Virus record (IMG/VR): IMGVR_UViG_3300029286_002633
Length of the DNA stretch: 64,000 bases
From: an uncultured virus (IMG/VR IMGVR_UViG_3300029286_002633)
Taxonomy: Duplodnaviria > Heunggongvirae > Uroviricota > Caudoviricetes
Strand: one strand, 5' to 3'
Below, in pieces: positions 1 to 64,000 of this stretch (positions are counted from its first letter, which is position 1; each line of letters starts with the position of its first letter). The notes under the pieces were generated by a model. It saw only the letters and a list, made by a program, of their open reading frames with translations. It was not told the origin of the DNA and made no database searches. The position numbers and the translations under genes are program-made.

Positions 1-11
1 AAGAGAGAAAA

Positions 12-1043
12 ATGAAAATCAATCCATCGTTTTTAGGCTACTTATGCGGTTTTTTAATACTATTCGGATACACAAATAGACCGTATCAAAATTATCCAAA
101 ATACCGTAAAATAGTGAATGCTGAAGACAACTATACTTGTCAACAGTGTGGTAAGCAACCAGAATCAAAAATGTGTTTCACATATGGATGTTCGTTATTG
201 AATTATGAAGAATGGCATGATAAGAATGCTGTTAACAATAGACACCCTTCAATATGTCCAATTAAAAACGAAATAGGAGTAATACAACTCCCGAAATTAA
301 CAAGTAACGGCACTACAATGATAACAGCACCAAAACGTGCTTGTCATGAATGCGAGCATCTTGTCGTATACTGTTATGAAGATTATAACACAAGACCGCT
401 TGTTATGCACCACAAAAACAACAATCCATATGATAACAGGAGGCATAATCTTGAAACGCTATGCAAAACATGTAATCAATTAGCAAAAAACACAATACCA
501 AAAAAATTGGAGGTGAACGAAATGTTTTTTAGCAAGAAAAAAGAAAAGGCAAATGAGGAAAATATTGGAGAGCAAAAAGTGGCTACATTGGAGATTAACT
601 CCGACACACAAGTTGATGCTTTGATACTGGCACGATTGGCGGCACTTGAGGACGCTGATGCAAAAAAAACTAAAGAAATGAACCAATATAAACAAAAAAT
701 CCATAGGTTGGAAGAATGGGTACATCTATCGAACGGTGGAAACCAACAAACAACAGAACTGAGAAAGAAATCAAATGGCAGTGATATGAAAAACAAAGAT
801 ACAGACTATATTGATGCAAACACCAGTTATGAATGCAAATGGAAAAGAGCAGCATATAACGAGATTTTACAAAAAATTGCAGGTAAAGGAACTGCATTAA
901 AGAAAGATATTCAACAGATGATTTGTGACATACTCATCAAACATCAAATCGGTAAAACAAGTTGCGACGGATATGTGAAACTTCTTAAACGGAAGAAAAA
1001 AATGGAAGACGCTGGACAGAAAAGATACAAAATATTGATATGA
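12..1043 (+). CDS. HNH endonuclease-domain protein with Cys-rich insertion and coiled-coil C-terminus
   Basis: DNYTCQQCG ... LVMHHKNNNPYDNRRHNLETLCKTCN matches an HNH/Zn-knuckle motif. Confidence 0.75.
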   Translation: MKINPSFLGYLCGFLILFGYTNRPYQNYPKYRKIVNAEDNYTCQQCGKQPESKMCFTYGCSLLNYEEWHDKNAVNNRHPSICPIKNEIGVIQLPKLTSNGTTMITAPKRACHECEHLVVYCYEDYNTRPLVMHHKNNNPYDNRRHNLETLCKTCNQLAKNTIPKKLEVNEMFFSKKKEKANEENIGEQKVATLEINSDTQVDALILARLAALEDADAKKTKEMNQYKQKIHRLEEWVHLSNGGNQQTTELRKKSNGSDMKNKDTDYIDANTSYECKWKRAAYNEILQKIAGKGTALKKDIQQMICDILIKHQIGKTSCDGYVKLLKRKKKMEDAGQKRYKILI

Positions 1044-1047
1044 GGGC

Positions 1048-1299
1048 ATGATGAAGTCACTCTTATTTCTCTTTTTTTTATGTCCACAATGCAACACCAA
1101 GAGAATGGCATTACAAAGCATAATATTGACTGATTTACGGGATAGAAACGACCCGAAAGTGCAAATACGACCAGTCGGATATGTTTGCCCTTGTGGTTAT
1201 ATTGATGATTCGTTTCTGCATGTCGATTTGGATGTGCTACGAGAACAGGCGAAATTAGAGGAACAAAAAGAGGTTGAAAAACATGGAGATAACCGATAA
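1048..1299 (+). CDS. small Zn-ribbon protein
   Basis: CPQC...CPCG; overlaps the start of the next gene. Confidence 0.6.
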   Translation: MMKSLLFLFFLCPQCNTKRMALQSIILTDLRDRNDPKVQIRPVGYVCPCGYIDDSFLHVDLDVLREQAKLEEQKEVEKHGDNR

Positions 1300-1642
1300 A
1301 AAATTATATGAAATAATGATGCAATATTTCAATGAATATGGGTCCGTCCCCGTTGATGCAAATCTACTCATTGTCCTGTTTCAATCCAGCGATGGCAATA
1401 TCTACTTCAATGAACGAGAAAAAGTGGCGATAGGGTTCTACGCAGATGGTGCTACGCTACGTTTTGCATTCTTTGAGATACTGGAAGACCGGAAATTGAA
1501 ATGTGTTGGTGAGCGTGGAATATCACTCAATGAATTTGCTGAGCCAGATATGTTGAAAGCGATATCTGCATGTATCGCGTATCGAAAAAGCCATGGTGAA
1601 GCCTTAGACACCAGTGTAGATGTAACACATTATCACGGATGA
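1283..1642 (+). CDS. hypothetical protein
   Basis: GAGGT RBS before ATG 1283; ATGA coupling to the next gene. Confidence 0.7.
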   Translation: MEITDKKLYEIMMQYFNEYGSVPVDANLLIVLFQSSDGNIYFNEREKVAIGFYADGATLRFAFFEILEDRKLKCVGERGISLNEFAEPDMLKAISACIAYRKSHGEALDTSVDVTHYHG

Positions 1643-2211
1643 TTGATATGAAGGAATATTGCATCGTTGATGTTGAAAGCGTGCCATTGGATTATGAAAC
1701 ATACAAGAACGAAACAGAGGAAGAACGGAAAAAATATTTCAACCCGATTCTGTCAAAAATAGTTGCAATCGGGGTCAGACAGAACGCTAAAAACACTCTT
1801 TTCGTATCAACAGACGATGAGCGGAGCATCTTGGACCAATTCTGGGATACATGGCATACTCTTAATTGTTCGATGGTTGGTTTCAACATCCTTGAGTTTG
1901 ACATCCCGATGCTGATTGGACGTAGTTTCATCCATGAGGTCGAGGTAGTTCCATTTACCTTAAACAGAGAGATAATAGACCTGCGGCAGAGGCTTGCTGC
2001 ATTTAAATTCAACCCGAAAGGCACGTTGAAGGAATACGCGAAACTCATTGGATTGGAACTCAGTGAGTTTGATGGAAGTATGGTCGCTGATTTGGTCGCA
2101 ACCGGTAGACTTGATGAATTACGGGGGTATCTTGAGAGGGATTTGGAACTCACTGATGCTGTTTTTAAGCGTGCAGAGAAATTGAACATACTTAAAATCG
2201 AGAAATGGTGA
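1639..2211 (+). CDS. DnaQ/PolB-like 3'-5' exonuclease (standalone)
   Basis: ExoI IVDVES, ExoII GFNILEFD, ExoIII YLERD. Confidence 0.85.
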   Translation: MIDMKEYCIVDVESVPLDYETYKNETEEERKKYFNPILSKIVAIGVRQNAKNTLFVSTDDERSILDQFWDTWHTLNCSMVGFNILEFDIPMLIGRSFIHEVEVVPFTLNREIIDLRQRLAAFKFNPKGTLKEYAKLIGLELSEFDGSMVADLVATGRLDELRGYLERDLELTDAVFKRAEKLNILKIEKW

Positions 2212-2422
2212 TTAAAAACCAATATATTGAGGAAAAACCAATATATTGGGAAGTTGATACCCATGCCCAATGTGGGACCGAAAACGCTGTGCTTGTACGC
2301 TCTGTGACAACCCACCTTTTTCATCAATTGTCGAAGGGAAAGCACATGTTATCGTCAAACATAAGATACATTTCTCGAAGGCACGCAAATATTTAAAAAC
2401 AAAACTCTAATCTGTTTCTTTT

Positions 2423-2561
2423 AACGAGGTGGAGTAGCCTGGGCAACTCGACAGGCTCATACATAGGAATGTGGGAGATTTCACCTGAAATGGTGGGACG
2501 TGACCACCCATGTTCCATTGGAGATACCTGTAGAACGGCGGTTCAAATCCGTCCCTCGTTA
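2423..2561 (+). tRNA. tRNA-Met(CAT), initiator-like, with 64-nt intron (2462-2525) at canonical 37/38
   Basis: Acceptor AACGAGG/CCTCGTT+A, D-stem GAGT/ACTC, anticodon stem ACAGG/CCTGT, loop CTCATA|A, T-arm GGCGG-TTCAAAT-CCGTC; TATTTAAA box about 30 nt upstream. Confidence 0.92.
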
Positions 2562-2609
2562 TCTTTAAATAGGCAACATTCAATATCAAATGAACATAGG
2601 ATGGGAGAC

Positions 2610-2840
2610 ATGAAAAATAAATCAAAACGACAAGACGCTGTATGCCTGTGCTTAGGTGTTTTGAATAACGGTGAGAGAACGATTGAGGAACTAACTGAAC
2701 AGATTTATGAGCACGTTACAGCAGACACAAAAGGAAGAACATATGAGATTCTCTCGGCGTTTCTTCTAAAAGGACTGGTCATCCCCATAGTGAAAAACAA
2801 TATGTTGTATTGGAGATTAAACATCAAGTTAACCAAGTAA
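2610..2840 (+). CDS. winged-helix DNA-binding protein
   Basis: ERTIEELTEQIY...YEILSAFLLKGLV...YWRL pattern; GGGAG RBS; start moved from the track value, which overlapped the tRNA. Confidence 0.65.
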   Translation: MKNKSKRQDAVCLCLGVLNNGERTIEELTEQIYEHVTADTKGRTYEILSAFLLKGLVIPIVKNNMLYWRLNIKLTK

Positions 2841-2870
2841 TGTATTCCTTTTTGCCTTAAACTATTTAAC
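2841..2870 (+). promoter_or_regulatory. element promoter motif copy (TGTATTC...TTG + TATA)
   Basis: TATTTAA 22 nt after motif start; directly after the preceding stop codon. Confidence 0.75.
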
Positions 2871-2898
2871 ATTGCAAGTCTTTTATACTGTGATTAGT

Positions 2899-3267
2899 AT
2901 GGCGGAATATGATGGAGAACTCTGGTCAAATCTGATGGTTGCTGGGAGAAAAACAGAGAAAGGATTAGCCCATAAGATGTCAGAGAAGCAGATTCTCAAT
3001 ATTCATGATTGGATTGATTACATCGGTGCGCCTGGTGGTGTTGAAGACCCGCTTGCCTTGAATCAGATGATGAACTATGATTTGAACATGGCAAAATACA
3101 AACTCTACGACCTCACAGGCATGATAATGCAGGGACGTTGGGGCGATGACTTGATACCATTGGGTAATAAGATAGCAAAGGCATACCTTACCTGTGTTGA
3201 TAAGGAACTCCCTGAAATCAAGAAGTTCTACGATTGTGTGAACACCGAGATTTATAAAATAGAGTGA
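2899..3267 (+). CDS. hypothetical protein
   Basis: ORF downstream of a motif promoter; coupled to the next gene. Confidence 0.7.
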   Translation: MAEYDGELWSNLMVAGRKTEKGLAHKMSEKQILNIHDWIDYIGAPGGVEDPLALNQMMNYDLNMAKYKLYDLTGMIMQGRWGDDLIPLGNKIAKAYLTCVDKELPEIKKFYDCVNTEIYKIE

Positions 3268-3692
3268 TGCAAATGATTGACAAGAGAGTTAATGAATCTT
3301 GTCAGAGTTTTAAACAAATCACTAAAGACATGTGGGGAGAAAAAACCTATAAAAATATGATTATCACCTGCAAAAAATTAAAGTCAAACCCTGCCGTTTA
3401 TTACAAAAACAAAAAAGGGATATACCGTACACATATGGTTGCTGCGGTTGGACGCAGTTGCGGGAAAAACGGTTTCTGTAAAGAATATACCCTTTTTTTA
3501 ACACCATACTCATTAAGCCTTCCTGATGATGACAGGGATGCAATACTGAGACATGAAGCGATACACATAAAAATACCGGCTCACAGAAAAAACTTCAAAA
3601 CTGTCGCAAAAAAAGAAGATGCACCATTGACAGGAGATGCTGCACATATGATTGCGACAAAACATAAAATAAAAAAAGCATTAGGTTTATAA
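3264..3692 (+). CDS. SprT-like zinc metallopeptidase
   Basis: ILRHEAIH...H..F (HExxH plus third His). Confidence 0.7.
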   Translation: MMQMIDKRVNESCQSFKQITKDMWGEKTYKNMIITCKKLKSNPAVYYKNKKGIYRTHMVAAVGRSCGKNGFCKEYTLFLTPYSLSLPDDDRDAILRHEAIHIKIPAHRKNFKTVAKKEDAPLTGDAAHMIATKHKIKKALGL

Positions 3693-3699
3693 GGAGATT

Positions 3700-3913
3700 T
3701 ACAATTATAGAACCCCAACTCATGATACTTCCCTTACAGAAGTGTTAGGTTCGGAAACACCTTCACCCCCTGACGATGAATCATGGACAAGGTCGTAATC
3801 CCGACGTGGAGTCGAAAACCATCCGATGTGAAGTCAGGGGGCAAAGTTTCCACAAGGTAAAGATTAACCAGTATACGTATGAAACCCAACTACCAATTGT
3901 GTCTTTACCTTAT
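3700..3913 (-). ncRNA. candidate large structured ncRNA of unknown class
   Basis: Nested stems 3854-3863/3902-3911, 3766-3774/3833-3841, 3753-3758/3846-3851; G-U extensions work only on the minus strand. Confidence 0.65.
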
Positions 3914-3914
3914 T

Positions 3915-3944
3915 TGTATACCTACTTGTAGTAATGCTTAATAA
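3915..3944 (+). promoter_or_regulatory. element promoter motif copy
   Basis: TGTATACCTACTTG with TTAATAA at +23. Confidence 0.75.
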
Positions 3945-4062
3945 TTAACCAACCAATCTCTTTGTGTGAAGTTTACAAAAGAATCCAACCTGCGTATAGC
4001 ACGCACCTTTCTAAAGCACTCCCGTGGTAGAGGTAAGCATGCGTTTAAGGAGGTATCTCTCT

Positions 4063-4737
4063 TTGTCTGATTGGAAATGGAACTGGGCTTTAATAGAGAA
4101 ATTCAACGTCCTCTGTAAAGAGTTCAATGGTATGCCAACAAATGAAGTTGGTGGTATCATTGCATGTAAATTAACGGAGTTTGATGATTTCAAGGCTTTC
4201 ACGCATTGGATGTTTAATCAAAAGAAAGCACACCCCACCACAACGCTATCCGCGAAATATGTTGATGACGACGACATTGAGTCCTGGCTCACGGCTGAAT
4301 TTAACCTATGGACGAACATGGCTGACAAGTTGAGCAGAGATTTGCATCTCAAGGAGAGGTACAGTCTTGGTTATTCACAGACCATTAACGAGTTCGTTGA
4401 CGAAGAACTTGATTTCCGTATGGAAGATTCTGATTGGCAAGCGGATTTAACACTGACTAAAGATGAACAAAAAGAACTCATTGCGAATCTTGCGAAGCCT
4501 TATCTTGCAGATGGTGTGAAAGTTGATACGTTTTTTGATAATAACGATGACCATTGGTATGCTGATGCTGAGGTTAATTTCATATTTGAGGACCATGGTG
4601 TGTATTCATCTGTGTTGAAAGACGCTGAAGAAACATGCAATATGCTCACAAGCGAGGCAGGTAGAATATTCACGAAGAAACTTAATGATGAGATTGACCG
4701 ACTCAGACCATTGCGGGGAAGGAGACCACCGTTATGA
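4063..4737 (+). CDS. acidic hypothetical protein
   Basis: AAGGAGGT RBS before TTG 4063; D/E-rich. Confidence 0.7.
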   Translation: MSDWKWNWALIEKFNVLCKEFNGMPTNEVGGIIACKLTEFDDFKAFTHWMFNQKKAHPTTTLSAKYVDDDDIESWLTAEFNLWTNMADKLSRDLHLKERYSLGYSQTINEFVDEELDFRMEDSDWQADLTLTKDEQKELIANLAKPYLADGVKVDTFFDNNDDHWYADAEVNFIFEDHGVYSSVLKDAEETCNMLTSEAGRIFTKKLNDEIDRLRPLRGRRPPL

Positions 4738-5057
4738 AGTCTATTGACCTTAACCGTTATATGGGGACATGGCAGCAACTTTCTGTCGAGCCAGTGCCTT
4801 CATTTCAAAAAGGATGCAAGGATGTTAAAGCGATTTACACGTTGCGTAAAGACGGTAAAGTAGATGTCTTGAATGTCTGCGATAACCGTGAGATACATGG
4901 TGTCGCTAAATCTGTTTCTGAGGATAATCGCAGGTTGCAGGTGAAATTCTTTCCATTGTTTTGGTCTGATTATAACATTGCTGAGATTGATGATGATTAC
5001 AAATTTGTAACTGTGAAAAGCAAAAAATATACCTGGAAACTAAAGAAGGTGAACTAA
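4734..5057 (+). CDS. lipocalin (Blc-like), no signal peptide
   Basis: IDLNRYMGTW SCR1 motif, C..VKAIYTL...V.VLN.C, L.VKFF..F..DY.I...DDDY. Confidence 0.85.
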   Translation: MKSIDLNRYMGTWQQLSVEPVPSFQKGCKDVKAIYTLRKDGKVDVLNVCDNREIHGVAKSVSEDNRRLQVKFFPLFWSDYNIAEIDDDYKFVTVKSKKYTWKLKKVN

Positions 5058-5396
5058 TTGACATTGGAAGCAAAGCACATTAAAGGACATGGAGAAGGAA
5101 CCAGGATGGACTGGTTGTGTGTCCGTAACGTCAATGAGGGATTTGGGTTTGGAGACCGCCCTGCCATTATCTGTGTTGATATGACGGTTCATGCACCAGA
5201 GGTGGGTAAACCGAATACTGTTTTCTCCACCTATGAAGAAGACATCGACATACGTGAGATGAAGTATAAATTCCATCCATCTGCATTTAAAACATGGGAA
5301 CAACTTGAATTTGGAAAACGCATCATAACCGGGTGGAAAGATATTAAATCCGGCGATGAAATAGAGATATATCAATCACCATTCTTTAGGGATTAA
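5058..5396 (+). CDS. hypothetical protein, paralog family B
   Basis: Aligns by eye with 6278-6760 (TRMxWxC, CxDMT, GKP, FHxxA, W..I..GD.I). Confidence 0.75.
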   Translation: MTLEAKHIKGHGEGTRMDWLCVRNVNEGFGFGDRPAIICVDMTVHAPEVGKPNTVFSTYEEDIDIREMKYKFHPSAFKTWEQLEFGKRIITGWKDIKSGDEIEIYQSPFFRD

Positions 5397-5398
5397 TC

Positions 5399-5683
5399 AT
5401 GAGTCGAACAACTGAAAAGAACCTGACTGAACTTGCACAGATTGCGAGCAACTGCATAGAACAGAGTGGGTACACCATAGATGTCGGCTACACGTATGGT
5501 CATACAAACATCGAACTGAAAACCATCCGTCAGTTCATGGAAAAAAAGGAAACAGTTGTCAAGACATTGAATTACGGGCTTACCATGGGTCAAGCGGCAG
5601 AGTGGCTTCGTGCATTCGCAGAAGGCTGTCATTATGGTAAAATGGGTGTAATGAACAAGAAATGGAAATGGGAGGGTAAATAA
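5399..5683 (+). CDS. hypothetical protein with KWKWE tail
   Basis: Operon packing; C-terminus NKKWKWEGK. Confidence 0.7.
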   Translation: MSRTTEKNLTELAQIASNCIEQSGYTIDVGYTYGHTNIELKTIRQFMEKKETVVKTLNYGLTMGQAAEWLRAFAEGCHYGKMGVMNKKWKWEGK

Positions 5684-5952
5684 TGGCACGGTTCTACGCA
5701 GATATTCAAGGGAACAGAGGCGGGGCTTCCCGGATGGGTACGACAGATAGTGGCATGTCGGGTCATATCCGTGGTTGGAACATCGGTGTTCGTGTAACCT
5801 GTCGTGCAATAGACCAGGGGAAACATGAGTTTGATGAATGTATCGCCTATGCAACCGGTGGAAGCAACAGTTCATGGAATGATAAGGAGATATGGCGTGG
5901 CACCTATCCTAATATTGAGAACCCGAAATGGAAATGGGAGAAAAAAGAATGA
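5683..5952 (+). CDS. hypothetical protein with KWKWE tail
   Basis: GGAGGG RBS; C-terminus NPKWKWEKKE. Confidence 0.75.
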   Translation: MARFYADIQGNRGGASRMGTTDSGMSGHIRGWNIGVRVTCRAIDQGKHEFDECIAYATGGSNSSWNDKEIWRGTYPNIENPKWKWEKKE

Positions 5953-6275
5953 TTGCGAGAGCAGATGTCCGATTGGCTTTACGAAAACTTCAGAACCCAG
6001 ACCGTTTCTTCAAAGAAGGTGTCTTTAAACTCTGTAAAGAGGTCTACGGCGATGAACGAGAGGAACTGGTCAGTGCCACTGAGATGGAATGCACTGATTA
6101 CTTTGAAGAAGGGGTTGATGAACTCTATAAGGCACTCACCGGTAAAAGAATAGGGGAAAAACTTACCTATCGTGATGCATCAGCACTTGCAAAATGGTGG
6201 AATACCCATCACGTTGGGGGTCATCATGAAATAGTCAAAAGAGACGATAAATTCTATGATGTCGTCAGGAAGTAA
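5949..6275 (+). CDS. hypothetical protein
   Basis: ATGA coupling to the previous gene. Confidence 0.7.
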   Translation: MIARADVRLALRKLQNPDRFFKEGVFKLCKEVYGDEREELVSATEMECTDYFEEGVDELYKALTGKRIGEKLTYRDASALAKWWNTHHVGGHHEIVKRDDKFYDVVRK

Positions 6276-6277
6276 AA

Positions 6278-6760
6278 ATGAAACTAATTAACGCTAAAAT
6301 AGTAAAAGGTGAGTTTGCGGCTACACGCATGGAGTGGTTCTGCGGTGAGTTTGAGACACAAGCCTGGCAGGGTGGTGATGCATCGCAATATATCGGTTGC
6401 ATCGACATGACAAACCCGAAATATGCTGGTAAACCAATCTTCTTCATCAGCAAAGGTCAGCCACCGGAGAAATTTGATTTCCATAAAGATGCGTATTCAT
6501 CCTTTGAGCAGGTCGCCATGGCACAAATCACGGTCATGGATTGGGAGCGACTGAGAAACGGTGATAAAATCACGCTTGACAGAGAGATGACAGAAAATAT
6601 ACGAAGATGGAACGGACGCATCTGGATGGGCGGCTCAATCAGTCACATCAGAAGCCCTGAGCCTGGCGTTCATATCCTTGAACGAGAGGAGCAACCACTT
6701 GAAGACCGTATCATAGACGGAAGATTAATCCGTTATACGAAAACAAATGAGGAGTATTGA
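6278..6760 (+). CDS. hypothetical protein, paralog family B
   Basis: Paralog of 5058-5396. Confidence 0.75.
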   Translation: MKLINAKIVKGEFAATRMEWFCGEFETQAWQGGDASQYIGCIDMTNPKYAGKPIFFISKGQPPEKFDFHKDAYSSFEQVAMAQITVMDWERLRNGDKITLDREMTENIRRWNGRIWMGGSISHIRSPEPGVHILEREEQPLEDRIIDGRLIRYTKTNEEY

Positions 6761-7146
6761 TGAAAAAAAAGAAAAGCAAAATGCGTGAATCAATGGATAA
6801 ATATGAAGAAGTTCGCATTCTTGAAATCATGGATACTTTACCATTATTTTATGATAAGATTGGTGTTAAAAAAGCGAAAGCAGTTCAAGACCATTATTTG
6901 AATGAAATGGAAATGGCAACAGAGAATTGTGACGGTGCAATGCTTGCGATATCAACAAGTTATATGGAAAAACAACGAGCGATTTTGATGTCATTAGAGA
7001 AAAAAGTGGACGTATTAAATGATGATGAATATGAAGAGTTTAGACAAGACCTATTAAAAACAACAAAACGAGAGGCAAATATTTACCACAAATGGAATGA
7101 TGTATGCATTTGTACAAGGAAGGACATACTGAAAGAAGGAGATTAA
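6757..7146 (+). CDS. helical protein, paralog family C
   Basis: Shares P...K.G, CDGA and terminal CxC with 16467 and 19702. Confidence 0.7.
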   Translation: MMKKKKSKMRESMDKYEEVRILEIMDTLPLFYDKIGVKKAKAVQDHYLNEMEMATENCDGAMLAISTSYMEKQRAILMSLEKKVDVLNDDEYEEFRQDLLKTTKREANIYHKWNDVCICTRKDILKEGD

Positions 7147-7235
7147 ATGAGGGTCTATAGAGGAAAAAAGTGTAGGAAAAAATGTGAATGGAACGGACAA
7201 GGCGTCTGCAATCATCACGGAGGTTGTATTAAAAA

Positions 7236-7586
7236 ATGACGAAATTACCGGTATTCATAAAAGCCCGTGTCTGCACACGGATTGATAATGAAACTATCTG
7301 CACAACAAGAGAAAAAAGAATAGTCCTTGCCATGGTTGATGACACAAAAGGGACTCTTCTTGATGGGAGGGAGGTAGTTAAAGTAGAGAACTGGTGGTAT
7401 TTCATCCCGCCTACTGGGGCTATACTTCAGCCGGTTGATGACAGTCCACCATGGGTGCCACCACGACCACCTCAGCCACCAGAATCAACACCAGAGCCAA
7501 AATCTGTGGAGAGTAAATCTAAACCAGCATCTGTTGAAAAACCAGTGGAAAAACCAAAAGAAAAAACAAAATGGTTCAGAATATGA
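7236..7586 (+). CDS. hypothetical protein with Pro/Lys-rich tail
   Basis: GGAGGT RBS; low-complexity C-terminus. Confidence 0.65.
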   Translation: MTKLPVFIKARVCTRIDNETICTTREKRIVLAMVDDTKGTLLDGREVVKVENWWYFIPPTGAILQPVDDSPPWVPPRPPQPPESTPEPKSVESKSKPASVEKPVEKPKEKTKWFRI

Positions 7587-7599
7587 TGGAGAAAAAAAT

Positions 7600-8250
7600 A
7601 TGATAAACTGGAATAAATATCTAGGTCAATATCCTTGTTATGAGGTTGATTCTGATTTCAGGTCGTTCAATGATGTCGCTGGTTGTCTTGCGTTGATACC
7701 GAAACAAATCGACACACCGGCGTTGAAAGAAGTCAGGTCTTTCCTTGAAAAATATAATCGAGTACCGCGTTACCATGGTAGCAACTTCGAGCATAACGAT
7801 GACCATATCAGTTTAACGGAATTATTGAAAGGGAAAGATAAATCATATGGTCATTCAACGACAGCAGACCTTCTGGAAGATGTGAAACATCGTATGGTCT
7901 GGGGATTGCAGGATTCAGCATTAAATCTTGTATACGCATGTAATCAGAACGTCAAATGGAAGAAGATACCGCTCAATGAATGTTCTTACAGGGAAGAATG
8001 GGATGACATCATCGACGGACCAGGGGAACCGCTCTGTAAAGTCAGTAAAGAGATGCTGATGTCAGCACGTGACATTGCTGATAAGTTGAAAGCAGAGAAA
8101 TGGGACCTTCCATCAATGACGTATTCAATAAAAGACCATGTTTTCCAGAATTGGATTAAGCAGAACGCATGGGATTTATCGCTTGATGAACAGAAAAGCC
8201 TTGACATGGACAAGGAATTGGGATTGAGAGATGACGAAGCCACTACTTGA
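7600..8250 (+). CDS. hypothetical protein
   Basis: GGAG RBS before ATG 7600. Confidence 0.7.
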   Translation: MINWNKYLGQYPCYEVDSDFRSFNDVAGCLALIPKQIDTPALKEVRSFLEKYNRVPRYHGSNFEHNDDHISLTELLKGKDKSYGHSTTADLLEDVKHRMVWGLQDSALNLVYACNQNVKWKKIPLNECSYREEWDDIIDGPGEPLCKVSKEMLMSARDIADKLKAEKWDLPSMTYSIKDHVFQNWIKQNAWDLSLDEQKSLDMDKELGLRDDEATT

Positions 8251-8797
8251 GTTCATACAAGACACCAATGCAAAGAAATACAAGCAATTCCGTCAGTTTA
8301 AAAAAGAATTACGAGAGATGATGGAGCAGAAGAACGATGGTAGACAATGGGAATCACCCTATTTCATTACTAGCCACCCCGGAAAACCAACTGGTCCGTA
8401 TTCCTCAAGGATGAGCAGCAGAAACATCATAGAAATCGGGGAGACTGCTTTCGAGGATTACCCGTTTACATCATATACCCGTAAATTGAAAAAAATACAG
8501 ATTCTACCTTATAAAAAAACAGGTTTTATACTAAAAATAGAATACGAAAACAGGACACCCCCTGTTGTAAAAGAGTATAAATCGGCACCTGGCACGTGCT
8601 ATGTACGTCCAATCATCACACCAAGTCGTCCAATACAAGAAACAGACGACATCTGGGATGATAAGATACCACCTGAAAAAGTAAAGCCAACTAAGACACA
8701 TGAGCATATTTTTCTCCCTGAATGTGCATCCGGTTTCATTCGTGATTGGAAACGAGACGGAATCTGTGTTGAACGAGTAAAAGAGGAATACAAATGA
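8231..8797 (+). CDS. hypothetical protein, family A (CxxGFxxDWxxDGICV tail)
   Basis: Shared N-terminal KPLLEF, ILPYKKTG and C-terminal Cys motif. Confidence 0.75.
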   Translation: MTKPLLEFIQDTNAKKYKQFRQFKKELREMMEQKNDGRQWESPYFITSHPGKPTGPYSSRMSSRNIIEIGETAFEDYPFTSYTRKLKKIQILPYKKTGFILKIEYENRTPPVVKEYKSAPGTCYVRPIITPSRPIQETDDIWDDKIPPEKVKPTKTHEHIFLPECASGFIRDWKRDGICVERVKEEYK

Positions 8798-9228
8798 AGC
8801 CTTTACTTGAGTTCAAAGTGAAAGATGCAACATTCACAGAATGGGAGAAATTCCTACGAGATGTCATGGATATCATGGATGAAAAAGACCATGCCGCGTT
8901 TGTAGATGTAGGCGGCTGGGAAACCGATGGTTTCCCGGGTAGACATCATGCAATGCAGGCATATAATTGGTTGGAATATGCGTATGATACCATTGATTTA
9001 GAGAATGTGAGAATACTTCCGTTTAAAAAAAATGGGATAACCGTCGAAGCAACGCCATATATCATGTCGTTTAAAAAAAGGAAAGCGTTTTCTTTCATTC
9101 ATGCTTGTAAAACAGGTTTCCATCGTGACTGGGACCATGATGCTGTATGTGTGAAAGACCAACCATGGGAACCATATGAGCCAAGGGACCATCCTGAAGG
9201 ATACACATTAGATGAATTGAATAGGTGA
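8794..9228 (+). CDS. hypothetical protein, family A
   Basis: KPLLEF, ILPFKKNG, CKTGFHRDWDHDAVCV. Confidence 0.75.
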   Translation: MKPLLEFKVKDATFTEWEKFLRDVMDIMDEKDHAAFVDVGGWETDGFPGRHHAMQAYNWLEYAYDTIDLENVRILPFKKNGITVEATPYIMSFKKRKAFSFIHACKTGFHRDWDHDAVCVKDQPWEPYEPRDHPEGYTLDELNR

Positions 9229-9232
9229 AAAA

Positions 9233-9652
9233 ATGCCGATAACTGAAGAATGCCGGGAAGCAAGCAAGAAATTCACGAAACGTGACTGGCAGGCAATCAT
9301 CGCTGCCAACACAGAAATAGAGAAACTAACATGCTATGGAATGCGGAACGAACAGGCAGAGGCAGATGGCATTGTCATCTCATGGTCGAACGGCAGTAAA
9401 GATTGGTATCCAAGCACATCAAAAGTGCCCAAAGGGACAGAATTGCGTTTAGATGCGAACATGGCGTTCCTGCCGATAAGCCCGAAGCGGTTTGAGAGGA
9501 TACAGAAATGTCTCGCAGAACTCCCATTATATTGTCTCAGCACAGAGGCATGGACGAAGGGAGAAACGACACAGGAAGAAGCGTTCACTGGCTGGGCAAC
9601 CAAGCAACTTGAACGACTTGAACGGGAACGGCAACAGGAGGACAATCGGTGA
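9233..9652 (+). CDS. hypothetical protein
   Basis: AGGTGA RBS; coupled to the next gene. Confidence 0.7.
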   Translation: MPITEECREASKKFTKRDWQAIIAANTEIEKLTCYGMRNEQAEADGIVISWSNGSKDWYPSTSKVPKGTELRLDANMAFLPISPKRFERIQKCLAELPLYCLSTEAWTKGETTQEEAFTGWATKQLERLERERQQEDNR

Positions 9653-10071
9653 AAATCAATATTCTCATAGGGGAATATTATCCAAACAAACAACCACCGG
9701 TCTTGTACCCTGTGATGAGAAAGAAAGAGGATTGCACAATTTTCAAGCCAAAACCAGGCGACACCAGAGGGATATTGATTTGCCTGAAAGAATACAACGA
9801 AAAACAACTACATCCTGATGATGTAAAAGTCATCAAAAGACATCAGTTAAGAAAAACAGATGACGGAACACCATATTACGATTTCACCGAAGAACACACA
9901 CTTGAAGAAATTAAGCAACAGAAACAACGGATATTGAAAGAAGGAAACTGGGAGTTCGATGATACGATATTCGGTGATGGTAAACGCACAGAATGGATAC
10001 CTGCACATTATGAAACCACCCATCTCTACTGGGATTGTGATAATGATGATTGGAAAGAGGAAACACAATGA
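9649..10071 (+). CDS. hypothetical protein
   Basis: GGAGG RBS; GTGA coupling. Confidence 0.7.
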   Translation: MKINILIGEYYPNKQPPVLYPVMRKKEDCTIFKPKPGDTRGILICLKEYNEKQLHPDDVKVIKRHQLRKTDDGTPYYDFTEEHTLEEIKQQKQRILKEGNWEFDDTIFGDGKRTEWIPAHYETTHLYWDCDNDDWKEETQ

Positions 10072-11054
10072 ACGAACATGTGGTTCTGACCAAGGCACAG
10101 AAATGCGAACAAACCTTCGCTGGGTATCTGGATGATGACCATTGTGTCGTTGATAAGGACGTATTCCAAGGTCAAACGACCTGCGAAGCACTTGATGGTA
10201 AACTATTCAAGAAACAGATGAAAGCCACAGAAAGCATGGATAAGATAGGCGCTATAGGGTTCTCAGGAATCTATGAATGGAACCTCTGTCGTTTTCCTCT
10301 TGCCTCGATGGATAAGATTGATGAAAAAAAACAGGAACCATGGATTCATTTTGGTTTAGGGGAAGCACGAGCATACCAAAGAGAACGCTGGAGAAAAGCA
10401 GATGACCGGAAGAAACAGAGATTGATGGATGGACTGCGACTCAGACGAGAACTTGAAATCGCCGCAAAAGCAATCGTGATGAGCGGTGAACAACATCAGC
10501 CAACAATGTTTATTGAAAAACCAGATGGAAAAATGGATATCGGGCAATTCAGATTCAGTAGTGATGCAGCGAAAGAACTCGCATTGAAAAAACTGAAGGA
10601 AGAAGTGTGGAAAGCAAAATCAAACCGATATTGGATTATCATGGAAGCATGGGTCGGAAAAAACCCATGGGTTCGACCTAAATATGACCGAGACCGGACT
10701 GAAGCGCTCATCATAACAGAATACGATAAAGAGGACACTCACTCCATGATGACAGCACTTCCTTTTTCAAGGAAAGGCAAAGAAATCATATGGGAGATGC
10801 GGCGGGAGAATCTTGGTGGCGGGGAACGTGGCGCTGACCGTTGGAATGCATTCATGGAAGATACTTTAAAAGAAAGGTCAATACAATTCAAAAAAAATCA
10901 AATCGAGAAAGAACTCGCTGAAGCGAAACAGAAATTTAAAGAAGAATTAATTAAGAACGGTAAATTCACATCTGAAGAAGAAAAAGCACTTAATGAGGGC
11001 GCAGAGTCAGCGAAAAAAAAGTTCTTTAAGTTAATCGAGGATGGAAAGATATGA
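10068..11054 (+). CDS. hypothetical protein
   Basis: ATGA coupling; long ORF. Confidence 0.75.
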   Translation: MNEHVVLTKAQKCEQTFAGYLDDDHCVVDKDVFQGQTTCEALDGKLFKKQMKATESMDKIGAIGFSGIYEWNLCRFPLASMDKIDEKKQEPWIHFGLGEARAYQRERWRKADDRKKQRLMDGLRLRRELEIAAKAIVMSGEQHQPTMFIEKPDGKMDIGQFRFSSDAAKELALKKLKEEVWKAKSNRYWIIMEAWVGKNPWVRPKYDRDRTEALIITEYDKEDTHSMMTALPFSRKGKEIIWEMRRENLGGGERGADRWNAFMEDTLKERSIQFKKNQIEKELAEAKQKFKEELIKNGKFTSEEEKALNEGAESAKKKFFKLIEDGKI

Positions 11055-11144
11055 AGAGAAAGATGAAGTTCAGCACAAAACAAAAAGCGCTCTTTGACGA
11101 GGACGATAGCGGGAAACTCGTTGCAAATAGTTTCAAGGAAGAAA

Positions 11145-11795
11145 ATGAATGAAGAAAACCTAAAGAAAAGAGTCCAATACGGACAAGCATGGAAGGACTT
11201 ATCAGAACCCATAAAACAGGATTTACGTGCATCCTGGAAGGTTCTGGATGCCCTCTGCAAGAAACATGAGGGTGTACCACGACTACTTGAATCCATAACT
11301 GACAAAGGGATGTTAATCAAAGGATGTCAACTTGGGGGAGAATATTATTATCCAACAGCCGAAGAACAATTCGTCCAGATGGTTAAAGGCGTTGAAGACC
11401 AGATGAGACTCCGTACAACCTTTTATGCAGTAAATTCAAGTCATTCTCATGGTGAATCCCACTATGAGACAGATGCTGATTGGCATCATATCCGTTTACT
11501 TGACACTGAGAATTATGATGAAGATACATCAGAAATCATATTCGAGAAGCATCATCGGACCGGATATGGCGGTGATTTTCTTTCAAGTGGAATCCAAAAT
11601 TATGTTACACGCATCAATCGGATACGAGAGACAAAGAACGAACACAACATCAAACAGATGACAGCATTAGCAGATAAAATCGAGAAAATGCGTTTTAAGG
11701 GATTGGGGGATAACGCAACAGATGATGAACGACTTGAATATCATGTTGAATCCTTCCGATTAGCAGAAATGGTCAAAAAACACTTCGAGGTATAA
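11145..11795 (+). CDS. hypothetical protein
   Basis: Long ORF in operon; start inferred. Confidence 0.7.
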   Translation: MNEENLKKRVQYGQAWKDLSEPIKQDLRASWKVLDALCKKHEGVPRLLESITDKGMLIKGCQLGGEYYYPTAEEQFVQMVKGVEDQMRLRTTFYAVNSSHSHGESHYETDADWHHIRLLDTENYDEDTSEIIFEKHHRTGYGGDFLSSGIQNYVTRINRIRETKNEHNIKQMTALADKIEKMRFKGLGDNATDDERLEYHVESFRLAEMVKKHFEV

Positions 11796-11796
11796 C

Positions 11797-12360
11797 ATGG
11801 CGAAGAAACGCATTAACCCGATGGACCTGTATCCACATACAGCACTTGCCCAGATTCAGCATTACGACTTCGGGGAGCGACATGAATTTGATGACTGGGA
11901 CCTTCCTTTTGAACTCACTGATGAAGAAAGGGAAAACGAGGAATTCCAGCCGATGATGAACTATCTTTATCCGCTTGAGGAATTTGAGCATAAAAAAAGT
12001 CGTTTCACCGATAGGGAACTAAAGAAGGCACTTGACGATGCAGGGGCGGTCACGCTCATCCAACGGAATGATGACGGTGAATATTATCTTGCCCTCTCAG
12101 GCGGTGGAATGGACCTGTCATGGGACATCTGTGCAGGATATGTCAACCTCGGGTATCTCCCACCATTTACATTCTGCGAAGGGCTACCTGAACATGCAGG
12201 CGAGAAATACAACGACATCAAGCATCAGAATGTTATTTTCGCATGTCAGCGTTCCATCTCTTTTGTAGAGGCAAGAGCAAAACGTGCTCAACAGGAATTA
12301 CAGAAATTCGTTGACAAGGTGTATGGCAACAAATGGAAGTGGGAACCTGACCGATGTTGA
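11797..12360 (+). CDS. hypothetical protein with KWKWE tail
   Basis: GAGGT RBS; YLALSGGGMDLSW core; C-terminus NKWKWEPDRC. Confidence 0.75.
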   Translation: MAKKRINPMDLYPHTALAQIQHYDFGERHEFDDWDLPFELTDEERENEEFQPMMNYLYPLEEFEHKKSRFTDRELKKALDDAGAVTLIQRNDDGEYYLALSGGGMDLSWDICAGYVNLGYLPPFTFCEGLPEHAGEKYNDIKHQNVIFACQRSISFVEARAKRAQQELQKFVDKVYGNKWKWEPDRC

Positions 12361-13225
12361 GTTCACCTTGGAACGCAGTAGGATAACATTTTATCCGTCA
12401 GGTGAAGGACAAATACGATATGGGAATAAAAATAGTTTTCTCGATGATTTATTGGATTTATATGATTACCATGATAATGTAGAAAGATTGCGTTCAGACC
12501 TGCATAGAAACGCTGTGGATTATTCACAGGGGGATGAAACAGTTCGGATACGGAAAAGCGATTTTATCACTGCGATAAAAAGGTCGCTTGAACTTGACCC
12601 TAATGATGGATTAAACGCAATTGTCCCATCAGACCAGACTTGTGAAGAAGAGGCGAATGACTTCGCACAAAACGATTACCATGAACTCAAAGACTGTTTT
12701 CAAAGAAACTTCATGGAAAAAAATTTTTCAGAACATCTTTCCGATAAAATAAATGACAACGCATGGAGTAAATCTGATTTTAGTTCCTCTGCGGCGAGGG
12801 CTGATTTCATTAAAGACATATCTGAAAAATATGATAAAGGCAGTTGGAAGGATTTTGTTGAAAACGTGATGGAGAAATGTGACAAAGAGCACAGTCTTGA
12901 AACATCGCCTTTCTTCAAAACACATAGCGATTCAATTGATTTCCTTGATTGTGTCGCAGAGGGGCTGAGAGCCGAAAAAGAAAACCTCTATGAACCATAC
13001 TTCAACCATTGCAGAGATGCTTTTCTTCAGTCATGGGGGTATCATGATGAAGAGTTTTTGAAGGAACTCTCTGTAGAAGAAGAAGTGCCATATGAGATAC
13101 TTGAGCATTGTGCTGACCATAACTATGATATACTTGAGAAATATCGTCCTATTAAAGAAAATCAGACTTTCCTTGAATCATTCGGTGCAAAAATCTGGGA
13201 CAACTCCAAGAAGAACGAAGACTGA
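12323..13225 (+). CDS. acidic hypothetical protein
   Basis: Long D/E-rich ORF; start uncertain. Confidence 0.7.
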   Translation: MATNGSGNLTDVEFTLERSRITFYPSGEGQIRYGNKNSFLDDLLDLYDYHDNVERLRSDLHRNAVDYSQGDETVRIRKSDFITAIKRSLELDPNDGLNAIVPSDQTCEEEANDFAQNDYHELKDCFQRNFMEKNFSEHLSDKINDNAWSKSDFSSSAARADFIKDISEKYDKGSWKDFVENVMEKCDKEHSLETSPFFKTHSDSIDFLDCVAEGLRAEKENLYEPYFNHCRDAFLQSWGYHDEEFLKELSVEEEVPYEILEHCADHNYDILEKYRPIKENQTFLESFGAKIWDNSKKNED

Positions 13226-13242
13226 TTAAACATTTCTTTAAC

Positions 13243-13272
13243 TGTATCCCTTTTTGCCATTAACTATATAAT
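13243..13272 (+). promoter_or_regulatory. element promoter motif copy
   Basis: TGTATCCCTTTTTG with TATATAA at +22. Confidence 0.75.
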
Positions 13273-13319
13273 CTTCGTAGATATTTTCTTTTATGGATTA
13301 AACCATTTGCGGTGAGTTT

Positions 13320-15044
13320 ATGATTAAAGAGAAAAAGAGTATTATAAAGAAGGTAATTCCAATATTTATTGTTGTTTCACTGGTATTTGTCACCATGTCT
13401 ACAATGGTTAAATCAGCATCACCAGCAGTTGCATATAGCAGTATAACTAATGGAAAGACGTTTGTTGATGTATGGAGTGGCTCTGGAACAAACCTAACGG
13501 TGAATGTTACAGATGCTGATGGTGACTTGCAGAGTGTTGACATTTATACAAATGCATCAGGGACATGGGCAAACATCTATAGCAGTGGTGCATTGGGTGG
13601 TGTGTTTTACAAAAATACAACGAGATTCACGGTAAGTTCTTGGACAGGTTCTTTAGCGAAATATTATTTCAATGTGACAGCAAACGATGGGAGTCCCATT
13701 GAGTTCCAATATAGTTTCACGACAGAGTATGTATTCGGTGATTTGCAGAACACAATATATAACGACATTAAACAATATTATTGGAGCGGAATGTATAAGA
13801 ATGCAACAGGGGAGTATTACATGGCTTTCTGTAATCAAACAGATGGCGATGTCTTAGTGAAAACATCAACAAATGGTGTTGACTGGTTCAACAATACAAT
13901 CAAGGCTGTCGATACTCAAGTAGCCGCATCCTATTGCAACCCAAGCGGTTGGTTCACTTATAACAACAAACCAGCATTCTTCTACGAGGATTATACAACT
14001 AATCCATCATATCGGTCTTGGGCATACAAAAGCGGAGCAACAACATGGACAACAGCGACAACAAATATTGCATCATATTATAATGTTTATTCCGTGGGAA
14101 CAGACATAGAGTATTATAACAGCAAATATTATCTTTTAACAGGACGTGCCTATGTTTCAGGTAACGGTTACGCCATTCTTGATTTTTATTACGGTACTCC
14201 GCCTTCAACATGGACACTTGTTTCTTCCTTAAACACGGGTGGTGCAAACGTAAATGTCATGTGGGAACCAAATCTCAATATTTTCGATAGTTATCTCATT
14301 ATAACCTACAAAGACCCTTCTAATTATTTCCATTATTGGACATATGATGGAACCACATTGACTGATAAAAGCACGGTCTTTGCAACCGCTATCACTTCTC
14401 TTTCTGTGGTGAGAGACCCCGTGGCGAACCAATTGGTCGCAGTTTATACAAAAACAGGGGATTTATTTTACCGTGTTCTCACATCACCGACAGGGACTTG
14501 GAGCAGCGAATACACAATTACAACAGGACCTGCGACATATAATTACGTGAAAGCACAATATATTGACGACCGCTTAGTTCTATGTGTTGCAAACAATATG
14601 CGTTCAACCACATACTACGCTAATTACATGATGGCTGCACCTGATTATAGTGGGAGAGTATCTGGGTTTAATTCAACGTATAACCGTATTGTATTCCCTG
14701 ATGCTGACCCATCTGATACCCATATAAACAGTAGTGTTTTCGTATTGAAAAACATAGATGACAGGGACATAACGACAATAAAATGGTATGCCCATAATAT
14801 CGGCGATGTTCTCTCTGCAAGTAACATGGAGTTCTGGACGAACATGAGTGGCAGTTGGGTTGGATACCCTGTAGACGCAAATAAGAATACAACCGCGATT
14901 GACATTAGTGCAGCCAGTGGTAGTGAATGGAGTCCTGGCGAAAAACTATACTGGAAACTTGAGATATTAAGCATAGGCGGTGTTGCTCAAACATCGCACG
15001 TTACCGATGAAAACATCTATTATGTTGTCACAATGGCATCATAA
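13320..15044 (+). CDS. secreted beta-rich (propeller-like) surface protein
   Basis: Signal peptide (VKSA); T/Y/W/S-rich; many NxS/T sequons. Confidence 0.8.
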   Translation: MIKEKKSIIKKVIPIFIVVSLVFVTMSTMVKSASPAVAYSSITNGKTFVDVWSGSGTNLTVNVTDADGDLQSVDIYTNASGTWANIYSSGALGGVFYKNTTRFTVSSWTGSLAKYYFNVTANDGSPIEFQYSFTTEYVFGDLQNTIYNDIKQYYWSGMYKNATGEYYMAFCNQTDGDVLVKTSTNGVDWFNNTIKAVDTQVAASYCNPSGWFTYNNKPAFFYEDYTTNPSYRSWAYKSGATTWTTATTNIASYYNVYSVGTDIEYYNSKYYLLTGRAYVSGNGYAILDFYYGTPPSTWTLVSSLNTGGANVNVMWEPNLNIFDSYLIITYKDPSNYFHYWTYDGTTLTDKSTVFATAITSLSVVRDPVANQLVAVYTKTGDLFYRVLTSPTGTWSSEYTITTGPATYNYVKAQYIDDRLVLCVANNMRSTTYYANYMMAAPDYSGRVSGFNSTYNRIVFPDADPSDTHINSSVFVLKNIDDRDITTIKWYAHNIGDVLSASNMEFWTNMSGSWVGYPVDANKNTTAIDISAASGSEWSPGEKLYWKLEILSIGGVAQTSHVTDENIYYVVTMAS

Positions 15045-15061
15045 AAATATGGTGGCGGAGG

Positions 15062-16234
15062 ATGAAGAAAAAAATCGTTCTCATTCTTTTTTCTTTCATG
15101 CTATCATCATTTTTTTTATCAACTATTGTTTCTGCTGAACCAAATAATCTATTCTACAGCATTGGAGCGAAGATATTCATCGAAGGACCATATTCCGACA
15201 GTAAATTAAACAGCATTTTCTATGGTATCGGGGCTAATATAAGCATACAGGCGCCCTATACGACAGATGAGCCAGAAATCATTTATTATAGCATTGGTGC
15301 TTATATTAACGTGGAAGAAATATACAGAACACCAGAACCAGATGCTGCTTACTATAGCCTGGGGGCGAAGATAAATATAGAAGCGGAATATCCTTCGAGC
15401 GAGCCAAACACAGCATCCTACAGTCTTGGTGCGAAGATATACATTGAGGAAGAATATTCTGCACCTGAACCAGACACCATTATGTATGGGATGGGTGCGA
15501 AGATATTCACGCAAGGAGAATACACTGACGCTGAACCAAATATTTTGTGTTATAGCCTGGGTGGTAAAATAAACATATTAGATTTCAGCATTCATATCAC
15601 CACTAAATCCGCGACTGGTGTTGAACAAACAAATGCTACATTACAGGGAAATCTGATAAATGATATTTCAGAGTCATGTACGGTTCGATTCCAATATGGT
15701 CTCACAAGTGAGTATGGAACAAATACAACAAATCAGACAATCCTGTCAGGGAATTTCTCACAAGCGTTGACAGGGCTTGAACCAGGCGAAACATATCATT
15801 ATCGTGCCTATGCGAACAACAGCGATTTCCAGGTGTGGGGTACTGATAAAATCTTCATCACTGAAGGCTCATTCGCAAACATCACTATAACTCCATTTAC
15901 CTGGAATCCATCAGCAGGACTTGGGGAAAACAATACAACAGGATTGGATGTATTCACTATCAACAACACAGGGAATCTATCTGTTGATATCACTATCAAC
16001 GCCTCAAACACAGACATATGGACAATTACGACATCACCCGGTCATGACCAATTCCATCTCCAATGGAGCATTAATGGGACATGGCATACCATCGGGTTAT
16101 CACCTTCATCATTCATCAATACTCTCAATTACGGCAACCATCAGGATTTCGGATTAAAAATATATATGCCAACAACATCAAGCACAAGTGAAAAACAGGC
16201 GTTCTCTATCTCTTTTATAGCGACAGCCGATTAA
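15062..16234 (+). CDS. secreted protein: 7 x 22-aa repeats + FN3-like + shared C-terminal domain
   Basis: Signal peptide (VSA); EP....Y[SG][ILM]GA.I repeats; LEPGETYHYRAYA. Confidence 0.8.
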   Translation: MKKKIVLILFSFMLSSFFLSTIVSAEPNNLFYSIGAKIFIEGPYSDSKLNSIFYGIGANISIQAPYTTDEPEIIYYSIGAYINVEEIYRTPEPDAAYYSLGAKINIEAEYPSSEPNTASYSLGAKIYIEEEYSAPEPDTIMYGMGAKIFTQGEYTDAEPNILCYSLGGKINILDFSIHITTKSATGVEQTNATLQGNLINDISESCTVRFQYGLTSEYGTNTTNQTILSGNFSQALTGLEPGETYHYRAYANNSDFQVWGTDKIFITEGSFANITITPFTWNPSAGLGENNTTGLDVFTINNTGNLSVDITINASNTDIWTITTSPGHDQFHLQWSINGTWHTIGLSPSSFINTLNYGNHQDFGLKIYMPTTSSTSEKQAFSISFIATAD

Positions 16235-16356
16235 TCATTAAAAACCGTCATAACATGTCTGCCTTCGGCGTAGCAAAGGACTCTCCTCCCGTTTTGAATC
16301 GAGACAACAGCACCAGCCTCAATGGCGCTATTGACCACCTCATCCCAAGATACCAT
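16231..16356 (-). CDS. small hypothetical protein (41 aa, MVSWDEVVNSAIEAG...)
   Basis: Fills the gap; stop overlaps the convergent gene; below the ORF-track cutoff. Confidence 0.4.
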   Translation of the reverse strand: MVSWDEVVNSAIEAGAVVSIQNGRRVLCYAEGRHVMTVFND

Positions 16357-16414
16357 CAATATCGTAACTCATATTGATTATTAAGGCTTTTGGAATATCT
16401 TTTTGGTAATCGGT

Positions 16415-16444
16415 TGTATACCTATTTGACTGAAACTATTTAAC
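16415..16444 (+). promoter_or_regulatory. element promoter motif copy
   Basis: TGTATACCTATTTG with TATTTAA at +22. Confidence 0.8.
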
Positions 16445-16466
16445 TTTCAACAGAGATTCCTTTTTA

Positions 16467-16898
16467 ATGAAAGGATTCAGACCTGGAAAAGAAGATGATT
16501 TTCTACGACGACACGGTGTTGAACCAAACAGCGATATAAAAGATGAAATTCAACATCTCACAAAAGGATTTGAACTTCGTGTCAATGAAACAAAGGAAAC
16601 ATTGGACCCTATGTGGAAAAAATATGGTATAGATGCTGAAGGGGCAATGTTGCAATTAGATATGGATGGATTCAAACAAGCAATTGAAGAATGCGACGGA
16701 GCAAAATCAATGTTTCTCAATGGAAATATACAACGAACCTTCGAGAGGATTGTAAGAAAATTGGAGATAGCGGAAAAAAAAGGCACGTTGCTTGATGAAC
16801 ACGGGATGACCTTTTTAGCGTACCTTGATGGATGTAGAGATTTTACTGTTGATGCAATGCGTAAATTCAATCAGGAATGTATTTGCCATCACAGATAA
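16467..16898 (+). CDS. helical protein, paralog family C
   Basis: KGFE...LDPMWKKYG...CDG...CIC. Confidence 0.75.
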   Translation: MKGFRPGKEDDFLRRHGVEPNSDIKDEIQHLTKGFELRVNETKETLDPMWKKYGIDAEGAMLQLDMDGFKQAIEECDGAKSMFLNGNIQRTFERIVRKLEIAEKKGTLLDEHGMTFLAYLDGCRDFTVDAMRKFNQECICHHR

Positions 16899-16917
16899 AA
16901 AGAAAATATTTTTCTTT

Positions 16918-16947
16918 TGTATACGCTGTTGTAAAAACACTTATAAC
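16918..16947 (+). promoter_or_regulatory. element promoter motif copy
   Basis: TGTATACGCTGTTG with TTATAA at +23. Confidence 0.75.
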
Positions 16948-16970
16948 AATATCAACTCATTATATTTCCA

Positions 16971-17453
16971 ATGGCAATTCATTACCAGGACCTTCCAGCG
17001 AGAAGTAAACATTTTGATACTCTCTACCATGGTACTTTGATTAAGAACGCCGCAAGCATATGCAAAGAAGGCATAAAACGAGGAGAATACGAGCGTGTAG
17101 GGGAGATATCACGAACCGATGAAATCATTGGTCCTAATGAACGCATCGCTGATTGCATCGGGACAGTCAGCATGAGCAAGAACCAGAAAGGCGCTATCTT
17201 CTTTGCCTGCGCCTATGACATAATGAACAAGGAGGGTCAGGCGATATTTGAGATTGACCCCTCGAAACTCGATAAGAACCATATGTTCTTCCGCGATATG
17301 TTCAATAAAAAATACGCTGAGGTGAAATACATTGGTGACATCCCACCACAGGCAATCAAAAGAGTGCTATTAAGGAAATTCACATGGGAACCAGAACTCG
17401 AAGTGGAAGAAACCTATCGCACCTGCGATGAGATATTGAGGGGGAAACTGTGA
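16971..17453 (+). CDS. ADP-ribosyltransferase-fold protein (Tpt1/KptA/PARP-like H-x-E clade)
   Basis: LYHGT...I..EGI, VSMS...A..FA, IFEID, EV.Y.GDIPP..I. Confidence 0.7.
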   Translation: MAIHYQDLPARSKHFDTLYHGTLIKNAASICKEGIKRGEYERVGEISRTDEIIGPNERIADCIGTVSMSKNQKGAIFFACAYDIMNKEGQAIFEIDPSKLDKNHMFFRDMFNKKYAEVKYIGDIPPQAIKRVLLRKFTWEPELEVEETYRTCDEILRGKL

Positions 17454-18283
17454 AACGAGGGAAACTCCTGGTCTCATATAATCTAAACGAGGAAATCGGC
17501 GTAGAGAAATTCAACCAGATAAAAAGCGTATTAAGAAAAACAGCGAACAAATGGCAGAAGGAATACCTCGATAAAGTCACCTACGATACATTCAACGCAA
17601 GAGACTTCAACTTGAAGTTCTATAAAACACCCGTTACTGGGAAAAGAACACTTGAATATGATTTCCTTTTCCTGCGGAAAGTCCATGAGATAACAGCACA
17701 GAAATCAGAGAAAGACCGCTGGGAGATAGACAGTGAGCCTAACATAAAGATAGACCGAGGCGAGATAGAAAGCAGAGTGCTTGAGCGTGCATCAGGCTGG
17801 CGGTTCTATTCCAACATAGATGTCTATGAATATGGAAAAAACGGGCTTGAAATCATATTTAAAAATGATGACAATACGATGCAGAAGGGCGTGAAAGCAC
17901 TCCCTGCGTGTCAAGATTATTATTACCATGACTGGAAACGTGGTGGCATCTGTGTCCAAAGTGAGAACATCTTCATCAAACGGTCATACAAGGTGATAGA
18001 GCCAGATGAGACAGTTCTTCAAGAAGATGCGATGGAACCAGGGGAAGGAGTACCAGTTTCTGACATAAGGCATGCAGCACGATTCATTGTAGATGCTGGT
18101 GCATTAAACTTCGATAAATGCCCACCTGGGACAAAATACGAGACAAAATATCAGCAAATCAGTGAATATGACGATGAAGCAGAAAAAACAACAATCCATG
18201 TCAATAATGTCACATCAAAACAAGAGATAGACATCTTCAAAAAAATCTTTCCAAACTGGAAACGGGTTTGCCCGGACATCTAA
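17450..18283 (+). CDS. hypothetical protein, family A with extra C-terminal domain
   Basis: YEYGKNGLEI, LPACQDYYYHDWKRGGICV. Confidence 0.75.
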   Translation: MKRGKLLVSYNLNEEIGVEKFNQIKSVLRKTANKWQKEYLDKVTYDTFNARDFNLKFYKTPVTGKRTLEYDFLFLRKVHEITAQKSEKDRWEIDSEPNIKIDRGEIESRVLERASGWRFYSNIDVYEYGKNGLEIIFKNDDNTMQKGVKALPACQDYYYHDWKRGGICVQSENIFIKRSYKVIEPDETVLQEDAMEPGEGVPVSDIRHAARFIVDAGALNFDKCPPGTKYETKYQQISEYDDEAEKTTIHVNNVTSKQEIDIFKKIFPNWKRVCPDI

Positions 18284-18750
18284 ATAATTTTTTCTTTCTG
18301 ACCCTTGTAATGACCGCTACGTTCAGCATAGCCTTTCAATGAAGGGACATCTAACCTATTGAACACTATCTGAGCGAAAGGCGAACCCTTCTCTATCGTG
18401 ATAGGGCTGTTATTGGCGTTAAAACAACAAAAAGCAAGCGTCCCGAAAAACTCAGCATCAATCTGGGAGAAGGTCGCTTGGATGTTACGCCGAGCATATC
18501 GCTGTTTTAACCAGAGGTTCGCTGTGAACCCATTTGATAACGTCACATACTCCAATGAGACAACACGGAAAGGAGATAAACGTGGAATCAAAAACTTCTC
18601 ATAAATATCTGCTTTCAAAACAGCATCATTGATGTCGATGCCGTCCACAGACAAATCATATCCATTTGGTGTCAAATTCTTTTCAGAAAACGGTTTGATG
18701 TCGATATGTCCAGAGTCTATCAGTTCAAGAAGTTCTCCGTCTGACAGCAT
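18280..18750 (-). CDS. dcd: dCTP deaminase / dUTPase family
   Basis: MLSD.E...I.PF.E..L.PNGYDL, ID..F.G.L, FAQIVF, Y....G.Y.GQ; own TATA at about 18772-18780. Confidence 0.85.
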   Translation of the reverse strand: MLSDGELLELIDSGHIDIKPFSEKNLTPNGYDLSVDGIDINDAVLKADIYEKFLIPRLSPFRVVSLEYVTLSNGFTANLWLKQRYARRNIQATFSQIDAEFFGTLAFCCFNANNSPITIEKGSPFAQIVFNRLDVPSLKGYAERSGHYKGQKEKII

Positions 18751-18863
18751 AATTCATACATCCCTCAGATGTATTTAAAACCTATGAAAAAAACAATTGG
18801 GAGGAAAGGGAGGCAATTGGTGAAAAGAGGGAAATGAAAAATATCTTTTTACTTTTTGCCTCT

Positions 18864-18893
18864 TGTGTACGTAATCGTCCAAAACTATAAAAC
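18864..18893 (+). promoter_or_regulatory. element promoter motif copy (variant)
   Basis: TGTGTACGTAATCG with TATAAAA at +22. Confidence 0.65.
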
Positions 18894-18914
18894 GTTAACG
18901 ATAGATAATAAGTT

Positions 18915-19331
18915 GTGAAACCAGGGAAAGTATTATTCGAGGCACCAGGCAGTAGGGAATACGATAAGGAATACAAAGACATAGCAAATAAACTTGATGA
19001 CGTGCTCAATAAAAAGAACCCTGATAATCACTGGGAAGCCTGTGTCAAAAACTTCGGATGGCAGAGAAAAAACGGCATCATGGAAAGGTTTGAGGCGAAA
19101 AACGGGAGGGCGTTGCTTGACAACATTCTTCCGCAGACGGAAAACACGTTCACGATTTTTGAACTCAAGAAAAACGGGTTCGCAATAAACAACAGGCATC
19201 ACATGAACCAATCAGGAGATGAATGGTATTATATCCTTCCAGCATGTGTTGAAGGTTTCCATCGTGATTGGGACCATGACGGCATCTGCGTAAAAAACCT
19301 TGAAAAAGAAAAAAAGAAAGAAGAAGATTAA
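18915..19331 (+). CDS. hypothetical protein, family A
   Basis: IFELKKNGFAI, LPACVEGFHRDWDHDGICV. Confidence 0.75.
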   Translation: MKPGKVLFEAPGSREYDKEYKDIANKLDDVLNKKNPDNHWEACVKNFGWQRKNGIMERFEAKNGRALLDNILPQTENTFTIFELKKNGFAINNRHHMNQSGDEWYYILPACVEGFHRDWDHDGICVKNLEKEKKKEED

Positions 19332-19332
19332 G

Positions 19333-19701
19333 ATGAAAACAGTAAAATTGTTAATATGTGTTTGTAATCACAAGGCACTTCTAAAAAATTGTTTATGTGA
19401 TATGGATTCAGAAAGACTTGAAATTGAGAAAATACATGTATTACGAAATCTTTACAAAAGAACAGATGATGTTACAACTATTAGATTCCCAAGTGGACTG
19501 ATGAAAAGAGCAGGAGTCGAAGAGTATAAGTCGATGGGCGCATTCTTTAGAGAAGCAATGATAAAATCTATAGCAGAAAAAGAAGGTAAATCAATAGAAC
19601 AAGTGATAAAAGAACTTGAAATACCTACACTTGAACAAGCGCTTGATTTTCAATTAACTGAATATAAGAAAAACCTTGAAAAAAAGAAAGGAGAGGATTA
19701 A
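19333..19701 (+). CDS. ribbon-helix-helix-like DNA-binding protein
   Basis: TTIRFP...YKSMGAFFREAM. Confidence 0.55.
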   Translation: MKTVKLLICVCNHKALLKNCLCDMDSERLEIEKIHVLRNLYKRTDDVTTIRFPSGLMKRAGVEEYKSMGAFFREAMIKSIAEKEGKSIEQVIKELEIPTLEQALDFQLTEYKKNLEKKKGED

Positions 19702-20355
19702 ATAGTCACCTTCAGAGAATTCAAACGATTATATAAAAATGCATTAGAGCAAAACAAGACACGCATCACCATAGAGGATGAATTCGGGAAGAACGAGATA
19801 CCTCTTTTCATGGCGAGTAAAATCATCGAAAAACTTGAGCATGACCATGCACATGACGAGTCTATTGTCGGGCTTGCTGATATAAGTAAATTTTCACCAG
19901 ATACACAGGATTCGTTCAAAAGAATTAGCAGACAGTTGGAGGAGAGATTTGAAAAATCAGTGCTGAAGGAATTTGATACATTCAGAAAAGGCTTTGAAGT
20001 TGAAGCCCTTGAGGTGACAGATAAGTTGAACCCCATATGGAAAAAAATGGGACTTCAGCAAGAAAGGTCATTCCTTGAGGCATTAGTTCAACGAGCAGAG
20101 AAAGCCGTCAATGAATGTGAATGCATTGACCTTCTCATCTATAATAACGCAGTATCAGAGGCAACAGATGGACTTATGGGTTTTGTCGCAGATAAAATGG
20201 GTAAAACCATCAAAAATAAAACAATGACTGAGGTAGAAATAAAAAATAATATTGTAGCCTTCAGCAATGATTTCAGTCAGGTAAGTAAGCGAATAAGTAA
20301 CTGTATTAGAACATTTTCTAAAACCTGCAATTGCCGGAAAAACGTCATTAAATAA
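19702..20355 (+). CDS. helical protein, paralog family C; probable ATA start (first ATG 19810)
   Basis: Frame open from ATA 19702 right after the GGAGAGGA RBS and the previous stop; KGFE...LNPIWKKMG...CNC. Confidence 0.7.
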   Translation: MVTFREFKRLYKNALEQNKTRITIEDEFGKNEIPLFMASKIIEKLEHDHAHDESIVGLADISKFSPDTQDSFKRISRQLEERFEKSVLKEFDTFRKGFEVEALEVTDKLNPIWKKMGLQQERSFLEALVQRAEKAVNECECIDLLIYNNAVSEATDGLMGFVADKMGKTIKNKTMTEVEIKNNIVAFSNDFSQVSKRISNCIRTFSKTCNCRKNVIK

Positions 20356-20411
20356 ATCAAAACATTTTTAAACAGTCTCAATATCTCATTTAGTCCGGAG
20401 GTTTTTTAATT

Positions 20412-21473
20412 ATGGGCGATACGGAGAGGGAAATATCTGAACTTTTGGAGAGGAAAGAGATGAAGGTTTTTAAGGAAGAGGATGACAAAGAAAGGAAAAC
20501 AACAAAAGCCGAGGAAAAAGCGGAGAAAATAAAAAAAGTAAAAAAAGAGGAACAGAGAGTTGAGGACGACCTTCATAAGATGACTGTTGACCAACTGGAG
20601 TCCAATGTCTATTTGGAGATGGATGCTTATACTGAAATGGTCGCCAAAGGCATTAGTTTCGGCTCTATTGTTGAAGGACCAGGAGGAACAGGAAAGACCT
20701 ATCGCATTCTCAATCAACTCAAAGATGTTGATTACGCTTATACAGACAGTTTCACCACGCCAGCCGCGTTTTACATCTGGATGTACAAGAACCGCAACAA
20801 AGAAGTTCTCATTGTTGATGACATCGCTGGGTTCATGACCAATGAGAAGGTCTTGGCGTTCTTGAAAGGCGGATTGTGGGAGGTCAATGGTAGACGTATC
20901 ATCCATTACATGACGACAAAGCCTTTGCAGGATGAGAACGGTGAATATGTGCCTAATACCTTCATTCTCAGCGCTCGGATGATTATCATTACGAATAAAC
21001 TGAATCGGAAGAACCCGCATCTGCAAGCAGTCGTAACTCGTGTGAACTACTGCAAGGTGGAGATTGATTTCGATGAACTGATGAACATTTTCGAGCAGAT
21101 TGTAAGAAAGGATTACCCTGGATTATCACTTGATGAGAGATACGAGGTTTTCAACTACATCAAGGATAATACCTCTGAGACAAACATACAACTCAACATC
21201 CGAAGTCTCATTAAATGCTTTCAACAGCGTGTCTATTCAAAGAACATCAAGAGTCCTGACCTCTGGAAACGTCTTGCCATGATTAGCATTTTGCAGAAGA
21301 ATCCTAACCTTGTTATTGTCGAGGAAATCGAGAATGACACACAGTTTAAGACAGTGGAAGAAAAGGTAGCCGAGTTCAAAAGACGCACTGGTAAAGCACG
21401 AGCAACATACTTCAGATTGAAGGAACAACTCAGTCAATTCACGGGACCAAGCGATAAAGAAAAAAGTGTTTAA
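20412..21473 (+). CDS. AAA+ ATPase with C-terminal HTH
   Basis: Walker A GPGGTGKT, Walker B LIVDD, sensor IIITN, Arg finger AVVTR; TGKARATYFR. Confidence 0.85.
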   Translation: MGDTEREISELLERKEMKVFKEEDDKERKTTKAEEKAEKIKKVKKEEQRVEDDLHKMTVDQLESNVYLEMDAYTEMVAKGISFGSIVEGPGGTGKTYRILNQLKDVDYAYTDSFTTPAAFYIWMYKNRNKEVLIVDDIAGFMTNEKVLAFLKGGLWEVNGRRIIHYMTTKPLQDENGEYVPNTFILSARMIIITNKLNRKNPHLQAVVTRVNYCKVEIDFDELMNIFEQIVRKDYPGLSLDERYEVFNYIKDNTSETNIQLNIRSLIKCFQQRVYSKNIKSPDLWKRLAMISILQKNPNLVIVEEIENDTQFKTVEEKVAEFKRRTGKARATYFRLKEQLSQFTGPSDKEKSV

Positions 21474-21493
21474 AGACGCAGGCGATTACGTCA

Positions 21494-21781
21494 TTGATGT
21501 CCACGTACTTTGACGCTAAGACATTCCTCGGGGATGCATTTGACCTTGTTATCAAGAACCTTAGTGAGACTGGTAAGAAGTACGAAAAGGACATCACGAA
21601 TGATAAGGCTTTTCAGCGTTTCATGATAGATTTTGCACTTGTCATTGAGCAAACCATCAAAGTGACAGTGGATAAACATGAGGTCACGGAGAAGATTCAG
21701 AAGGTCGAAACCGAGATGCTGGATATGAAACAGCGTTTCATTGAAGCCCATGAGTTGAAGAATGACCCAGCGATTTATTGA
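21494..21781 (+). CDS. hypothetical helical protein
   Basis: ORF ends at the motif promoter. Confidence 0.65.
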   Translation: MMSTYFDAKTFLGDAFDLVIKNLSETGKKYEKDITNDKAFQRFMIDFALVIEQTIKVTVDKHEVTEKIQKVETEMLDMKQRFIEAHELKNDPAIY

Positions 21782-21811
21782 TGTATGCCTTCTTGTCGCA
21801 AAACATATAAC
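21782..21811 (+). promoter_or_regulatory. element promoter motif copy
   Basis: TGTATGCCTTCTTGTCGCA with ATATAA at +23. Confidence 0.8.
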
Positions 21812-21825
21812 TTTGCAATTCTTTA

Positions 21826-22524
21826 TTGTATTTGATGCTAAAAAAGATGACGATTGATAAGGTTCGTGAGATACGGATTAGTAAGTTTCCTACAGCGACT
21901 TTAGGAACAGAACTTAAATTATTCCTTGATTACAAAGAGGCGACTCCACAGGAGATATTGGAAAAAGGGAGGTACGTTGAAAACCATTACGGAAATAGCC
22001 CCTGGTTAATGATTACTGAAAATGAACAACAGGTCTATGAATCTGATGAGACTTGGGAATTGAATGATGTTTTATATCGTTTCGGTTGGGATTCTATTAG
22101 GAATGAATATCGCATTTTTGAACAACACCCAACAAAACCTGTTAAACATATACCCAAAACATATTATCAAGTATTATTCAAGGACATCACATCAATAAAA
22201 AGTGACGAATTCGTGATTAGTAGAAAACCACCCCAAAAATCGCCGGAATTAACCGAATTACATAAAATGGACGCATATTATAAACTTCAAAAAGCAAAAA
22301 CTGAACAGGAGAAAAAGATTGCACGCAAAGAGTTCGATGCACAATCACCTCAATGGTTTGATTTCCTATCTTTGACTTTTAAGAAACCAACGACATGTCA
22401 TATCACAGAAGACGAAGTAGATGCATATTCTATTTTCTGTGGTGTTGAAGCAGATATAAAAAAAGAGTATGGACCTGATATACAAGGAAAACCACCGAGA
22501 ACGCGCCCAATTGGACGTCCGTGA
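21826..22524 (+). CDS. hypothetical protein
   Basis: Long ORF between the two repeats; true start probably a few codons downstream. Confidence 0.7.
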   Translation: MYLMLKKMTIDKVREIRISKFPTATLGTELKLFLDYKEATPQEILEKGRYVENHYGNSPWLMITENEQQVYESDETWELNDVLYRFGWDSIRNEYRIFEQHPTKPVKHIPKTYYQVLFKDITSIKSDEFVISRKPPQKSPELTELHKMDAYYKLQKAKTEQEKKIARKEFDAQSPQWFDFLSLTFKKPTTCHITEDEVDAYSIFCGVEADIKKEYGPDIQGKPPRTRPIGRP

Positions 22525-22554
22525 TGTATACCTTCTTGTCGCAAAACATATAAC
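22525..22554 (+). promoter_or_regulatory. element promoter motif copy
   Basis: TGTATACCTTCTTGTCGCA with ATATAA at +23. Confidence 0.8.
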
Positions 22555-22587
22555 ATTATAAGACCTTTTGTTTTAGAGGAATATTAA

Positions 22588-22800
22588 ATGGATGACTGTT
22601 GTATTGAGTTCTGCAAGAAACTCGATGAATGGATTCAAGACGAGGAGAACGCCACTAAGGAATATCACTCGTGGGCAAAAAAAGCCAAGAATAACAATCA
22701 GCCACTTGTCGGGACTATCCTTGAAACACTGTCTATTGATGAGAACAAGCATGGTCACGCTCTCATGGATATAGCGATGCAGGTCTGCAAAAGCAAGTGA
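22588..22800 (+). CDS. small ferritin-like (half four-helix-bundle) protein
   Basis: DEENA..EY ... DENKH (E...Y/ExxH di-iron ligands). Confidence 0.65.
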   Translation: MDDCCIEFCKKLDEWIQDEENATKEYHSWAKKAKNNNQPLVGTILETLSIDENKHGHALMDIAMQVCKSK

Positions 22801-22842
22801 AATAGGAAACCTTTTTTAATAAACAGCATATTCTCCTACTTC

Positions 22843-23031
22843 ATGCAACAAAAGAAACCAGTTGATTTCGAGGCGATATTCCGGTCGGAGGGGCTTGAGC
22901 AACTTCCAGTCGGTAAATGTGTGGCGGCAGGGTCAAAAGGTGAGATGATGGTCTGCCGGACAGATGAGAACGAGTGGATTGCTGAAGGGAGCGACGGAGT
23001 AAAATTTAAAGGTAAGATTGACAGGAAATAA
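22843..23031 (+). CDS. small hypothetical protein
   Basis: TTTAATA box upstream; T-rich terminator downstream. Confidence 0.6.
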   Translation: MQQKKPVDFEAIFRSEGLEQLPVGKCVAAGSKGEMMVCRTDENEWIAEGSDGVKFKGKIDRK

Positions 23032-23069
23032 CACTCTTCATATTTCCTTTTTTCTTCTTTTTTTACTAC

Positions 23070-23099
23070 TGTATACGTTATTGTAATAACCTATTTAAA
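23070..23099 (+). promoter_or_regulatory. element promoter motif copy
   Basis: TGTATACGTTATTG with TATTTAA at +22. Confidence 0.8.
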
Positions 23100-23122
23100 G
23101 TTAGAAACCCTATTCTTTTCCA

Positions 23123-23344
23123 ATGAATCTTTCAAAAGTTTCCAAGACAATCATAGTTGTTGCGTTATTCCTAATTGCAACTATAATGCTTTATGTCGCA
23201 TACGAGAAGTTATACATCCCTTTCATCATCTTCATCATAGGATTTGGGCTTGTCCTTCTTATCTGTGTTTACATCATGATGAGCAAACCTAATAAAAACG
23301 AATGGAAAGATATTAGGGTAATCCCTGTTAAGAGGAAGAAATAA
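23123..23344 (+). CDS. small 2-TM membrane protein
   Basis: Two hydrophobic segments. Confidence 0.7.
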   Translation: MNLSKVSKTIIVVALFLIATIMLYVAYEKLYIPFIIFIIGFGLVLLICVYIMMSKPNKNEWKDIRVIPVKRKK

Positions 23345-23982
23345 TGCAAGAGTCCTATTACCGTATTTTAGTAAAACTGGATGGACCACTGTTAGAAAGA
23401 CGTGAGGAATTACTATCAAAAATAGAGCGTTTTAAGGATGATTTAAAAGGGAGAGGGCATTCAGGCAGATATGGACTTCAGAATCTGATATGTTATTCAC
23501 CGTTTGTGACTCATGCGACCTGTCTTGCATCAACAAATCATCCTGAAGGAGCATCATGGCTTGATTATGAACTCACACGATTGAGAGAGAATGAAATTAA
23601 TCGCCGTGCAACACTTGAGAAAAACATTGATGAACAGATTAAATCATTCAATCGGCATAAAGATAAAGAAAAGTTCATGACAGACTTAAAATCAGGTGAT
23701 TATACTCGTTTTGGTTTGTCATATATCAAAGACCAAGAACCAATGGAACCAGATGAGTATATCGGACATCTTGAACAACTTAAAAGACAGCCGTTGAACT
23801 ACGCCGGTTTCAACATATCCCCTGTTTTTATCGAGCCTGTAAAACCAAGCAAGAAAGAAATAGAAAATGAGCGTTTGTTCTTAAAACATCTCAATGAAGT
23901 ACCAACTGAGAAAAAGAGATACGAAGACACATTGATGAGAAAGATAAAGGGAACATCAGAGACGGAAGAACAGAAAAAATAA
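23344..23982 (+). CDS. hypothetical protein
   Basis: TAATG coupling. Confidence 0.7.
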   Translation: MQESYYRILVKLDGPLLERREELLSKIERFKDDLKGRGHSGRYGLQNLICYSPFVTHATCLASTNHPEGASWLDYELTRLRENEINRRATLEKNIDEQIKSFNRHKDKEKFMTDLKSGDYTRFGLSYIKDQEPMEPDEYIGHLEQLKRQPLNYAGFNISPVFIEPVKPSKKEIENERLFLKHLNEVPTEKKRYEDTLMRKIKGTSETEEQKK

Positions 23983-23997
23983 AAAAGAAAAAAAGTT

Positions 23998-24147
23998 TTA
24001 ATCTTTTTTTAATATATCATTAAGTTCACTTAATGCCTCACGTGTATCTTCTATTGTCATTGGTGCAATGCAGGCTTCAAACTCTTCTTTGCTGTTGGTT
24101 TTTTTAAGGCATCCCTGTATTGTTTCTAATTTCTTTTCCAATTCCAT
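23998..24147 (-). CDS. small helical protein (49 aa, MELEKKLETIQGC...)
   Basis: Perfect GGAGGTGA RBS 6 nt upstream on the minus strand; not in the ORF track. Confidence 0.7.
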   Translation of the reverse strand: MELEKKLETIQGCLKKTNSKEEFEACIAPMTIEDTREALSELNDILKKD

Positions 24148-24162
24148 CTTTTTTCACCTCCC

Positions 24163-24192
24163 TGTATGCTTAGTTGTCGCAAACTATAAATC
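24163..24192 (+). promoter_or_regulatory. element promoter motif copy (between divergent genes)
   Basis: TGTATGCTTAGTTGTCGCA with TATAAAT at +22. Confidence 0.75.
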
Positions 24193-24215
24193 ATTATGCA
24201 ATTATATAACTTTGT

Positions 24216-24581
24216 ATGACAACGAAAAATATCCATCTTCTGGATGCTTATAAGCAATACTTTACTGAGTTTTTTATTCATTATGGCGATTGCGAAGATA
24301 TGAAAGTCCTTGAAAAACAGTTGTTCATTCTTGAGATACAACTCCGTGAAAAAGCCTATCACTATATCCGAAGAAGCATATACGACCCACAAGACGTTCT
24401 TGATGTTCTGGACGAGATTAAAGACACACGTTTTTTAGAGGAAGGACTTGAGGGCGTAGACATCAGAAACAAAGAAATCATCATGACGAAGATGCATACT
24501 ATTTTCAAGAATCTGCGTAATTACATGGGCATCCTGAAGAACTGGGATATGAAGATGAAACGAGAAAAGCCATCCGAGTAG
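24216..24581 (+). CDS. hypothetical helical protein
   Basis: Leaderless position after the motif promoter. Confidence 0.7.
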   Translation: MTTKNIHLLDAYKQYFTEFFIHYGDCEDMKVLEKQLFILEIQLREKAYHYIRRSIYDPQDVLDVLDEIKDTRFLEEGLEGVDIRNKEIIMTKMHTIFKNLRNYMGILKNWDMKMKREKPSE

Positions 24582-24606
24582 AGAGTGGTCTCACCAAGCC
24601 ACTCTC
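24581..24606 (+). terminator. stem-loop after stop codon
   Basis: GAGAGTGG-N10-CCACTCTC. Confidence 0.5.
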
Positions 24607-24657
24607 TTATTCCCCCCGCATTCCACAATCTTTATATAACAACTATCCTATTTCCAA

Positions 24658-24969
24658 ATGATGGAGCAAACGACCTTTAAGGAACATTTTTTTGTTGTGG
24701 TAATCACTGATTTATTCCTTAAAAAATCAGAGGAATACCTTAAACTTGTTACGAGTGTCGACCAGGCAAATACCATAGCGTCGATAGAGAATAAAACCAG
24801 CGCCATAAAGCCTATGTATGTTATCATAAAACGTGGCGTTAAATGGACAGACTATCAATCATTCCCATGGAGACAAATACATTTCTATTCTACAGATGAA
24901 GAATTTGACAAGGCATTTGATAAGATAAAAGAGGATGTTAAAACTTGGAAAATGATAAAAAATCTCTAA
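24658..24969 (+). CDS. hypothetical protein
   Basis: TTTATATA box about 25 nt upstream. Confidence 0.7.
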   Translation: MMEQTTFKEHFFVVVITDLFLKKSEEYLKLVTSVDQANTIASIENKTSAIKPMYVIIKRGVKWTDYQSFPWRQIHFYSTDEEFDKAFDKIKEDVKTWKMIKNL

Positions 24970-25556
24970 AGAAAACAGTGGTTACTGAAGTTAAAAAAGG
25001 GCAATCATTCCGTCAGGCTTCAAAAAAACATAACCTTCCGCTTTCTACAGTGGTTCACTGGTGTAAACAGGAGAACATCAAATCAACACATACAAGAGCG
25101 GATACACTGGCGACAGACAAAGCGATACTTGACGTTATTCATAAGCATCTTTTACTCTCAGCGAAAGATATCGGTGATTTATTCGGCTATAAAGAGAACG
25201 CAATATGCAGGCGTGTCAATCGCCTGGTGAAACAGAAAAAGATACAGTTTATCGTCATACCTGGACGAGGGAAAGGGAAATCATTCTTCAAAGGTTTTAT
25301 AGATAAAAGACTGTATTACATTAAAAAAGATGATTTAGACAAGTGGATATGCGGGCGCATCCCAAAAGACATCCCAGGTGCCATAAAACGCGCTATATCA
25401 CAGAAACTTCACGATTCAGGGATAGATTTCGAGTTCCAGCGGAGCACGAAACGTGTGGTCGTAGTTGATGACCCCTTGTTCAATAAAGTGAAGAAGAAAG
25501 CAGCGAAACAAGGGATATCCACATCTGAATATGTGCGAAGGAGATTAAATGATTAA
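24945..25556 (+). CDS. multi-domain DNA-binding protein (HTH + wHTH + RHH)
   Basis: SFRQASKKHNLPLSTVVHW; SAKDIGDLFG...V..LV; VVVDD.L...VK..A...GIS.SEYVR. Confidence 0.7.
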   Translation: MENDKKSLKKTVVTEVKKGQSFRQASKKHNLPLSTVVHWCKQENIKSTHTRADTLATDKAILDVIHKHLLLSAKDIGDLFGYKENAICRRVNRLVKQKKIQFIVIPGRGKGKSFFKGFIDKRLYYIKKDDLDKWICGRIPKDIPGAIKRAISQKLHDSGIDFEFQRSTKRVVVVDDPLFNKVKKKAAKQGISTSEYVRRRLND

Positions 25557-26601
25557 TATCTCTATTCAAGCAAAAACATACACGTATGAAGAATTACAAG
25601 CATCTTTTAAGAGATATTCAGAGAAACCTGCGGATTTCGATGAGTTTCTGGCTGCCATGATTAAAACAGGGCAAGTGGAAGACCGTAAAGGTGTTCTCCA
25701 TCCAACACAGGTGACGACAGAGACAACGAAGACAAGCCAATACCGTGATTACAACACCATCCTGTATGGTGGAAAAAGAACAGCTCGATACCCTCGTTTA
25801 GCAATACGGGCAACATTAACCGACGAACGAACCGACCCGATAAAAATGTATTTATCCTCTTATCAAGACCGGAAAGGAGAATGGCATCGAATCCCGGAGA
25901 AACCAGACCTCAACCTCACAAGAGGACGTAGCAATGAACGATGGAGAGCAAACATACCATCGGAGATAATACATAAATACAGACTTAAAATAGACACTCC
26001 GCTTAGAATCCGTACTCAAGAAGTCACAAAAAGATTCTACTCAAAACTCACTCTTTGGGGTTATCAAACGCAAGGGATGACATCGTTCGGTGAAACAGGT
26101 GAACATCAAGAAGACAGGCATCTTGAGTTACGTTCAGAGGATTTTACATTTGAGGTCAAAGGACCGATACAGGCTGAGGCAGAAACCGCGAATAAAAAAA
26201 TTGTATCTGTTACAAGGAAATGGCTTGACATCTTTGATAAGAATTACTCAGATTTCTTTGACAACAGCATTGTGACACAACATGCCGGCATCGACTTAAT
26301 ACCTTTGGAGAAAGCACCAAAAGGCACATTGGCAACGATAACATTTGAAGACATTGATAAAGGAAGGATACTTGGAGAAGCACAAGCAACATTACCGAAA
26401 AACTGGTTGGATAAACCAGATGAGAATACTGTCGCCGCTTTTTTTCTCACTCAAGACAGGGTTGTCCATGGTTACAAGGGACGAGACAGGACATTCAAAG
26501 TGAAAGAAGGCGGGGTACGGAAAACAAAGAACTACACTCCATATACAAGTCAGACTAGACTTAACCTGCCGAATGTATCTGGTTTCAAGAGGAAAAAATG
26601 A
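25549..26601 (+). CDS. hypothetical protein
   Basis: 350-aa ORF; AAGGAG RBS. Confidence 0.75.
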   Translation: MINISIQAKTYTYEELQASFKRYSEKPADFDEFLAAMIKTGQVEDRKGVLHPTQVTTETTKTSQYRDYNTILYGGKRTARYPRLAIRATLTDERTDPIKMYLSSYQDRKGEWHRIPEKPDLNLTRGRSNERWRANIPSEIIHKYRLKIDTPLRIRTQEVTKRFYSKLTLWGYQTQGMTSFGETGEHQEDRHLELRSEDFTFEVKGPIQAEAETANKKIVSVTRKWLDIFDKNYSDFFDNSIVTQHAGIDLIPLEKAPKGTLATITFEDIDKGRILGEAQATLPKNWLDKPDENTVAAFFLTQDRVVHGYKGRDRTFKVKEGGVRKTKNYTPYTSQTRLNLPNVSGFKRKK

Positions 26602-26888
26602 GAAACATCGTTGGAGTAGATAAGGATGGCATTTCGCTTGAGGAAGCAAAGACATTGAAAGGCTTAATGCAGAAACAGGAGAATTGTCAAATCCTGTTAT
26701 GGCAAACAAACCGTGGATTCCATTTTGAACTTGTCTATAAAAAAGAAATCACAAAAGAAGAAAACTTCGCAATCCGTGAGAAATACGACGACTGCCCTGA
26801 ACGATTGAGAATATCAAAATTAAGAGGAGAACCATATGATGTATTGTTCAGTATTAAGGATGGAAAATGGAGGAAGTTGATATTATGA
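26598..26888 (+). CDS. miniature AEP/primase-fold-like protein
   Basis: GVDKD (DxD), TNRGFH, R..YDD..R. Confidence 0.55.
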   Translation: MRNIVGVDKDGISLEEAKTLKGLMQKQENCQILLWQTNRGFHFELVYKKEITKEENFAIREKYDDCPERLRISKLRGEPYDVLFSIKDGKWRKLIL

Positions 26889-27196
26889 GGACAGGAAACG
26901 CGATACTCGCAGTATTTAGTTTTTGGATGGCGTTCACATTCCCATTAACCGCCATCGACACAATAAAGACAAACAACCTTGAATCCATGATGCCGGTGAG
27001 CACAGGAATCTTCGCACTCTTCGTCTTTTTCTTTTTCATTGCAGCAGGTATCGTATCATTAGCATTTGGAAAAGAGAGCATCGTAAACCACAAAATAGCA
27101 TTTGCAAAAACACCAGTGGAGCGAGAAAAAGCAAAAGAAGCCCTCATAAAAGTAACAGGTGACGAAAAACTAACTATTGATGATTTATTTAATTAA
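26885..27196 (+). CDS. 2-TM membrane protein
   Basis: Two hydrophobic helices; ATGA coupling. Confidence 0.7.
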   Translation: MRTGNAILAVFSFWMAFTFPLTAIDTIKTNNLESMMPVSTGIFALFVFFFFIAAGIVSLAFGKESIVNHKIAFAKTPVEREKAKEALIKVTGDEKLTIDDLFN

Positions 27197-27197
27197 G

Positions 27198-27227
27198 TGT
27201 ATACGTTCTTGCCACAATGTTATTAAA
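27198..27227 (+). promoter_or_regulatory. element promoter motif copy
   Basis: TGTATACGTTCTTG with TTATTAA at +22. Confidence 0.75.
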
Positions 27228-27247
27228 TTTAAGAGTATTTTGTGATA

Positions 27248-27364
27248 ATGGTGCAGGGAATGGAAAGGAACGTAGAGATGCGATATTCTACAACATTTAA
27301 ACTTCTCACGGTATACACCGCTGTTTTTATGTTAGGGTGTATCGCACGTTTTATTCTTGGATGA
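27248..27364 (+). CDS. 38-aa single-TM microprotein
   Basis: Only ORF behind the motif promoter; hydrophobic C-terminal half. Confidence 0.5.
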   Translation: MVQGMERNVEMRYSTTFKLLTVYTAVFMLGCIARFILG

Positions 27365-27404
27365 AACAATAAACATTATATATCCTCAAACTAATCTCAA
27401 TTTT

Positions 27405-27481
27405 GGAGTGGTAAACTACGAGTCTTGGCGCTCATCACCCTTGGCTGGTTCTTTACTGCTCCCACTTCTCAAAGTTGAGAG
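27405..27481 (+). ncRNA. candidate structured leader / small RNA
   Basis: 11-bp stem 27405-27415/27452-27462 enclosing two CTTGGC-loop hairpins; TTATATA at 27376. Confidence 0.55.
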
Positions 27482-27499
27482 AACAAAGGATGGATTTAT

Positions 27500-27742
27500 T
27501 TGCAGGCGCAGGCGGAAGGCGTAACTCAAGAGGCGACGAAGAAAGTCAATGCGATATGGGCTGGTGAACTTCTTGTTGATTGCCCTTATTGTGATATGGT
27601 CATTGACGTTATCAAAACAGAGGAATGGAAGGATGACTGGGTGCATAAGTTCCCACCATTGCAGAATCTGACTGGTGTGAACGCTGAAATACAATGCCCT
27701 TACTGTGGCTTGCTTTTTATCGTGGAGGATGTCGAATGGTGA
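27500..27742 (+). CDS. Zn-ribbon protein
   Basis: CPYC...CPYC. Confidence 0.7.
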   Translation: MQAQAEGVTQEATKKVNAIWAGELLVDCPYCDMVIDVIKTEEWKDDWVHKFPPLQNLTGVNAEIQCPYCGLLFIVEDVEW

Positions 27743-27818
27743 ATAATCATGTAGTTTCAAAGGAAGTTCATGGTTTTAAATATGAAAGTTTATTAAATCA
27801 TACAGGGCAGGGATAAAG

Positions 27819-27968
27819 ATGAAGAAAACAGTCGAAGATTTACGCACAGAGTTTATGGAATTAGTTCCCAGGTTACTAAAAAATTGTGATGAAGAAGATA
27901 AAACACACGAAGAAACAGCATACATATTGTGGACTTATATTAAAGAAAAGTATGTAGTTGAGGAATAA
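27819..27968 (+). CDS. small hypothetical protein (49 aa)
   Basis: ORF below the track cutoff; purine-rich RBS. Confidence 0.5.
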   Translation: MKKTVEDLRTEFMELVPRLLKNCDEEDKTHEETAYILWTYIKEKYVVEE

Positions 27969-28058
27969 AATGCAATTCGATTGGTTTCAAGGTGGAAGGA
28001 TAGAAGCACAGAAGATATTAAGAATCGTTATTTTTAATGAAAAGCAGGGATAAAAACT

Positions 28059-28241
28059 ATGGCAGAAACAGATGTTCCATGGTGCGTGCATAGTTGCGAT
28101 AAATTAGGTTTTCTTTGTCAAAGATGCGGAGAGACTCATAAATTGGAGATGCCGATTAGCATCACTGAATATGTGAGACAAGCACATGCTTTTGTGGAAT
28201 TACATCGAAACTGTGAGGAGAAACGAGTGGAGAAGAAATAA
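28059..28241 (+). CDS. small Zn-finger protein
   Basis: CQRC...HRNC. Confidence 0.65.
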   Translation: MAETDVPWCVHSCDKLGFLCQRCGETHKLEMPISITEYVRQAHAFVELHRNCEEKRVEKK

Positions 28242-28340
28242 TGACTCGTGTTAAAGCAATATTAGAAGATTTTTGGGATGTTTTTATATATCTTGTAAGA
28301 GAACAGTAAATATGAAGAATCAGGAGAAAAAAGAGAAACC

Positions 28341-29075
28341 ATGAGCATAGATATGGACCAATGGGGAGAATATTACACCAATAAAGAAAATTTAACAAAG
28401 ATAGCGAACGCCTGCAAATATCGTGAAATCATCGTAATCAAGCATCTTCAGGACCGCAACGTCCCTATCCGACCATTGAAGATATTCAAACTTGAACATA
28501 TCCAATTCTGGATAGAACGACTCAGCCTCAAAAAAACACTTTTCGACCTCTATATCAGCAATGCCTCTGTGAAGCTCCCTGAGTTAACATCTAACATACA
28601 ACAGTTGGATATACACAGGAGATACCTCATGGACAACTGGGCATCACTTGTCACCGGTTACGATATCTTTGTTGATGTCGATATAGATGATGTGAACCAA
28701 CGACCAGATGCAGAGAAGATGGCGAGAGAAATGCAAATCCATCTTCATAAGATATCATCTGATGTTGAACTCTGGGATACCACAAGAGGTTATCATGTCA
28801 TCTTGAAAGGGCAGTTCAACCCTGAATACGTCAAGGAGATAGTCCAAGACATCTGTTGTTATAACAACATACCTATGAGTATGCCAATAAAAGATATAGA
28901 CGGTGTTCGTCATGTCGCACGACATGGAAAATGGGTTGAGATGAAGCCTGACGAGGAAGTACCTGATATTAAGAAACCGAACATAGACACTTCTATTTAT
29001 GATGCACGGAGGATACGCCGTGTTCCACATTCTTTGCACTCAAAAACAGGGAAACCAATGGAGAGACTAAAATGA
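28341..29075 (+). CDS. priS: archaeo-eukaryotic primase catalytic subunit (PriS-like)
   Basis: GYDIFVDVD motif I, TRGYHV motif II, IDTSIYD..RIRRVP.SLH.KTG motif III. Confidence 0.85.
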   Translation: MSIDMDQWGEYYTNKENLTKIANACKYREIIVIKHLQDRNVPIRPLKIFKLEHIQFWIERLSLKKTLFDLYISNASVKLPELTSNIQQLDIHRRYLMDNWASLVTGYDIFVDVDIDDVNQRPDAEKMAREMQIHLHKISSDVELWDTTRGYHVILKGQFNPEYVKEIVQDICCYNNIPMSMPIKDIDGVRHVARHGKWVEMKPDEEVPDIKKPNIDTSIYDARRIRRVPHSLHSKTGKPMERLK

Positions 29076-29185
29076 GCAGACAAAGATATTGTGAGCATTG
29101 CAAGAAGGATACGATGCAGGACTGGGTGGCAAAGGATTTCATTTGTAGGATATGTCATAGGATTGTCGAATATCGGGTAGGATAA
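29072..29185 (+). CDS. 37-aa Zn-ribbon microprotein
   Basis: CEHC...CRIC; ATGA coupling to the primase gene. Confidence 0.6.
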   Translation: MSRQRYCEHCKKDTMQDWVAKDFICRICHRIVEYRVG

Positions 29186-29188
29186 ACC

Positions 29189-29509
29189 ATGAAACGAATA
29201 TGCCCAATCTGTCAGAAAGAATATAATCTTGATAAGATGACTGAAAGTATTATCAAGGATTTTCCAGATAAAAAAGAGTTCTGGATAGAATCAAATTGTC
29301 CAGATAATCTAAATCACTTCAAAATACTTAGAAAACGAGAGGTTGCAGAGATACCATTGGAAAAAAAACAGAAAGTACTTGATTTATTCCACAATGGAAA
29401 ATCAATAGGAGAAATCAATAAGGAATTAAATTTTGAAACGATGATTACCTGTGAAATACTACTTCAAAATATAGATAATATCCCTATATTAAGAACAGAG
29501 GCAAGGTAG
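29189..29509 (+). CDS. Zn-finger + HTH protein
   Basis: CPIC..C; LDLFHNGKSIGEINKEL. Confidence 0.65.
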   Translation: MKRICPICQKEYNLDKMTESIIKDFPDKKEFWIESNCPDNLNHFKILRKREVAEIPLEKKQKVLDLFHNGKSIGEINKELNFETMITCEILLQNIDNIPILRTEAR

Positions 29510-29510
29510 A

Positions 29511-29924
29511 ATGGACGAGAAATTAAGATGTTATTTTGTAGAGGCAAAAGGGCATGAAGAACCGAATGGTGTCGCTGTGATAGCAAAGAATCCAGGTAAA
29601 GCAAAGATGTACGCTTTTGGTTATCTCTGCCAATTCGATGTTGATTGGATTGATTTACGACCAAGGCTAACAAAAGATGCAAATATCGTAGGATTGACTG
29701 ATGGGTGTGTTTTTGGTGATGTCGGTGATAAACTTCTTTGGGATGCCCTATACCGTCATATCTATGCTGGCTTATATTGTGGGGTCTGCCCGAATTGTAA
29801 AACAGAGGATATAGATGTCCGTGAAATCTATGATGATGTGTTCGGGTGTGACCATTGTGAAAAAACTTTGACGAAAGAATCCATTAACAATCCTTACATG
29901 AGGGGAGAACTAAAAAATGGTTGA
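29511..29924 (+). CDS. hypothetical protein with C-terminal Zn ribbon
   Basis: CPNC...CDHC. Confidence 0.7.
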   Translation: MDEKLRCYFVEAKGHEEPNGVAVIAKNPGKAKMYAFGYLCQFDVDWIDLRPRLTKDANIVGLTDGCVFGDVGDKLLWDALYRHIYAGLYCGVCPNCKTEDIDVREIYDDVFGCDHCEKTLTKESINNPYMRGELKNG

Positions 29925-30351
29925 AGCGAAGAAACAACGTGTATGTTGTGCCTGTAAAAGACAACGGAAAATCGTGAACGTCGGCGGTCCACCGCTTTGT
30001 GCCGAATGCTATCCACTTGCTCGTAACTGGGGCAACGCACTCGTACATCACGAAGAATTCATGATGTCTCTTGCAGGGATAGAACCAATGAAAATTAATA
30101 CGGGCAAAGATGATGATTTTAGTTATTGGCTGGAAGAAGTCGCAAAGTATCTTGCTGAAGTGAAAATGAGACTAAAGCAGACGGAGATATGCATAACAAA
30201 TGTCTGCACGATGTTACGTAACGAGAAACCAAAAGACCCCGGTGTCAAATGGGTTGTCAATGGAAAATGTATCAGCAAAGGAGAAGTTATCTGCAACCTT
30301 GGGTACGCCTGCGATGGATGCCCATACAATAAGGATGGAAAGAAACAATGA
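29917..30351 (+). CDS. Cys-rich hypothetical protein
   Basis: CCAC..CAEC; C..C...CDGCPY. Confidence 0.7.
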   Translation: MVEAKKQRVCCACKRQRKIVNVGGPPLCAECYPLARNWGNALVHHEEFMMSLAGIEPMKINTGKDDDFSYWLEEVAKYLAEVKMRLKQTEICITNVCTMLRNEKPKDPGVKWVVNGKCISKGEVICNLGYACDGCPYNKDGKKQ

Positions 30352-31268
30352 ACCGACTTAAAAAGATACTGCCGAAAAACAAATACACCGTGAAAATGTA
30401 TAGATTCGCAAAGAACATCAAAAAACAACCATACCCGAATTACTATCCAACTGATTTAAACTTTGAGATGACAACCTATTGCAACTCGAACTGTCTTTTT
30501 TGTACACGAGAAAACCTCATATCGAATAATCAAAGACCTTTGAAGCACATGAGCATGGAAACATTCCATAAGACCTTGAATTTATTTAAAAGACTTACCG
30601 ATGAAATACCACCAACCATGTTGAAAATAAACCCAACCGGACTTGGGGAACCAACACTACATCCGCAACTATGGTGTGCATTGCATCAAGTTAGAGATGA
30701 ATTCCCACACAGCAGAATCCTGATGAACACCAATGGAGTAGGTTTAAATGAAGCCCAAGCACAGGACATACTTGATAGCCCTCTTGATTGCATGTGCATC
30801 AGCATTAGATTTGCAGATAGAAAATCATACATGGAGAACTCCGGTGTTGACAAATATGATGTGGTAGTTGAAAACGTCAAAGAGTTCCTCAAAATGCGAA
30901 ATAACAACCTGGACGTCCATCTTCAGGTGTTCGAGACGCAGGACATCAGTAAATTCTACAAGATTTGGTCTCCCCTGTTGAATGAGAACGACAGCATCAC
31001 CATCCAGCATTATATTGACCTTGTTGGTTGGAGGAACGGTACTTTCTGTAGGAAGAAACCATGTGGACAACCCTGGTCCCTCATTGTAGTCGATGTAGAT
31101 GGGAACATCTATCCTTGCTGTGAAGGAGTATGGATTCCGCATGATGAATCATTATGCATTGGCAACGTAGATGACAGCAAAGATGCAATCTTCAAACGAG
31201 TAGATGCTGTACGAGCAAGTCATTTGAATAAAGAGTTCATGAAACCATGCAAACATTGTCCGGTGTGA
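30348..31268 (+). CDS. radical SAM enzyme with SPASM/Twitch domain
   Basis: CNSNCLFC, GLGEPTLHP, NTNG, C.QPW...V..DG.IYPCC, CKHC. Confidence 0.9.
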   Translation: MNRLKKILPKNKYTVKMYRFAKNIKKQPYPNYYPTDLNFEMTTYCNSNCLFCTRENLISNNQRPLKHMSMETFHKTLNLFKRLTDEIPPTMLKINPTGLGEPTLHPQLWCALHQVRDEFPHSRILMNTNGVGLNEAQAQDILDSPLDCMCISIRFADRKSYMENSGVDKYDVVVENVKEFLKMRNNNLDVHLQVFETQDISKFYKIWSPLLNENDSITIQHYIDLVGWRNGTFCRKKPCGQPWSLIVVDVDGNIYPCCEGVWIPHDESLCIGNVDDSKDAIFKRVDAVRASHLNKEFMKPCKHCPV

Positions 31269-31274
31269 TAAAAA

Positions 31275-31565
31275 ATGGCGAAATGTCCAATCTGCGGTAA
31301 TGAATACCAAAAAACTGAAGCATGTCCTGACTGTGCAAAGAAGATACACAAGAAACTCACGATAGCCTGTGTATTGGAATGTCCACCAAACGGCATCTCA
31401 AAACAAGATGGTGTGTACATACTTGACCAAATCACTAAACTATTCATCAGCAGGGGAATCGCCCCGATAGACATCCAGTTCCTTGAACAATATGTTTGGA
31501 TGGATGTCAGCATATCAAAAGATGAGATAGAAAAACTACAAAAAGAAGGGGTGTTTCGACGATGA
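31275..31565 (+). CDS. Zn-ribbon protein
   Basis: CPIC...CPDC. Confidence 0.65.
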   Translation: MAKCPICGNEYQKTEACPDCAKKIHKKLTIACVLECPPNGISKQDGVYILDQITKLFISRGIAPIDIQFLEQYVWMDVSISKDEIEKLQKEGVFRR

Positions 31566-31660
31566 GGAAAATATCGGCTACAGACATAGTTCTGCTAATA
31601 GGATGCTCTATTTTCATCATAGGCACACTCTATTTTATTTTTTCAACAATGAGGTAAACC

Positions 31661-31984
31661 ATGAGATTAGAAAAACATAAACCAACAGATATGGCACTCA
31701 GTTACTTCTTCATCGTGATATTCATAATCATATTGATTATCATGGCGTGCTGGGCGGTAGACATATCAGTATCATCACTGCTCACAACAAAATACGTTGC
31801 ACCCAGCACACTCACCAACGGATTCTGGTTCACAGACCCAGCGAAACTCTACCACATCGGCTTGTATATCATCGTGCTTTTCACGGCATGCCTGTCGTTC
31901 TTATGTGTACGGCTTATAATCAATAACTACCGATATAAATTGCTGCTGGAACAACATGGCATATCAACCAAGCAAACCAAATAA
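31661..31984 (+). CDS. 2-TM membrane protein
   Basis: GAGGT RBS; two hydrophobic helices. Confidence 0.7.
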   Translation: MRLEKHKPTDMALSYFFIVIFIIILIIMACWAVDISVSSLLTTKYVAPSTLTNGFWFTDPAKLYHIGLYIIVLFTACLSFLCVRLIINNYRYKLLLEQHGISTKQTK

Positions 31985-32135
31985 ACTCGGGTCAATCAGA
32001 CCATATCGAATAGGGAAAAGTGACCGTAAGGGATTGAAGATGTGCGATGGCTGTCACCATCTCTTTCCGAGGAAAGAAATGAAGCAATCAAGAAATGGAT
32101 TACGCTGCAAATACTGTTTGGAGAAAAAACTATGA
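31956..32135 (+). CDS. 59-aa Zn-finger protein
   Basis: CDGC...CKYC; ATGA coupling to the glutaredoxin gene. Confidence 0.55.
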   Translation: MAYQPSKPNKLGSIRPYRIGKSDRKGLKMCDGCHHLFPRKEMKQSRNGLRCKYCLEKKL

Positions 32136-32389
32136 AAATAATTCTTTATAGCATGGCGACATGCTCACGCTGTAAAACAGCACGAATGATGCTTGAGAAA
32201 CGAGGATTCATCGAAGGAAAACACTATGAGCATATTACTCTCACGCATGCTGATGAAATAGCAGGAAGGGAACTACCATTTCTACAGATTGATGATAAAT
32301 CCTACGTGGGGAAGAATGCATTAATGAAAATAAGGGAATTAAAACTTTCACTTATCCCCCCTGAAACTATTAAAATAAATTTTCAATAG
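32132..32389 (+). CDS. glutaredoxin/NrdH-like protein
   Basis: IILYS..TCSRC...L...G ... LP.LQID. Confidence 0.8.
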   Translation: MKIILYSMATCSRCKTARMMLEKRGFIEGKHYEHITLTHADEIAGRELPFLQIDDKSYVGKNALMKIRELKLSLIPPETIKINFQ

Positions 32390-32422
32390 CAAGGAAACAG
32401 CAGAAACTGGAGACGTTCGTAA

Positions 32423-33340
32423 ATGACAAAACTAAAAAAGGTATATAAAATAAAGAACGGACTTGAAACTTCTGAAATGAAAGAATGTCGTCCAAGAGAA
32501 TTACCTTTGAGTAGCAAATATATAGAGAAATGGTGGTTCGATGCTATACGATGTGTTTATGAGTATGAAAAACAAAGAGGATTGGTTGGTAGACATCTCA
32601 TGTTTAGCGATGACCGTATATCATCTGGTCTAAAACTTTATAGAGAAAAACACATAACAGAAATTACAATAACAACTGAAAATGGGGGGGATGTGTTAGG
32701 TTATGTGACTTCAGAGGATGAAACCGATAAATATGTTGTCGTTATAAAAAATTTCTCACCCATATCCCCTACCAACTTTGCATATCAACGAGAGACGTTC
32801 ATATCTAATTTGCAAATATCTTGTTCCTGCTCCGACCATATGTTATCAAGATATAGAGAGAACGCTTCGCTCTGTTGTAAGCATATTTCAAGTATTTTTT
32901 GGATGTTACAAGAACCAAGATGGCATATGCCAAAAATCTTTATTACCCCTGAAGAAAGAATAGTTGGTATCGCTAAATCAGATACCACGGAAATTGAGAC
33001 TGAGATACGTGCAATGCCTTTAGTCAAGTTCACACAATTCATCAATGTTTTACAATTGAATAAATTTCGTGGGATGGAACCAGCATTGGGCTTGAGTGTC
33101 CATAGAATATCAAATGAAGACCATAGCGAACTCGGTAAACCTCAATGGTTGACATATACGAGTACGGAGTTGTCGGAAATAGAACGTCTCCTGCGTGGCT
33201 GTGTAAAGGTTTATAAGGAAATTCTGTTATCACAACAAGTTGAGAGTTCGGTGATTACTGAAAAAATTGACAAGTTAGTTGAAAGACCTCAAATTGAAAA
33301 GAAAAAGCGTTTTTGGTTTTTCCTCCAAAGAAAATCATAA
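32423..33340 (+). CDS. SWIM zinc-finger protein
   Basis: SCSCSD...CKHI. Confidence 0.75.
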   Translation: MTKLKKVYKIKNGLETSEMKECRPRELPLSSKYIEKWWFDAIRCVYEYEKQRGLVGRHLMFSDDRISSGLKLYREKHITEITITTENGGDVLGYVTSEDETDKYVVVIKNFSPISPTNFAYQRETFISNLQISCSCSDHMLSRYRENASLCCKHISSIFWMLQEPRWHMPKIFITPEERIVGIAKSDTTEIETEIRAMPLVKFTQFINVLQLNKFRGMEPALGLSVHRISNEDHSELGKPQWLTYTSTELSEIERLLRGCVKVYKEILLSQQVESSVITEKIDKLVERPQIEKKKRFWFFLQRKS

Positions 33341-33342
33341 CC

Positions 33343-33376
33343 ATCGCCCCCATGAGGTCGGGGGCACGATTTTTTT
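33343..33376 (+). terminator. GC hairpin + T-run
   Basis: GCCCCC-ATGAGGTC-GGGGGC followed by T7. Confidence 0.55.
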
Positions 33377-33388
33377 AATGAAGGTGAT

Positions 33389-33862
33389 ATGGTGAGGCAT
33401 GAAATAACAGACGACCGGGATAGGACGTATTCAAGGTGGCATAGGCGGTTTGATGGTGAGTATCGTTTTATTGATGTTGACCATGTTGAGTATTGTCCTT
33501 ATTGTAATGAGCCTTTGGCTTTGATTGAGACCGCTATTGATAATGGTCAGACGCATAAGTGTTCTACGGTAACAACTATTTTGGCACGTAAAATGGGGCT
33601 TCCTTCTTTTGTTGTGTTGTATCTTCCTGTGGGTTATGATGATATTCATACGTTTCGTGTGAAGAAGACGAATCCATCTGAGGATGTTTTTTATGAATTG
33701 AAACCGGAGGAATATCTTGATTTGTTGACTCGTTTGCATGTGAAACATAATGTGATTTGTAGTAAGTATTCAAATGAAAAGAGGATTTTGAATGAGAGTT
33801 TTACAGAGAATGAGGCGAAAAGAAAGCCTAAAACTCCGACAGATATCACAGAATGGTTTTAG
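33389..33862 (+). CDS. hypothetical protein, possible PD-(D/E)XK-like fold with Zn ligands
   Basis: FIDVD..E.CPYC...LALIET; AAGGTGA RBS; G/T-rich composition. Confidence 0.6.
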   Translation: MVRHEITDDRDRTYSRWHRRFDGEYRFIDVDHVEYCPYCNEPLALIETAIDNGQTHKCSTVTTILARKMGLPSFVVLYLPVGYDDIHTFRVKKTNPSEDVFYELKPEEYLDLLTRLHVKHNVICSKYSNEKRILNESFTENEAKRKPKTPTDITEWF

Positions 33863-33993
33863 TTGTTGTTATAACAACAAAAGATGATACCCCTTCGGGA
33901 TGCCCCCCTAAGTTGAGGTCCGAGGGGGGGTTCCCAAGGGAAAATTGAGGAGGGTGGTGTTGTCCGGAGGTTTGATTTTGAGGCTCGGTGAGG
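33863..33993. other. 18-bp palindrome, long GC hairpin and phased TTGAGG repeats (candidate origin or cis site)
   Basis: TTGTTGTTATAACAACAA 33863-33880; hairpin 33891-33940; TTGAGG at 33913, 33945, 33978. Confidence 0.5.
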
Positions 33994-34073
33994 AGAGGAC
34001 CTTTTAGACAACACTCAAGGATGGACTCCAATTGAATTAATACTTCGTAAATTTATATATTATGCTACTACTA

Positions 34074-34103
34074 CGTATACGTTATCGTCGCAAACTATTT
34101 CAT
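34074..34103 (+). promoter_or_regulatory. element promoter motif copy (variant)
   Basis: CGTATACGTTATCGTCGCA with TATTTCA at +22. Confidence 0.7.
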
Positions 34104-34132
34104 ATTAGTAAACATTTTTAATCTTGATATAT

Positions 34133-35812
34133 ATGAAAGAGCAAAGCAAATTAATTTTACTTGGTTTAGTAGCACTGATAGTCGTTGCTTTTGTTTTTAA
34201 CCAAGGACCGAAACCAACTGGCACAGGAACGATGGGAACAATGTCTGTTGATGATTCCCCGATGATTGGTGTTCAGTACATCGCTGATGCCTGCATTGTC
34301 CAAGTAATCACTTATGATGGTAAAACAAACACCGGATTAGGTGGAGTTGCTGTGACTATTGGTTTAAGGACGTTTACCACGGGAGCCACGTATACCGCTA
34401 ATTTTGGTGCTTTTGCATTTGGTAGTTATTCTGTGAAGGCAACTAAAACAGGATATAATACATTTACCTCCACTGTTTCTCTCATAGGGCTTTTCAAGAC
34501 AGTATCTATTTATTTAACACCTACTACAACAGCCCCACCCGTGACGTCGCCTCCCTCTCCAACACTTGTTCAAATCACAATTAAAACAATACCGTCATCT
34601 GGTTATGCGACAATCAATGGGGATAAACGTCCAACAGGAACAAACGGCGCTATTTTCACTCTCACAAATGGTCAAACATACACTGTCACCCTTTCTAAAG
34701 AACATTACTTGACACAGACTCAGACGTTCACTGTCAGTGGCGTAGCAACAAAAACATATACCTTATATGAAGACTCAAGTAACCCATTGCCACCTCCTCC
34801 ACCTGCAACATATACTTTGACTGTGACGACAACACCGGCAGATTGTACTGTGACAATGGCTGGTCAAGGGACTAAACAATCACCGGCTGCATTCCCCGGG
34901 CTTCTCGCAGGAACCTATTATGTTTCAATAACGAAAACAGGTTGGACAAGCATTTTGAATGAGCCAGTCGTAGTCGATATGACAAAATCCGTCCCGTTTG
35001 TTTTAAATCAAAACAACTACACTTTAATAGTGAAGACAACTCCATCGGATGCTACTGTAACGGTCAACGGAGCAGCAAAACCATCAGGCACGTTAGGCGC
35101 ACCATTCAGTTTAACACCCGGCATCTATCAAGTCCAGGTTGTTAAACAAGGGTATACGACAAAGATAGAGAATGTGAATGTTGATGCGACCAAGGAGGTA
35201 ACTATCCCTCTTAGCGTAGTGCCAATAACAATAACAATTTTCACGCAACCAACTGAGGCGACTGTGAGCATCCCTGGTCAGACTCCGCAGAACTCTGGGA
35301 CAACCGGTGCTCTTTTTACTAATTTGAATCCTGGTCAATATGCTGTCACCGTGTCGAAACAAGGGTATGTGACGACAACAGAGCAGGTTGTCGCAAATGC
35401 AGATACGCAAAGGACGATAACATTATATGTGACACAAGCGCCAACACCAGGCGGCAACGAAACTCCGGCACCATCTACTCCAACTACACGGACGTTAACC
35501 ATCGTCACCTCTCCAACTGGTGCTTTTGTGCAAGTGAACAATGTCGGAAACATGTATTCCAACGTCAACGATGGTAAAGCAATATTCTACGGTGTCTCAC
35601 CAGGCACATACACTGTGACCGTTAATCTCAGTGGCTACGATGACCTTATATCACCTGCGACAGTCACAGCCTCAGCCGATGCACAATACACCTTCTCCTT
35701 ATCGAAAGGAACGGTGACTGAGACGAAGAAGACACCTGGATTCGAGATGATTGTCCTTATCGCTGCACTTGGCATCGCAATGATTCTCATCAAAAAGGGA
35801 AGAAAGAAATAA
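34133..35812 (+). CDS. PEGA-repeat surface protein with PGF-CTERM
   Basis: Repeated T.P..A.V.V.G...L.PG.Y.V.V.K.GY; TPGFE + TM + KKGRKK. Confidence 0.9.
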   Translation: MKEQSKLILLGLVALIVVAFVFNQGPKPTGTGTMGTMSVDDSPMIGVQYIADACIVQVITYDGKTNTGLGGVAVTIGLRTFTTGATYTANFGAFAFGSYSVKATKTGYNTFTSTVSLIGLFKTVSIYLTPTTTAPPVTSPPSPTLVQITIKTIPSSGYATINGDKRPTGTNGAIFTLTNGQTYTVTLSKEHYLTQTQTFTVSGVATKTYTLYEDSSNPLPPPPPATYTLTVTTTPADCTVTMAGQGTKQSPAAFPGLLAGTYYVSITKTGWTSILNEPVVVDMTKSVPFVLNQNNYTLIVKTTPSDATVTVNGAAKPSGTLGAPFSLTPGIYQVQVVKQGYTTKIENVNVDATKEVTIPLSVVPITITIFTQPTEATVSIPGQTPQNSGTTGALFTNLNPGQYAVTVSKQGYVTTTEQVVANADTQRTITLYVTQAPTPGGNETPAPSTPTTRTLTIVTSPTGAFVQVNNVGNMYSNVNDGKAIFYGVSPGTYTVTVNLSGYDDLISPATVTASADAQYTFSLSKGTVTETKKTPGFEMIVLIAALGIAMILIKKGRKK

Positions 35813-35829
35813 TTCTTCTTTTTCTTTTT

Positions 35830-35859
35830 TGTATACCTTATTGTCGCAATACTTATAAC
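35830..35859 (+). promoter_or_regulatory. element promoter motif copy
   Basis: TGTATACCTTATTGTCGCA with TTATAA at +23. Confidence 0.8.
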
Positions 35860-35881
35860 ATTACAGGAAGTTTATTCATCT

Positions 35882-36403
35882 ATGGATGATAGACCGCGAT
35901 GTCTTAAATGCAATCAAAAACTCCGGTATCGGCGGTCCGCAGGAAAACCTATCTGCGTCAATGAAGAATGCGAAAATCACTTTAAAGGGGATTGTTTTAG
36001 CAGATATCGTGAGCGTTCCAAACCAGGTGGAACTTTAAGCATTCCACTTCAACTTTATGGACAACCTCATGAAAAAATAAACTATGAATGCGATGGTTTT
36101 AAAGTCATTCAAAATGGTTGCAATAAATATGATAGCGTAATAAATTGTACACGAAGATATCTTGACATGTTGGACTGCGACAAATATTCCTATGACAAGC
36201 ATTCAAAAAATGTGCATTTGGCTTGTGAAAAAGATGGTTTTCTATTATGTTTAGTGGTTTCAAAACCACATCCACAAAAATCTGCTCCGTCACCAGACCG
36301 TGAAACGTATCGCTATCTTTGGGATTGGCGTCATACTCCTGGACCACATCCAAAACCACCATCTGGTCATGGTAGAGGATGGAAATTTGAATTCTATAAA
36401 TAA
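35882..36403 (+). CDS. Cys-rich hypothetical protein
   Basis: CLKC...C...C; bounded by two motif copies. Confidence 0.7.
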   Translation: MDDRPRCLKCNQKLRYRRSAGKPICVNEECENHFKGDCFSRYRERSKPGGTLSIPLQLYGQPHEKINYECDGFKVIQNGCNKYDSVINCTRRYLDMLDCDKYSYDKHSKNVHLACEKDGFLLCLVVSKPHPQKSAPSPDRETYRYLWDWRHTPGPHPKPPSGHGRGWKFEFYK

Positions 36404-36405
36404 TT

Positions 36406-36435
36406 TGTATACTTATTTGTCCTAAAGTATAAAAC
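36406..36435 (+). promoter_or_regulatory. element promoter motif copy
   Basis: TGTATACTTATTTG with TATAAAA at +22. Confidence 0.8.
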
Positions 36436-36467
36436 ATTATAAGACATTTTGTAAATTGTGATTAAAA

Positions 36468-36902
36468 ATGGTTACATACGAGGAATGTAAAAGAAAGGGC
36501 GGAACATATCGAGATGGAAAATGTACCATTAAAAGTTCTAATTCTAAAACACCATGGGGACTTATATTCATAGCACTTTTAATCGGAGTAATATTTTATG
36601 CACTTATAACTTCTCAAGGAGTAATCCAATCGCAATCAGATGAATCAAAGTTCGTTGGAGATTGGCAAGCCGCTACAATAGATGGTCCTTTTATTAGACG
36701 TTTTTATTCAGATGGAACCGCACTATTGGATGGAGCAACATCTTCTTGGAAAATCGTCGATAATATTTTGGTTGTCACATACCATGATTATTATGTCGAT
36801 ATATCATATACATATTCTTATCAATTTTCTGCAAATGGAAATGTGTTAGATTTGTATAGCACAACTATAGTTGACCATTGGCATCTCATTAGATTAAATT
36901 AA
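36468..36902 (+). CDS. single-TM protein with small beta-barrel ectodomain
   Basis: TM, then SKFVGDW...FYSDGT...W.I.DN.L...Y.FS..GN.L (lipocalin-like pattern). Confidence 0.65.
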   Translation: MVTYEECKRKGGTYRDGKCTIKSSNSKTPWGLIFIALLIGVIFYALITSQGVIQSQSDESKFVGDWQAATIDGPFIRRFYSDGTALLDGATSSWKIVDNILVVTYHDYYVDISYTYSYQFSANGNVLDLYSTTIVDHWHLIRLN

Positions 36903-36909
36903 AGACTTT

Positions 36910-36939
36910 TGTATACCTACTTGTCACAACACATAAAAG
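36910..36939 (+). promoter_or_regulatory. element promoter motif copy
   Basis: TGTATACCTACTTGTCACA with CATAAAA at +22. Confidence 0.75.
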
Positions 36940-36959
36940 GTTACAAACTATTTTTAATT

Positions 36960-37041
36960 CCGAAAGGAAAAGTGGCAACCGCTCTTTCCTTGTAATGTGA
37001 TACAAAACAGGGAGGCTTTTGCCTCCAACCCCTTTGGGGGT
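36960..37041 (+). ncRNA. candidate small RNA (three hairpins)
   Basis: AAGGAAAAGTGG/CCGCTCTTTCCTT, GGAGGC/GCCTCC, ACCCC/GGGGT; no ORF behind the motif promoter. Confidence 0.55.
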
Positions 37042-37083
37042 ATAAACCAAAACATTTATTAGAAAAATAAGGGATTACAGATT

Positions 37084-37659
37084 ATGGCACAGCAATTAAA
37101 AAAATTGTTTTATAATAAACAATTTGTGGATAAACCAGATGGGACGACCCTTGCAGAATGGAAGATTTCACCATGGAAAATCTTTGCTGTATTACTCTCT
37201 CTCGTCATAGCGGTCATTTTCATCTATGGTTGGTTCTTCACAGCAAACAAACAGGATTTCTATGGAAACGTTCTTTTATATGCGATTATCCTTGCCATCA
37301 CTATTCTCGGCATCTGGATTCTTGGGAAGAAAGCATGGGACTTCAAGCAACGTGTCACCTATTTCCTTATCGCATTCATCCTCATTTGGGTCTTCTACTG
37401 GGTGTTATCACTGGTTTTTGATTACACAGGTCTTATGAAATTCCATATGGGTGGACCTGCATTATGGACTATAATCTCTTTGTTAGCATTCATGGGTGCG
37501 AAACGGATAGATAGCAATATCGACAGGAATGATATTTTCTTCGGTTTTCTTGTATTAGTCATTCTCATTGGAGCAAACATACCGATGAACGCTACCGGTG
37601 GTTTTCTTGCGAACACGGACATCATCATCGCTAAAATAATGTCGCTGGTGAAATGGTAG
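37084..37659 (+). CDS. multi-pass membrane protein (about 5 TM)
   Basis: Several hydrophobic helices. Confidence 0.75.
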   Translation: MAQQLKKLFYNKQFVDKPDGTTLAEWKISPWKIFAVLLSLVIAVIFIYGWFFTANKQDFYGNVLLYAIILAITILGIWILGKKAWDFKQRVTYFLIAFILIWVFYWVLSLVFDYTGLMKFHMGGPALWTIISLLAFMGAKRIDSNIDRNDIFFGFLVLVILIGANIPMNATGGFLANTDIIIAKIMSLVKW

Positions 37660-38087
37660 ATATCGTTGTCCCTGGTGCTCCTGTCGCTAAGCCACGTGCG
37701 AAAGGCTTCTACAATAAGACCACTGGGCATATGCATCATTACTACAAGAATGATAAGGAACTGAAGAATTACGAACAGTTCATTAAGGTCAAAGCATCTG
37801 AACTCTTTGAAAAACCCTTAACCGGTCCTATATGTCTCTCTGTGCATTTCCTGATGCCTCGACCACAGAACCTGATGTGGAAGACAAAGCCGATGCCGCG
37901 TGTTCCATGTGGAAAACGTCCCGATGTGGACAATCTTGTCAAGACAATACAAGATTCATTGAACGGTATAGCATATCTTGATGATGGGCAAATCACGGAA
38001 CTGCATGTCTGGAAGCACTATCATGCTGGAGATGAGGGACCAAAAACGGTCATTCGTTTGGAGGAAGATAATGCCACCGGTAAATAG
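37653..38087 (+). CDS. rusA: RusA-family Holliday junction resolvase
   Basis: G.P.AK.R, RPDVDNL.K...DSLNGI.Y.DD.QI. Confidence 0.92.
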   Translation: MVDIVVPGAPVAKPRAKGFYNKTTGHMHHYYKNDKELKNYEQFIKVKASELFEKPLTGPICLSVHFLMPRPQNLMWKTKPMPRVPCGKRPDVDNLVKTIQDSLNGIAYLDDGQITELHVWKHYHAGDEGPKTVIRLEEDNATGK

Positions 38088-38673
38088 ATGTAATAAATGC
38101 GGGAAGCCGATGAAATATTTGAAGACAGATTCATGGGCGAGTATGACTGAGGTTTATTGGGAATGTGAAACCTGCCATGAAAAATACATTGTTTATCCTG
38201 GGCGGATTCCTCTCCGTTATCGTTTCTTTTTTGCTGTGCTTGGCATCCTTGACCATAACGAGAAAGACCATGTTTTTTATCATCTTTTGGGGTTGGAGTT
38301 CAGGGCGTGTGCTCGTTGTTTAGGTGTGTATATCGCTGGTGTTATCTGTTTCATTGTCTTTGGTTATATGTATTTCATCAATGTTCAACTTCCGTTCTAT
38401 CCAGTATTCATTGTGAGCATGATTTTCGGTGGTTTAACTCTCATAGATTATGCGACAGTTGAGATATTCCATGTCCGAAAAGGAAGTAACAGGGTAAGGG
38501 TGATAACTGGTGTGTTTCTTGGTGTTGGTGCGATGCTGTATTTCTGGTTGCTTCCGACTGATTGGTGGTTCCGTATGATAACGCTACTTTTTTATAATCT
38601 GTTAGCGATACTTGTTGCGTATTTATCAATGAGGCTTAATAGTGGGGAAGCACCGATTAGCGTTGGTCAGTGA
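38071..38673 (+). CDS. Zn-ribbon + DUF2085-like membrane protein
   Basis: CNKC..CETC; CARCLGVY, D...., SN..R.ITG...G; 4 TM. Confidence 0.7.
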   Translation: MPPVNRCNKCGKPMKYLKTDSWASMTEVYWECETCHEKYIVYPGRIPLRYRFFFAVLGILDHNEKDHVFYHLLGLEFRACARCLGVYIAGVICFIVFGYMYFINVQLPFYPVFIVSMIFGGLTLIDYATVEIFHVRKGSNRVRVITGVFLGVGAMLYFWLLPTDWWFRMITLLFYNLLAILVAYLSMRLNSGEAPISVGQ

Positions 38674-39136
38674 GGAGAAACTCCGTAAAGATACTCGGGT
38701 TGAGATTGTAACACTTGTGCAATCACGTTTCTCAAAAGGTAAAGACACGTCTCTACAGGATATCCAGGATGTTTTTCAGAAGCCACCGTATGACCTTTCT
38801 GAAGGGACAGTGATTAACTATCTTGAGGAATTGGTAGTTAATCGTAAACTCTCTACATGGAAAGTGAAGAACAGGCGGTTCTACGGACCACCGAAGATAC
38901 CGTTTCCTATTAAAATAGGTGGTATATTCTCTATTGTCATCATCAGTATCTGCCTTATTATTGATAATGCTTTTTCAGGAGAAGCAATCCATAAATATGT
39001 CTATTTCGGGTATCTTGATGGCACGGCAGAAATAGAGCCGCAGGCAAGCATGATGCCGATTATGGCGTATTTGCTCATTCTCACCATCGTTTTTACATTG
39101 ATTTGGTATCTCACAAATCGGAAACTATATAAATAA
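38642..39136 (+). CDS. winged-helix protein with 2 C-terminal TM helices
   Basis: SLQDIQ...LSEGTVINYLEELV..KL...RRFY, then two TM. Confidence 0.65.
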   Translation: MGKHRLALVSEEKLRKDTRVEIVTLVQSRFSKGKDTSLQDIQDVFQKPPYDLSEGTVINYLEELVVNRKLSTWKVKNRRFYGPPKIPFPIKIGGIFSIVIISICLIIDNAFSGEAIHKYVYFGYLDGTAEIEPQASMMPIMAYLLILTIVFTLIWYLTNRKLYK

Positions 39137-39296
39137 CCATACTTTGAGAAACTCAAAACTATATTTATTTTCTCCATATAAGGTTCTCATTTTATGTTTC
39201 TATATATACCCACCTTGACATTAGGGTCAATTAGAACGATGCGGGGAGTCATCGGTGATGGCAGACCGCATTGTAAAATATTTGGAGGAACCAAAA

Positions 39297-39938
39297 ATGG
39301 AAAAAGCAACCTCAACGATGTTAGTTGTCCTGGTTATCGGGGCACTAATTGGAGCAGCCGGCGCGTATTACTACGTGCAACCTCAATTGACCGAAAAATA
39401 TGATGCTGGATATGCAGCCGGGTCTGCCGCAGCACCTGCACCCGCAAGCACAGCCAAACCAGATATAGAATGGACATGGGATGGCTATGATGCAGGCGAA
39501 GCCGCTGATTTTGACCAAACAGGTATTATTGATGTAGACGGTAACGTCGCTGAATTAGATGAATCACCTGCTGAGATTGAATTGACAATTGAAAATACTG
39601 GTGATGCTGACATCGCATCCTTATACATCTCATTAGATGACCCACAAAGCACAGAGTATGGTATTGAAAATGACCTTCAAGTAGACCCATTCTGGGTGTA
39701 TCTCAATTTAGACGGTGTTAAAGAAATCAGCATCTACAAAGAAACACAATATTACACCTATAATATTGGTGCCCTTCCAATTGGAGCAAAAGTCACAATT
39801 ACAATAGGTATCGGCGTAATGGAATGTGACGATGAAGAATTTGAAGACGTAGTTGGAGAAGACTTCACCGATTGCATGCTCTATGCATTCACCTCAGGCT
39901 CAATAGCGGAAGAAATCGACTTCGCGGTGCACTGCTAA
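39297..39938 (+). CDS. acidic membrane-anchored protein (candidate major envelope protein)
   Basis: GGAGG RBS; N-terminal TM; D/E-rich Ig-like region (ELTIENTGD). Confidence 0.75.
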   Translation: MEKATSTMLVVLVIGALIGAAGAYYYVQPQLTEKYDAGYAAGSAAAPAPASTAKPDIEWTWDGYDAGEAADFDQTGIIDVDGNVAELDESPAEIELTIENTGDADIASLYISLDDPQSTEYGIENDLQVDPFWVYLNLDGVKEISIYKETQYYTYNIGALPIGAKVTITIGIGVMECDDEEFEDVVGEDFTDCMLYAFTSGSIAEEIDFAVHC

Positions 39939-40001
39939 TTTGATTAGAGAGAAAAGAAATCTTTCTCTTTTCTTTTCTTTCACTAAGGAGGTGAAAAAAC
40001 C

Positions 40002-41135
40002 GTGAAACGATTAATTCTCGCTGGAGTTCTTCTACTTGCTCTTGCGATGGCGATGACACCAATAACTGGTGCATACAGTTCTACACAACGTGAATGCGTG
40101 TCATTAGGGACAGACACATGGTTGATATCTGATTATCCCATCCGTGGGGCAACAGATTTCGACAAAAACGAATCACTGGGAACATGGACGATGGGCGATT
40201 TCGACCTGAATGAGTCATATATTTCTTTTCATGCTACTGGTGCAGTAGACATTGATTGGATATGGAACGAAAGAGCGCCACCAACGATGTCATTAAGTGC
40301 CGGAGAATGGCTTAATGAAACATTGTGGGTTGCGGTATCCAACGGATTTGAGTTGGGTAACAGTTGGTCCCATATCAACATCACTGCAAACAACACTGAT
40401 TGGGAAGCATGGGAATACAATTGTGTCACAGACAACGTATTACTCAACACCCTAATCACAGTCACTGAAGAAGATAACGATGAAGATGCTGATGTAGGTG
40501 GCAGATGGGAAGTAAACGACACCATCAATATTACCGCAGAACTACCGTTTTCGACGTTTGACGCCTATCTGTTCATTGACTATCCAAGCACAGCGGCTGG
40601 GACACTTGACCATTATCCATTAGCAAATGGGACAAGTATAGACACTGATTATGAATTTAATGTGGTGTTTGACAAATACGGTCCAGCACATGAACTTGAC
40701 GAAGACCAAATTGAAAATACTGTATCAGGAAATCAGCATGAGGTTACTCTTGCATTTGAATCAGAGGACACCCTCGATAATGCAGACTGGTCAATCGACC
40801 CTGATGACAGCATGTGGGACGGTGCATTCGACACTCTTGATGAAGGCACTCTCGTCATCGAAATAAACGGTGATGAACTCCCTGCAACAGATTGGGAAAT
40901 CGGCAGTATCGACATGAAAGATATTGACATAGATGATGCTGATAATGAAGTATCTTTCACATGGACGACACCAGGTGGCGGAACTGGAACAACAACACCA
41001 CCACCGGCAACAGCCGCACCAAACGTCTTGACTGAAGAAGCGGTAGCAGGTGTCCCGAACTGGGCATTAGGCGCAATCGTCATCATCATCTGTATCGCTG
41101 GCTACGCAATCTGGAAGAACGAGAAGAAGAAATAA
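40002..41135 (+). CDS. acidic secreted protein with C-terminal TM anchor
   Basis: AAGGAGGTGA RBS; signal peptide; T/P linker, VPNW + TM + KKK; T-rich terminator. Confidence 0.8.
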   Translation: MKRLILAGVLLLALAMAMTPITGAYSSTQRECVSLGTDTWLISDYPIRGATDFDKNESLGTWTMGDFDLNESYISFHATGAVDIDWIWNERAPPTMSLSAGEWLNETLWVAVSNGFELGNSWSHINITANNTDWEAWEYNCVTDNVLLNTLITVTEEDNDEDADVGGRWEVNDTINITAELPFSTFDAYLFIDYPSTAAGTLDHYPLANGTSIDTDYEFNVVFDKYGPAHELDEDQIENTVSGNQHEVTLAFESEDTLDNADWSIDPDDSMWDGAFDTLDEGTLVIEINGDELPATDWEIGSIDMKDIDIDDADNEVSFTWTTPGGGTGTTTPPPATAAPNVLTEEAVAGVPNWALGAIVIIICIAGYAIWKNEKKK

Positions 41136-41181
41136 TCCTTCTCACCCTCTTTTTTCTTTTTTACTTTTTTTCTTCTATTTC

Positions 41182-41211
41182 TGTATACTTATTCGCCTGA
41201 AAGTATTTAAC
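41182..41211 (+). promoter_or_regulatory. element promoter motif copy
   Basis: TGTATACTTATTCG with TATTTAA at +22. Confidence 0.75.
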
Positions 41212-41253
41212 AATCAACGTCATTCAAATAGTTAGGGAGAAAAAATACACATT

Positions 41254-41526
41254 ATGTTAACGTGTAAATTAGTCGAACCAATTAACAAAGTCCAAGACTG
41301 GCATGGCAAAGCCGCAATGATTTGCGGGGAAGAAAGCGTCGTCGATAAATACATAAAAAACAGATACAATGTTATTTCAGAACATCCTGCTGAATGGACA
41401 ACTATGCTATTATCAAATGCATATGCCTGCAATCCAATGAAAGATACAACAACGGGAGCATATACTGTCAAATGTGGACCTGGCTGGGATTTAGAGTTTA
41501 ATCTTAAAAAATTGGGCGTGAAATAA
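41254..41526 (+). CDS. hypothetical protein
   Basis: ORF behind the motif promoter. Confidence 0.65.
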   Translation: MLTCKLVEPINKVQDWHGKAAMICGEESVVDKYIKNRYNVISEHPAEWTTMLLSNAYACNPMKDTTTGAYTVKCGPGWDLEFNLKKLGVK

Positions 41527-41527
41527 A

Positions 41528-41983
41528 ATGCTTACGGATAACGAGATAGAAAAAAAGATACTCGCATGTGGTGGAAAAGATATCATCTACGACATCTATA
41601 AAAATGAAAGGTTGAAAACAAGGCATATTGACCTTGCTTTAGATAAATGCCATGACTATCTTGCCGTGCTCTATCAACATCAGAAAATGAACCCGTCGCA
41701 GATAACAAAAGCAATCAGGATAGGAATCAACAACGAAACAATCTATGCACATCAAAAACTCAACCAAGAAAACATGCGTGAAGCCATTGACCATGAACTC
41801 AACAATGGGAGCGATATCACGAAACAGACTTTATTTGAGAAGGAACTAACGGAAGACCAAATCGGATATATCGTTAAAAAAAGCGATTCAGAGACACTCA
41901 CTATCTTTTGTTCAGGTATGCAAAAAACCAAACAAAAACCTAAAAAGACTAAATGGGTTGAAAAAGCCTTTTTTAAACTATAG
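41528..41983 (+). CDS. protein with about 23-aa helical repeats
   Basis: LTDNEI/LKTRHI/MNPSQI/LNQENM/LTEDQI periodicity. Confidence 0.65.
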   Translation: MLTDNEIEKKILACGGKDIIYDIYKNERLKTRHIDLALDKCHDYLAVLYQHQKMNPSQITKAIRIGINNETIYAHQKLNQENMREAIDHELNNGSDITKQTLFEKELTEDQIGYIVKKSDSETLTIFCSGMQKTKQKPKKTKWVEKAFFKL

Positions 41984-42010
41984 AACATTGCTGGATGAGG
42001 TGAAACTTTT

Positions 42011-42199
42011 AAGAAATGGACTTGGCTCTGTGTAATAAAAGGTTGTCCGGTGCATGGCTTTAAACCAATGAGGCGTACACAAGCAAGGAAGAGCGGGCGA
42101 TATCATCTGGAACGGAAGCATGGTTTGTTTGGTGTGGAAGTGCTGTTGATACCAGTTGATGAGAATTGGAGAGGAAATAACTGGAAGAAGAAAATATAA
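42011..42199 (+). pseudogene. C2H2-like Zn-finger frame lacking a canonical start
   Basis: KKWTWLCVIKGC...RYHLERKH behind a GAGGTGA RBS; no in-frame ATG/GTG/TTG before the Cys pair. Confidence 0.4.
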
Positions 42200-42209
42200 A
42201 ATATTTTTT

Positions 42210-42239
42210 TGTATACCTATTTGCAAGAACTTATATAAT
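42210..42239 (+). promoter_or_regulatory. element promoter motif copy
   Basis: TGTATACCTATTTG with TATATAA at +22. Confidence 0.8.
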
Positions 42240-42269
42240 ATTCGTAGGGTTTTCTAATACTGTAGAAAA

Positions 42270-44057
42270 GTGATACTTATGCAATTGAGTAAGAAAAGTC
42301 AAACAGTTGTGATGCTAAGCGCAATCGCTGTTATTATTATTTTACTGATGTCATCGAATACAAATATCCTGTTTCAGTCAACAGATGACTATGGGACTGG
42401 GTTAACGATTAATACGAAAGCAACAAAAACTTTTTTACCGTCATCTTCTTGGATGAGTGGGCAGGGATTACCAACCAATTTTCTTAATGTCGTCAATACA
42501 AAAGATAACATTAATGACCCAGGTGAAATATTTGATAGTTCTCGTTATATCGTTTCATGGCAACAAAATCAAGAAAGCCAAGAAATAACCGCCAAGGTTG
42601 ATTTCAAATTTACAACCAGATATACTCAATTACTTGCTATATTCAATTATCTTGTGGGTGTTTTTGTCCCGTTGAATTTCCCTGAAGCCGGTTTCAGAAA
42701 TAATTATTGGTGGGATGTCACATTTACTGACATAAATGGAGTATCAACTCGTATTATTGATGGGCGGAACTTATCAACCTCTACTAATGCTGTCAATAAA
42801 GATTTTGTTAGTCTTATTCGAGGTTCTCCAAATCGTGGATTTGCAACAGTTGGTATAGTGGAAGAAACATTAGCAGATAAAAATGGAACAAAAAACTGGT
42901 GGTGTCCACCAGATACCAGTGCTGCAACGGAAACAATGGATATCGAAACCGACACTCTTGTATTTAAGATAAAAGGAAATCATATTGGAACGATAAACAT
43001 AAAATGTTATGTTGCTGATGTAATTTATGCTACAAGTGAAACCAACGTAGTTTATGCTGCATGGTTGAATTATAAGAAAACCGGTCCAATCTTGTTATCC
43101 GAAGATAATGCATATCTAGCAAGTGGGACGGGAGTGGTTGAAATAGAGAGTCTTAATCGCATCCCAGATTCTGTTCCAGTATGGGAAACAGCAGGTGGGA
43201 CTGGCGTTAAATATATGAAATATACTTGGGCAGAAGGACAAAATGTCACTTTTAACGTGAAAACAGGTTATTCAGGAATTTCCTTAGAATCAGACCAGGC
43301 AGGATACAAAGCCGGATGGTATATTACGATAAGCAATTCAAAAGGAGAACGGGTTAAAACTGGGAATATTAAATTTTATGAAAATGGTGCCTATAAAACG
43401 AAGAGTCTTTCGTCATATAGTAATGGATTGATACCATTGGCTGACGGTCTTACTAATTATAGGATACAATATCAAATACCAGCAGGTGCGTTCATACCAA
43501 ATGACCCGAATAGTAATGAATGGATGGTGACATTGAGTAATACATTATTCGCTCAAAGTGAACAACGATTGTTTGTTGTTGATAATCTCTCGAAAATCCC
43601 TGGTCAAGCAAAAGCAGTATTTGATAAAAATCAATACAAACAATGGGATACTTGCATACTCAAACTTTCTGCAAAGCCAAATCCATCTGGAGCAAATAAT
43701 GTTGATTATTTCAAAGTATGGGTCACATATGATGGATGGACAAGCACGAATTATGCAATGACTGAGGTGCTTGCCCCTGCAATATTGGGGTCTGATGGTG
43801 TCTATACTGCCACAGTAAGTTTTAAAGTATCATTAGGGGATAAGAACCTCTATGCGACAACTGTTGCTGTTGATTCAGAAAGCAGAGCCGGTCCAGAGGG
43901 ACAAGACCAAGCATACGTTGAACAAGTCATTCCAGGTGAGGGCATCTTCTCCGGGATTGATGCTAACACTCTCTATATTGCACTTGCGGTAATCATAATA
44001 ATCTGTGCTCTTGGCGCAGGATTATACATCTATCAAAAAAGAGGTCGTAAGAAATGA
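42270..44057 (+). CDS. beta-rich surface protein with N- and C-terminal TM; paralog of the next gene
   Basis: Colinear motifs with 44054 (e.g. YxxSW, WWxP, EDxAxLxSG, EGQxVxFxxKTG, SKIPG). Confidence 0.8.
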   Translation: MILMQLSKKSQTVVMLSAIAVIIILLMSSNTNILFQSTDDYGTGLTINTKATKTFLPSSSWMSGQGLPTNFLNVVNTKDNINDPGEIFDSSRYIVSWQQNQESQEITAKVDFKFTTRYTQLLAIFNYLVGVFVPLNFPEAGFRNNYWWDVTFTDINGVSTRIIDGRNLSTSTNAVNKDFVSLIRGSPNRGFATVGIVEETLADKNGTKNWWCPPDTSAATETMDIETDTLVFKIKGNHIGTINIKCYVADVIYATSETNVVYAAWLNYKKTGPILLSEDNAYLASGTGVVEIESLNRIPDSVPVWETAGGTGVKYMKYTWAEGQNVTFNVKTGYSGISLESDQAGYKAGWYITISNSKGERVKTGNIKFYENGAYKTKSLSSYSNGLIPLADGLTNYRIQYQIPAGAFIPNDPNSNEWMVTLSNTLFAQSEQRLFVVDNLSKIPGQAKAVFDKNQYKQWDTCILKLSAKPNPSGANNVDYFKVWVTYDGWTSTNYAMTEVLAPAILGSDGVYTATVSFKVSLGDKNLYATTVAVDSESRAGPEGQDQAYVEQVIPGEGIFSGIDANTLYIALAVIIIICALGAGLYIYQKRGRKK

Positions 44058-46399
44058 ATAAAAACAATAAAATAATTTTTGTAGCCGCAATATTCATTGT
44101 AGGAATTCTCATAGTGAGTTCCGCACCAAATTTCAATATAATGACACTAAGTGAAGTCAATACCACTGTTGTCCCATCAACAATACAAGGATATACTGGA
44201 ACATATAATTTTCCCTCTGGCGCACAATCTGTCCATGATAAAATACGAGGAAAAGACATCTTAAAAGGAAATGCTATCGAATTGTTTGATGATGCAGAAT
44301 ATGTAACCTCTTGGTATAACAATGGAGATAGTGAAAAAATTGTCTTATGCACAGGAAATCAAGCACATGTAGAAACCTGGAATGCTGGGCATGATTTTAT
44401 TGGTTCACCACGAAGACCATCGGTTTTGGTAGGTAGGTATTGGTATGAAGGATGGTTTACATCAAATACCGGTACTACGACAAAGATTTTCGGGAAAAAC
44501 TATATCAATTCAGCATATGTTAAAATAGATGGTGCAGGTTCATTCGAGAAACAGAAATTCGGGAACGTCAAATATAAAACCGATTATTCACAATATTCCC
44601 TTGGCGGTGAAACTGAATGGTGGTTCCCAGACCCACAGCCGCTTGATTACAGCAAAACAACATCGTTAGTGCCGGGTGCAATAACCTTTAGAGTCACAGG
44701 GCAGAGGGTTGGAACAATCAAATTACAACTTGTTGTCGAATACTCTGAATTATGTGTGTGGGGGCTTCTTGGCTCAACATTCGGCTATTCCTACAACTAT
44801 AAAGTCATGCAAGAAGACCAAGCGATTCTGAAATCTGGTCTTGGTGATGTTGATGTAACATCTAAAAACTCATTAAGCGGTATTCCTGGGTATGATGCAG
44901 AAGGAACTGGGGATGATTATACAAAATATGTTTACAACGAAGGTCAGACCGTTTCATTCCATATTAAAACAGGCGTTTCTGGTCAAACAACAGGAAATAA
45001 TGTTGCTGAAAAGAGATGGAAATTTGATATATTAAAAGATGGAACAACATCTGTATACACCACGCCACAACTTCTCAATGATAACTGGGAAGGTGACATC
45101 TCTTGGACAATCCCGCTTGGAACTGGAAACGCAGAATTCAAAGTTAAACTCTACAATGGACTTCTTCAACAATCAGAATCCAAGATATATTCTGTTAAAG
45201 AAATAAGCAAGATTCCTGGAAGAACGACTATAGCAACACCTACAAGTGGTACAACCGTCTATATTGGGGATAGTGTAACCGTAAGATTTAGTGCAAGTCC
45301 AAATCCTGTTACGTTGTCTCCTATTGCACGATTTGACGGCTGGGCTAAATATTACAGCAAAACAAGTTCTAGTTATGCTTTTTCATCATCGCAGATAACT
45401 GCTACAAACGGTCAAGGGCAATTCACATTCACGCCAGACCGTGTGGGTAATGTCTATATCCAAGTGATTGCAGTTGATACATCAGGATATTTCGGAGCAG
45501 AAAACGCTGATTGTTTTGTCACTGTGACGAACAGACCTACTTATGTGGTTACTGTTACTGTAGCCGATAGCGATGGAGCAGCAATCAATGACGCAACTGT
45601 TGTCTTCGGCTCAAAATCGCAAAATACTGTGAATGGATTAACGCAATTCACCGTTGAAAATGGTGATTATGCTCTCACTGTGTCAAAAACAGGCTATAAT
45701 GTGTATTCAGGCGGAATCATAACTGTGACAAGCACAAGTACGAAAACAATACCAGTAATTTTGTCACTCACAGGAACTACGCCAACGCCTCCACCAAGTG
45801 ACGATGGAACACCACAACCTGGAGTAGAATATACATTGACAGTCACTGTTCAATCGACAGGTGGTTTTATCACTGGCGCAACTGTTGAAGCATCGGGGAT
45901 AAGCGATACGACAGACGCAAATGGCGTAGCGACAATTATAATTCCATCTGGTGAGCAAACACTCACTGTCTCTGCATCAGGATATAATCTTTACACAGAA
46001 CTCATCACAGTCACAGCGGATACGCCAAAGACAGTTACGTTGACTTCTATCACGCCTGTCACACCAGGAACCGATGCAACAATTATTGTTACTGTTATAA
46101 CTACAAACTCTGTAAAAGTAGAAGGAGTGAATGTTACCATTGGCACTGTTACAGGAAAAACAGATTCGACAGGGATAGTAAACCTTGTAGTCCCATCAAC
46201 CACAAGTGGTGTGACTATAACAGCAAAGAAAACCGGATACACGGAATACACTGGAACAATCTATCCATCTGGCAACATGGAATTCACTGTGGCATTGAAA
46301 AAAACATCAACTGGGATTCCAGGCTTTGAAATGATATTTGCTATTCTTGCAATCGGAATCGTGATGATAGGGTTAAGATATCGGAAGAAGAATGAATAA
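44054..46399 (+). CDS. beta-rich surface protein + carboxypeptidase-regulatory-like repeats + PGF-CTERM
   Basis: GATV...TD.NG repeats; IPGFE + TM + RYRKK. Confidence 0.85.
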   Translation: MNKNNKIIFVAAIFIVGILIVSSAPNFNIMTLSEVNTTVVPSTIQGYTGTYNFPSGAQSVHDKIRGKDILKGNAIELFDDAEYVTSWYNNGDSEKIVLCTGNQAHVETWNAGHDFIGSPRRPSVLVGRYWYEGWFTSNTGTTTKIFGKNYINSAYVKIDGAGSFEKQKFGNVKYKTDYSQYSLGGETEWWFPDPQPLDYSKTTSLVPGAITFRVTGQRVGTIKLQLVVEYSELCVWGLLGSTFGYSYNYKVMQEDQAILKSGLGDVDVTSKNSLSGIPGYDAEGTGDDYTKYVYNEGQTVSFHIKTGVSGQTTGNNVAEKRWKFDILKDGTTSVYTTPQLLNDNWEGDISWTIPLGTGNAEFKVKLYNGLLQQSESKIYSVKEISKIPGRTTIATPTSGTTVYIGDSVTVRFSASPNPVTLSPIARFDGWAKYYSKTSSSYAFSSSQITATNGQGQFTFTPDRVGNVYIQVIAVDTSGYFGAENADCFVTVTNRPTYVVTVTVADSDGAAINDATVVFGSKSQNTVNGLTQFTVENGDYALTVSKTGYNVYSGGIITVTSTSTKTIPVILSLTGTTPTPPPSDDGTPQPGVEYTLTVTVQSTGGFITGATVEASGISDTTDANGVATIIIPSGEQTLTVSASGYNLYTELITVTADTPKTVTLTSITPVTPGTDATIIVTVITTNSVKVEGVNVTIGTVTGKTDSTGIVNLVVPSTTSGVTITAKKTGYTEYTGTIYPSGNMEFTVALKKTSTGIPGFEMIFAILAIGIVMIGLRYRKKNE

Positions 46400-47015
46400 A
46401 AAAATAATGGTATTCATTGGCATATTAGCAATGCTTCTTTGCACAGGGATAGCATCAGCACAATCAGCAGGTCCAGGGACTGTTCTTCCATTGGCACTTA
46501 ATAAATATCAATTAACAACATCTGGTCTTATCATCACACCAAGTTGGAAGCCTGCGTATGTCAAATGGTATCTTATCGACCCACAGGGCGATGTCAGATA
46601 TATGACGCAAAGCAATTTAGATTCCGTTGTACAAGTTTCATCAGGGCTAACCTCTGTGACATGGGAAATCACAGAAAACTCCGGTGCGCTTAAACTGCCT
46701 GCATTTGCAGGACGTGGAGCCTGGACAATTAAAGGGAAACTATATGACGTGAATAAGGCGTTCTTGTTCCAATGGAGCAACAAGGCAGAGTTCACTTCGA
46801 CTTCTGTTGAAGTAATTGATTATCCTTTTCTTGATAGCCTTATGGCACCCGCGTATTACGTTTACATCAACTTGGGGGGAAGCCTGCTCACAGGAGAACT
46901 GGAGTTCTCATTTGCTTTACCTGACCTTATATTCATCATTGCTGGGATAATCATATTATTCTTCATTTTACTCAATTGGAGTGCATATAGAAATAGGAGG
47001 AAAAAAAATGCGTGA
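46392..47015 (+). CDS. secreted protein with C-terminal TM
   Basis: Signal peptide (ASA); C-terminal TM + RRKK. Confidence 0.8.
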   Translation: MNKKIMVFIGILAMLLCTGIASAQSAGPGTVLPLALNKYQLTTSGLIITPSWKPAYVKWYLIDPQGDVRYMTQSNLDSVVQVSSGLTSVTWEITENSGALKLPAFAGRGAWTIKGKLYDVNKAFLFQWSNKAEFTSTSVEVIDYPFLDSLMAPAYYVYINLGGSLLTGELEFSFALPDLIFIIAGIIILFFILLNWSAYRNRRKKNA

Positions 47016-47235
47016 TATCATAAGAAGTAATGCTGCTGTCATCGGAATAGCCTTGGTCTGTCTCATCATGTTCGCAATAAGCCTCGTTGTCGTAGGTATT
47101 GTAGTAGTCTGGCTCTTTGCTTTTGGTGGGATTCAAATGATAGGAAACGCTTGTCTCACATTAGCGATACCTCTTGCAATCATTGTGGTGGTCGCTATTC
47201 TCGCAAAGAAATACCTTTTCGGAGGGAAAAAATAA
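47008..47235 (+). CDS. small 2-TM membrane protein
   Basis: AGGAGG RBS; hydrophobic. Confidence 0.75.
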   Translation: MRDIIRSNAAVIGIALVCLIMFAISLVVVGIVVVWLFAFGGIQMIGNACLTLAIPLAIIVVVAILAKKYLFGGKK

Positions 47236-48429
47236 ATGTTAGGAAACGAAGTGTTATTGTTTGGTATGCTTGGAGTGTTCACTTCTGCGTTCATATCATA
47301 TTACATCGCTGGCATGAAGAAACCAATCACGGTAATCCTCTGTTCATTCCAAGGCGCATTCACCGGATGGCTTGCTGGAATGATGTGGGTATACCTCACC
47401 GGTGGTCTTGAGGTCACGCTTTATGCTCTTGTCATGCCTGTGCTGATATCCGGTTTTGTCACGCTTTTAATATTACAACGCCTCCCCATTGGGACAGAGT
47501 GGTCATCCACTGGAAAAGGCACGACGATATTAGCGGGTGGTGCATTTTTAGTCATCATTTTTTTCGTCGCCTTTTCATCTGTCCCCGCGACATATACATC
47601 AGGGGTCAATACAGAATCATTCTCTGTTCAAACACTTGATTACAGTCCAACCCCTGAGGTGGTTTCACAGGTATATGAGAACGGCATCTCAGTTCAATCA
47701 GTCCCAATCGTCATAGAGACATCTAAATCATCTGTGGATTTCTTAACAATGTCCGAGGATGCCACGCCAGGTTCATCGCTTACTTTCAAGATATTTTTCA
47801 CACCAGAGGCACATTGGACGAAACCGTACATCACCGTAGCAGTATATTCTGATACAGATAACAATGGAAAACTCAGCGTTGGCGATATCATGTGGTCTGA
47901 TGCGAATTACCAGGTCGGGACTATGTTTTCAAACTGGAGAACCAACTGTCTTTATACGAACGGGGTAGCAACATACAGCATGCAATCAAACGATGGGGAG
48001 CCTCTCCCGATTTTCCATGCGAATCAACTCTCAAAAACAAAAAACGATGCTAATGTTCAATTTCTTAATGCAATGGGATATGCGCCTCAGAATGACATGC
48101 TCACATGGGAAAACGGTGTATTGACGGAACAGGTCATAGAATATGCGAACATCGCACCAGGGCAGACATCAACGATACAAGGTAAAATATATTGTCCATC
48201 GGGTGCAACACAAAACAACATCATTGTCGTCAAAGCATACAGCGCTGATTTGACAGACCCATTCGCAAAAGGTCAGCCATGTGTCGCTGAACAGACTGTT
48301 CCGTTCACTGTCTCAGCGTCTGCTGCTGAAGTAACGGTAATGGGAATGCCTTTAGTCTATATCCTCATCGGGCTTGGTGCATTAGTCGGCATAACCGTCT
48401 ATTACACGAAAAAAGAGGGGATGTTCTAA
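47236..48429 (+). CDS. membrane protein: 4 N-terminal TM, ectodomain, C-terminal TM
   Basis: Hydropathy; DTDNNGKL Ca-loop-like motif. Confidence 0.8.
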   Translation: MLGNEVLLFGMLGVFTSAFISYYIAGMKKPITVILCSFQGAFTGWLAGMMWVYLTGGLEVTLYALVMPVLISGFVTLLILQRLPIGTEWSSTGKGTTILAGGAFLVIIFFVAFSSVPATYTSGVNTESFSVQTLDYSPTPEVVSQVYENGISVQSVPIVIETSKSSVDFLTMSEDATPGSSLTFKIFFTPEAHWTKPYITVAVYSDTDNNGKLSVGDIMWSDANYQVGTMFSNWRTNCLYTNGVATYSMQSNDGEPLPIFHANQLSKTKNDANVQFLNAMGYAPQNDMLTWENGVLTEQVIEYANIAPGQTSTIQGKIYCPSGATQNNIIVVKAYSADLTDPFAKGQPCVAEQTVPFTVSASAAEVTVMGMPLVYILIGLGALVGITVYYTKKEGMF

Positions 48430-48430
48430 A

Positions 48431-48682
48431 ATGGATTTCCCAAATTTCAAGGATATGAAATGTCTTGGGACCTCGGCAAAATGTTTGATTACAATGCTGT
48501 TGGTGTTCTATGTTATTTCACCGATTGACCTTCTACCAGAGGCGGTGCTTGGTCCGATTGGCTTGATTGATGATTTCTTTGCGATATTGATGATTTTTGG
48601 GATAAATTCAACGACAGCATTTAGTGCATTACGCGAAGTGTTCCCAACTGCTAACATATACAGGAAAAAACTCTATAAGTGA
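48431..48682 (+). CDS. YkvA/DUF1232 family membrane protein
   Basis: YVISPIDLLPE...IGLIDD. Confidence 0.8.
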   Translation: MDFPNFKDMKCLGTSAKCLITMLLVFYVISPIDLLPEAVLGPIGLIDDFFAILMIFGINSTTAFSALREVFPTANIYRKKLYK

Positions 48683-48687
48683 TTCAT

Positions 48688-50052
48688 ATGGATAAAAACA
48701 ATGAAAAGAAATATCATTATGCTGGTGCCGGTATCATCATAGTCTCAGTTGTTCTCATGCTTTTTTCATCAGGGGGCATAGCGAACCTTTCACAGAACCT
48801 TGGCATACAATCAACAGACCCTTCTTTGAAGATACTTTCAACAGAGCCTCTCACGGGCACTGTTCAAGTCATCATAGAGTTAAATGTTGTAGGTGTCCAG
48901 GCACAGGATATCTTCGTCCAAGATATACAGACGATGGGTGGCATAATCGACGGTCAAATATATACACTCGATAACTCGATTCTGACGACCATAGACGCAT
49001 CGAAACTTGAGACACTGGCAATGAACCCAAGTGTCATGAGAATCATTCCAAACACGGATGTATGGTTCTCACCGCAAGATGTAGCGGTACAAAGTGCTTA
49101 CGCCGATAATCGCTATCAATTGCTTAATGTTGAACCAATGTGGACTCAAGGATACACTGGGAACGGTGTTGTTGTCGCAGTTGTTGACACGGGAATCAAT
49201 TCACAGTTATCATGTTTCCAGCGTGACGGCAAAAGCATCGTCATCGACAGCCTGCAACTCTACGGAGAGTATGTCATGTGGCATGGGACGGCTGTAGCCA
49301 GTTGTGTCGTATCGCAAGACGCTTCACGGAAAGGAATAGCCTATGGTGCCCAGTTACTTAATGTTGAGGTATTCAAACCCGGTGGTGCAGCAGAGATATG
49401 GGGCGTTAAAAAAGGATGGGACTGGGTCGCACAATGGAAACAGACTCATCAAAATACACCATTGGTCTGCGTCAATTCAATAGGGGCAGACCCGCGTTCA
49501 AATCCTGGGGCAACGCTTCTTAACGCATATGCATCAAACATGGTGAACAAATATAATATACCGATGATTGTCGCGGCAGGAAACGGAGGACCGGGCATTG
49601 TTTACTGCCCTGGACAATCCGCAGATGTCCTCACGGTCGGAGCGGTTGACTCCAATGGTCTCATCGCATCATTCTCATGCAGTTACGGACCAAAACCAGA
49701 TGTAGTGGCACCAGGCGTAGACATCAATATGGTTGATTCATCAGGTTCACCAAGGGCAGCAAGCGGGACAAGTTTCTCAACACCACTGACCGCAGGTGTC
49801 GCCGCACTTGTTCTACAAGCACATCCTGGTTACTCCGCAAAACAAGTACAAAATGCGATAAGAGACAGCGCTCATTCCGTCCAATCACAATCAGCATACG
49901 GTGAAGGTCTTGTGGATGCTGTAGGAGCCGTTAAAGCAGCACCGGGCATATCATTCGGTTCATCATCAGGCACGCCAGACCTCATGTTTATAGCCCTTAT
50001 CGGCATTGGAGCCGTCGTCTTCTTCATCCCCACTATACGAAAGAGAAAATAA
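48688..50052 (+). CDS. membrane-anchored subtilisin (S8) protease
   Basis: VAVVDTG, HGTAVA, AAGN, SGTSFSTP; propeptide; N- and C-terminal TM. Confidence 0.95.
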   Translation: MDKNNEKKYHYAGAGIIIVSVVLMLFSSGGIANLSQNLGIQSTDPSLKILSTEPLTGTVQVIIELNVVGVQAQDIFVQDIQTMGGIIDGQIYTLDNSILTTIDASKLETLAMNPSVMRIIPNTDVWFSPQDVAVQSAYADNRYQLLNVEPMWTQGYTGNGVVVAVVDTGINSQLSCFQRDGKSIVIDSLQLYGEYVMWHGTAVASCVVSQDASRKGIAYGAQLLNVEVFKPGGAAEIWGVKKGWDWVAQWKQTHQNTPLVCVNSIGADPRSNPGATLLNAYASNMVNKYNIPMIVAAGNGGPGIVYCPGQSADVLTVGAVDSNGLIASFSCSYGPKPDVVAPGVDINMVDSSGSPRAASGTSFSTPLTAGVAALVLQAHPGYSAKQVQNAIRDSAHSVQSQSAYGEGLVDAVGAVKAAPGISFGSSSGTPDLMFIALIGIGAVVFFIPTIRKRK

Positions 50053-50053
50053 A

Positions 50054-50434
50054 ATGGCGAACAATAACTTAACCATCGAACAAAAACTATTGCCAGGTGT
50101 ATTTTCCCTTCTGTTTCTTCTTATTTATTATTCAATAAGAGCGACACCGGATGCTTTCTACACGTGGCTGGGAGAAACACTGATAGTCTACGCCGCATGG
50201 TTCTTTCTACTCGGTGCAGTAATCCACATGATTATAGAAAGAGAATTTGAACAAAAATATATTTTAACAATGTGCATCGGGGGGATAGCACTCATCCTTA
50301 ATCTTATTCTCTTCAAAACAACACTTGAACAACTCTTCGTTAACTTACTTGAAGCAACCGTCATCTACTCTGTTCTCATCACCATCTACGGTACGATGAA
50401 GGATAAAATCAACAAGAAATGGTACGAAAAATAG
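50054..50434 (+). CDS. 4-TM membrane protein
   Basis: Hydrophobic helices. Confidence 0.75.
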   Translation: MANNNLTIEQKLLPGVFSLLFLLIYYSIRATPDAFYTWLGETLIVYAAWFFLLGAVIHMIIEREFEQKYILTMCIGGIALILNLILFKTTLEQLFVNLLEATVIYSVLITIYGTMKDKINKKWYEK

Positions 50435-50439
50435 ATTTC

Positions 50440-50469
50440 TGTATACCTATTTGTCGCAACCTATATAAA
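50440..50469 (+). promoter_or_regulatory. element promoter motif copy
   Basis: TGTATACCTATTTGTCGCA with TATATAA at +22. Confidence 0.8.
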
Positions 50470-50489
50470 ATTGCAAGCCTTTTCTAACT

Positions 50490-50951
50490 GTGATGGTTAT
50501 GAAAAACCAAGTAATAACAATGGAAAAACCATGGGTTCTGCTCGTGTTCGTGCTGATGGTGCTCAGTACAATAGTAGCACTCACGACCGCGTTTGGAATC
50601 GCAGGCAACCCACTCAACGGCTATATAGCAAACCCAACGTCATTGCTGGTACCCGGTGCAACCGGCGCATCTGCGACTGGCGCTCTGGATGTAATGGCTT
50701 TGCTATTGCTCGCCCTCGATGTGATAATCCTTTATGGGTTGTCGCAGGGACACGTTTGGAGTTGGTACCTACTGTTCTTTGTGACAGTAGCATCAATAGT
50801 AGTATCCCTAGTCGGGGTAATATCTGGCTCAGCGATTAATTTCATACCGCTGTTAGTCAACGTGGTAATGCTTGCGGCACTTGTAAAGAAAGAGGTCATA
50901 AATGAATATCAACCGGACCTCAAGATTTTACCAGCCGATGGGCTTTGGTAA
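50490..50951 (+). CDS. 4-TM membrane protein
   Basis: Hydrophobic helices; YGL..G..WSW. Confidence 0.75.
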   Translation: MMVMKNQVITMEKPWVLLVFVLMVLSTIVALTTAFGIAGNPLNGYIANPTSLLVPGATGASATGALDVMALLLLALDVIILYGLSQGHVWSWYLLFFVTVASIVVSLVGVISGSAINFIPLLVNVVMLAALVKKEVINEYQPDLKILPADGLW

Positions 50952-50974
50952 AACAAGTACCCGTAACACATTGA

Positions 50975-51003
50975 GGGGCGGAATGCCCCGATATTCTTTT
51001 CTT
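50975..51003 (+). terminator. hairpin + T-rich tract
   Basis: GGGGC-GGAAT-GCCCC then TTCTTTTCTT. Confidence 0.5.
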
Positions 51004-51024
51004 ATGCTGTTTTCTCCTCTAAGA

Positions 51025-51054
51025 TGTATACTGTTTTGCAATTAAGTATTTAAT
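51025..51054 (+). promoter_or_regulatory. element promoter motif copy
   Basis: TGTATACTGTTTTG with TATTTAA at +22. Confidence 0.75.
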
Positions 51055-51073
51055 AATAACAAGCTATTCTTTT

Positions 51074-51184
51074 ATGGACATAATGAAAAAGACCATTGCG
51101 GCGATAGTTTCATCTTTAGTTTTACTTTTACCATTATTCAAAAACATGAGTATTGCTCTTGCCATTATAACGGTATTGAAATGA
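51074..51184 (+). CDS. 36-aa hydrophobic microprotein
   Basis: Leaderless after the motif promoter; ATGA-coupled to the giant gene. Confidence 0.45.
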   Translation: MDIMKKTIAAIVSSLVLLLPLFKNMSIALAIITVLK

Positions 51185-54100
51185 AAAAAATAAAAGAAAT
51201 AAAAATGGAATGCAATAGATTCAAATCTATTTTTGTCGTTCTGCTTTTAATTGCTACTGCATTCTTTGTGTCAATTCCAATAATGCCAATTGTCAATGCG
51301 TCAGGAAATTATTTCGTTTCGACTTGGGATACAACAAAGACGAGCAGTGGTTCGAGCAGTAATAATCAGATAAAATTGCCATTGTACAATGGAGGGACAT
51401 ACGATTTTATCGTTAGATGGGGTGATGGAACCCAGAGCGTCATAAAAGCATGGAACCAGGCGAATGTGACACATACGTACGGAGCCTCCGGTGTGAAGAC
51501 GTTAAATATCTCTGGAACAATCAACGGTTGGCGTTTCAACAATGGTGGGGACCGACTGAAGATAAGTGATATAACCTCATGGGGACCTTTGCTTGTCGGC
51601 AACAACAATGGTTATTTCTATGGATGCGCTAATCTTGTCTGCACAGCAACGGATGTCCTTGATTTGACAGGAACAACAACTCTGCAAAATATGTTCTATG
51701 GGGCGACTGCATTCAATGGAACCATTGGAAATTGGGACACTGCAAACGTCACGAACATGGCTAGTATGTTCAGGTCAGCGACAAACTTCAATAGGAATAT
51801 CTCTGGATGGAACACTGGGAAAGTGACTACGATGGCAAGTATGTTCCAATCAGCGACAAACTTCAATCAAACGATAGGTGCGTGGAATACCGCCAACGTC
51901 ACTACCATGGCAAATATGTTCCAATCAGCGACGAACTTCAATAGGAATATCTCTGGATGGAACACTGGGAAAGTGACTACGATGGCAAGTATGTTCCAAT
52001 CAGCGACAAAGTTCAATGTAAATATCTCTGGATGGAACACTGGGAAAGTCACTACGATGGCAAGTATGTTCCAATCAGCGACAAAGTTCAATCATCCGAT
52101 AGGTACCTGGGATGTATATAATGTCACCACCATGGGCAGTATGTTTAATGGTGCTACTGTTTTCAATCAGTCTATTGATGACTGGAATACCTATAATCTT
52201 AAAACAATGTCCAGTATGTTTGCGAGTGCCACCTCATACAATAAACCAATGAATTCCTGGGACACTCACAGCGTTACTGCAATTGATGGTTTATTTTATG
52301 GTGCAACAAAATTCAACCAGCCACTTAATAATTGGAATGTCAGTAGTACAACAAACTTTCAGAGCACTTTTAGAAATGCAAGGGCATTCAATGGTGATAT
52401 TACTTCTTGGAATGTCGGCAAGGTGACAAATTGGCAGTGGGCTTTCACCGGTGCTTGGGCGTTCAATCAACCCATTGGTGGATGGAACATGGGTAGTGCC
52501 ACTAATATGTTATATGCTTTCCAGGATTGTCAATCCTTTAATCAGAATTTATCAAGTTGGAATACGGGCAAGATGTCCAATATGGCAAATATGTTTCGTG
52601 GTGCTACTGTATTCAATGGAGACATACGTAATTGGAATACGTCAAGTGCCACCACCATGGCGTATATGTTCGCTGAAACATCTTTTAATCAACCGATAGG
52701 AAATTGGAATACCAGCAAGGTCACAACCATGAATAATATGTTCCAATATAGTTCATTTGACCAGAATATAGGAGATTGGGACATAGACTCTGTTACAAGT
52801 ATGGCTGGAATGTTCACAGGAGTGACTTTATCCACAGCGAACTACAATGCACTTCTCATCGGATGGGCGGCTCAGGATGTGAGAACCGGAGTGAGTTTAG
52901 GCGCTGGCACTTCAAAGTATAGTCCAATGGACCATCCCGCAAGTGTCGCCAGAGCACACCTCGTTACTGCTCACGGGTGGGTCATCACTGATGGCGGACC
53001 GGATAGTCAACGAGCGCCGCAAAACCCTCTCTGTCAAGGGCAGATAAATCCGATTAAGATAACATCGACTACACCGACGTTCAGTTGGACGTTCATCGAC
53101 CCAGACCCCGGAAACACACAAGGTGGCTATAACATCCGTGTAGGCACAACAGCCAATAGTGGAGATATGTGGAACACTACTGTTACCAGTGCATCTCAAT
53201 CTGTCATCTATGCTGGTTCAACCCTCTCACGTGGTGTGACGTATCATTGGTCAGTACGGACGAACGCTACGTATAACAGCACCACGATGGGACCGTATTG
53301 CGGAGACCAGACCTTCGAGATAAATGCTTATGCTGTTGCGACACCTGCTGCACCATCAAACAATACTACAGGACAAAACCTCTATGCAACAGTTTCCTGG
53401 ACATACTATGACACAGAAAGCGCGACACAGACCGCTTATCATCTTCTCATTGATGATGACTCAGCGTTCGGTTCACCTGCGGTGAATGTCAATGTTACAA
53501 GCACTGCGGTTGAATACACGTGCACATCTCCTCTGGTCAACAACACGATTTATTACTGGAAAGTCAAGGTTAAAGACGACGTCCAATGGGGTGCATACAG
53601 CACTCGCTGGCAGTTCAAGACAACCAACCTTTCCGTATGGGGCATCACTACATTTAACTCAGGTTATGTTAAAACATCAGCGTTCAACGTCAACCAGAAA
53701 GTCGTCATCCAATACAACGTCACAAACATCATCGGCACGAACAACACCTACATCACCATCACCGACCCGAAAGGCACAAAACAGGTCGACCATCAAGGAG
53801 TAGCATCATTACAGGAGAACTTCACGACAGAAACAAGATGGCTTGATGATGTCAACAACCAATGGAACGTCGCCACTGATTTCTATGTCTCGTCCCCTAA
53901 AGCCTATCAGCATGGACGAAACGGTGGTTCCAGCCGCTATGGAACATACACACTACTCAATACAACATATCTTGCGAACCAATCCGATGCCACAATCCAA
54001 GTAAACATCTACGTCGATTACAGCGGTGAGGATATGCAACGGCTGTTCCTCCGATGGAAAGATGCAAACAACTACGTCTGCGCCTATATGTCTACGGTTT

Positions 54101-57100
54101 ATTCCGTCATCGGCATCGAAGAAAAAGTCGCCGGTGTCAGATACTTCACAGAGACATCCCATCTTTTCTCACAGGACACCTGGTATACAATGAAATTTGC
54201 ATTATCCGGGACAACCGCATCCGTCTACATCAACAACGCATGGATGCTCACCAAAACCCATCTCGTTACAACAGGTAGCGGACGCATGGGAATCGGCACT
54301 GACACCGGATGGATTTATTTCGATGATTTCTCCGTAGGGTATCCGAACTCACGTGTAGTGAAAGCAATCACAAACGGCTATCAATACGAGTTCAACTACA
54401 CTACACCATCAGACATCTCACTCGCCGGAGTATGGACAATCGACGCAACAGCAGAGCAACTCGGACAGACTGCGACAAACACCTCGACCTTCACCATCTA
54501 CACAACATACCCATATATCAACGACATCACGACATACAACAATTCATACTTCCCACAAACCATCTTCTACAACGGCAACCAAGTAGTCATCCGCACACAA
54601 GTCACTGATTATTACGGGCGAACAGCCATCACCAACTGCAACATCACTATAAAAAACCCCTTGGGGACAACAAAAATCAACAAGGTCGAGATGTCGCATA
54701 TTGGCAACATCACCAACGGATATCTCTATGAGTACAACTATACAATACCGACAGAGACAGCATCGCAGGGGACATGGAACATCACCGTCAATGCAAAAAA
54801 CAACCGTTCAGGGGTAGCATCAAAAACACAATATTTCATTGATTATCTCGGAGCACCAGAGGTCTCCATTAAAACATATGATGAATATTCAAATGAAAAA
54901 ACCTTATTTTCCTTAAACGAACAGGTAATAATCAAAGCCACTGTAACAGACGTCAACGGTGCATCCAACATCACCTCTTGCAACATCACCATTTATGCAC
55001 CGAACGGTACTAAAAAAATCACCAATGCGACAATGAACTGGATAGGTAACGTCACGAACGGTAAAATCTACAGTTATACCTATCTGCCACCCACCCTCAA
55101 TACCTTTGGGACATGGGCAGTAACAATACGGGCGAAAGACTACCACTATACCACAGCGGGTGTTTCTCATTTCATCCTCGAATGGGCAGACACCAACTAC
55201 TATCATCGAGAGAAATTAACACTGATAGAACAATTCAACATTGACAGGACACACGAACTCATGGGATTCTCCGTGACCTTACCAACGAACGTCTGCGGCG
55301 GGAACAACACCATCAAAATCGTCAACGAACGAGGAGAGACCATGCCTTTTTCAATCCTGAAGAAATCAGGTACCACTTACTATGTAGGTTACGTGACAAA
55401 CATCAGTGCCAGCGCCGTGCTTGACTATTACATCTACTACAACATAACCGGAACAACACCATCGTTGTATACACCATTCACTAATGCCGCTTACAATAAC
55501 CTCACCTTACACGAATCAAATTACACGCAGGTCTATGCACCGACCACACAGAACATCACACAGGGGAAATCCATCTGCCTCTATGATATCGACAACGATG
55601 GAAAAAAGGAGATAATCTGGGCTGGAAGAACAGGACCAGCATTGAAAAACAAAGGTTTCCTTGCCATTTACAACACCACCTGGACCTCAACAGGAATCTG
55701 CAACCTGCATCAACTCGCCTATACTGAATGGAACAACACGGACAACACAGGGGAGGCGTTCGCCTATACTGTCAATATATCAGATGTAGATAACGATGGG
55801 ATACCTGAAATCATCACCGGAGGCACATCATACAGTGGTGTTAAGAACAAGGCTCAACTCCGCATCTGGAATTACACCAGCGGGTCTATTCATCTTGAAA
55901 AAGAGAGCGTCTGGTATGATATGACCGCAGGAGACACGGTCATCTACGGGATTGTCTGCAAGGATGCTGACGGTGATGGAAACAAAGAGATATTAACCGC
56001 AGGCACCACAGGGACGAACAACGCCCGTGGACAATTCGGAGTCCACCGGTATCTCTCCGGCACACTCACCCATGTTTATTTTGCGAATTACAGCATCTAC
56101 CCGACCGCAGGACGCAACTGGACAGAGTTCAACAGCATCCTCGTTGGCGATATTTATACGACAGGCGGTGTGCAAGTCGCTATCGGCGGTGAGGGTTTCG
56201 ATTCAAGCGGTGTCATCAACTCGGTCATCAACATCTATCGTTATTATTCTGGTGCCTGGCATCAGGATTGGACGAAGACATGGTATGATGGTCAACTATC
56301 AGAAGTTTTCTCTCTTTCATTGGGGAAGATAGACAATAGCGGTAAAAACAAGATGGTTGCGTCAGGGAACTACTTTGACGGCATAAGAGATATCGCGTTC
56401 TACAGGGTCTTTTATGCATCTGGAACTGGATATCCCGCCACAATGGTGGAAGATACCGGGGCGTACCAGAGTTGGTACATCAGCGGGTATTCATCAGCCC
56501 TCACCAACCTTGTCAGAGACATCAACAACGACGGGATGAACGACATCGTCACCGTAGGATTCCAGAACAACCAGGTCATTGATAGCGGTGATTATAAGAT
56601 ACGACGCTACAATGGAGCAACAACCCTCCTTGAACACAATGAGATTTGGACAAGCCAATATGCCCGACGTAGCGGTGATTTCTTCGATGCCGCTCAAATC
56701 GGAGACCTGAACAACGATGGATTCAATGAACTCGTTGACACAGGTCGTTACGCCCTTACGCCACCAGCCGGTACTTACCTGCGTGTGCAAACCGTTGGTG
56801 GTGTAAGTCAAGAGGTAAGTTCTTTTCCTGTTTTGAATGGAACGCAAGATACGATGCCTCCGCAACCACCGACATCTTTTATAGTTGTAGCGAGAAATCA
56901 AACATCTCTTAACTTGAGTTGGACAAAACCAGCCTACGCGAATGGAACATTGATACGGTATAGCGATACCGCATATCCCTCAAGTATAACCGATGGGGGT
57001 TTTGCGTATAATGGTACTGGAGCCGCCTGCACAGTGACTGGTTTGAATGAGGGGACAATCTATTATTTCACTGCATGGTGTTGGAGAACAGGGAATTTCA

Positions 57101-58083
57101 CCTATTCGGTTTACGGGTCATTTACCACTGGAAAGACAAAACCAGAGGCGCCAACTATTACAACATCAAATTCTACTTCAAACCTAATTCAGTTGAACAT
57201 CATTAAAGGGGAAGGAGCAACACATACACGTATCCAACGGGGCGACTCTGCATATCCGAGCAGTATGACAGATGGCACAACTGTTTATAATGACACAGAA
57301 ACAATAACAGAGGATATTGGACTTAACCAATCACATACCTACTATTATCGTGCATGGTCATTTGATTCCAGTATTGATGATTGGTCGTTTACATATGAGG
57401 ATGCAACAGGAACAACAAAGCCAATGCCACCAAGTTCCGTGAGCACCAATGTCGATGTGGACTTCATCAATATCTCCTGGATAGCAGATGCCGGAGACTT
57501 CACCATCATCGTTAGAAATGAAAGCGGGTATGCTGGATATCCAACAAATTTCACAAACGGCACACTCATCTACAACGGGACGAATTTATATTATAAAGAT
57601 TCACCGCTTTCTACATTCACAAAATACTATTACACCATATGGACATATAATACTACCACTCATCTTTACTCCGACCCCGTCAACATAAACGCTACAACAA
57701 GTCCTACATCAATGAGTATCATTGTATCACCAAATTCAATAGACTACGGTAGTGTAATGATTGGGGAATCAGTCAAAACAACAGAACATCATTTCAACAT
57801 CACTAACCTTGGTATGGAATGCAACATAGACATTCAATGTGAAAATACTGAGAATTGGACATACGTTACTTATTCCAACATTGGTCATAATCAATACAGC
57901 ATGAACTGGTCAGATGACAACTGGACAGGAGAACACAACATACTGAACAGTGGGTCAAATATAATCATGGACCTGCTTTATGACCAAAACTTTTTATTTG
58001 ACTTGAAATACATCCTCCCAACATCATCAAGTACATTGAATCAGCAACATATGGCAATCACATTTATCGCCACTCCGAGTTAA
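51181..58083 (+). CDS. giant secreted adhesin: BspA/DUF285 repeats, FN3/Ig-like stalk, lectin-like domain, FG-GAP-like propeller, shared C-terminal domain
   Basis: Signal peptide; 25-aa FN..I..WNT..VT.M..MF repeats; D.DNDG..EI repeats. Confidence 0.9.
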   Translation: MKKIKEIKMECNRFKSIFVVLLLIATAFFVSIPIMPIVNASGNYFVSTWDTTKTSSGSSSNNQIKLPLYNGGTYDFIVRWGDGTQSVIKAWNQANVTHTYGASGVKTLNISGTINGWRFNNGGDRLKISDITSWGPLLVGNNNGYFYGCANLVCTATDVLDLTGTTTLQNMFYGATAFNGTIGNWDTANVTNMASMFRSATNFNRNISGWNTGKVTTMASMFQSATNFNQTIGAWNTANVTTMANMFQSATNFNRNISGWNTGKVTTMASMFQSATKFNVNISGWNTGKVTTMASMFQSATKFNHPIGTWDVYNVTTMGSMFNGATVFNQSIDDWNTYNLKTMSSMFASATSYNKPMNSWDTHSVTAIDGLFYGATKFNQPLNNWNVSSTTNFQSTFRNARAFNGDITSWNVGKVTNWQWAFTGAWAFNQPIGGWNMGSATNMLYAFQDCQSFNQNLSSWNTGKMSNMANMFRGATVFNGDIRNWNTSSATTMAYMFAETSFNQPIGNWNTSKVTTMNNMFQYSSFDQNIGDWDIDSVTSMAGMFTGVTLSTANYNALLIGWAAQDVRTGVSLGAGTSKYSPMDHPASVARAHLVTAHGWVITDGGPDSQRAPQNPLCQGQINPIKITSTTPTFSWTFIDPDPGNTQGGYNIRVGTTANSGDMWNTTVTSASQSVIYAGSTLSRGVTYHWSVRTNATYNSTTMGPYCGDQTFEINAYAVATPAAPSNNTTGQNLYATVSWTYYDTESATQTAYHLLIDDDSAFGSPAVNVNVTSTAVEYTCTSPLVNNTIYYWKVKVKDDVQWGAYSTRWQFKTTNLSVWGITTFNSGYVKTSAFNVNQKVVIQYNVTNIIGTNNTYITITDPKGTKQVDHQGVASLQENFTTETRWLDDVNNQWNVATDFYVSSPKAYQHGRNGGSSRYGTYTLLNTTYLANQSDATIQVNIYVDYSGEDMQRLFLRWKDANNYVCAYMSTVYSVIGIEEKVAGVRYFTETSHLFSQDTWYTMKFALSGTTASVYINNAWMLTKTHLVTTGSGRMGIGTDTGWIYFDDFSVGYPNSRVVKAITNGYQYEFNYTTPSDISLAGVWTIDATAEQLGQTATNTSTFTIYTTYPYINDITTYNNSYFPQTIFYNGNQVVIRTQVTDYYGRTAITNCNITIKNPLGTTKINKVEMSHIGNITNGYLYEYNYTIPTETASQGTWNITVNAKNNRSGVASKTQYFIDYLGAPEVSIKTYDEYSNEKTLFSLNEQVIIKATVTDVNGASNITSCNITIYAPNGTKKITNATMNWIGNVTNGKIYSYTYLPPTLNTFGTWAVTIRAKDYHYTTAGVSHFILEWADTNYYHREKLTLIEQFNIDRTHELMGFSVTLPTNVCGGNNTIKIVNERGETMPFSILKKSGTTYYVGYVTNISASAVLDYYIYYNITGTTPSLYTPFTNAAYNNLTLHESNYTQVYAPTTQNITQGKSICLYDIDNDGKKEIIWAGRTGPALKNKGFLAIYNTTWTSTGICNLHQLAYTEWNNTDNTGEAFAYTVNISDVDNDGIPEIITGGTSYSGVKNKAQLRIWNYTSGSIHLEKESVWYDMTAGDTVIYGIVCKDADGDGNKEILTAGTTGTNNARGQFGVHRYLSGTLTHVYFANYSIYPTAGRNWTEFNSILVGDIYTTGGVQVAIGGEGFDSSGVINSVINIYRYYSGAWHQDWTKTWYDGQLSEVFSLSLGKIDNSGKNKMVASGNYFDGIRDIAFYRVFYASGTGYPATMVEDTGAYQSWYISGYSSALTNLVRDINNDGMNDIVTVGFQNNQVIDSGDYKIRRYNGATTLLEHNEIWTSQYARRSGDFFDAAQIGDLNNDGFNELVDTGRYALTPPAGTYLRVQTVGGVSQEVSSFPVLNGTQDTMPPQPPTSFIVVARNQTSLNLSWTKPAYANGTLIRYSDTAYPSSITDGGFAYNGTGAACTVTGLNEGTIYYFTAWCWRTGNFTYSVYGSFTTGKTKPEAPTITTSNSTSNLIQLNIIKGEGATHTRIQRGDSAYPSSMTDGTTVYNDTETITEDIGLNQSHTYYYRAWSFDSSIDDWSFTYEDATGTTKPMPPSSVSTNVDVDFINISWIADAGDFTIIVRNESGYAGYPTNFTNGTLIYNGTNLYYKDSPLSTFTKYYYTIWTYNTTTHLYSDPVNINATTSPTSMSIIVSPNSIDYGSVMIGESVKTTEHHFNITNLGMECNIDIQCENTENWTYVTYSNIGHNQYSMNWSDDNWTGEHNILNSGSNIIMDLLYDQNFLFDLKYILPTSSSTLNQQHMAITFIATPS
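51775..52092 (+). repeat. near-identical 75/150-nt tandem repeats within the BspA region
   Basis: AATATCTCTGGATGGAACACTGGGAAAGT.ACTACGATGGCAAGTATGTTCCAATCAGCGACAAA occurs three times. Confidence 0.85.
53116..53258 (+). repeat. 143-nt exact repeat, copy 1 (copy 2 at 62449-62591)
   Basis: Identical by direct comparison. Confidence 0.9.
54307..54403 (+). repeat. 97-nt repeat, copy 1 (copy 2 at 63637-63733; 1 mismatch)
   Basis: Direct comparison. Confidence 0.9.
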
Positions 58084-58085
58084 TC

Positions 58086-58115
58086 TGTATACCTTTTTGT
58101 AAGTAAGTATAAAAA
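58086..58115 (+). promoter_or_regulatory. element promoter motif copy
   Basis: TGTATACCTTTTTG with TATAAAA at +22; 2 nt after the preceding stop. Confidence 0.8.
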
Positions 58116-58161
58116 GTTAAAAGCGTTTATAAATCTTGTAGTATTTATAAAGGGATTCCTC

Positions 58162-61100
58162 ATGCGGACTTTGAATAAAAAAATATTAGCAATTTATATT
58201 ACATCCATCTTTTTATTTGGGGGGTTATCTTTCTTTGATTTTACTCCTACAGTCAGTGCCACAGATTATACTCATCTGACTTGGTGTGTCCAAGCATTTA
58301 CATCAGGTAGTGGAACATGGACTGTTCCAAGCGGGGTTACACAGATTGATATCCTTGTCGTCGGTGGCGGTGGTGGGTCTGGTTCAGGGACAACGAATAT
58401 GAATTCTGATGGTGGTGGCGGTGGCGCTGGTGGTCTTGTCTGGATTCGTAATGTGACGAGCCTTGGAGGAACTGCTGTTTCAGAAGGTAATAGTTTTTCA
58501 TATTCTGTTGGTACTGGCGGTGCTGCATCCGGTGGAAGCGCGTATGGCGCAAATGGCATTAAATCAACATTCGGTAATTTGACGGCTTGGGGTGGTGGCG
58601 GGGGAGGCGATTACACTAGTGCTTATGTCAATGGACGGACTGGTGGTTCTGGCGGTGGCGGTGGTACCGGTAATAGTGATGGTTCTGGCGGTGGGACTAA
58701 TCAAACTTCTACGTCCGGTTGGTCAGGAACATATGGGTTCGGTTATGCTGGTGCAACAACAGTCGGTTGGACCAATGGTGGTGGCGGCGGTGGTGCTACT
58801 GGAGCAGGGACGACAAGCTCGACATCTCCTGGTGGTGCTGGAAAGAATTTATCAGCCTATTTTGGCATGTCTTATGGTATTTCAGGGGTTTTTTCAAAAG
58901 GTGGGAATGGTGGCACTGCCAGCACCCCTGCTGCAACTGTAGCAAATACAGGAAACGGTGGTAACGCAGCAATACAAAGTGGCACAATAGGTTATGCTGG
59001 AGCATCTGGTATCATTCTTTTGAGATGGCAGCCAACAATAACACCGCATACCTATACAGATGGTTCAATGAAAGTTTGGCATATATACGCACTTGAGGGA
59101 TACTCTGGAACTTGGAAGGTTCCAGAAGGTGTGATAAAAATTGATGTTTTGGTAGTTGCGGGTGGTGGTGGTGCTGGTAGCGCCGCCGCTACATCAGGTT
59201 TTCATGGCGGTGGTGGAGGCGGTGGTGGTCTTGTCTGGGCTCGTAATATATCAAAAATTGGTTCAACTGAAATAAATGGGGGCAACACTATTTCATATTC
59301 GGTGGGTGCTGCCGGTATTCGTTCAACTACAAGTGGGTTGGATAGAGGAACAAGTGGTGGTGATTCGACCTTTGGTAATCTGACTGCAAAAGGCGGTGGT
59401 GCAGGTGGGACGTCATATTCAACATATCGTGCTGGTGTTAATGGTGGTTCTGGTGGTGGAGCGGGTGTTGCAGCGACGTCTACTGCAAGTGGCGGAACAT
59501 CCACACAATCAAGCGTAGGCGGATGGTCATCAACCTATGGTTTTGGATATGCGGGGGCAGCATCAACTTCATCAGGTAATCCTGGTGCTGGAGGTGGTGC
59601 AGGTTCTGCTGCAAGCGGAGGAACAGTCGGCTCTGGAAAGAACATGTCATCATATTTCGGCACAGACTTTGGTGTTTCTGGTGTTTTTGCAAGAGGAGGG
59701 GCTGTAAAATCTACACTTGGTAATGAGACTGCAAACAGCGGGAATGGTGGAAATGCAAACACAAGCAACGGCATGGGTGGAGATGGTGGAAGCGGTATTA
59801 TTCTCATACGATGGTGCGATTGGGCTGCTCAAGGGCATACATGGGGAATTCATTCTTTAACTTTATCCAGTGGAACCTGGACGGTACCAGACGGTGTAAC
59901 AAAGATGGACGTTCTTGTCGTCGGTGGTGGCGGTGCCAGTGGTATGGCACAGACAACTGGATACGGTGGCAATGGCGGTGGTGGTGCTGGAGGTCTCATC
60001 TGGAAACAGAACATCACTAACTTTAGTGGCATAAAGTTTGAAACCAGTACTTCAACGGGACTCGTTCGTTTAGTATATGGCACCATCTGGGATGCACAAA
60101 CATTTACAATTGGTTCAGTAGGGGTAAATTGTGGTCACAATATAACATCTGTAAAATTATTAATTGCTAGAGTTGGTTCACCTGGCACAATCACGGTAAG
60201 TATACGTGCGACATCAGGGGGATTACCAACTGGAAGTGATTTGACATCAGGTTCAATCAATGGAAACACTCTAAGTACATCAGCAACTTGGGTTGAGATA
60301 CCACTCACTTCATATGAATTATCAAAATCGACAGCGTATGCCATTGTTGTTAGGGCGACATCAGGGGATGCAAGTAATTATGTATCATGGACAAGAAGTT
60401 CCAGTAGTACATATGCTGGAGGGCAGATGTGCGAATCTTCGGATAGCGGAGCATCATTTACGGGTTCTTCATCATATGATTTTGCGTTTGAAGAATACGG
60501 TACAGTTTTCATAATTCCTGGACATGAAATCCCATACAGAGTCGGTGCAGGGGGCATTGGTGCTACCACAACAAATGCTAAAGGGACAAATGGGGGCAAT
60601 TCTATATTTGGTAATATGACTGCAATAGGCGGTGGTGCTGGTGGCGCTGGGAGCGGAACATCAGCAACAAAAACTGGAAGCAATGGTGGTTCTGCTGGGG
60701 GTGGAGCATACAATGCAGGTCCCGGAGGAACATCAAATCAATCATCAACAACTGGTTGGTCTAAGCTATTCGGAAATGGATTCAACGGCGGTGTAAGTAG
60801 CGGAAATAATGGTGGTGGCGGTGGTGGTGCAGGTGAAGCAGGGAATACCGATGCATCATGGTATGGTGGCGATGGAAAGAACATGTCATCATATTTCGGA
60901 AATTCATATGGAGAAAACGGATGGTTCGCTGGCGGTGGTGGTGGTGGGCGAGATGGGACAGCCGCCCCAATAGGTGGTGATGGTGGTGGTGGAAATGGTG
61001 CAAAGTATGGTACCTCTTACGCTGAAGCAGGGCAGGCAAACACCGGTGGCGGTGCTGGTGGGCAATATGCAGCATCCTCTCAAAATGGAATGGCTGGCGG

Positions 61101-64000
61101 TAGTGGTGTCATCCTCATACGATGGAGGTTGGACCAAGAAGTAACAGTTACAACGAATACAACAACAGGTATCGGAGCGAACAATGCCACGCTGTGGGGA
61201 TACCTTGATAGTGACGGTGGGGAGAACTGCACAGTTCGATTTCAATATGGAACTACTACAAACTACGGAACCAATACAACAAATCAGACGGGAAAGGGGA
61301 CGGGGGAAAACTTCAGCGCCGGGGTCTCGGGATTGTCGGAAGGAACCGTATATCACTATCGTGCCTATGCAAACAATACTGGTTCTTCAGATACTGGCGA
61401 TGATATGACATTTTTAACACAACCAGACCCACCAGATGATACATCATCACAAGCAAACAGTTCATCAGTCATCTATCTCACATGGACAAAGGGCACTGGT
61501 GCAAATTATACAAGAATAGAAAGAGACACAAACTGGTATCCATTATTAGGCGAGGGGACTTTAGTTTATAACGGCACTGGAACACATTGTGAGGATACAT
61601 CCATCTCTCCTGGTCAGCGTTATTATTACGCACTTTGGAGTTTTACAACATGGGGTATCTTGTCTCGATGGTCTGAATATGAAGATGCAACACAATTTTG
61701 TTCAATGCCAGGAAGCACCACATCATTCACTTCTCAAGTGAATAGCACAGAAATTATATATCTTAATTGGGTGAAAGGAACAGGCGCAAACTATACAAGG
61801 ATTCAGAGAAGCACAACAGGATACCCATCCTCAATTTCTGATGGAACAAATGCCTATAACAACACAGGCATATTATTGGAAGATGGTGGTCTTGACGCTG
61901 GAACTGCTTATTATTACCGTGCATTCAGTTTTTCAACCTGGCAAGGCACATATGGCGATGGTCCTTATAGTAAATGGAATACAACAAACGTGAGTGCGGT
62001 ATTACTCACACAACCAGAATCACTCTATGGATTCACTGCAACAAAATATACATCAACACAAATAAATCTTGCTTGGACGAATGGAGCAGGTGGTGATGGT
62101 GCATATATCGAATATGCAGTAGGTTCAGCACCCGCCCCATGGAACAAAGGCTCTGGAACAATGATTGATGCAGATGGATATGTGATGGGGGAAGCATTCC
62201 CACATACAGGATTGACGTCAGGCTCACGTTACTATTACAAGGCATGGACGGTGGCAAGCGATGATGGTCTTTTATCAGATGGAACCACTAAAAAACCATT
62301 TGGTAATACTTCAACCAATGATGAAACAACAAATAGCATTCCTAATGCACCATCAAATCCTCTTTGTCAATCACAAACAAATCCAACAAAGATATTTTCA
62401 TTGACTCCGACATTTAGTTGGACTTTCAGCGATGACGATGGAGGAGATACACAAGGTGGCTATAACATCCGTGTAGGCACAACAGCCAATAGTGGAGATA
62501 TGTGGAACACTACTGTTACCAGTGCATCTCAATCTGTCATCTATGCTGGTTCAACCCTCTCACGTGGTGTGACGTATCATTGGTCAGTACGTACAAATGA
62601 TACTTGGGCAGGTACGATGGGACCATATTGCGGCGACCAGACATTCAAGATAAATGCAATACCATTCGCAACGCTTACATCACCTGCGGACACATCGACA
62701 GGCGTAACACTCACACCAACTCTTGGATGGGATTTCACTGACACAGATTCAGATACACAATCCAACTACCATGTGCAAGTATCAAAATATTCTGCATTCA
62801 ATTCAACCGTTATTGATACAAACACATCTGGGACATCAACCAGTTATCCAGTATCATCTTCTTTGACGAATGGGACAAAATATTACTGGCGTGTCAAGGC
62901 AAAAGACGGCTATGAATGGTCTCCATTTACGAGTTCATGGTACTTCACAACCACTAACCTCCAAGTAAAAAACCTTACAACATATAACTCAAATTATGTT
63001 CCAACAACAACATTTGAAGTGAACCAAAAGGTCGTTATCCAATATAATGTGACAAATATCGTTGACATGAACAATACTTACATCACGATACAAGACCCGC
63101 TTGGAACAAAACAGGTTGACCATTCAGGTGTTTCTTCTGCAAAGCAAAATTTCACTACTGATACAAATTGGAATGAAGACGTCGCTAACAGATGGAACCC
63201 TGCAACAGATTTCTATGTTTCTTCACCAAAATCCTATCAGCATGGACGAAATGGTGGTTCAGGAACATATAATAACATTGCATTATTGAAAACATCAGTC
63301 CTTTCCAATCAAACTAATCTTACTGCTGAAGTGAAATGGTATGTTGATTATAGTGCTGAGGACATGCAACGAATACTTGTCAGATATAAAGACTCGAATA
63401 ATTACGTTGCATGTTACGCCTCAAGCGTATATTCAGTTCTTGGTGTTGAAGAACGAATAGGTGGCGTGCGATATTTCGAGGAAACATCTCGATTGTTCTC
63501 TCAAGACACCTGGTATACAATGAAACTGGTGTTAGAAGGCTCAACAGCCAAAGTCTACATCAATGACGTGCTTTTAGTAACAAAGACCCATCTTGCAACA
63601 ACAACTGCTGGGCGTGTCGGTATCGGTTGTGATTCTGGATGGATTTATTTCGATGATTTCTCCGTAGGGTATCCGAACTCACGTGTAGTGAAAGCAATCA
63701 CAAACGGGTATCAATACGAGTTCAACTACACTATTCCAAACAACGTCAGTTTGCTTGGAACATGGACAATCACCGCATCGGCTGAACAACTTGGACAAAC
63801 TGCACAGCAGCAGAAGACATTTGATGTTATTTCAACAGCACCCGTGGTTCTTAACATTTCTACTTTTAACTCAACATTTATCCCAAAAACAACTTTCATA
63901 AACGGAGACACCGTAATAATACGCACATGGGTTATTGATAAATATGGGAGTGCAGGGATAAGCGTCTGCAATGTCACAATCAAAAACCCTGCAAGCACCA
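58162..64000 (+). CDS. second giant secreted adhesin (3' truncated, >1940 aa): three glycine-rich domains, FN3 repeats, stalk homologous to 51181-58083
   Basis: ATG 58162, MRTLNKKILAIY...VSA signal; W.VP.GV...DVLVV.GGG at about 58318, 59113, 59878; frame reads open to the window end, which explains its absence from the ORF track. Confidence 0.9.
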   Translation, partial: MRTLNKKILAIYITSIFLFGGLSFFDFTPTVSATDYTHLTWCVQAFTSGSGTWTVPSGVTQIDILVVGGGGGSGSGTTNMNSDGGGGGAGGLVWIRNVTSLGGTAVSEGNSFSYSVGTGGAASGGSAYGANGIKSTFGNLTAWGGGGGGDYTSAYVNGRTGGSGGGGGTGNSDGSGGGTNQTSTSGWSGTYGFGYAGATTVGWTNGGGGGGATGAGTTSSTSPGGAGKNLSAYFGMSYGISGVFSKGGNGGTASTPAATVANTGNGGNAAIQSGTIGYAGASGIILLRWQPTITPHTYTDGSMKVWHIYALEGYSGTWKVPEGVIKIDVLVVAGGGGAGSAAATSGFHGGGGGGGGLVWARNISKIGSTEINGGNTISYSVGAAGIRSTTSGLDRGTSGGDSTFGNLTAKGGGAGGTSYSTYRAGVNGGSGGGAGVAATSTASGGTSTQSSVGGWSSTYGFGYAGAASTSSGNPGAGGGAGSAASGGTVGSGKNMSSYFGTDFGVSGVFARGGAVKSTLGNETANSGNGGNANTSNGMGGDGGSGIILIRWCDWAAQGHTWGIHSLTLSSGTWTVPDGVTKMDVLVVGGGGASGMAQTTGYGGNGGGGAGGLIWKQNITNFSGIKFETSTSTGLVRLVYGTIWDAQTFTIGSVGVNCGHNITSVKLLIARVGSPGTITVSIRATSGGLPTGSDLTSGSINGNTLSTSATWVEIPLTSYELSKSTAYAIVVRATSGDASNYVSWTRSSSSTYAGGQMCESSDSGASFTGSSSYDFAFEEYGTVFIIPGHEIPYRVGAGGIGATTTNAKGTNGGNSIFGNMTAIGGGAGGAGSGTSATKTGSNGGSAGGGAYNAGPGGTSNQSSTTGWSKLFGNGFNGGVSSGNNGGGGGGAGEAGNTDASWYGGDGKNMSSYFGNSYGENGWFAGGGGGGRDGTAAPIGGDGGGGNGAKYGTSYAEAGQANTGGGAGGQYAASSQNGMAGGSGVILIRWRLDQEVTVTTNTTTGIGANNATLWGYLDSDGGENCTVRFQYGTTTNYGTNTTNQTGKGTGENFSAGVSGLSEGTVYHYRAYANNTGSSDTGDDMTFLTQPDPPDDTSSQANSSSVIYLTWTKGTGANYTRIERDTNWYPLLGEGTLVYNGTGTHCEDTSISPGQRYYYALWSFTTWGILSRWSEYEDATQFCSMPGSTTSFTSQVNSTEIIYLNWVKGTGANYTRIQRSTTGYPSSISDGTNAYNNTGILLEDGGLDAGTAYYYRAFSFSTWQGTYGDGPYSKWNTTNVSAVLLTQPESLYGFTATKYTSTQINLAWTNGAGGDGAYIEYAVGSAPAPWNKGSGTMIDADGYVMGEAFPHTGLTSGSRYYYKAWTVASDDGLLSDGTTKKPFGNTSTNDETTNSIPNAPSNPLCQSQTNPTKIFSLTPTFSWTFSDDDGGDTQGGYNIRVGTTANSGDMWNTTVTSASQSVIYAGSTLSRGVTYHWSVRTNDTWAGTMGPYCGDQTFKINAIPFATLTSPADTSTGVTLTPTLGWDFTDTDSDTQSNYHVQVSKYSAFNSTVIDTNTSGTSTSYPVSSSLTNGTKYYWRVKAKDGYEWSPFTSSWYFTTTNLQVKNLTTYNSNYVPTTTFEVNQKVVIQYNVTNIVDMNNTYITIQDPLGTKQVDHSGVSSAKQNFTTDTNWNEDVANRWNPATDFYVSSPKSYQHGRNGGSGTYNNIALLKTSVLSNQTNLTAEVKWYVDYSAEDMQRILVRYKDSNNYVACYASSVYSVLGVEERIGGVRYFEETSRLFSQDTWYTMKLVLEGSTAKVYINDVLLVTKTHLATTTAGRVGIGCDSGWIYFDDFSVGYPNSRVVKAITNGYQYEFNYTIPNNVSLLGTWTITASAEQLGQTAQQQKTFDVISTAPVVLNISTFNSTFIPKTTFINGDTVIIRTWVIDKYGSAGISVCNVTIKNPAST
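62449..62591 (+). repeat. 143-nt exact repeat, copy 2
   Basis: Identical to 53116-53258. Confidence 0.9.
63637..63733 (+). repeat. 97-nt repeat, copy 2
   Basis: Matches 54307-54403. Confidence 0.9.

Follow-up and report, generated by a model that had tools for sequence, protein, structure and literature searches.

Between two genes of an uncultured virus lies a gap that an earlier note, made from the letters of this DNA, had read as a new kind of structured RNA, which raises the question of what in this gap is conserved, whether it would act as RNA and, if so, on which strand. The gap belongs to a stretch of 64,000 nucleotides, referred to here as the window, which is likely part of an uncultured virus and has nearly all of its long ORFs on the plus strand; near-identical DNA is present in metagenome runs from lake water, freshwater and sediment. 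Fifty-five of the 66 window ORFs scanned had no Pfam match, and PHROGs added little to this. The few Pfam matches include a PolB-type exonuclease, RusA, a radical-SAM/SPASM protein, an S8 peptidase, a lipocalin and giant proteins with DUF285, PEGA and Ig-like domains. The gap itself separates a gene of 142 aa (3264–3692, plus strand) from an ORF of 237 aa, whose gene probably occupies 4039–4737 (plus strand); neither has a Pfam or PHROG match. Only two homologues of the downstream protein, P0001 and P0002, were found among 5.8 billion clusters, and since their alignment begins at the methionine encoded at 4039, this ATG is likely the true start of the gene.

A scan of metagenome contigs yielded at least one related locus, on a contig of 8252 bases (L005), and contigs of the small-share runs X9, X11 and X18 were compared as well; stretches to which no contig of X7, X9 or X18 extends carry no weight in this comparison. 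By BLAST, the genes shared between the window and L005 are 74–83% identical in nucleotides and the exons of a tRNA gene 80–86%, and window positions 3712–4047 align with L005 5972–6252. Homology stops just to the left of 3716, and other genes occupy the position of the 142-aa gene in L005. Within the alignment lies a block (3722–3852), the core, that differs from L005 5980–6111 by 9 substitutions in 131 aligned bases and is more alike than the neighbouring genes and the tRNA exons of the two sequences. None of the reading frames across the core is conserved, and the block is non-coding. On these patterns of conservation the core is probably a functional non-coding module of an unclassified kind.

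Contigs of X9 and X11 also cover the core. X9 record 9 matches 3806–3928 without a difference, that is, through a hairpin of ~60 bases that follows the core in the window (3853–3912), and this hairpin therefore exists in the X9 population. It coincides with a 54-base alignment gap in L005 and is skipped in X11 record 1 (3555 bases), which jumps from 3852 to 3915 with 15 other letters between; this record also lacks one base at 3826 and gains one after 3831. The spacer between the core and the promoter described below is accordingly ~60 bases long in the window and X9, ~8 in L005 and 15 in X11 record 1, and was replaced in all three readable lineages. A miniature repeated mobile element would be expected in several copies per genome; BLAST found one copy of the core in the window and one in L005. 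Run X11 holds a divergent copy in a second context. This last copy, on X11 record 2 (3243 bases, at similar depth), matches 3724–3823 only, with 13 differences and 3 gaps, and its flanks are unlike those of the other copies; thirty letters of its loose end, read by eye, contain the second arms of both stems described below, with 7 of 9 pairs kept in the inner stem and 5 of 6 in the outer. The contigs thus place the core in at least three settings, namely that of the window and X9, that of L005 and X11 record 1, and that of X11 record 2. Its position is independent of the non-homologous genes that flank it, and its stem is retained.

Larger collections were also searched. IMG/VR returned no relatives when the three flanking proteins were used as queries, and 0 matches to a 21-base word from the core and to a degenerate stem pattern; four IMG/VR loci obtained with the stem pattern (L001–L004) had no further BLAST likeness and were attributed to chance. 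Chance was also the verdict on five IMG/VR loci obtained with the promoter pattern, as the three records searched (those other than L015 and L016) held 1–2 motif copies each. Among species genomes the 21-base word had 0 matches, and none of seven loci from a degenerate pattern (L006–L012) showed any likeness in BLAST or tblastx comparisons. A search of phage and plasmid records was likewise negative. A covariance model built from the two core copies, run against the window and L005, found only those two copies. A full-text literature search turned up no such element, as judged from the titles and abstract openings listed.

Within the core, a small hairpin is joined by nine linker bases to a long stem, which is in two parts and surrounds an interior of 58 bases. 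The small hairpin (3728–3744; ACUUCU/GGAAGU on the minus strand) is identical in L005 and is predicted on both strands. It is followed by the linker (3744–3752; GAACCUAAC on the minus strand, GUUAGGUUC on the plus strand), the switch element of the earlier reading, which varies at 3750–3752 in L005 and X11 record 1. The first arm of the outer stem, P1 (3753–3758; GGAAAC on the plus strand), pairs with 3846–3851 and is invariant in L005; in X11 record 2, A3757>T produces a mismatch. The first arm of the inner stem, P2 (3766–3774; CCCCCUGAC on the plus strand), pairs with 3833–3841, and the second arms of the two stems, which together span 3833–3851, were assigned from fold predictions. Between the arms lies the interior (3775–3832), for which short alternative helices are predicted and in which 3786–3823 is nearly invariant: only position 3799 varies there among L005, X9 and X11 record 1.

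Variable sites 3781, 3784, 3785, 3799, 3824 and 3831 are all in predicted loops, and among the closer relatives the loops hold six of the eight variable sites of 3753–3851, a proportion that is not significant by our own binomial estimate (p ~0.1). The homologue collection and covariation check proposed in the earlier note did produce relatives, with only one compensatory pair in one divergent copy: A3773>G with U3834>C in X11 record 2 (n = 1, read by eye from the loose-end letters). Four relatives, namely L005, X11 record 1 and the two X9 records, carry a one-sided change in the closing pair of P2 (3774 C>T) that keeps the pair on the plus strand only, and 3775 G>A in X9 record 7 keeps a pair on the minus strand only. 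In consensus folds of the window and L005, a comparison of two sequences, 0 of 66 pairs on the minus strand and 0 of 64 on the plus strand had a double-sided change.

Folding energies were compared on both strands. The core of the window folds at -47.3 kcal/mol on the minus strand (z = -2.84) versus -42.4 on the plus strand (z = -2.40), and that of L005 at -41.9 versus -42.0, with z of about -2. When 130-base segments were scanned across 14 gaps between long ORFs (n = 264), the core ranked 8th (z = -2.80) and several of the segments scoring above it lay in small ORFs, so that folding energy alone is weak evidence in this genome. Two other plus-strand segments, both in long gaps between large ORFs, have folds more unusual than that of the core and no Rfam match: 22880–23020 (z = -3.74, 0 of 200 shuffles as good) and 27370–27510 (z = -3.44, 2 of 200).

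The earlier note had described a minus-strand RNA of about 210 bases, and the helices that it listed are all found at their positions and in the minus-strand minimum-free-energy fold of 3913–3700. These are a 5' hairpin (AAGGUAAAGA/UCUUUACCUU) with an inner extension (AAUUGGUA/UACUGGUU), a central domain (GGAAAC-UUU-GCCCCCUGAC / GUCAGGGGGU-GAAG-GUUUCC) and the ACUUCU/GGAAGU hairpin. The relatives do not bear out a unit of that size, as the 5' hairpin, which is the ~60-base hairpin of 3853–3912, is absent from L005 and swapped for 15 other bases in one run contig (X11 record 1). The same note had drawn orientation from G-U pairs. For the 214 bases the predicted energy is -73.1 kcal/mol on the minus strand (z = -3.57, matched by 1 of 200 shuffles) and -58.4 on the plus strand (z = -3.44, matched by 0 of 200), both strands thus being equally unusual; because the energies of the core are nearly equal, this strand difference comes mostly from non-conserved parts outside it. 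As the conserved core folds about equally on both strands, its orientation is not fixed by the G-U pairs.

A pseudoknot and mutually exclusive pairings had also been proposed, in which the linker pairs with either of two partners. The complementarity is real: GAACCUAAC (3752–3744) is complementary to GUUGGGUUU in the loop of the 5' hairpin (3890–3882) and, with one bulge, to GUUGGGGUUC (3719–3710). Neither partner, however, lies in conserved sequence, as the former belongs to the ~60 bases that L005 lacks and for which X11 record 1 has other sequence, and the latter is outside the conserved block and differs in L005. Pairings of 9 bases with G-U allowed were seen in 99% of 300 dinucleotide shuffles, so the pseudoknot pairing alone is not evidence; the number of 9-mers able to pair was 34 in the real sequence versus a shuffle mean of 16.4, a number reached by 4% of shuffles. 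The motif CCAAC occurs on the plus strand at 3715, 3886, 3949 and 3985, four times in 351 bases versus 0.36 expected from the whole window, and two of the four copies are kept in L005. Because CCAAC is repeated, the GUUAGG of the linker has several possible partners.

The AT box that the earlier note had read in reverse proved to be part of a different signal. There is indeed an A/T-rich box at 3938–3948, but it belongs to a recurrent plus-strand promoter motif. BLAST of the region against the window showed that 3902–3940 resembles several other plus-strand intergenic sites, and the upstream motif at 3914–3928 (TTGTATACCTAYTTG, plus strand) recurs ahead of long ORFs: allowing up to 3 mismatches, both strands of the window held 21 matches versus 4.73 expected, a count reached in 0 of 100 shuffles. 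Fifteen of the matches are on the plus strand (2840, 3914, 13242, 16414, 21781, 22524, 27197, 31411, 35829, 36405, 36909, 41181, 42209, 50439 and 58085), 14 of them intergenic and a short distance ahead of a long ORF. All 15 share one layout, in which the motif is followed by 9 bases and an ATATAAC-like box, the box beginning at motif start + 24 throughout; the TATA-like box at 3938 fits this layout and therefore belongs to the plus-strand promoter. No full copy of the motif was found on the minus strand near the studied region. At five of the 15 sites, including a GTG at 3966, a start codon lies 27–30 bases after the box, a spacing that suggests leaderless messages. T runs of at least 5 precede only 4 of the 15 promoters, so a design of structure, T run and promoter is not general. 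The promoter architecture of this virus was thereby mapped as a by-product.

The GTG at 3966 opens a remnant ORF of 34 codons (3966–4070, plus strand) that overlaps the start of the next gene and corresponds to the N-terminus of a gene that is complete in L005. The frame open in the window at 3945–4070 is the same frame that is open in L005 at 6150–6974, where the gene (6171–6974, plus strand) encodes 267 aa, a protein without a Pfam family. The full-length gene is also present in a contig of run X11; in X11 record 1, ~710 bases missing from the window lie between 4047 and 4059, and L005 has a comparable insert. The conserved block beyond the hairpin (3913–4047; 14 substitutions in 135 bases against L005, ~90% identical) is, as aligned, the promoter plus the first 27 codons of a gene mostly lost from the window. 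A conserved "leader" had been considered here as an RNA structure, and was rejected, its z being ~0 on both strands and the stretch being a gene start.

The earlier note had not recognised the region as tRNA, SRP, RNase P or hammerhead, in agreement with an Rfam check that gave no match there to any family, self-cleaving ribozymes, riboswitches and phage RNAs included. When the 64-kb window was scanned with the 4227 models of Rfam 15, scoring each covariance model against its family gathering threshold, the only match was a tRNA at 2423–2561. A permissive scan of 3300–4400 gave seven matches, all with E of at least 1.3 and scores of 12–23 bits versus gathering scores of 38–88, and ARAGORN reported nothing in the studied region. 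A tRNA-like reading of the core was rejected: one hairpin resembles an anticodon arm, but no D or T arm could be drawn, and the permissive scan was also negative. K-turn, C/D-box and bulge-helix-bulge readings of the stem were ruled out by eye. What stands of the proposed new ncRNA class is therefore a conserved non-coding island with no Rfam match; the unit of 210 bases, the conserved pseudoknot switch, a promoter of its own and a fixed minus orientation are unsupported, and the first reading, which combined them, is corrected in its switch, size, promoter and strand. On the suggested roles as ribozyme, switch or guide, which stay hypothetical, only the lack of Rfam matches bears.

The plus strand has no T run of 4 or more in 3650–4050, and a simple terminator scan of 3300–4400 found 0 sites; on the minus strand, a T4 lies inside the core and a T7 just beyond it (3677–3671). 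In X11 record 1, five T directly follow the stem.

Four other accounts of the core were weighed. A separate small RNA on the minus strand, starting at ~3915–3920 from a quasi-symmetric A/T box and ending at the T runs downstream, with the 5' hairpin, pseudoknot and alternative pairings as lineage-specific extras, seems unlikely. In its favour, the core of the window folds somewhat better on that strand (-47.3 versus -42.4 kcal/mol), where two G-U pairs lengthen P2 to 13 contiguous pairs, and 3775 G>A of X9 record 7 and the changes at 3750–3752 remain pairable on that strand only; the A/T box lies ~25 bases before 3915, and downstream there is the T7 run in the window and a T4 run both in L005 and in the loose end of X11 record 2. 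The box, however, has a fixed place in the plus-strand promoter at its 15 plus-strand sites, bidirectional use being possible, and no full motif lies on the minus strand nearby. Also against this account, L005 has no strand preference (-41.9 versus -42.0), 3774 C>T in four relatives breaks the minus pair and not the plus pair, a T4 run falls inside the core on the minus strand, and the long ORFs lie on the plus strand. That the core encodes a small protein is highly improbable. In its best candidate, a 51-codon plus-strand ORF from ATG 3776, the variable sites 3781, 3784 and 3799 are third codon positions, but the frame stops after 16 codons in L005 and is shifted by the indels of X11 record 1 (deletion at 3826, insertion after 3831), a change of AAT to AAA alters the amino acid, and the sequence upstream of the ATG is conserved as much as the ORF; in the other five frames the differences are mostly amino-acid-changing.

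The core could instead be a site in DNA, where a viral protein would bind the inverted repeat (GGAAAC..CCCCCTGAC / GTCAGGGGG..GTTTCC) and the conserved interior that it encloses; it might then serve as a recombination or module junction, as a signal for replication or packaging, or, lying upstream of the promoter, as a region bound by a regulator. In favour of such a site, the folds are strand-symmetric, the interior is kept as primary sequence and not through covarying helices, and the genes on its two sides differ between relatives as they would at a module junction; the second context in X11 record 2 and the four CCAAC copies in 3700–4050, versus 0.36 expected, also agree with it. We nevertheless regard it as improbable, as no integrase, recombinase or replication initiator is found among the 66 Pfam-scanned ORFs, the distance to the promoter of 8, 15 or ~60 bases argues against a phased operator, the core has neither iterons nor an A/T-rich unwinding region, and CCAAC persists in L005 at only 2 of its 4 positions. 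Rather doubtful, finally, yet ranked ahead of the other three accounts, is a core with no function of its own, a block recently exchanged between mosaic viruses whose fold arose by chance from a GC-rich inverted repeat. For this account speak an identity of ~90% in the promoter and gene start next to the core as well (3913–4047, 14 of 135 bases changed), a fold z of only -2 to -2.8, 8th of 264 segments, and the absence of double-sided covariation between window and L005. Full replacement of the spacer with both neighbours kept is unexpected for one recently exchanged block, however, and the divergent copy with other flanks keeps the stem and has a compensatory change.

We place first, tentatively, a plus-strand RNA, in which the core would be carried either between cistrons or at the 3' end of the message from the upstream gene; this ranking follows from the context, which slightly favours the plus strand by its genes, its recognisable promoters and the lack of a plus-strand T4 in 3650–4050. 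Since that stretch has no T4, read-through from the upstream gene is plausible. The conserved module comprises ~131 bases, with a small hairpin, a short linker and a long stem of 6 + 9 pairs round an almost invariant 58-base interior. Whatever gene lies upstream, the module comes straight after its stop codon, and is itself followed by the variable spacer and then by the recurrent plus-strand promoter. As RNA, the long stem may be a stable structure near the 3' end or one used in processing, and the invariant interior may offer a sequence-specific contact for a protein or another RNA. Function is favoured most strongly by the conservation pattern, in which an island persists between non-homologous genes and a scrambled spacer, and in which a diverged copy keeps the stem; this pattern would suit RNA and DNA alike, and either strand. 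The concentration of changes in predicted loops among the closer relatives also speaks for the first reading. Against the plus-strand RNA stand the 0 double-sided changes between window and L005, one-sided changes that conflict, a modest fold z equal on both strands and the 0 sites of the terminator scan. The core could be alike beyond its flanks merely from recent exchange, and the single compensatory pair would be equally compatible with an inverted repeat in DNA. Conservation, non-coding nature, independent position and retention of the stem are shown by the comparisons; that the core would be transcribed, that the plus strand would be the one used and what the function would be, we infer.

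Structured RNA elements in 3'-UTRs or between cistrons, and small RNAs derived from 3'-UTRs, are a known kind in prokaryotes and their viruses. The core is like them in its position after a stop codon, its long stable stem, its conservation as a unit and its non-coding nature; unlike them, it has no canonical hairpin-plus-U-tract terminator found in the scan of 3300–4400, and it has a conserved interior of 58 bases and not a short loop. The oop RNA of lambda is a small antisense RNA of a temperate phage. If made from the minus strand, the core would likewise be a short structured RNA opposite flanking genes, intergenic and near a promoter, but the upstream gene opposed to it differs in relatives, and a minus-strand promoter is unsupported. 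Integron attC sites are imperfect inverted repeats at the 3' end of variable genes, with a core of GTTRRRY. The present core shares this form and this position, and we take GTTAGGT at 3744–3750 to fit GTTRRRY, but the inverse core is missing from the conserved part, the two motifs are in reverse order, and the interior, unlike that of attC, is strongly conserved. An attC-like site was rejected, there being no paired inverse core sites in the expected order and no integrase among the 66 ORFs.

A further likeness is to the orphan RNA motifs of phages and metagenomes in Rfam, as the core is intergenic, conserved, folded and in an uncultured virus; those motifs, in contrast, rest on many covarying sequences, and the core on two full copies and a few contigs. 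With the core apparently outside described families, the case for a new RNA class remains thin: it consists of these two copies, the few contigs and one compensatory pair. We raise only as a possibility that the core represents a new virus-borne structured RNA family that moves as an independent module from one genomic context to another among uncultured freshwater viruses, with the invariant 38 bases of the interior as a binding or catalytic centre. Were the core indeed an RNA, a virus lineage in which hardly any gene can be recognised would have yielded an unclassified structured RNA, and also a non-coding module shuffled between genomes as genes are; since the core is more conserved than the virus's own tRNA exons, it would then also mark an important function.

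How promoter and termination signals are to be read is affected by the domain of the host, on which the tRNA gene bears. This tRNA (2423–2561, plus strand; anticodon CAU; 45 bits in Rfam) was missed by ARAGORN. Its anticodon loop contains 66 bases in place of the 2 of the model, folded as an extension of the anticodon stem. The tRNA of L005 (~1546–1765, plus strand) is interrupted at this point too, by a longer and different insertion, and a short hairpin is common to both; an A/T box lies ~24–33 bases upstream of both tRNA genes. A group I intron would be longer than this insertion, which resembles instead the introns of archaeal or eukaryal type that are spliced by proteins. Together with the spacing of 27–30 bases from box to start, which would suit TATA-type promoters and leaderless messages, it makes up what we take to be archaeal-type features. 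RusA, the lipocalin and the nearest S8 peptidases look bacterial, and two look-ups in a protein atlas gave only bacterial neighbours for a beta-propeller protein and the S8 peptidase, which does not settle the host.

Two observations concern the window as a whole. Runs of at least five A number 275 on the plus strand versus 94 runs of at least five T, a ratio of ~3, and this excess fits an avoidance of T runs on the coding strand. At the far end of the window, two giant plus-strand ORFs (51181–58083, 2300 aa; 58162–63999, more than 1946 aa) contain DUF285 repeats and FG-GAP, fibronectin-III, glycine-rich and Ig-like domains, and probably encode virion surface or adhesion proteins.
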